Positions 1 to 32,967 of a stretch of 32,967 nt of DNA are shown here, in pieces. This DNA is from Octopus bimaculoides. Its lineage: Eukaryota. The stretch is taken from contig NC_068985.1 in the NCBI RefSeq assembly GCF_001194135.2, forward strand, positions 80,466,352 to 80,499,318. Direction: 5' to 3'. A program made the translations under genes and the position numbers. A model generated the notes under the pieces. That model saw only the letters and a list, made by a program, of their open reading frames with translations. It did no database searches and was not told where the DNA came from. The first letter of the stretch is position 1, and each line of letters starts with the position of its first letter.

Positions 1-6
1 GACGAC

Positions 7-89
<83 letters not shown>
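1..89. repeat. (GAT)n microsatellite
   Basis: Uninterrupted GAT repeats after GACGAC at the window start. Confidence 0.98.
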
Positions 90-189
90 GCGAAACAATG
101 AACAAAAATAGTAACTAAAACAGCTCCTCCCCCCGATACCACCTCTACGATATATATAAACAAAGTAAAAATCATGTATATATGTAACT

Positions 190-278
190 TTTCTCTCTCT
201 CTTTCTCTCTCTCCTTCCCTCTCTCTGTCTGTGTCTCTCTCACCTTCCCTCTCTCTGTCTCTGTCTCTGTCTCTCTCC
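190..278. repeat. CT/CTGT-rich simple repeat
   Basis: Degenerate (CT)n and (CTGTCT)n tract. Confidence 0.9.
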
Positions 279-361
279 CAGTTACGTCACTGTGACATTT
301 GTTATTTCAAACTGCTGAACTATCTATATTATCTATTCAGCAAAAAAGAATATGGCTGCCA

Positions 362-772
362 CTGCTTCAATTATCATCGTTACGATTATCACCGATACCA
401 TTCCCCCTACTCCCACCATCACCACCGCCAATACTGCCATCATCGCCATTATCCTCATCATCATCAGCTTCGTCATTAATAATTAACGTGTCATAATCAC
501 CTTTATCATCATTACCTCCGTCAAGACTGCTAATAGTCATCATCATTATCATCATCATCATCACAGCCAACGCCGCCACCATTTCCTTCGTCGCTCTCAC
601 CACCACCACCACCACCACTACCACCACCACCACCACCACCACCACCACCAATGCTACAACCACTAAAACTATCGCCATCATGAACACCACAATCATTATC
701 AACTCATCCTCCAGAAACACTACCACCACTGCCTGCATCACAACAGCTACCAGTACCACCACAACTATCATC

Positions 773-814
<42 letters not shown>

Positions 815-843
815 TTCAGCAGCAGCATCATTATCACCATCAA
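362..843. repeat. Degenerate (CAT)n/(CAC)n trinucleotide low-complexity region
   Basis: Pure (CAC)n near 600-650 and (CAT)n near 775-812 embedded in decayed triplets; explains the overlapping H-, S- and V/M-rich ORFs. Confidence 0.9.
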
Positions 844-1129
844 TCGGTGAGTCAGCAGTCATTAGATGACGTCATATGAGCAATAACTATATGAATCCCA
901 GCTAATATGTCCACTATTGTGACGGCGGCGGAGTTCGTCTCGTCTCCATGACAACCAACGAAACAGTTAATGGCAAAACAAATAGTTTGATGCTGGAAAC
1001 AACTTAACCTCGATTACGTAACGAGGAATATGTGATTGATTGAATGTGTCTATATTTGGATATGTGTCCAAATGTGTAAACTATATGCCTATGTTTGTCT
1101 GCACCTCTTCCGCCATCTTCATATATCTT

Positions 1130-1132
<3 letters not shown>

Positions 1133-1195
<63 letters not shown>
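1133..1195. repeat. (CA)n microsatellite
   Basis: Perfect CA run. Confidence 0.98.
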
Positions 1196-1196
<1 letters not shown>

Positions 1197-1208
1197 TAAT
1201 GTGTGTGT

Positions 1209-1296
1209 GACTGGCTGTGGTAAGAAGCTTGCTTCCCAACCACATGGTTCCGAGCTGAGTCCCATTGCGCAGCACCTTGGACCTGTGTCTTCTACT
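1209..1296 (+). mobile_element. SINE family A, tRNA-like head fragment
   Basis: GGCTGTGGTAAGAAGCTTGCTTCCCAACCACATGGTTCCG...GCACCTTGG...GTGTCTTCTACT matches the reverse complement of the heads at 5440-5566 and 21190-21290. Confidence 0.85.
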
Positions 1297-1382
1297 GAGT
1301 GCAGGACAAAAGGCCATAGTTAAAGTGTGAAAGTGGACAAAAGCACCCACGGTTATATTTTTCGATTTTTTTTCTTTTCGCC

Positions 1383-1464
1383 TTTTACTTCTTTCAGTCA
1401 TTTGACTGTGGCCATGCTGGGGCACCATCTTGAAGAATTTTTAGTTGGATGTATCGACGCCAGA
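1383..1464 (-). mobile_element. SINE family A, 3' tail fragment
   Basis: TTTTACTTCTTTCAGTCATTTGACTGTGGCCATGCTGGGGCACC matches the tails at 4985, 19866, 27592 and 30372. Confidence 0.9.
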
Positions 1465-1665
1465 TATTAGACTATATTGAATATATTTTGTTTACTTAAA
1501 AATTGGAATTTTGGAAAATAATATATTTTTTTTTTTACAACCACGATTTCCGTTTTTGTTTACTTGAAATTATAATTATTTTTAAGATTTGGATGTCGTT
1601 TCTAGCATGTGGAGACACCATCTAGGCTTAACTTCATGCACTGGTTGAAAATCATAAAAAAAAAT

Positions 1666-1746
1666 TCTGGGGTCGATACATTCGACTAAAAATTTCTCAA
1701 TGTGGTGCCCCAGCATGGCCACAGTCTAATGACGGCAACAACAAAA
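1666..1746 (+). mobile_element. SINE family A, 3' tail fragment (inverted relative to 1383-1464)
   Basis: TCTGGGGTCGATACATTCGACTAAAA...TGGTGCCCCAGCATGGCCACAGTC aligns end to end with the reverse complement of 1383-1464. Confidence 0.9.
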
Positions 1747-1784
1747 GAGAAAAAAAAAACGAAAAAAAACGAAAAATAACCGAA

Positions 1785-2003
1785 AAATACAGTTCTATAT
1801 TTAAGAGATAACGAATTATGTGCATTATTTACATTATTTACATTATTTACATTATTTACATTTGACGGATATTTGTCCTCATCTTGTTTGTTGTTAACAC
1901 GCTTCGGCCGATATTCCCTCCAGCCTTCATCAGGTGTCCTGGGGAAATTTCGAACCTAGGTTCTCATTCCTAAGGTATTTTTCGATGTTGTTGTTGTTGT
2001 TGC

Positions 2004-2058
<55 letters not shown>

Positions 2059-2088
2059 TAGGTCACTGCCTGGAATCGAACTCGGAAG
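1785..2088 (-). mobile_element. SINE-like element family C: Pol III B-box, (AAT)n/(AAC)n tract, hammerhead-like tail, 9-bp terminal repeats
   Basis: Minus strand reads GAGTTCGATTCC (B box, 2083-2072), then AGGCAGTGACC, (AAT)n(AAC)n, a CUGAUGA-stem-GAAG motif (1938-1896) and four AATGTAAAT repeats (about 1828-1862). The A box is absent in this copy. Confidence 0.6.
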
Positions 2089-3119
2089 TTTTATCTTAAT
2101 AATTACAATGNNNNNNNNNNNNNNNNNNNNNNNNNNNNNNNNNNNNNNNNNNNNNNNNNNNNNNNNNNNNNNNNNNNNNNNNNNNNNNNNNNNNNNNNNN
2201 NNNNNNNNNNNNNNNNNNNNNNNNNNNNNNNNNNNNNNNNNNNNNNNNNNNNNNNNNNNNNNNNNNNNNNNNNNNNNNNNNNNNNNNNNNNNNNNNNNNN
2301 NNNNNNNNNNNNNNNNNNNNNNNNNNNNNNNNNNNNNNNNNNNNNNNNNNNNNNNNNNNNNNNNNTTTCTGTCCATTTCTTTCCTAAAGAAAAGACGTGC
2401 TTTTGCATGTCTCCTCTCATGGCTCGTCCTCCTAGCGTTCATAATAATTTTTCTATCGTCTTGGCTTAACAGCCCTCACCGTTTGTTTTTACTGTCTTGA
2501 TCTCGCTGTCCTGTTGTTGTTACCACTTTCACCATCCGCAAAAAATCCCAAATTTTATTTAATTTGCTTTGCGGGGAGGATTGTTTCAACAAAATCGCCT
2601 ATTGTCCTTACCTTCGAAACGCGGAGTAAATGAAACAGGGACAGATAATGAAGGGGGAATATTATTTATGTTGTATGTCTCGTTTCTTTGTTTGTTTTCT
2701 TCGTTGTTCGAAAAAAAAGTTCATTTTCTATCTTTTCGTTTTTATGTTTTCGTTTCTCATTGTGTTTAACGTTTTTTTTATGTCCTGTACTCATACATGC
2801 ATGTATATATACATATATATGTAAGTATGTACATATATGTATGTATATATGCATATGTTTATATATTATATGTGCGTGTCTGTGTATGTGTGTGTGTGTG
2901 TGTGTGTGTGATTTTCTACGTACAGATACACATAAATATACATAAACAGTCGTATTCGTTTGCACTCACATGCACACACATATACACACACACTACAGGT
3001 GTGTACTGAGACGACGGATTCGTGATTAGGAACTAAATAAGTAGACGAATAACTGATACTAGAAACGAATTCTATCAGCTATCAGTGCAATGAGACGGAA
3101 AGTGAAAGTCGAATATTAT

Positions 3120-3885
3120 CTATAAAAATTGACTTCTCAGAAATCGGAATCATATAAGCCTTTCAAAAATATGAAACACTCCTCATCAGATATCTAGCTA
3201 AAATGGCACCAACAGCTTAATACCGTCAGACAAGATGATCTGCAAGAAGATATTACCTTTATCTTCAAACGAAATCTCATTCCACAAACACTCTGCATAG
3301 ATCGACGAAGCACTCTGACGTAATTACTATCAAGATAAATTCGAATAATCACTGGTCGCAAATAACATCCGTCCCAACCACGCATGGAGAAAAATATCAT
3401 ATGGTTTAATCCACCTTTTCGGTGTTTAACATGTCCACCATTAAAAAGTGCCACATAATGGGTATCATATGGCAACTCCAACAAACAGAACTAGCATTTA
3501 ACTGTCACAGCAGAGAAACCTACCCAACGAGAAGCAAAAACCTCGCATTAAATACTGTACACCACACCGATATTTTCTTCATGCAAGACTTCATCGTACT
3601 ATATAAGGCTAATAAAAACCACATTAAAAAATAGCGTTTCAACACAGTAGTTCATTTCACTGTCTTATCTGGAAAGGTTCACGGTATTATCCAAACAAAA
3701 CTAGAATTGAAAGGCAGCTAGAATAAACACAAACATCACATGAGCAGTCATAATAGAACACCAGGATAAAGAGACAGAGCCAAAGTCTACAACTACTATC
3801 TCACTGAGAAATTCTACATCATGCGCCACCCTATTTCAATCCTAAACAAAAGATCCGAGTTTATCTCTCCTTGCCACCATATACA
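3120..3885 (+). pseudogene. Decayed Penelope-like element: RT C-terminus, linker and GIY-YIG endonuclease
   Basis: Across frameshifts and stops: KMICKKILPLSSNEISFHK..DEAL, NIIWFNPPF (3393-3419), IVLYKA (3593-3610), LTEKFYIMRHPISILNKRSEFISPCHH (about 3800-3880). Same motif order as the PLE at 10178-11700. Confidence 0.8.
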
Positions 3886-4182
3886 TATATCTGTGATAAC
3901 CAACTATAAAAGCAAATCCCATCACGGATTACTGACACAAAGAACGGTGATTTTGGTGGTGGTGGTGGTGGTGGTGGTAGTGGTAATGGTGACGATGACG
4001 ACGGTGATAATGATGATGTTTATGATGTAATGATCCCGAAGATTTCAGCGAAAAGGTCGATGATGTTAATAATTTATGTCAATCAATAATGATAACCATG
4101 GCAATATTTGATTAAGATAATATTTATGATGTGGACGACAATAATGCTGACGGTAATAATGACAATATTAGGAGGAGATGGA

Positions 4183-4597
<415 letters not shown>

Positions 4598-4605
4598 AAG
4601 TAGAG

Positions 4606-4774
4606 GTACGTGGCTTAGTGGTTAGAGTGTTGGACTCATGATCGTAAGATCGCGGTTTCGATTCTTGCCTCGGGTGACGCGTTGTGTTCTTGAGCAAAAT
4701 ACTTCATTTCATATTGATCCAGTTCACTCAGATGGTAAAAATGAGTAATCCTATGACAGACCGGCGCCCTGTCC
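4606..4774 (+). mobile_element. CORE-type tRNA SINE (family B), 5' part, interrupted by a TIR element
   Basis: A box TGGCTTAGTGG (4611-4621), B-box-like GGTTTCGATTC (about 4654-4664), CORE-like TTCTTGAGCAAAATACTT...TCCAGTTCACTCAGATGGTAAAAATGAGT, which also matches the reverse complement of about 19736-19795. Confidence 0.85.
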
Positions 4775-5908
4775 GCGAAATATTTTTTACCACGAGAATT
4801 CAGGACCCCAGTAATGAACTCATTTGCATACAGCCAATCAGAACTCACCTTGACTTTGTTGTCAAGTTAGCAAACACACTCTACCAAGTAAACTCAAGAC
4901 AAAGAACGGTGTTGTTAGTCGACCGATCGCCAAGTTACACCTGATTTTAGGCGACAAGTAATTAGATAGATTTACTCTTTACTCTTTTACTTGTTTCAGT
5001 CATTTGACTGTGGCCATGCTGGAGCACCGCCTTTAGTCGAGCAAATCGACCCCAGGACTTATTCTTTGTAAGCCTAGTACTTATTCTATCAATCTCATTT
5101 ACTGAACCGCTAAGTTACGGGGACGTAAACACACCACCATTGGTTGTCAAGCGATGGTGGGGGACAAACACAGACACACAAACATATACACAGATNNNNN
5201 NNNNNNNNNNNNNNNNNNNNNNNNNNNNNNNNNNNNNNNNNNNNNNNNNNNNNNNNNNNNNNNNNNNNNNNNNNNNNNNNNNNNNNNNNNNNNNNNNNNN
5301 NNNNNNNNNNNNNNNNNNNNNNNNNNNNNNNNNNNNNNNNNNNNNNNNNNNNNNNNNNNNNNNNNNNNNNNNNNNNNATATATATATATATATATATACA
5401 TATGTACGACGGGCTTCTTTCAGTTTCCATCTACCAAATCCACTCACAAGGCTTTGGTCGGCCCGAGGCTATAGTAGAAGACACTTGCCCAAGGTGCCAC
5501 GCAGTGGGACTGAATCCGGAATCATGTGTTTGGTAAGCAAGCTACTTACCACACAGCCACTCCTGCATATATACTTATTATCGGATTTTGTTAGGGCCCC
5601 ATATGGTAAAGATGTGGATGGGAAAAGTGTGGGTAGAGGGTGATGTGCGAGCAACCCTCTCCCCTTACTGTTTTAGAAAGTAAACAACAACACAAATAAC
5701 TACGCAGAGACAGCCGTGGTTGAAACAAGAACAAGAAGCATTATTAAAAGAGAAAAGAAGTATGGTTATTCCTTACCCAAATGACCTTATCTTATCGCCC
5801 ATCACTTGTTATGCGCTCATAAATTAGTTTGATAGTTGAGTTCTGATTGGCTGTATGCAAATGAGTTCATAACTGGGGGTCCGGAAATTTCGTGGGAAAA
5901 AAATTCGC
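4775..5908. mobile_element. Non-autonomous TIR DNA transposon, probably Mutator-like (about 73-bp TIRs, 9-bp TSD)
   Basis: TIRs 4775-4847 and 5837-5908 (GCGAA...TTCGC) share ATGAACTCATTTGCATACAGCCAATCAGAACTCA exactly. Flanking 9-mers GCCCTGTCC (4766-4774) and GCCCCGTCC (5909-5917) match 8/9. Superfamily inferred from the 9-bp TSD and G...C ends. Confidence 0.8.
4972..5568 (-). mobile_element. SINE family A, near full length, with a gap in its central microsatellite
   Basis: Tail (TTTACTC repeats, TGTTTCAGTCATTTGACTG...), central CA/TA tract containing gap 5196-5377, then CGACGGGCTTCTTTCAG...GGGACTGAATCC...ACACAGCCACTCCTGC (tRNA-like head on the minus strand). Confidence 0.92.
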
Positions 5909-5917
5909 GCCCCGTCC

Positions 5918-5985
5918 AGGTAGAGGAATATATACGTCACGGAAACCGGCCCTATGAGTATATATATGGCTCGGGAAGAAAAGAT
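5918..5985 (+). mobile_element. Probable 3' continuation of the family B SINE
   Basis: Begins directly after the right TSD (AGGTAGAGGAATATATACGTCACGGAAACCGGCCCTATGAG). Continuity with 4606-4774 is inferred from the TSD. Confidence 0.55.
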
Positions 5986-6130
5986 CCACCAGGAGGTGGA
6001 GGAGATCCAGTTCTATGATCATGACATTAATGATGATGATAACTAAATTGATATCATCATCATCATTATTGTTGTCATTATTTTTCGTTGTCACCACCAT
6101 TATTGCCTCTATCATCATCTTTTACCTTAA

Positions 6131-6362
6131 CCCTTTGCCTGTCCGAAACCATTTTCGTAACTTTGTCCTAAACGTCCATACTTGCTTTCAGACTTTTTAG
6201 TTAGCCCTTATTTCATACGTTCTCGGTAATGTAAAGCTTTCTTTTCATTAAGTATCAACTTTGTTGGTTGAAAAAATTGGAAAATTTGTATCGTATATGA
6301 TGCATGAACGCCAGAGATAAATGTCCAGTGTATCGAAAGTGATACACATGACAGGCAAATGA
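6131..6362. mobile_element. piggyBac-like MITE (232 bp)
   Basis: TTAA (6127-6130) + CCCTTTGCCTGTC ... GACAGGCAAATGA + TTAA (6363-6366). TIRs match 11/13, and a TTAA TSD with a CCC start is typical of piggyBac. Internal hairpin GTGTATC-GAAAGT-GATACAC. Confidence 0.75.
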
Positions 6363-7411
6363 TTAACTTAGTGTGTTTAATCTGTCTGTATTATATGTGT
6401 GTGTGTGTGTGTGTGTGTTTGTGTTAGTGTACTCTTGCGTATGTATATGTTTGTGTGTTTGCTTCTGTTTCAAATTGAAATGGTTGTATGTATGTACTTA
6501 AGACAATATGATTAACATGAGTTTGAAACTGATTGCATACGTGGAACTGTATGTGTGCGTCAGTGTGTTTGTCACTGAGTGCATAAGAATCATGCGTGTT
6601 TTAAGAAATATATATATATATATTTTTAATGTGAAACGTTGCAAATCGTCTGATGTCTCTCAGAGTATTCTTTAATCATACCTCTAGTACTCCGAGTAGC
6701 ACGTTTCCGATCATTCAGCTGATAATCCTAGCCTTTTCTCTTGAAATATGTCCTTTAAATCTATTTTGAAATGCTATCATAAAAGTTATGAAGAAAACGC
6801 TTATCTATATACCTTTTTTTTTTTTTTAAAGAAAAACTTCCCGAGCGACGCGTGCAAAGATTGTGTCAGGCTCACGTTTTTTTTCATCTCATTTCTGGCT
6901 CTCGTGGGAATGCTCTAAAGGTCTTAGACTTCATACAAGCAAGGTCGTTCTAATAGCTTTCTTTGTGTTGTTTAATATGTTAAAGAATTTTTTTAAAAGA
7001 CTGTGTTTTGCGTGCGCCTGCCTGTATACATATATACATATACACACGCACACATACACAAAATCTCACGCACACATGCGTCTATGCATATATACATATA
7101 TATGGGTGTATGTATATATGTGTATGTATTCGTGTGTGAGGCATCACCAAAAGTTGTGTACAATGGGATATCAAATAAAGAACTTTATTTACAATTTTGA
7201 ATTTTTCTATGATTTTGTTGCAATTCTTAAAAATAAGGAAAGCAGAGATGTTTAAAGCAGATTAACAGTTGTACTATAAAACCATTGATTAGCGAAAAGA
7301 CTACAATACTACGTACGTTTCAGTGTGCTTGTGAGCTGGTAGAGATGGTAAATCCCCTTTTCAACCTTGTGCCTATTTTGTTATAGCTATGTACTGCTTT
7401 GTAGAACGAAC

Positions 7412-7442
<31 letters not shown>

Positions 7443-7445
7443 CAT

Positions 7446-7515
<70 letters not shown>

Positions 7516-7664
7516 GGTAATTGTGTTCAGTTTAGTGATTAAAAAAAGTAAATAAAAATTAAGAGGAAGATAAGTAGTAAAAGAAGCAGTTTACTTTTTA
7601 TACAGCATAGACACTGGTGATCGCCGTCGGAAAGTGAGCAAATGTCTTATTTTTCTCTGGAATT

Positions 7665-7900
7665 ACGCCAGAGAAACTCATGCAGACATGAAACAAACAA
7701 ACAATTCGTCCGATGTCCCAAACTGTCGTCTCAACTTCCGTTTCACCCGCTTCCATATATTTTTCACTTTTTCATCATGAGGATCGACAAAATATTGTTG
7801 CAGCATAATCACCTCGTGCGAGGTGTAGCACATTGAAAAAATCGATAAAGCTTTAGCGCCTTCACCCTTTGTCCGATTGTCTTATAGGTTTGCACACATG
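7665..7900 (-). pseudogene. Merlin (IS1016/ISXO2-like) DDE transposase C-terminal remnant
   Basis: Minus strand: YTSHEVIMLQQYFVDPHDEKVKNIWKRVKRKLRRQFGTSDELF, then after a frameshift EFLWRN. Matches the Merlin pattern VNHS..FVDP...E..W...K....GTS..L...L.EF.WR. Confidence 0.75.
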
Positions 7901-8345
7901 CGCACTGTGCGCCAAGCATTATGTATCACTGTTAAAACGTTTCAATTTCTCTTATTAANNNNNNNNNNNNNNNNNNNNNNNNNNNNNNNNNNNNNNNNNN
8001 NNNNNNNNNNNNNNNNNNNNNNNNNNNNNNNNNNNNNNNNNNNNNNNNNNNNNNNNNNNNNNNNNNNNNNNNNNNNNNNNNNNNNNNNNNNNNNNNNNNN
8101 NNNNNNNNNNNNNNNNNNNNNNNNNNNNNNNNNNNNNNNNNNNNNNNNNNNNNCCCATGTATTTGTGGGCCACAATTGAAAATAAAACAATTCTTTACGG
8201 TATTTCATGTAAACGTGCAGCTTATACGCGTAAGGTGAAAAATCGGTATTTTTTACGCGCGTGAAATCTCAAGCAAAGTTTATTCAGCGCTTATAAACAG
8301 CTGGTATTTACATGGGCAAGAATGATGTTATAATGTGAATTTCAA

Positions 8346-9125
8346 CTCCGACAGTGCATTCTTATCGTATGGGATGAGTGCACAACGGCTCACAGAGGAG
8401 GCTTAGAGGCATTAGATAGAGCTCTGAGGGATAGACGAGACAGTCAGGCTCCAATGGGTGGTGTAACGCTTCTACTGTCAGGTGACTTAAGATAAACTCT
8501 TCCTATCATTCCTAAAGGTACGAGGGCAGATGAAGTACAAGCGTGCTTTAAGTCCTCACCGTTGTGGCGTCATGTTATGACACTTACACTATCCACATAT
8601 ATGAGAGCCCGACTTTATGGTGATCGAAATTCTTCCCAGTTTGCTATAGATACTTTGGAACTTGGTGACGGTAAGTTCTCTTTGGACGCAGCAGATGAAC
8701 TAGACATCTCGCCACTTTGTACCATTGTATCTTCTATCAACGAACTAAAGGACAAAGTGTTCCCAAATTTGCAGGACAACTACTACAATCTTAACTGGTT
8801 GTGAGAAAGAGTAATACTTGCTGCTAAGAACACCACCGGAGGCAAGTTGAATGATCAACTCCTCCATTCTCTACCCGGAAATCATCAAACATTTAAGTCA
8901 ATTGATACCGTGGTAGACAACAATGAGGCAGTTAATTATCCTACCAATTTTTTTAACTCATTGGACCCTCCATGCCTTCCTCCACATACATTGCAGCTGA
9001 AAAAAGGGATTCCAATAATGCTGCTTCGGAATTTGGAGCCACCAAAACTATGCAACGGAACACGACTGGTTGTTAAAAAAGTTCTTAACCACGTAACAGA
9101 GGCTACCATAATTTCTGGGAGCAGG
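8346..9125 (+). pseudogene. Helitron PIF1-like helicase remnant
   Basis: One frame with two stops: LIVWDECTTAHRGGLEALDR (motif II), LLLSGDLR*TLPIIPKG (motif III), FKSSPLWRHV, VNYPTNFFNSLDPPCLPPHTLQLKKGIPIMLLRNLEPPKLCNGTRLVVKK. Typical Helitron RepHel helicase. Confidence 0.93.
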
Positions 9126-9621
9126 ACATAATATAGAAAGTCAGGTTTATAAACTTTATAAACGCCGAGACGAACTGCTAATTGTATTGAAGCAGTAATC
9201 TCATGCTTATGTTACTGATTCTAAATTAGTTCCCCCGCTTAATTCTTAACCAAACATATGGGTTATTATGANNNNNNNNNNNNNNNNNNNNNNNNNNNNN
9301 NNNNNNNNNNNNNNNNNNNNNNNNNNNNNNNNNNNNNNNNNNNNNNNNNNNNNNNNNNNNNNNNNNNNNNNNNNNNNNNNNNNNNNNNNNNNNNNNNNNN
9401 NNNNNNNNNNNNNNNNNNNNNNNNNNNNNNNNNNNNNNNNNNNNNNNNNNNNNNNNNNNNNNNNNNNNNNNNNNNNNNNNNNNNNNNNNNNNNNNNNNNN
9501 NNNNNNNNNNNNNNNNNNNNNNNNNNNNNNNNNNNNNNNNNNNNNNNNNNNNNNNNNNNNNNNNNNNNNNNNNNNNNNNNNNNNNNNNNNNNNNNNNNNN
9601 NNNNNNNNNNNNNNNNNNNNN

Positions 9622-10175
9622 TTAGAATATGGAAGGGGGAAAAGCCTCGTTTTTAAGGGTAAAACCCTAAGTGATTATTGTCCACCGATCTTCGGCCGCG
9701 CTGCCATCTTGCAGTCACCAAAGCACCACGAAGGTAAACGATTATTTCCCTTCGGCCTTGGCTATTGGTTTCCGGCTGTAGTGCCACAATGAGGATTTTA
9801 AAACGCCAGCAGGAGTTTTCTAAAATGCAGGCATGGTCCGAAAATTTTCGTCTTGGAGTTCAGGATGCCTTCTGACACGAGCGAGTCTTTAAGGATCCTC
9901 GTACGTTCGGCAATGCATAACTTGCACCGTTTCGTCCCGTTGATGTAGGGACCTAGATTCTCGAGTATTACCCACGCGATCGAGTATGAAATCTCTTCGT
10001 CTCGTAATTGCTAAATATGGCTGGCCAGCGATGTCACGTATCTCCTTTCCGGGACTCTGAAGGAGTACAGATGATTGGAAATACGCTGTTTGAGAGAGCT
10101 CCCAGTGCACTCCACGTACTTCTGTGGGCGCGTGATGTTGTTGCGCCTGTTGTTGTAGGTGCTGATGTTGTTAGT
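9622..10175 (-). mobile_element. Inverted 5' segment of a Penelope-like element (YIG half of GIY-YIG plus 3' pLTR)
   Basis: Reverse complement of about 11318-11878. Translates NNISTYNNRRNNITRPQKYVECTGSSLKQRISNHLYSF...TSLASHI*QLRDEEISYSIAW...KRCKLCIAERTRIL...ILNSKTKIFGPCLH. Confidence 0.92.
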
Positions 10176-10177
10176 GA

Positions 10178-11910
10178 AAAGGCGTCAGCAAGAGGATTTC
10201 GAGCCTTTCCTCGAGCCAAGAAGCCTTCGACGCAGCAGCCCCGTGCTATAATGAAGCCCTAGCTGCCAGCGGGTTTAGGGACCGCATCACCTACATGTCG
10301 GAACCCAACAGCCACAGAAGAAATCGCCGCAGAAATACGATTTGTGCCCCTCCCTACTCCCTTGACACAATAACACTCGTAGGTAGAGTTTTCCTTAAAT
10401 TAATAGATAAGCATTTCACTAGCTCCCATAGGTACGGTCCCATATTCAACAGGCACAACATTAGGATCTCGTTTAGCTGCTCCCCCTACATTAAGAACAT
10501 CTTGGTTAGCGCCCCTAGAACACAGGATGAGCCGGGTTGTTCATGCAGGATCCGAAACAGTTGACCAGTAAGAGGTCGCTGCGAAACCAAAAGGGTCGTA
10601 TATCAAGCCGAGGTTCTAACACGACATGGCTTTATCACGGGCAGATAGATAACGGTCGTAGACATGAGAACAGAGCCAGTAACATAGCCACCGTTACCAC
10701 CACCGCCAGCATTGATGACAACAAAGCTAATAGCAAAAGCAGCGGCATCGCCAACAGCAGCGACATCACCGCCATCACCAGCCTCACAAATAGCTTCCCC
10801 GACGTCCATGATGCCAGACCTATTAGCCACTATAGTAGTAGTAGCTCAAGCAATAGGTCCAGTTCCAGTAACACAATCACCATCGCCACCAACGCCACAA
10901 TGCATCGCTAACAACAGCAAAGGCAACGTCAACAGTAGTGACATCACCACCACCAGCAGCCTTACCAATAGTTTCCCTGATGTCCACGATGCCAGGCCTA
11001 TTGGTCACTATAGTAATAGTCGTAAAGGCAACTGATCCAGTCCCATCGCTGGCTATAACGGCAGCAGCAGCAGCAGAACCAGCAGTGGTGATAGCACTAC
11101 TGTCGCCACCACCACATCCTCCACTATCACCAGCGGCAGCAGCAGCAGCAGCAACAGCAGCAACAGCAGCAGCAAGATCAACAACAACAGCAGCAACTAC
11201 ACCACCGGCAAGCATTAGCGGCAACAGTAGCAACAGCAGGACCAACAACAGCAATAGACACAACGACAGCAGCAACTGGCGCTGTAGCAACGGTAGCAGC
11301 AACAGCAACACCAACAACAGCAGCACCTATAACAGCAACAGGCGCAACGACATCATGCGTCCACAGACGTACGTGGCATACACTGGGAACTCTCTCAAAC
11401 AGCGTATTTCCAACCATCTGTACTCTTTCAGAGTCCCGGAAAGGAGATAAAGGACATCGCTGGCCAGCCATATCTGGTAATTACGAGACGAAGAGATTCC
11501 ATACTCGATTGCGTGGAAAATACTCGAGAACCCAGGTCCCTACACCAACGGGACGAAACGGTGCAAGTTATGCATTGCCGAACGCACGAGGATCCTTAAA
11601 GACTCGCTCGTGTCAAAGGGCATCCTGAACTCCAAGACCGAAATTTTCGGACCATGCCTGCGTTTTAGGAAACTCCTGCTGGCGTTTTGGAATTCTCATG
11701 GCGGCACCACAGCCGTTAATCAATAGCCAAGGCCAAAGGGAGACAATCGTTTACCTTCGTGGTGCTTTGGTGACCGCAAGATGGCAGCGCAGCGGAAGAT
11801 CGAGGGACAATGGCAAAGGGAGATAATCACTTAGGGTTTTACCCTTAAAAATGAGGCTTTTCCCCCTCCATATTTTAAAGAGGTCTGAGGCCAGTAGTGT
11901 TTGGGGTCTG
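10178..11910 (+). mobile_element. 5'-truncated Penelope-like retroelement (RT thumb, linker, split GIY-YIG, 3' pLTR)
   Basis: GVSKRISSLSSSQEAFDAAAPCYNEALAASGF (10181-), RRRNTICAPPYS..GRVFLKLIDKHF..IFNRHNIRISFSCS, CSCRIRNS*PVRGRCETKRVVYQAEV (to about 10617), low-complexity insert, then TYVAYTGNSLKQRISNH...KRCKLCIAE...ILNSKTEIFGPCLRFRKLLL (about 11367-11685). Several stops. Confidence 0.92.
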
Positions 11911-12484
11911 NNNNNNNNNNNNNNNNNNNNNNNNNNNNNNNNNNNNNNNNNNNNNNNNNNNNNNNNNNNNNNNNNNNNNNNNNNNNNNNNNNNNNNNNNN
12001 NNNNNNNNNNNNNNNNNNNNNNNNNNNNNNNNNNNNNNNNNNNNNNNNNNNNNNNNNNNNNNNNNNNNNNNNNNNNNNNNNNNNNNNNNNNNNNNNNNNN
12101 NNNNNNNNNNNNNNNNNNNNNNNNNNNNNNNNNNNNNNNNNNNNNNNNNNNNNNNNNNNNNNNNNNNNNNNNNNNNNNNNNNNNNNNNNNNNNNNNNNNN
12201 NNNNNNNNNNNNNNNNNNNNNNNNNNNNNNNNNNNNNNNNNNNNNNNNNNNNNNNNNNNNNNNNNNNNNNNNNNNNNNNNNNNNNNNNNNNNNNNNNNNN
12301 NNNNNNNNNNNNNNNNNNNNNNNNNNNNNNNNNNNNNNNNNNNNNNNNNNNNNNNNNNNNNNNNNNNNNNNNNNNNNNNNNNNNNNNNNNNNNNNNNNNN
12401 NNNNNNNNNNNNNNNNNNNNNNNNNNNNNNNNNNNNNNNNNNNNNNNNNNNNNNNNNNNNNNNNNNNNNNNNNNNNNNNNNNNN

Positions 12485-12492
12485 NGAGAGAG

Positions 12493-12533
<41 letters not shown>

Positions 12534-12553
12534 GAGAGAGGGAGAGAGAGAGT
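12485..12553. repeat. (GA)n microsatellite
   Basis: GA run at a gap edge. Confidence 0.97.
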
Positions 12554-12752
12554 ATGAGAGTTTAGTTCACTGGTGATCTAAACGAATAGGTATGCTGTGT
12601 AAGTGCGATAATTGGTCATCCGTTAAGTTCCGAGTTCACAGGTGAACCCAGAGCTAAGGATCCGTAGTAGGCTTCCGAGTTAGCATGTATATATTAGAGA
12701 GAAAAGGACAGAAAAACCCTAGGCAAGATGAGTATCTGAAGTCATTAAGAAT

Positions 12753-13189
12753 ATTTAATTTGAGTAAGGTGAATTTGAAGTAATTAATTAGTTACTTTAT
12801 TAGTTATTGGATGTCTTACAGCTTTTTCTGGGATATCGCAAGTTATGGGTTAGCGTCTCCATACACTGGGTGTTCCATCAAGGTGAATTTGTATGAAAGT
12901 TCTAGACAGGGAATTCACAGTTTATAAAAGAATAAAATAGTAGATAGAAGAATAAAGAGTAAAACAGTATTATTCTTCTGTCTACAATTTTATTCCTCTA
13001 TAAACTGTAAATTTCATGTCTAAAACTTTCATACATACTCACCTTGTCTCTGATGATGGAAAAGCCACAGTATTGAGATGCTAGTCTATCACTTGGGATA
13101 TCCCAGAAACAGCTGTTAGACATCCAATAATTAATTAATCAATTAACTAATTGATTAATTATTTCAAATTCACCTTACTCTAATTAAAT
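12753..13189. repeat. Long imperfect palindrome of two divergent hammerhead-bearing (pLTR-like) arms
   Basis: Arms 12753-12955 and 12970-13189 align as reverse complements along their full length, with a 14-nt spacer. The right arm runs into a gap. Confidence 0.9.
13045..13122 (+). ncRNA. Minimal type I hammerhead ribozyme motif (GUU triplet in this copy)
   Basis: Stem I UGUCU/AGACA, core CUGAUGA (13050-13056), stem II UGG...CCA with a long insert, GAAA (13106-13109), palindromic stem III AC-AGCU-GU, N17=U. Confidence 0.72.
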
Positions 13190-13977
13190 NNNNNNNNNNN
13201 NNNNNNNNNNNNNNNNNNNNNNNNNNNNNNNNNNNNNNNNNNNNNNNNNNNNNNNNNNNNNNNNNNNNNNNNNNNNNNNNNNNNNNNNNNNNNNNNNNNN
13301 NNNNNNNNNNNNNNNNNNNNNNNNNNNNNNNNNNNNNNNNNNNNNNNNNNNNNNNNNNNNNNNNNNNNNNNNNNNNNNNNNNNNNNNNNNNNNNNNNNNN
13401 NNNNNNNNNNNNNNNNNNNNNNNNNNNNNNNNNNNNNNNNNNNNNNNNNNNNNNNNNNNNNNNNNNNNNNNNNNNNNNNNNNNNNNNNNNNNNNNNNNNN
13501 NNNNNNNNNNNNNNNNNNNNNNNNNNNNNNNNNNNNNNNNNNNNNNNNNNNNNNNNNNNNNNNNNNNNNNNNNNNNNNNNNNNNNNNNNNNNNNNNNNNN
13601 NNNNNNNNNNNNNNNNNNNNNNNNNNNNNNNNNNNNNNNNNNNNNNNNNNNNNNNNNNNNNNNNNNNNNNNNNNNNNNNNNNNNNNNNNNNNNNNNNNNN
13701 NNNNNNNNNNNNNNNNNNNNNNNNNNNNNNNNNNNNNNNNNNNNNNNNNNNNNNNNNNNNNNNNNNNNNNNNNNNNNNNNNNNNNNNNNNNNNNNNNNNN
13801 NNNNNNNNNNNNNNNNNNNNNNNNNNNNNNNNNNNNNNNNNNNNNNNNNNNNNNNNNNNNNNNNNNNNNNNNNNNNNNNNNNNNNNNNNNNNNNNNNNNN
13901 NNNNNNNNNNNNNNNNNNNNNNNNNNNNNNNNNNNNNNNNNNNNNNNNNNNNNNNNNNNNNNNNNNNNNNNNNNNNN

Positions 13978-14100
13978 CTGAGCACTCCAGATTCGTGTAC
14001 CCTTAACGTAGTTCTCGGGGAGATTCAGCGTGACAGAGTGCGACAAGGCTGGCCCTTTGAAATACAGGTACAACAGAAACAGGAAGAAAGAGTGAGAGAA
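13978..14100 (-). mobile_element. SINE fragment related to the family B tail
   Basis: CTGAGCACTCC...TACCCTTAACGTAGTTCTC...GGCTGGCCCTTTGAAATACAGGTACAAC matches 19650-19740. Confidence 0.8.
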
Positions 14101-15199
14101 AGCTAACCCTTTTTTCTTCTTTTCCCTCTTTTTCTATTCTCGTTAATGTATCTTATAGGCAAATTTTAGTACTATCGGCTATTGTTGAATTTTTCTTTCA
14201 CTTTCTTGAAACTTCGAATGTAAGTTTATCAAAAAGAAGATTATCAAGTTATGAACTTTTCCAACCCCACCCCACCGGCTTGTATACAGAGTGGTGCTGG
14301 TGGGGGAGAAGATAACTCATGTCAACACCTGAACTCACTACACAATAATGTAAATATGTTGCAAAGAACGAAGGCATGGAAATTCGTCCTAACAATGCTT
14401 TATTCTGTAGTGATCCTCTCATAATCGACAAATGTAACGTGTCCGTTTGTGTGTATTTTTGGCGGGATTTTTGTATTTAGTTGGTTTGTTTTATCTGTCG
14501 ATCAATGGCCGGACAAGTGTAAAGGGAAGGCGATCTTTTGAAGTGGCCGACGATGATGTTCGTGCGTATGTCTGTGTGTGTGTGAGTGTGTATGTTTGAA
14601 ACAGCCTAAGTTATGATGTTTTGTCTCAATGAAATATCTTAAAGAGATTTGTATGTTAAAAACACAATTCGATTAAATATTTTTGGAAAATATTTTGTTT
14701 AGCGATTTCTATAACAAACATATTCTGTTTAGCTCAGAACATCCGTGGTATTTATCACTGAAGAGACCACGAAACACCGTGTCTAGCAATCAGTCTGCGA
14801 AGCACTTTGTTTTAAGCAAATCCCTTTGTTTTTGACATCCAAGTCTCTTTCATATGTTTTTTCTGAGATAAATTATTAGTTAGCACTGGTTCATGTTTGT
14901 ATATACATCGTATCTATTATACACACCGGTATTTTAGATAAAAGATAACTAAACCTACTGCTTTACACACGCGTGATCTTGTGACGATGTAACAAATATT
15001 AATTAAAAACAACCAGTTTTCGTTTTCGTGTAAATAAGAGATGGGTTTGGTTAGCAAAGTTTAAAACTAACTATTGTAAATAACACTTGCTGGTTGTTCA
15101 AACTAAACATGAATTCGTCCCCGCACAAAAGAAAAAAGAAAAACGAATACGTAGAGAGTACAAGAGAGGGAAAATGATAAAAGGAAAATTTAAATAAGT

Positions 15200-15320
15200 A
15201 CGCATACATACACACATACATACATACATACATACATACAAACGTACGTACGTACGTGTGTATGTATGTATGTATGTATGTATGTATGGATGGATGGATG
15301 GATGTGTGTGTGTATGTATG

Positions 15321-15363
<43 letters not shown>

Positions 15364-15500
15364 ATTCATTCATACATACATACATAATACACATACAGAT
15401 ATACTTTATTTGTGGGTTAACAAGGCTACCAATATACATACATACATACGTACGTACGTACGTACGTATGTATGTGTATATGTATGTATGTATATGTATG
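15200..15500. repeat. Compound microsatellite (TACA, CGTA, TATG, TGGA, TG, TA)
   Basis: Adjacent short tandem tracts, partly self-complementary. Confidence 0.95.
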
Positions 15501-15567
15501 AGTATATCGCATCGCGCTCATTGTGTCTGCATGTGAGCGTTATTACGCAGTATCAGACAGTACCAAA

Positions 15568-16190
15568 CAAAAGCTTTGAAAAGATTTTCATACGACCCAG
15601 TTTTATGTGCAGTGGTAGGAAAAAATCTTTCCAGTAGTCCACTGTTGCGTTTTGACGTTGTCCTTCCTCTCAGAGAACTCGGTCCATTTCGGCTAGAGCC
15701 GCTGGAGGTATTACATCACGTTGTCCCCGATGTACCAAAGACAAAAATGGTAAAGAGATTTAGTAAGACCGCTTCGGAGAGCCATTCAGAATGTCCCCAT
15801 TTCGAAGACTCCGTTAACTTTATGGTTGCATTATGGCTCAGATAACCTTATGATATAATTTATCATACTTCAAGGCAAGGCTTTGATGCAGATGTCTTCA
15901 ATTAGGTGCACTGAGTGAGCCAGGTAAAAACGGATAGTTCTCCCCACCACCCATGACCTTGAGGCTCCCGGATAAACTGGTAATGGAGAGGCGCCACTCG
16001 TCTGAGTTAAGGACGATTCCGATTGCCCCGAATAAACTGGTCATATTTTGGCAGAATCAGAGCCATCTCGCCGGTGAAGAACTTTAAAAGAACCTTTGTG
16101 ATGCTTATTTTGATCTGTGACAAGCACACCTTCATCTAATCATCCCATTGACTGCATCTTTGATAAGCAGAGATAGACCCATCCTTTTAG
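15568..16190 (-). pseudogene. DDE transposase remnant, probably Chapaev (Chapaev3-like, CMC group)
   Basis: Across frameshifts: SLFGAIGIVLNSDEWRLSITSLSGSLKV..NYPFLP, AHSVHLIED, LKYD, GVFEMGTF*MALRSGLTKSLYHFCLW, FLPLHIKLGRMKIFSKL. These match EWRLFIDSS, GDFKM..LQ.G.TK..CFLC and LPPLHIKLGLMK motifs. Superfamily label is from memory and needs an HMM check. Confidence 0.75.
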
Positions 16191-17065
16191 GCAGTTAAAA
16201 CTAAACTAAACTAATGAGCTTAAGGCCTCTGTATTTATATTTTTATATTGCAGGCACAACATCTACTTTCCTGACACTGATGGTTCGGAATCTCTCATAA
16301 TCCTCACTAAAATACGAGCAAGAACTTCAAATTCATGTAGACGCCAAACTAGCTTACCGGTACCTTATACAGACTAGTACCTTGTACAGTACAGTATTAA
16401 TAAACTTGTATCATTTATACTAATGTACAGGTACCTTTGTTTCATCTGATTTTATGAGTACATTCAATATTTACTTGCTGAACCCGTGAATAGTTCACGG
16501 AATCAATAGTAAACTTATTAGGTTATTTCTGAAAACTGTAACAAAAAAACCTGCTAATTATTGAAAAGTGAAGGAAATTGGAATACAATGATTACTTAAT
16601 GCATGTTATATATACACTGTATATACTTTGTGCACAATTTTACAGACTTAATACACAGCGGTCTCCCTCTTTCACTCTCACTCTTCGCCTTACCCTCTTT
16701 TCTATCTTCCTTTTCTTTCGCTCTTCGCCTTTTCCTTCAACTAATTACGTGAAAGCGTTACAGACGGGTTAAGTAACGGAGGCAAAAAGCTTAGTTCAAC
16801 CAAGTATATTACGCATTTCATTCACCACCATCTCTCCCTTCCCACCTTCCTACCTCCACCTCCCTTCCCTTCCCACCTTCCCCTCCCCTATCCCACATTT
16901 CCCCTCCCTCCCCTTCAACTAATCATGTGGAATCGTTATGGACGGCTAAGTAACAAGCAGAATTATTATGAGATTTAATTTAGAGCGTGTCGACTAAAGT
17001 GACCACTCCTACTCGGAAAAATTAGTAATCCAGAGATTTCGGAAAATTGATGTTGTACTTAAATC

Positions 17066-17470
17066 AGAAATTTCTAGAAAATTCTCGAAAGTTTTTGAAA
17101 ATTCTCGTAAATTCTAGAAAATTCTCAAAGGTTCTAGGGAATTGTCGAATATTCAAGAGAATTCTCGAAAGTTCATGAAAATTCTGGTAAGTTTATGAAA
17201 GTTCTCGAAAGTTCTAGAAAATTCCTGAAAGTTCATGAAAATTCTCGAAAGTTCTGGAAAATTCTCGTAAATTCTAGAAAATTCTCAAAGGTTCTAGAGA
17301 ATTGTCGAATATTCAAGAGGATTCTCGAAAGTTCATGAAAATTCTGGTAAGTTTATGAAAGTTCTAGAAAATTCCTGAAAGTTCATGAAAATTCTCGAAA
17401 GTTCTGGAAAATTCTGGAAAGTTCCTAAAAGTTCTGTAAAATTCTTGAAATTTCTGCACAGTTCAAGAAA
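17066..17470. repeat. 10-bp-unit minisatellite with a 160/150-bp higher-order repeat, forming contiguous inverted nGAAn pentamers (HSE-like)
   Basis: Units (A/G)TTCNNGAAA with no indels. Higher-order units 17101-17260 and 17261-17410; the second lacks one GTTCTCGAAA unit. Confidence 0.97.
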
Positions 17471-17814
17471 ATTTTTCTATCAGATTACTGAACACTGATT
17501 CTGTCTGGAGGTTTCTGGAAAACAGGAACACTTCAAAGTATCATTAACAAACTCACAAAAACAATGTTGGAAGAAAATAATACACATTTTAGGAATACAA
17601 GAAAATAAAATTAAAAAAAAACAAAACTGCATCACTCAGGTAAGTCTATAATCAAATGTGGTCCAGCAGTGACTATCTCGTCTTTTTAGCATATCTAGAG
17701 CAAATAATTTCAACATTTGTGCTGCGGGTTTTTGGGTCGTGCCATAAATTGTCAGGTTATTGAGGAAAGTTCAGTGTTTTTAATGTATCCGAAACGCGCT
17801 GTTCTACTTGTTTC

Positions 17815-18206
17815 GTAACTTGATTGCGGCTATGTTGACGTACTGGCTTGGAGGGGGTTTAACAGACCAGATCGACCAAATACTTACTTTAAACCTTATT
17901 CTATCAATCACTTTTTGCTGAACCGCTAAGTTACAAGAGTGAAAACAAACCAACAAAGACGCACACGAACTCATATGTACCCATATCCATCCATCCATCC
18001 GTACGTACGTACATACATACAACATACATACACACACGCATACATACACCAACAATGACGAGCGTCCGTACAGTTTCTATCAAACGAATTCACTCAAAAG
18101 GCATCGGTTGATCACGGGCTACAGTAGAAGACAGTTTTCCAAGGTGCCATGCACTGGGACTGAACTCAAAACCGCGTTGTTGCGAAATGAGTTCCTAAAT
18201 CACACA
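17815..18206 (-). mobile_element. SINE family A, old diverged copy
   Basis: Tail, TGAACCGCTAAGTTAC, central CATC/CGTA/CATA tract and head (CAAGGTGCCATGCACTGGGACTGAACTC) in family order. Confidence 0.8.
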
Positions 18207-18282
18207 ATTAAATATTTCTTCACAATCGAGTGGAATCCGTGAACAACTCTGTATTAAACAATTCAATTATACGTATTTTATA

Positions 18283-18690
18283 TCTTTTGTCTTTCGCTTA
18301 TTTCTGTCACTGGGATGCGGTCATGCTGGGGCACCGCCTTGAAGGGTTTAGTCGGACAAATCGACACTCGATGCCTATTTTAAAAGAAAAATATCTAGTA
18401 CTTATTCTATCGGCCGCTGAGTTACGGGGATGTAAACAAACCAGTAGCGGTTGTCAAGCAATGGTGAGTGACAAATACAAACATAAAGACTCACACACAT
18501 ATATTTATACATACATACATATGTGTGTGTATACGACAGGCTTCCATACAGTTTCCGTCTACCAAATTCACCCATAAGACATCGGTCAGATCGGTGGTTA
18601 AAGTAGACGACATCTTCCCGAAGTGCCGTGTAGCTGGACTGAACCCGAAACCACGTGACTTCAAAAGGAACTTCTTAAACCACTCAGCCA
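18283..18690 (-). mobile_element. SINE family A, diverged full-length copy
   Basis: CATGCTGGGGCACCGCC...CGGTTGTCAAGC...short TA/CA tract...ACGACAGGCTTCC...GGACTGAACCCG...CACTCAGCC. Confidence 0.88.
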
Positions 18691-19566
18691 ATGGTGTGTT
18701 GCAGCATTTTTATATTTTCAGTGCCTTATTCGGTGAGTCGCGTATCGAAATGGATCGAAAATCCTGGCATCGACGCTCCTTCGTTTGTTGTTGGAATATA
18801 GCAACGTGAGTTAGAAGTTTTCTGTGATGACTCTGACAAACTTCGTAAAGAATTTCTGACTTATATAACGATAGACGCCAACAATGACTGTTCTGCAGAA
18901 CATGTGTACAGGTACCTGTCTGTCTCTCTCTTTCTATCTCTCTCCTCCCTCTTTGTCTGTTACTATCTGCTTGTTCCTCTCTCGTTACTGCTCTCTCTCT
19001 CTCTCTTTGTCTTTTTTACTCTCTTGCTCCTCAACTCCGAATTGTAAGAATTGTGAGTTGTTTTGTTTCACATACATACGCACACATACACACATACATA
19101 TATACATGCATAAACACACGTACGCAGCACACCACCACACATACTTGCAAATACATATACATACACACTGCTTCTTCACTATCATAACAAACCACGCACG
19201 CACATTATGCATACACACACACGGTCGCACACGCACATTTATAGCTACAAGTTACATGACGTAAAAACATCTGTGCTGTCAGCAAAGACAACTCAATTGA
19301 CATGCATCCGTTGCTAAATACCTCTATTATAGCATATAGCATATCCACTTTATGAATATACCATTCTTTAATGAATCCGTCATTCTAACTAACATATGAA
19401 ACATACTGAATGAAAATGCAATTTTGTTTTCACACACATCTAATATGTTGTACAAATCATGTATTAAAAATTAGTAAGCGGCTTAAAATACTTTCCTTAT
19501 TACTTAAGTATTTCAATGAAAAGTAGCATTTATTTGTATGATTTATTTGTCATATATAACTGGTTG

Positions 19567-19823
19567 GGCAGTCTGTCGGTTACGACGACGAGTGTTTCAG
19601 TGAGTTCGATCCACGGAACAGCCTACTAGTGAAATTAACGTGTAAGTGGCTGAGCTCTCCACAGACACGCATACCCTTAACGTAGTTCTCAGGGCGACTC
19701 ACCGTGACTAGGCTGGTCCTTTGAACTACACGTACAACTCATTTTTGCCAGCTGAATGGATTGGAGCAACGTTAAATAAAGTCTTGCTCAAGGTCCTTGA
19801 GTCAAGGATATAACACACCGCCG
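19567..19823 (-). mobile_element. CORE-type SINE (family B related), head missing
   Basis: CTCATTTTTGCCAGCTGAATGGATTGGAGCAACG...GTCTTGCTCAAGG is the reverse complement of the CORE-like segment at 4686-4747. Confidence 0.82.
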
Positions 19824-19865
19824 TCATGTGTATGCATGTGTGTGTGTAAATAGATTTTATGCAAT

Positions 19866-20093
19866 TCTTTTACTTGTTTCAGTCATTTGATTGCAGCCAT
19901 GCTGGAGCACCGCTTTTAGTCGAGCAAATCGACCCCATGACTTATTCTTTGTAAGCCTAGTACTTATCTATCGGTCTTTGTTGCCGAACCGCTAAGTTGC
20001 GGAGACGTAAACACCAACATCGGTNNNNNNNNNNNNNNNNNNNNNNNNNNNNNNNNNNNNNNNNNNNNNNNNNNNNNNNNNNNNNNNNNNNNN

Positions 20094-20130
<37 letters not shown>
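19866..20130 (-). mobile_element. SINE family A, tail half (split by a solo LTR)
   Basis: Near-identical to 4985-5140, then gap 20025-20093 and (CA)n ending in CATA. Confidence 0.9.
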
Positions 20131-20131
<1 letters not shown>

Positions 20132-21114
20132 GTAGTGAAACTACCTATCGCCATTATATACAAATCATCTTCTCCACTGTTATAAATATATTCAAGTTCG
20201 GGCGTAGTAGAGAGCAGCCTACTGTATCCATCACGTGACTGATTATTATTTGAAGCGGCAACTGCTTCGTACCGTTCCCGCCAGAACGCAAACTGACCAA
20301 TCACAGCCCTTAATAAGGTCACGTGATAGTGTTTTTCTAATGCCTCTCTGGAGCCCCTATTTTGCTTTAAATAGACGAAATTATACCCGGCAAATTCGTC
20401 GCGGTTCAGATCTCTTAGAGACCTGTTCCATGTACCACACAAAGCAGCAGCAGTTCCAGCGCCAACATCAATAGCTTCGTACAACACTACGACTACCAGC
20501 GTCAACATGACTTCTACGTACACAAGCTAACCAAACTACCGCGGCATTTCTCTCTTCGATTCTGTTTGTGTGATTCATCTTCGCCACGAAATAACAGCCA
20601 AGAGCCCAGCCTGCGAAGAACGTCTGTACTCAGGAACCCGGCTTGGCATGGAAGCCCTAACATCACAACGAGTGATCGCGCTGTCCCACACGCCTCAACT
20701 TCTTACATACAGACTCTTACTATTGTGTACTCTAAGAACTGGCAAATTCTTATATGTGTTACTGACTCTTTTTCTATCTGCTGTATCACACGCATACACA
20801 TGCATGTATCACTTACACACTCTTTTCTTTACACGACGGCCTGTCTTTTATTATGTTTTATTATGTCGCACTCACACTCACACACAGACATACATTTTAA
20901 TGCAACAATAAATATTACTGTAATTCATCTTTATCGGTTGTGTTCTATCGTCTGCATTACTGGCATTTACGAATTCACTATGTTATCGAAGTATAACATA
21001 TTTATATCATCTGATATAATTTTGTGTTCGACCGTGCGACGCGTTATAATAAAGGAGCCCTGTTTTTCCATTCGTCACCATTTCTCCTTTTGGGTTCGCA
21101 CGGTCGTTCTTACA
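20131..21114 (+). mobile_element. Probable solo LTR (984 bp) with a 4-bp TSD
   Basis: TGTAG...TTACA termini, CATA on both sides (20127-20130, 21115-21118). Removing it rejoins two halves of one SINE. Contains two E-boxes, a CCAAT box and AATAAA at 20907 and 21048. Orientation is inferred from motif order. Confidence 0.72.
20231..20374 (+). promoter_or_regulatory. Promoter-like motif cluster in the putative LTR U3
   Basis: TCACGTGAC (20231-20239), GACCAATCA (20295-20303), GTCACGTGA (20318-20326), TTTAAATAG (about 20366-20374). Confidence 0.45.
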
Positions 21115-21290
21115 CATATATATACGACGAGTTTCTTTCAGTTTCCATCTACCAAATCCACTCAATAGGCTTTGGTCGGCCCGAGGCTATAGTAGACGAC
21201 ACTTGCCCAAGGTGCCACGCAGTGGGACTGAACCTAGAACCATGTGGTTGGGAAGCAAGCTTCTTACCACACAGCCACTCCTGCGCCTAT
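21115..21290 (-). mobile_element. SINE family A, head half
   Basis: TATATACGACGAGTTTCTTTCAG...GGGACTGAACC...ACACAGCCACTCCTGCGCCTAT, near-identical to 5400-5566. Confidence 0.92.
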
Positions 21291-21482
21291 GTAAGCAAAG
21301 ATCTTATTTGTGTACGTTCTCCTGTAAGTTTGGTGATAATTTTTACAATACTCGTGCTAAATATTCTTTGCTCATGAAAACATAAATATGAACTGGTTCT
21401 CACAACGACTAGTTTGTAATGTTTAGTTGGGAGTCTATCAAACCTATTTATGCATGCATGCATGCATACATACATACATACA

Positions 21483-21486
<4 letters not shown>

Positions 21487-21572
<86 letters not shown>
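21487..21572. repeat. (CT)n(CA)n compound microsatellite
   Basis: Perfect adjacent runs. Confidence 0.98.
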
Positions 21573-21574
<2 letters not shown>

Positions 21575-21797
21575 GTTATGATTCGTCCTGTCGTTTTTCT
21601 GGGATTCTTCTATGACATTCCCCACGCGAATGACCTATGTAAAATGTTAGAGAAAGAAACCTAGCCTATTTCTTGCAATACGTACCAATACATACCTCTA
21701 AAGCAAAGACATTTTCAGGGGCCCTTAAAATACTATTGTGGATCCCCAATTTATAATATTGTTGAGTGGACCCCGCTCCAAATCTTATATGGACCCT

Positions 21798-21812
21798 GGT
21801 TGAGAACCCCTG
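21798..21812. mobile_element. Possible single hAT-type TIR remnant
   Basis: GGTTGAGAACCCCTG resembles the right end of hAT/Charlie MITEs. No full partner TIR or TSD found. Confidence 0.35.
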
Positions 21813-23655
21813 TACTACATTGTCGAATGTGTTATTTCTTTTTTAAAATAGTAGAACATGATCAGAGGGGATTTGGATATTATTTCTAGTAGATCGAACA
21901 ACCGCTTTCTCGGTGGCTCGAGGGCAATATTGTGAGACTCGATCAAACATTTTTATCGTACTATGCATTACTAATTTTTTAACTGGTTTATGTCATAAAG
22001 ATTTAGATACTTCCAGAGACGTGAGATAATTTGTTTTTAACGGTTGAACTCGATTTGGGTAAAGCTGCATGGCAGACGTTCTACCATTGGACCAAAGCAA
22101 TCCTTCGAGTGTTTCTGTCTATTTTAGAAGCTTTGTACTAGCGCGAATTATATGTCGTTTACGTTATCCAAAGGATTTTTTAAAACCCAATATTTACAAG
22201 CTATTATTTATAGCTTATCTACTTCGAGTTTCAACGTGAGTTATTTCAAGTTTCTAAATTAATATGACGTAAACTACACACAATTTGGATCAAGAAATTG
22301 GAAGGATTGCTTTAGTTAAATGATAGAATGTCTATCATATTTAAAAGAAGTTGTGTGTGTGTGTCCCACGGGCAACCTTCGACTTTTTCTATCCAAACGG
22401 TGTTTTTTAACAGTAGAAACTTTGTTCTTATCAGTGAGAATTGTATATTCTTTACATCATTCAGAGATTTTTTAATTCAATATTTACACGCTATTATTTA
22501 TAGTTTTATAATAATATGTAGTAAATAAATGTGAGGAAGAAAATTGCTATTAACTGATTGTAATGGCCCTTTTATTTTCATCCTTACAATCTAGTATACA
22601 ACTTCTTCGAGTCTTCGAGTTGTTGTTTCTCAATAACAATATGTCGTTCTGTTACCCAGTCTGTGAGTAGTTAAATTCGTCTTTTGTTGACTGCTAGAAG
22701 ACTGATGGAAGAAGGATAGAGAAAGAGTAAATGAAACTAGACAAGTAGAGAGGGTAAGAGCTGTGTAGTTCCTCGTATAAGGCGCTTCCTCTATCGGCGT
22801 CGAAAGAAAGAAGGAAGAACCGAATTTGGTTCCTGTATTTATATATGTTGAAAAGCTGGATGAAGGTCAGAGAACAATGTAAAGTAATAAGTTTATCTCT
22901 CTCGAACTGTATGTAATTCAAGAATGTAACCCAAGAATGTTAACTTAAGCAACAGAACTAAACTAACTGTGGCAGTTGACTCTCAAAGATTTCTAAGTGC
23001 AAAAGCCGAGAATAGGAAAGGAACTTGTAGAAAAATCTAGGCTAGATTTCGAATTCCAACTCAGAATCTAGGAAGTTGTTCGTTACAACTTTATCTATTT
23101 CGAGTTCCACTGTTGAAAATGAATTATTTTAAACTAGATTTGTATGATTTTAAGTGGATGATAGAAATTCTTAATATATAATAGATCATCATCCAGCTCT
23201 CTGTAAAAAGTAATATTTCCCAATAATTATAACTAAGATTATATCTGAAAAGAGAACATCAAATTTAGCCTTTGAACATTTACTGGTTCAACATATAATT
23301 ATTGTTGTTGTTGTAGTTGTTATTGTTGTTTAACCTCTATATCAGCGTTGACTGAAGATGTGTGATCAAATAGACATTCCAGCCTTTACTACCCAATCTG
23401 TTTCCTGTATCCAAGGTTACATTTTTCAATGTTCTTTTTTGATTTTATTTAAGACGATAAATCGTAATTTGAGAAGCTATTAGCTTCTTTTCCTAACAAG
23501 TCGATCATAGAAGTCGTAATTATAAATAGTAATATATATCTGAAAAACTTAACATTATTGGAAATTTTTCAGTGGCCTTCTACAGACTTACTTAAAACAA
23601 TATAANNNNNNNNNNNNNNNNNNNNNNNNNNNNNNNNNNNNNNNNNNNNNNNNNN

Positions 23656-23692
<37 letters not shown>

Positions 23693-23697
23693 ATATA

Positions 23698-24670
23698 TTC
23701 AGGGTGGATCGATTAAAGTTAGAATGATATGTATGTTGTCGAAGGAAGTTAGAGTCTAGTATTTTAAAGAAGGATTTAGCTAAGTTCTTTACATTAAGTG
23801 AGAATCGGGGTGTGTACCACAGAATAGAGCGTCCGCCACTTTTTTAGGGGGTCTAGGAGTAGTGCTATCTAAATTTTTAGATAGAGTGCTATCTATATTT
23901 TTGGGGAAGGATGCGGGTGGCGAGGCCTGCTATTGTTGGCAGTTTTAGTTCTTTCCGTTTTTGACCTCGTGTTAAATGAATGTGTGTGGGGGTCTAGGTT
24001 GCCTAGGTATAAGACCTTCCAGGGTTCCATTGAGCCTGGTGTTATATATGTATTCTATTTGTTGGGAAAATCCGCTAGCGGCGAGTGATTGATTATAATA
24101 TGATGCATAATTATAGAAAATTTCTTCAGTGGAAGAGAGGTCGGTTGAAATGCCCCTGATTATGTTATTGAAAGTGGATTTGTGGTGGTTGGAGTGGATG
24201 TTAAGGTATTTAAGGTATTGGTTAGGTTTGTGGTAAGGGGAGTATTGGGAGGTTGATAAGTTTAACGTTGCGTCAAGAAAGTTAGCAGTTTTGTGAGTGT
24301 TTTCGAATGTGATAGAAAAGTTTAGGTTAGAGAAGAATTTATGTGGATCTTTTCTAGTTCTTCCTAAGGAGGATTTATTTATGCTTTTAGTAACTAGTAA
24401 AGCGTCGTCCCTGTATGTTAGGGAAGTGTATATGGAGCTGGTGCAGTATATATAGTCCAACCAAGTCGTGACCTGAGCTGAATCAGATGATCTCATGGTT
24501 ATGTCGAATAGGTTGCTATGGTTATTGCTATGGTTATTGGCCAGGCACCAGAGCTGGCCTTCAAAAGAAATAAGGGTTTTGTGGGCATTAAATATTATGT
24601 TAATTTCTAGTGGGGTTATGTTAGTAAAGTTTCTAGCTAGAAGAAGAGCTTGATTGGATTTTACTCATAG
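23698..24670 (-). pseudogene. Penelope-like element reverse transcriptase remnant
   Basis: LFDITMRSSDSAQV, frameshifted DLVGLYILHQL, YRDD (24415-24404), NFLDATLNL..YSPYHKPN..LNIHSNH, LSSTEEIF..YNQSLAASGF, then SILWYTPRFSLNVKNLAKSFFKILDSNF..FNRSTL, truncated at (TA)n and a gap. Confidence 0.93.
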
Positions 24671-24822
24671 GGTATTGGAATCACATATGTATACCATTCT
24701 GCCTAAACAATGGATTTATAAATACAATATCCTGCATATCTCACATCTATTTTCGTTCCTCCAATTCTCTCTCTATTTCCTATCTTATTTAAATTAACTA
24801 TTGCTTAACCATCCTCTCACAC

Positions 24823-24872
24823 CGTCTCCGATGAAGGGATATAATAAATATCCTGGAAACAGCTGTAAGACG
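24823..24872 (+). ncRNA. Minimal type I hammerhead ribozyme motif with a U4C core variant, in an inverted pLTR-like segment
   Basis: Stem I CGUCU/AGACG, core CCGAUGA, stem II GGGAUAU-AAUAA-AUAUCCU, GAAA (24856-24859), palindromic stem III AC-AGCU-GU, GUA triplet (N17=24867). Confidence 0.72.
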
Positions 24873-25799
24873 TTCTATTTATAAATGTTCTAAAATATAC
24901 ACAGCCTTGTTTTTTTTTATCTCATTACGAAAAGTANNNNNNNNNNNNNNNNNNNNNNNNNNNNNNNNNNNNNNNNNNNNNNNNNNNNNNNNNNNNNNNN
25001 NNNNNNNNNNNNNNNNNNNNNNNNNNNNNNNNNNNNNNNNNNNNNNNNNNNNNNNNNNNNNNNNNNNNNNNNNNNNNNNNNNNNNNNNNNNNNNNNNNNN
25101 NNNNNNNNNNNNNNNNNNNNNNNNNNNNNNNNNNNNNNNNNNNNNNNNNNNNNNNNNNNNNNNNNNNNNNNNNNNNNNNNNNNNNNNNNNNNNNNNNNNN
25201 NNNNNNNNNNNNNNNNNNNNNNNNNNNNNNNNNNNNNNNNNNNNNNNNNNNNNNNNNNNNNNNNNNNNNNNNNNNNNNNNNNNNNNNNNNNNNNNNNNNN
25301 NNNNNNNNNNNNNNNNNNNNNNNNNNNNNNNNNNNNNNNNNNNNNNNNNNNNNNNNNNNNNNNNNNNNNNNNNNNNNNNNNNNNNNNNNNNNNNNNNNNN
25401 NNNNNNNNNNNNNNNNNNNNNNNNNNNNNNNNNNNNNNNNNNNNNAAACAAAAAAGTAAAAAAAAGGAAGAAAAGAAAGACAAAAAGAAAATTAAGTTTC
25501 ATCACCTTGGTTATTTTACACCTGCAATCAGTTCTTCACCTTCCTACATACATTAAAATCCCACAAAATTTAAGGTTAGTCAGGCTAAACACCAACGCCA
25601 TAACTTTCTCCCTCTCTGTCTGCTTTTGTCTCCTCTCACTGTCTCTCTATTTCCGCCTCTCTCTCTCCCTGTGTGTGCGTGTGGTGTGTATGTGTGTGGT
25701 GTGTGTGCGTAATGTGTGTGTGTGTGTGATATGCGTGTGTATGATGTGTGTGTGTGTGTGTGTGATGTGTGTGGTGTGTGTGTATTTCGCTGTATGTTG

Positions 25800-26215
25800 T
25801 CATGAAGAAAATACAAGGAATGACTTCTTTACAGGTTCGAATATGCCTTAAGCATCTTTGAACTGGTAACAAGTTTGTATCTTGTACACATCACTGTTCA
25901 GCACTGCCACTCTGTGTTTCGTTGAAGAAAAGTCACTGAATAACGTAACCATTCATTGAACAATGACGGAAATATCATAAGGGGTACCTGTCTCTCGTGC
26001 CAGTTCGTAGCGTCTACCTTTCCTGTCTCTGTTACATGGGCGCTGTAAACTGACTCGACGTGTTTACACTTTCCTGTCAACAGCAAGAAATTTTCTTTAT
26101 GACAAAATACAGTGAATGGCTTTCTTACGAGGTTCAAATATCCCTCAAGCCTATTTAAACTGATAACAAGTTTGTATCAAGACACATCAATGCTTAGTAC
26201 TGTTACCCTGGATTT
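25800..26215 (-). repeat. Diverged direct repeat with a 297-bp period
   Basis: TGGTAACAAGTTTGTATC (25864) versus TGATAACAAGTTTGTATC (26161); AGGTTC at 25833 and 26130. Confidence 0.75.
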
Positions 26216-26345
26216 TTCACAAATGATTGTATATCGCTTCCTTCTTTTCCCAAAGAATATATCTTCAATGCTTTCACTCTCTTCCGATTGTTCTTGAATG
26301 TTGGGAATCAGTCTTATCTAGCAGGTTCGTTGAACTGCATCCACT

Positions 26346-26390
<45 letters not shown>

Positions 26391-26400
26391 AACAAACAAA

Positions 26401-26460
26401 CGGCAGCATGGAGTTCTTCTGCTGCACGACAACGCCCGCCCTCATATCGCCAATATGACC
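26401..26460 (+). pseudogene. mariner transposase fragment (second catalytic Asp motif)
   Basis: RQHGVLLLHDNARPHIANMT, running into a gap. Confidence 0.85.
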
Positions 26461-26844
26461 NNNNNNNNNNNNNNNNNNNNNNNNNNNNNNNNNNNNNNNN
26501 NNNNNNNNNNNNNNNNNNNNNNNNNNNNNNNNNNNNNNNNNNNNNNNNNNNNNNNNNNNNNNNNNNNNNNNNNNNNNNNNNNNNNNNNNNNNNNNNNNNN
26601 NNNNNNNNNNNNNNNNNNNNNNNNNNNNNNNNNNNNNNNNNNNNNNNNNNNNNNNNNNNNNNNNNNNNNNNNNNNNNNNNNNNNNNNNNNNNNNNNNNNN
26701 NNNNNNNNNNNNNNNNNNNNNNNNNNNNNNNNNNNNNNNNNNNNNNNNNNNNNNNNNNNNNNNNNNNNNNNNNNNNNNNNNNNNNNNNNNNNNNNNNNNN
26801 NNNNNNNNNNNNNNNNNNNNNNNNNNNNNNNNNNNNNNNNNNNN

Positions 26845-26900
26845 GTGGGACTGAACCCGGAACCATGTGGTTGGTAAGCAAGCTACTTACAACACAACCG
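26845..26900 (-). mobile_element. SINE family A, head fragment
   Basis: GTGGGACTGAACCCGGAACCATGTGGTTGGTAAGCAAGCTACTTAC at a gap edge. Confidence 0.88.
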
Positions 26901-27584
26901 TATCTTGCTCTTTGTCTCTTTGATCTTTTTCTAATCCTTCAATTCCGCTGCCCCCTACCCCTCTCTCCTCCTTCCACGTGACCGATGTCCAGCTAGCCAT
27001 GATCTTTCTTGGCCTGACTGCCGACCGTCAACACCACTTATGTTCATCTCCTATGTTCCTGCCTTTAGGCGTTCACTTTATACACGCCAGCTCAGTTTGA
27101 TTCGTCCTCAGTTGAAAGACATCTGTTATTATATTCGTGTTGTTTGTATTTGTAACTATGAACCATGTTCTCTGTTTTCTTGTCTTTATTGCCGTACACA
27201 TTTGCTAGCTTTCTTACAAAAAATTTAATGCTCTTAGCTTAGACTTAGCTTAGACTTTTTGAGGGGCAACCAGATCGAACAGTCTCAAATTTAACAGCTC
27301 GAAACTGTAAGGATATCTGGTAACTTGACTAAAGAAAGAAGGCCACAAATGATCGGTCCTTTTTTTCTCTGTCCTTCTAATTGTTGTTTTTCCTGTCCGC
27401 CTTTTGTATCGTCTATCTGTCCGAATGTTTTATTGTCCTCTATTATGTAAATATTTACGTAAATATTTCATTTGAAAAGTTACGTAATATTTGTGAATTT
27501 TTACATTAGTGACTCCTCATCAGACTTACATCAAAATTTGCGCATTTACATTGTGTGACTATCAAGTGTTGTATGCTGCTTATA

Positions 27585-27796
27585 TCCTTTATCTTTTACT
27601 TGTTTCAGTTATTAGACTGCGGCTTTGTTGAGGTACCGCCACGGAGGACTTTTAGTCAAATGTATCTACCCCAGTACTTATCTTTATTGAAAGCCTGGTA
27701 ATTATTCTATCGGACCTTTTTACTGAGCTGCTAAGTTACGGAGACTTAAACACACCAGCACCGGTTGTCAAGTGGGTGGTGGGTTGGAACAGACAT

Positions 27797-27833
<37 letters not shown>

Positions 27834-28452
27834 NNNNNNNNNNNNNNNNNNNNNNNNNNNNNNNNNNNNNNNNNNNNNNNNNNNNNNNNNNNNNNNNNNN
27901 NNNNNNNNNNNNNNNNNNNNNNNNNNNNNNNNNNNNNNNNNNNNNNNNNNNNNNNNNNNNNNNNNNNNNNNNNNNNNNNNNNNNNNNNNNNNNNNNNNNN
28001 NNNNNNNNNNNNNNNNNNNNNNNNNNNNNNNNNNNNNNNNNNNNNNNNNNNNNNNNNNNNNNNNNNNNNNNNNNNNNNNNNNNNNNNNNNNNNNNNNNNN
28101 NNNNNNNNNNNNNNNNNNNNNNNNNNNNNNNNNNNNNNNNNNNNNNNNNNNNNNNNNNNNNNNNNNNNNNNNNNNNNNNNNNNNNNNNNNNNNNNNNNNN
28201 NNNNNNNNNNNNNNNNNNNNNNNNNNNNNNNNNNNNNNNNNNNNNNNNNNNNNNNNNNNNNNNNACACACACACACACACACACACACGCAGAGGTATAC
28301 ATATCTATTCTCCCAGTTTCTGTCTACCAAATCCACTCACATGGCTTTAATCGGCCCGTGGCTATAGTAGAAAACTCTCACTCAAAGTGCCACGCAGTGG
28401 GATTGAACTCTAAACTATTTGGTTGGAAAGCAAGTTTCTTATCACACAGCCA
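27585..28452 (-). mobile_element. SINE family A, full length, with a gap in its central (CA)n
   Basis: Tail 27585-27800, (CA)n flanking gap 27834-28264, head 28300-28452. Confidence 0.88.
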
Positions 28453-29099
28453 TATATTTAAAAGAAAATTTCTTAAAAGCATTTTTGGAAAGGCAGATTA
28501 ACGCAGAACTGATGTGAAGAAGGTTTTCACCTTTTCAGCTTGAAAAGCTCTTACGCATATCCTTCCTTGCAATCTGTGGTAACCTTTTTTGTTCTTTTTT
28601 TCTTAAATATAATTGTATGGCAACCATAGATAGAAGCAATAATCTAGCTGAGTGAGAATAAACTTCTTCCAGAGATCAACACAACCGTTGTTCTCTTGTT
28701 CTAGATATTCTTAGGATCCATCCTGCCAATATTCTGTGTGTTTAGTGTGTTTAGCCAATTACTTAATATCCGGAGGCAAAGTAGTGTTATTACTCATGAT
28801 TTCCAGGTTCGCACCGTTTGTAACTTCGGTCTTGCAGGTTCTTCCAGCTCTGAGGATTAGAGGTTATAGCCTGCTAGAGGTCTGAGAGTGAATGTCCTGA
28901 AACATACTTTCATCAAATTTTCTGTGTGTGTGTCTGTGTGTGTATTTCACTCCTTTTGTATATGGTATTGAGGCTTGTAATATCTTAGGGTACTTTTATT
29001 GCTTTCTATATTTTAGTATCTTGGGTACGTGCGCGCGCGCGTGTGTGCAAGAATATTCTGCACAAGTAGAGTTTGTGTAAAGTCGATGATTCACTCACA

Positions 29100-29285
29100 G
29101 TACATATGTACATATATACGAGCATGCATATGTATGTGTGTATATATATACATAAAAGTATGTATGTATGTGTGTGTGTGTATGTATATATTTTAAAATA
29201 TATATATATGTACATATGTATGTATGAGCACACATGCATACATAGTCTCGGTCTGTCTGTCTGTCTGTCTGTCTGTCTGCCTGCC

Positions 29286-29328
<43 letters not shown>

Positions 29329-29455
29329 ATCTCTCTCTCTCACACAGGCACACGCACACACACACGCACACATGCATACTGGAACATACTCTCACGCTCA
29401 CACACACACACACATACATACTCGAACACACTCTCACACACACACACACACACAC
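29100..29455. repeat. Compound microsatellite (TA/TG, TCTG, CT, CA)
   Basis: Successive simple tracts running into a gap. Confidence 0.95.
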
Positions 29456-30371
29456 NNNNNNNNNNNNNNNNNNNNNNNNNNNNNNNNNNNNNNNNNNNNN
29501 NNNNNNNNNNNNNNNNNNNNNNNNNNNNNNNNNNNNNNNNNNNNNNNNNNNNNNNNNNNNNNNNNNNNNNNNNNNNNNNNNNNNNNNNNNNNNNNNNNNN
29601 NNNNNNNNNNNNNNNNNNNNNNNNNNNNNNNNNNNNNNNNNNNNNNNNNNNNNNNNNNNNNNNNNNNNNNNNNNNNNNNNNNNNNNNNNNNNNNNNNNNN
29701 NNNNNNNNNNNNNNNNNNNNNNNNNNNNNNNNNNNNNNNNNNNNNNNNNNNNNNNNNNNNNNNNNNNNNNNNNNNNNNNNNNNNNNNNNNNNNNNNNNNN
29801 NNNNNNNNNNNNNNNNNNNNNNNNNNNNNNNNNNNNNNNNNNNNNNNNNNNNNNNNNNNNNNNNNNNNNNNNNNNNNNNNNNNNNNNNNNNNNNNNNNNN
29901 NNNNNNNNNNNNNNNNNNNNNNNNNNNNNNNNNNNNNNNNNNNNNNNNNNNNNNNNNNNNNNNNNNNNNNNNNNNNNNNNNNNNNNNNNNNNNNNNNNNN
30001 NNNNNNNNNNNNNNNNNNNNNNNNNNNNNNNNNNNNNNNNNNNNNNNNNNNNNNNNNNNNNNNNNNNNNNNNNNNNNNNNNNNNNNNNNNNNNNNNNNNN
30101 NNNNNNNNNNNNNNNNNNNNNNNNNNNNNNNNNNNNNNNNNNNNNNNNNNNNNNNNNNNNNNNNNNNNNNNNNNNNNNNNNNNNNNNNNATCTGTCTAAT
30201 GGCCATTTCTGAAAAGAGTATCAGTTTTGTTGTTACGTTAAAAAAAAAAAGATAGATATAACGAACTAATGGAGTCATTTTCCAGTTCCAGTGTTGATAG
30301 AGATACATCGACGTTACTGTGTAAATATATATAATGATTCAATTGTTTGTATCTTTATTGTTTATTTTTTG

Positions 30372-30838
30372 TTTAGTTGTTTCAGTCACTGGGCTGCGGG
30401 CTTACTGGGAGCACCACATTGAAGAAGGTTTTAGTCGAAGAACAATTCGGCCGAAGTACTTATGTTTTCCATTCCCCCCCCCTTCTTTTTTGAAGCGTAG
30501 TATTTATTCTATCGGTAATTTATGCTGAACTGCTAAGTTATGGGAACGTAACACCAGTTGTCAAGCAGTGGTAAGAAACAAACACAAACACACACAAACA
30601 CACACACACACATTCACACACACGTACATACATACATACATACATGGTGGTTGTCTACTCCTTACACAAAGTTTGACCACCTCCTGCACCTACACCTTAG
30701 CCCTTTCATGGCGTCTGATGTGGCTTTTTAAACCAGACAATGTTTTGAAAAAACACCCACACAGATTGCATCTCTGATTTTTACTACCAATACCTGCATA
30801 CATACCTACATACATACCTACATACATACATACATACA

Positions 30839-30869
<31 letters not shown>

Positions 30870-31054
30870 GTGCGCGCGTGTATGTGTGTGTGTAACGGGA
30901 TTCTTTCACTTTCTGTCTACCAAATCCACTCGCAAGGCTTGGATCGGACCCGAGACTATAGTAGAAGACACTTGCCCGAGGTGTCACGCAATGCGACTGA
31001 ACTCAAAACCATGTGGTTAGGGAGCAAATTTCTTACCACACAACCACGCCTGCA
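30372..31054 (-). mobile_element. SINE family A, diverged copy with an internal insertion
   Basis: Tail 30372-30590 and head 30895-31054; the centre holds (CA)n, (TACA)n and 150 bp of foreign sequence. Confidence 0.85.
30646..30794 (-). mobile_element. 5'-truncated LINE 3' end with a terminal C2H2 zinc finger (RTE-like, inferred)
   Basis: GIGSKNQRCNLCGCFFKTLSGLKSHIRRHERAKV* (30794-30690), a 44-nt 3' UTR, then an (ATGT)n tail. Confidence 0.65.
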
Positions 31055-31879
31055 TCTTAAATGTGTTATTTCACAAAGGAAAGCAAGACGATTCTTCATA
31101 TCTACAAGGTTAGATGATAGTAGACTAAAAATAAGAGTCATCGTTGTTTGTGCAGCCTGAAGATAGTTGGACTACAGCTGTGATTCCCTACGTGGGGCAT
31201 ACGCCCCACCGGAGCTGGCTTAGGGAAACTTTGGTGGGGCGTGGGAACCAATTTTTTTTTAGTGGGACATGGANNNNNNNNNNNNNNNNNNNNNNNNNNN
31301 NNNNNNNNNNNNNNNNNNNNNNNNNNNNNNNNNNNNNNNNNNNNNNNNNNNNNNNNNNNNNNNNNNNNNNNNNNNNNNNNNNNNNNNNNNNNNNNNNNNN
31401 NNNNNNNNNNNNNNNNNNNNNNNNNNNNNNNNNNNNNNNNNNNNNNNNNNNNNNNNNNNNNNNNNNNNNNNNNNNNNNNNNNNNNNNNNNNNNNNNNNNN
31501 NNNNNNNNNNNNNNNNNNNNNNNNNNNNNNNNNNNNNNNNNNNNNNNNNNNNNNNNNNNNNNNNNNNNNNNNNNNNNNNNNNNNNNNNNNNNNNNNNNNN
31601 NNNNNNNNNNNNNNNNNNNNNNNNNNNNNNNNNNNNNNNNNNNNNNNNNNNNNNNNNNNNNNNNNNNNNNNNNNNNNNNNNNNNNNNNNNNNNNNNNNNN
31701 NNNNNNNNNNNNNNNNNNNNNNNNNNNNNNNNNNNNNNNNNNNNNNNNNNNNNNNNNNNNNNNNNNNNNNNNNNNNNNNNNNNNNNNNNNNNNNNNNNNN
31801 NNNNNNNNNNNNNNNNNNNNNNNNNNNNNNNNNNNNNNNNNNNNNNNNNNNNNNNNNNNNNNNNATAGAATTCGATGAT

Positions 31880-32346
31880 GTCCAGTGTAGTTATGTGAGA
31901 CATTTAGAAGTTTCGTTCTAAATCGTGTTGGCAATCGCCGACTCGTTCCTCCAATATGCAACATACCGCATCGTTAGAGACGTGAACGGAAAAGCTGGGT
32001 CCAGTGTAATTATGTCAGACATCTGGAAGTTTCTCTTTAAATCAGTTTGTCAATCACCTACTTGTTCCTCTTATATGCAACATATCGCACAATTAGAAAC
32101 GTGAACGGAAAAGCTAGGTCCGCGTAGATATGTCAGATATCTAGAAGTTTCTTTCTAAATCGTTTTGCTAATCACCGATTGCTCCTCCAATAGGCAACAT
32201 ACCGTGAACGGAAAAGTTGAACCCAGTGTGGTTATGGCAGATATCTAGAAGTTTCTCTCCAAATCGTTTTGCCAATCGACTGGTTCCTATAATATGCAAC
32301 ATACCGCGTAATTAGAGACGTGAACGGAAAAGCTGGGCCCGTGTAG
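31880..32346. repeat. About four copies of a 119-bp tandem repeat
   Basis: Units start at 31880, 31999, 32118, about 32220 and 32337; conserved GTGAACGGAAAAG and ATGCAACATA. The third unit carries a deletion of about 16 bp. Confidence 0.95.
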
Positions 32347-32908
32347 ATGTTTGGGATTAAGGGACAGGTGTTGCAGCTGAATAAGGAGGAGGGGGAAGAG
32401 GAGGAAAAGGGTACAACCTGGGTATGGTAAGGGATTAAGCTGTTGACTAGAAAGTTACAGGGATTGCAATCTCGTTAGCAGAAAAGGTGTGGACAAACGG
32501 AGAAATTATAGGAAGTGGAGAGGTTAGATTGGAGAAGACAGAAGTGCTGTATGATGTGTGCGTTGGATCTGTTTACGACGGTAAGAATAGTAGTGTGATC
32601 CTGAAACAGATGAAAGCTCGGTATATGGAAAGTGCTGAATGTGTTGGGTGGCTCTCAGACGTTAGACCAACATCCATAACTTCTGTTGGTTTTGCGCAAG
32701 CAAGGTTGTCGTGGGTGGATTACACAACAGCAACAACAACAAAATTATAAAGAAAAGTTCTAAATTCGCTACATAATCTACATATATTATCATTGTGCTG
32801 CCCAGGATACAAGGAAAGCAATTACGGCATTGGAAATTCAGAGAAACAGAGAGAGGAGGAGAAGGAGGATGAGGAGGGAGGGTGAAGGCAGGGAAAAGAG
32901 AAGGGACG

Positions 32909-32912
<4 letters not shown>

Positions 32913-32967
<55 letters not shown>
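32913..32967. repeat. (GA)n microsatellite
   Basis: Perfect GA run to the window end. Confidence 0.98.

What the first reader, a model, noticed from the sequence alone, without database searches (positions are those of the whole stretch)
17066..17470. Giant heat-shock-element array: 81 in-phase inverted nGAAn slots in 405 bp
Seen: the minisatellite reads GAAnnTTCnnGAAnnTTC continuously with no indel. By hand count 63 of 81 pentamer slots are perfect, including two runs of 14 consecutive perfect pentamers (17197-17264 and 17357-17424). CTAGAAAATTCTCG matches the classical CnnGAAnnTTCnnG consensus, and length variation occurs only in whole 10-bp units. Known: HSF trimers bind three or more inverted nGAAn units cooperatively, and Caenorhabditis Helitrons spread HSE minisatellites that rewire the heat-shock response. 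A perfect CAG|GTAAGT donor lies 170 bp downstream (17637-17645; could be chance). Inference: a high-avidity HSF platform (stress enhancer, promoter of a heat-induced RNA, or HSF sink), possibly transposon-borne. I know of no description in cephalopods.
Basis: partly seen in the sequence, partly recalled or inferred. Interest (0 to 1): 0.8.

Follow-up and report, generated by a model that had tools for sequence, protein, structure and literature searches.

The report
Heat-shock-element-like minisatellite in octopus DNA
A 410-bp tandem repeat in an octopus genome reads exactly like a very long binding site for the heat-shock transcription factor, but the evidence points to an ordinary, recently expanded minisatellite whose unit happens to match that motif, not a proven stress switch.

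Summary
Positions 17066-17475 form an indel-free 10/20-bp minisatellite in which 63 of 81 five-base slots are perfect alternating nGAAn/nTTCn. There are two runs of 14 perfect slots, and 36 of the window's 37 three-unit HSE matches lie here (0.33 expected). By sequence the array should bind HSF, but nothing shows selection or function. Half the array is a very recent 150/160-bp duplication (2 substitutions plus one whole 10-bp unit). The spacer HSF ignores (GAA-AR-TTC) is conserved, while the base before GAA is fully degenerate. The window holds no chaperone or other recognisable host gene. The Helitron idea fails: the only Helitron remnant lies 8 kb away, is decayed, and its 90%-identical sister copy in Octopus bimaculoides carries no array. 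Arrays of the same unit type occur independently in bacteria, an archaeon and giant-virus contigs, which lack HSF. In those arrays the GAA/TTC cores decay as fast as the spacers. The array is also predicted to be the most curved DNA in the window. Most likely it is a neutral minisatellite that HSF could bind incidentally. Genome-wide copy number and in vivo binding could not be tested.

The parts
17066..17475 (.). The minisatellite: 41 units of 10 bp (nGAAARTTCT). The ancestral unit is 20 bp, CGAAAGTTCT+AGAAAATTCT. 63 of 81 five-base slots are perfect nGAAn/nTTCn.
17106..17265 (.). Higher-order repeat copy 1 (16 units, 160 bp)
   Evidence: differs from copy 2 by 2 substitutions (17138, 17160) and one extra unit; TRF period 160
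17266..17415 (.). Higher-order repeat copy 2 (15 units, 150 bp), 98.7% identical to copy 1, so a very recent duplication
17206..17215 (.). The single whole-unit (10 bp) insertion/deletion difference between the two higher-order copies
17196..17265 (.). Run of 14 consecutive perfect pentamers (room for 4 adjacent HSF trimers)
17356..17425 (.). Second run of 14 consecutive perfect pentamers, largely the duplicate of the first
17637..17645 (+). CAG|GTAAGT splice-donor-like 9-mer 162 bp downstream of the array. It has no supporting ORF, TATA box or transcript evidence and is possibly chance.
   Evidence: 1 observed against 0.2 expected in the window

Best explanation
This is a locally grown, evolutionarily young minisatellite in transposon-rich, apparently gene-free octopus DNA. 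A 20-bp unit (CGAAAGTTCT-AGAAAATTCT) expanded by replication slippage or unequal exchange, always in whole 10-bp steps. Most recently a 150/160-bp block duplicated. Each 10-bp unit happens to be a head-to-head HSE dimer (GAAnnTTC) spaced exactly 10 bp from the next, so repetition automatically creates an uninterrupted HSE array. The same repetition puts A-tracts in phase with the helix and produces intrinsically curved DNA. By sequence, the array could bind at least 14 adjacent HSF trimers on perfect sites alone. If local chromatin is open it could be occupied after heat shock. That capacity is most likely an incidental by-product, not a selected function. The array is not carried by a Helitron. 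Shown: the anatomy, the recent duplication, the absence of the array from sister Helitron loci, and the independent occurrence of such arrays in HSF-less genomes. Inferred: the slippage mechanism, neutrality, and in vitro binding competence.
For: The two higher-order copies differ by 2 substitutions in 150 bp plus one whole unit, so about half of the 'perfect' slots are one recent copying event. Array edges are sharp. The flanks are not repeated in the window or in 71 kb of other octopus DNA, and there are no TIRs. The spacer conservation pattern is the reverse of HSF preference. GAA-nn-TTC, which PMC8379338 calls unrestrained, is AR in 33 of 40 units. TTC-nn-GAA, usually pyrimidine-purine, is YR in only 14 of 40, and the base before GAA is fully degenerate with A6 C7 T7 G5. 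The minimum number of mutational states per position is similar for cores and spacers. Arrays with at least 4 GAAARTTCnn units were found at 41 metagenome, 3 viral and 6 prokaryotic-genome loci. None of the 44 metagenome and viral loci shares flanks with the window. The six prokaryotic-genome loci were not compared with it. Their neighbours are bacterial, archaeal or giant-virus genes (TatC, Wzi, Bac_transf, pilin N-methyl motif, bacterial topoisomerase I, NCLDV capsid). None of 20 is a chaperone. Named hosts include Neolewinella lacunae and Methanosarcina spelaei. In the 44 metagenome and viral arrays, cores decay at least as fast as spacers, 19.7% against 16.0%. Pfam finds no chaperone or other recognisable host gene in the 33-kb window, and Rfam finds no RNA family. 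About 0.33% of random 10-bp units would be HSE units.
Against: Within the de-duplicated array, deviations fall on spacers more than cores: 40/100 against 13/150 under a 10-bp model and 28/100 against 13/150 under a 20-bp model. The three most variable positions (0, 5, 9) are all HSE 'n' positions, which has a chance of 4/120. The TT of TTC is invariant in 40/40 units. There is no phase-breaking indel despite roughly 25% divergence between units. At 81 slots it is the longest array of its kind seen here; the environmental arrays have at most 28. A perfect 9-mer splice donor lies 162 bp downstream. High-avidity HSE clusters in C. elegans Helitrons, and SatIII in human heterochromatin, are bound by HSF in vivo (PMC6927752, PMC8535310). 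Incidental origin therefore does not exclude real binding.
Confidence: 0.55

Rival explanations
1. Functional HSF platform. The array is a selected, heat-responsive enhancer, or the promoter of a non-coding RNA whose first exon ends at the 17637 donor. It would be bound cooperatively by many HSF trimers after stress. This is a non-Helitron counterpart of the Caenorhabditis HSE clusters.
For: 63/81 perfect slots and two runs of 14. Density is comparable to Helitron HSE clusters that HSF-1 does bind. Variation is concentrated on three 'n' positions and TT is invariant. Phase is never broken. A perfect CAGGTAAGT lies 162 bp downstream, 1 observed against 0.2 expected in the window.
Against: The spacer pattern contradicts HSF preferences. 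Spacer position 4 is as conserved as the cores. Half the array is a duplication with only 2 substitutions, so there has been little time for selection to be visible. There is no chaperone gene, TATA box, ORF or RNA family nearby. In Drosophila only a small fraction of HSE motifs are bound, depending on prior active chromatin (PMC2936546), and this locus is TE debris. Identical-type arrays exist in HSF-less organisms and show no core protection.
Confidence: 0.15
2. Internal or subterminal tandem repeat of an unrecognised mobile element (non-autonomous Helitron/Helentron, MITE or other), present in many copies across the octopus genome.
For: The window is saturated with TE fragments: Helitron helicase, SINE-like copies, a mariner-like motif. 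Carriage of minisatellites by mollusc and nematode Helitron-type elements is from my own knowledge. A decayed ORF remnant lies 800 bp upstream.
Against: No second copy of the array or its flanks in the window or in 81 kb around three octopus Helitron loci. The 90%-identical sister helicase fragment shares only the 777-bp fragment itself. No TIRs. The upstream ORF remnant has no homologue. No protein-level echo of the array ORF in 5.8 billion proteins.
Confidence: 0.17
3. Structural DNA element. The phased A-tracts make a strongly curved segment that acts through DNA shape, by nucleosome positioning or exclusion or by matrix attachment, independently of HSF.
For: The wedge model gives 12.2 deg/turn for the array. 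The maximum was 10.0 in 300 shuffles and 9.7 in 217 other 405-bp tiles of the window. The model reproduces the classical (GAAAATTTTC)n curved against (GTTTTAAAAC)n straight contrast, 21.6 against 2.4. Conservation of A at position 4 and R at position 5 extends the A-tract, which HSF does not require.
Against: Curvature follows automatically from the unit and its 10-bp period, so it needs no selection. Curvature does not explain the conserved G and C of GAA/TTC. There is no evidence of any functional context.
Confidence: 0.08

Closest known systems
Helitron-acquired HSE clusters of Caenorhabditis (Garrigues et al. 2019, PMC6927752)
   Same: Overlapping tandem HSEs at very high density. Here there are 36 three-unit HSEs in 405 bp; in Caenorhabditis there are more than 10, and in some genomes more than 50, per 1-kb bin. 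Both are repetitive in nature and sit outside classical chaperone promoters.
   Different: The Caenorhabditis clusters sit inside annotated Helitrons, are dispersed in hundreds of copies and are shown to bind HSF-1. Here the Helitron association was tested and not found, only one copy is known, and binding is untested. That paper reported such clustering only in Caenorhabditis among the UCSC metazoan genomes it surveyed.
Canonical heat-shock elements of chaperone gene promoters
   Same: Alternating inverted nGAAn pentamers in strict 5-bp register. It matches the CnnGAAnnTTCnnG consensus 16 times.
   Different: Promoter HSEs have about 3-8 units next to a core promoter and a chaperone gene (from my own knowledge). 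Here there are 81 slots with no gene or promoter evident. The TTC-YR-GAA spacer preference is absent and the 'free' GAA-nn-TTC spacer is fixed as AR.
Human satellite III / nuclear stress bodies (PMC8535310)
   Same: A tandem repeat that HSF1 binds under stress and that can act as a transcription-factor trap and non-coding RNA source.
   Different: SatIII forms large pericentromeric blocks of head-to-tail GGAAT-type repeats and is reported only in apes and humans. This is a single 410-bp array of inverted units.
Phased A-tract curved DNA, e.g. Hagerman's (GAAAATTTTC)n (from my own knowledge)
   Same: A nearly identical decamer (GAAAATTCTn) repeated with a 10-bp period. It is predicted to be strongly curved.
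   Different: That is a physical property and not a biological family. No function is implied, and curvature was modelled here, not measured.
Ordinary eukaryotic minisatellites with higher-order structure
   Same: A 10-20 bp unit, head-to-tail copies, variant units, block duplications, whole-unit indels, and a location in TE-rich non-coding DNA.
   Different: None in anatomy. The only special feature is that the unit coincides with a transcription-factor motif.

Membership tests
Heat-shock element (HSF binding site) | At least three contiguous alternating inverted nGAAn pentamers in 5-bp register | tested here: met
   63/81 slots perfect, runs of 14; definition from PMC8379338
Heat-shock element (HSF binding site) | Spacer preferences: TTC-(pyrimidine-purine)-GAA common, GAA-nn-TTC unrestrained; G the most conserved base | tested here: not met
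   TTC-YR-GAA in 14/40 units. GAA-AR-TTC in 33/40. G is 88% conserved, while TT is 100% and spacer position 4 is 88% in all units and 92% in the de-duplicated set
Heat-shock element (HSF binding site) | Bound by HSF trimers on heat shock; confers heat-inducible transcription | not testable with these tools
   Needs ChIP/CUT&RUN, EMSA, PRO-seq or a reporter assay
Heat-shock element (HSF binding site) | Located at a promoter or enhancer of a stress-responsive gene | tested here: not met
   Pfam on 81 window ORFs finds only PIF1 helicase and one weak zinc finger, no chaperone. Rfam finds nothing. Exons without Pfam domains could be missed.
Helitron-acquired HSE cluster (Caenorhabditis type) | High-density cluster (more than 10 HSEs per kb) | tested here: met
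   36 overlapping three-unit HSEs in 405 bp; threshold from PMC6927752
Helitron-acquired HSE cluster (Caenorhabditis type) | Cluster lies inside a Helitron | tested here: not met
   The only Helitron remnant is 8340-9131, decayed, 8 kb away across 3 gaps. Sister copy L045 (90% identity) and loci L046 and L047 have no array within 10 kb.
Helitron-acquired HSE cluster (Caenorhabditis type) | Many dispersed copies sharing element sequence | not testable with these tools
   No searchable octopus genome. None found in the window or in 81 kb sampled.
Satellite III-type HSF-bound satellite | Very large blocks of head-to-tail GGAAT-type repeats | tested here: not met
   A single 410-bp array of inverted units
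Minisatellite | Head-to-tail units of about 10-100 bp with variant units, higher-order blocks and whole-unit length changes | tested here: met
   TRF periods 20/80/160; 150/160-bp block duplication with one 10-bp unit indel
Minisatellite | Length polymorphism between individuals | not testable with these tools
   The locus could not be retrieved from other assemblies
Phased A-tract curved DNA | A-tracts repeated in phase with the helical repeat; curvature above background | tested here: met
   GAAAA/GAAAG every 10 bp. The model gives 12.2 deg/turn, above all shuffles and all other window tiles. This is a model only, with parameters from memory.

The most novel reading that the evidence does not exclude
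The array is a genuinely used, non-Helitron, high-density HSE cluster in a cephalopod. It would be bound by many HSF trimers on heat shock and would drive a stress-induced non-coding transcript, or buffer free HSF. That would make it an independent, minisatellite-based origin of the 'super-HSE' so far documented only in Caenorhabditis Helitrons and, in a different form, in primate SatIII.
Probability: 0.12. Interest if true: 0.65.

Novelty: new member of a known kind. Interest (0 to 1): 0.3.

Why it matters
If the array were bound and active, ordinary slippage would have created a very high-avidity stress-factor platform without a transposon vector, in a lineage where heat-shock regulation is barely studied. 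As it stands, the main lesson is cautionary. A 10-bp tandem repeat whose unit is GAAnnTTCnn produces a spectacular 'HSE array' automatically. Such arrays also arise in bacteria, archaea and giant viruses that have no HSF. Motif perfection in a tandem repeat is therefore not evidence of function. The locus is still a clean natural substrate for asking how far HSF avidity can overcome closed chromatin.

Tried and rejected
1. An ungapped comparison of the two 160-bp copies gave 11 spacer against 2 core differences. I rejected it as a register artefact of a one-unit indel. Correctly aligned, the copies differ by 1 core and 1 spacer substitution, so the comparison has no power.
2. Exact-ORF look-ups for five ORFs on or beside the array found nothing. 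The locus could not be recovered from other assemblies or transcriptomes.
3. A protein search with the array's 47-aa ORF found no candidate.
4. A protein search with the decayed ORF remnant upstream (15540-16300, minus strand) found no hit.
5. A search for TIRs or hairpins flanking the array gave only weak 16-19 nt imperfect pairs.
6. Rfam at gathering threshold on the whole window gave no hit.
7. Literature searches for HSE with octopus or minisatellite, and for octopus satellites, found nothing relevant.
8. An attempt to estimate the genome-wide number of 10/20-bp minisatellites from 99 kb of octopus DNA failed. There are too few complex arrays for an estimate, so the expected number of chance HSE-phase arrays remains unknown.
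9. The bacterial promoter/terminator scanner was not used because it does not apply to a eukaryote.

Full report
OBSERVATION. The region is a real tandem repeat. Read in the phase starting at 17066, 63 of 81 five-base slots carry a perfect GAA or TTC core in strict alternation. The two runs of 14 perfect slots are at 17196-17265 and 17356-17425. GAAnnTTCnnGAA occurs 37 times in the window, 36 of them inside the array, against 0.33 expected from dinucleotide-preserving shuffles. The Pelham consensus CnnGAAnnTTCnnG occurs 16 times in the array, including CTAGAAAATTCTCG at 17074-17087. TRF gives period 20 (20.9 copies, consensus GAAAGTTCTAGAAAATTCTC) with higher-order periods of 80 and 160 bp. 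The array runs from 17066 to 17475 with sharp edges, and no indel breaks the 5-bp register.

WHAT THE NUMBERS DO NOT MEAN. The 81 slots are not independent. The pattern follows automatically once a 10-bp unit of the form nGAAnnTTCn is repeated head to tail. At the window's base composition, a random 10-bp unit has this form in some rotation with probability about 0.33%. In addition, 17106-17265 (16 units) and 17266-17415 (15 units) are one very recent duplication. Aligned with a single one-unit gap (17206-17215), they differ by only two substitutions, one in a core (17138) and one in a spacer (17160). An ungapped comparison had suggested 11 spacer against 2 core differences. That was a register artefact and I discard it.

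After removing the duplicated block, 25 units remain. Deviations from the consensus are 13/150 at core positions. At spacer positions they are 40/100 under a 10-bp model and 28/100 under the 20-bp model that fits the ancestral unit CGAAAGTTCT-AGAAAATTCT. The three most variable positions (0, 5, 9) are all HSE 'n' positions, which has a chance of 4/120, and TT is invariant in 40/40 units. That favours constraint, but three things weaken it. First, the minimum number of different mutational states per position is similar for cores and spacers, so the frequency difference may reflect which variants happened to be amplified. Second, spacer position 4 is A in 23/25 units, as conserved as the cores. 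Third, the pattern is the reverse of what HSF prefers. PMC8379338 states that TTC and a following GAA are usually separated by pyrimidine-purine, while the pair between GAA and TTC is unrestrained. Here GAA-nn-TTC is AR in 33/40 units. TTC-nn-GAA is YR in only 14/40, and the base before GAA is fully degenerate. About half of that degeneracy is C/T, as expected from CpG decay. The test is inconclusive and leans weakly towards constraint.

ORGANISM AND CONTEXT. The window is 15% assembly gaps and packed with repeats. A Pif1-type helicase fragment (8340-9131; Pfam PF21530 and PF05970) has its best matches in Octopus bimaculoides at 82% and 78%, so the host is an octopod. SINE-like elements in the window match copies in O. 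bimaculoides chromosomes at up to 92%. Pfam scanning of 81 ORFs from the whole window found only the helicase and one weak C2H2 finger, with no chaperone or other host gene. Rfam found nothing. Upstream of the array lies a stop-riddled ORF remnant without homologues. Downstream, a SINE-like element begins near 17800-17900. The CAGGTAAGT at 17637 is the only one in the window against 0.2 expected. The sequence before it has no ORF or TATA box, and no transcript evidence could be obtained.

IS IT HELITRON- OR TRANSPOSON-BORNE? The helicase fragment carries in-frame stops and is truncated at 9131. It is separated from the array by 8 kb, three gaps and other TE pieces. I fetched three O. bimaculoides Helitron loci with 10-kb flanks. 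The closest, L045, is 90% identical over window 8345-9121, and homology stops at the fragment's ends. None of the three carries an array. About 71 kb of non-gap sequence holds only two isolated three-unit HSE matches and nothing resembling the array's flanks. No TIRs flank the array, and its flanks are unique within the window. The Helitron hypothesis is therefore not supported. Carriage by an unrecognised element cannot be excluded without a whole-genome scan.

THE SAME KIND OF ARRAY ELSEWHERE. I scanned public collections with four consecutive GAAARTTC units at 10-bp spacing. This found 41 metagenome loci, 3 giant-virus-like contigs and 6 loci in named prokaryotes. The named hosts are Neolewinella lacunae, Methanosarcina spelaei, and MAGs of Caulobacteraceae, Planctomycetaceae, Calditrichota and Verrucomicrobiales. 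In the 44 metagenome and viral loci the arrays have 8-28 perfect in-phase slots, different spacer bases and GC contents of 18-56%, and none shares flanks with the window. They are independent origins. The six prokaryotic-genome loci were not compared with the window. Twenty neighbouring genes were identified. They include TatC, Wzi, a bacterial sugar transferase, DegT, a pilin N-methylation motif, a TolB-like propeller, bacterial topoisomerase I, CysRS, and the NCLDV major capsid and VLTF3 proteins. Only two are clearly eukaryotic (LUC7 and a RING/B-box protein), and none is a chaperone. Prokaryotes and giant viruses have no HSF, so this sequence type arises and persists without HSF. In the units of the 44 metagenome and viral arrays that were not forced by my search pattern, cores deviate at least as often as spacers, 238/1206 against 129/804. 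The octopus array is, however, the longest of its kind seen here.

A PHYSICAL RIVAL. The unit is almost Hagerman's curved decamer. It reproduces the classical contrast between (GAAAATTTTC)n at 21.6 deg/turn and (GTTTTAAAAC)n at 2.4. It gives the array 12.2 deg/turn. The highest of 300 shuffles reached 10.0, and the highest of 217 other 405-bp tiles in the window reached 9.7. Conservation of A at position 4 and R at position 5 fits A-tract persistence better than HSF recognition. Curvature is also an automatic consequence of the unit, so it needs no selection either.

MOST LIKELY EXPLANATION. This is a young, locally expanded minisatellite. It grew in whole 10-bp steps and by a recent 150/160-bp block duplication, in TE-rich DNA with no evident gene. 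Its unit happens to be a head-to-head HSE dimer. By established HSF biochemistry the DNA should bind HSF trimers cooperatively, since one DNA-binding domain contacts each nGAAn and three make a trimer (PMC8379338). There are at least 14 adjacent sites on perfect runs alone. In Drosophila, only a small fraction of HSE motifs are occupied, depending on pre-existing active chromatin (PMC2936546). On the other hand, very dense HSE clusters in C. elegans Helitrons, and SatIII in human heterochromatin, are bound (PMC6927752, PMC8535310). I put about 0.55 on a neutral minisatellite with any binding incidental. I put 0.15 on a selected HSF platform, 0.17 on an unrecognised mobile element's repeat, and 0.08 on a shape-based element.

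COMPARISON WITH THE KNOWN, AND NOVELTY. In density the array resembles the Caenorhabditis Helitron HSE clusters. Garrigues et al. found those only in that genus among the UCSC metazoan genomes surveyed. The defining Helitron residence was tested here and not met, and dispersal and binding are untested. It is not SatIII-like in unit, orientation or scale. It meets every anatomical criterion of an ordinary minisatellite. I found no cephalopod description in the held literature. I file it as a new member of a known kind: a minisatellite whose unit coincides with a transcription-factor motif.

VERDICT. Interest is 0.3. The sequence is striking and would be cheap to test. The available evidence favours coincidence plus tandem amplification over a selected heat-shock device, and the Helitron link fails. 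The decisive steps are a genome-wide copy and flank census, comparison of the orthologous locus across octopods, and HSF occupancy and nascent transcription after heat shock.

Noticed in passing
window 31880-32346: A separate 119-bp-unit tandem repeat, 4.1 copies, 73% matches, next to an assembly gap.
   Followed up: no
window 8340-9131 (+); L045 10057-10823: A decayed Helitron-type Pif1 helicase fragment with in-frame stops, truncated at 9131. It is 90% identical at the DNA level to a copy on O. bimaculoides chromosome CM046613.1, and homology is limited to the 777-bp fragment.
   Followed up: yes
window ~4976-5578, 18071-18690, 21112-21290, 27580-27833, 28265-28453, 30808-31062: Multiple copies of a SINE-like element, translating to a recurrent '...FQFPSTKSTHKALVGP...' motif. 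They are up to 92% identical to copies in the three O. bimaculoides loci fetched.
   Followed up: partly
window 16734-16777 and 16912-16954: A local 178-bp-spaced duplication (82% identity), each copy preceded by a long CT-rich tract, immediately upstream of the array.
   Followed up: no
window 26227-26460 (+): An ORF ending in '...LLLHDNARPHIANMT' at a gap edge, a mariner/Tc1-like transposase motif by recollection. It was not checked against a profile on its own.
   Followed up: no
window ~9.9-10.2 kb and 11178-11471 (-): Two related minus-strand ORFs, both beginning 'MAGQRC.' and continuing 'SPFRDSE.VQM.GNTLFER...'. They flank a CAG/CAA-rich stretch (11061-11340), which suggests a duplicated TE segment.
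   Followed up: no
window 15540-16300 (-): A stop-riddled ORF remnant containing '...LPLHIKLGRMKIFSKLL'. It has no Pfam hit and no homologue at E<=0.001.
   Followed up: yes
window 30708-30770 (-): A single C2H2 zinc-finger-like motif (CNLCGCFFKTLSGLKSHIRRH), with a weak Pfam zf-C2H2 match among the window ORFs.
   Followed up: no
L010, L037, L042, L043, L044 (e.g. L010 13977-14056): Related AT-rich (GC 18-22%) giant-virus-like contigs of 0.3-0.7 Mb share a 16-slot (ATTCCAGAAA)n array at homologous places.
   Followed up: partly
L027 2101-2150; L029 1687-1736: A 10-slot GAAARTTCnn array sits 141 bp from an NCLDV major capsid protein gene, between it and a VLTF3-like gene. It may be a viral intergenic or promoter repeat.
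   Followed up: partly
L048-L053: Arrays of at least four GAAARTTCnn units occur in named prokaryotes, with two adjacent matches each in Neolewinella lacunae and Methanosarcina spelaei. Their genomic context was not examined.
   Followed up: no
window, 13 N runs (e.g. 13190-13977, 29456-30189): 15.5% of the window is assembly gaps, many of them bordered by microsatellites. Features spanning gaps cannot be assessed.
   Followed up: no
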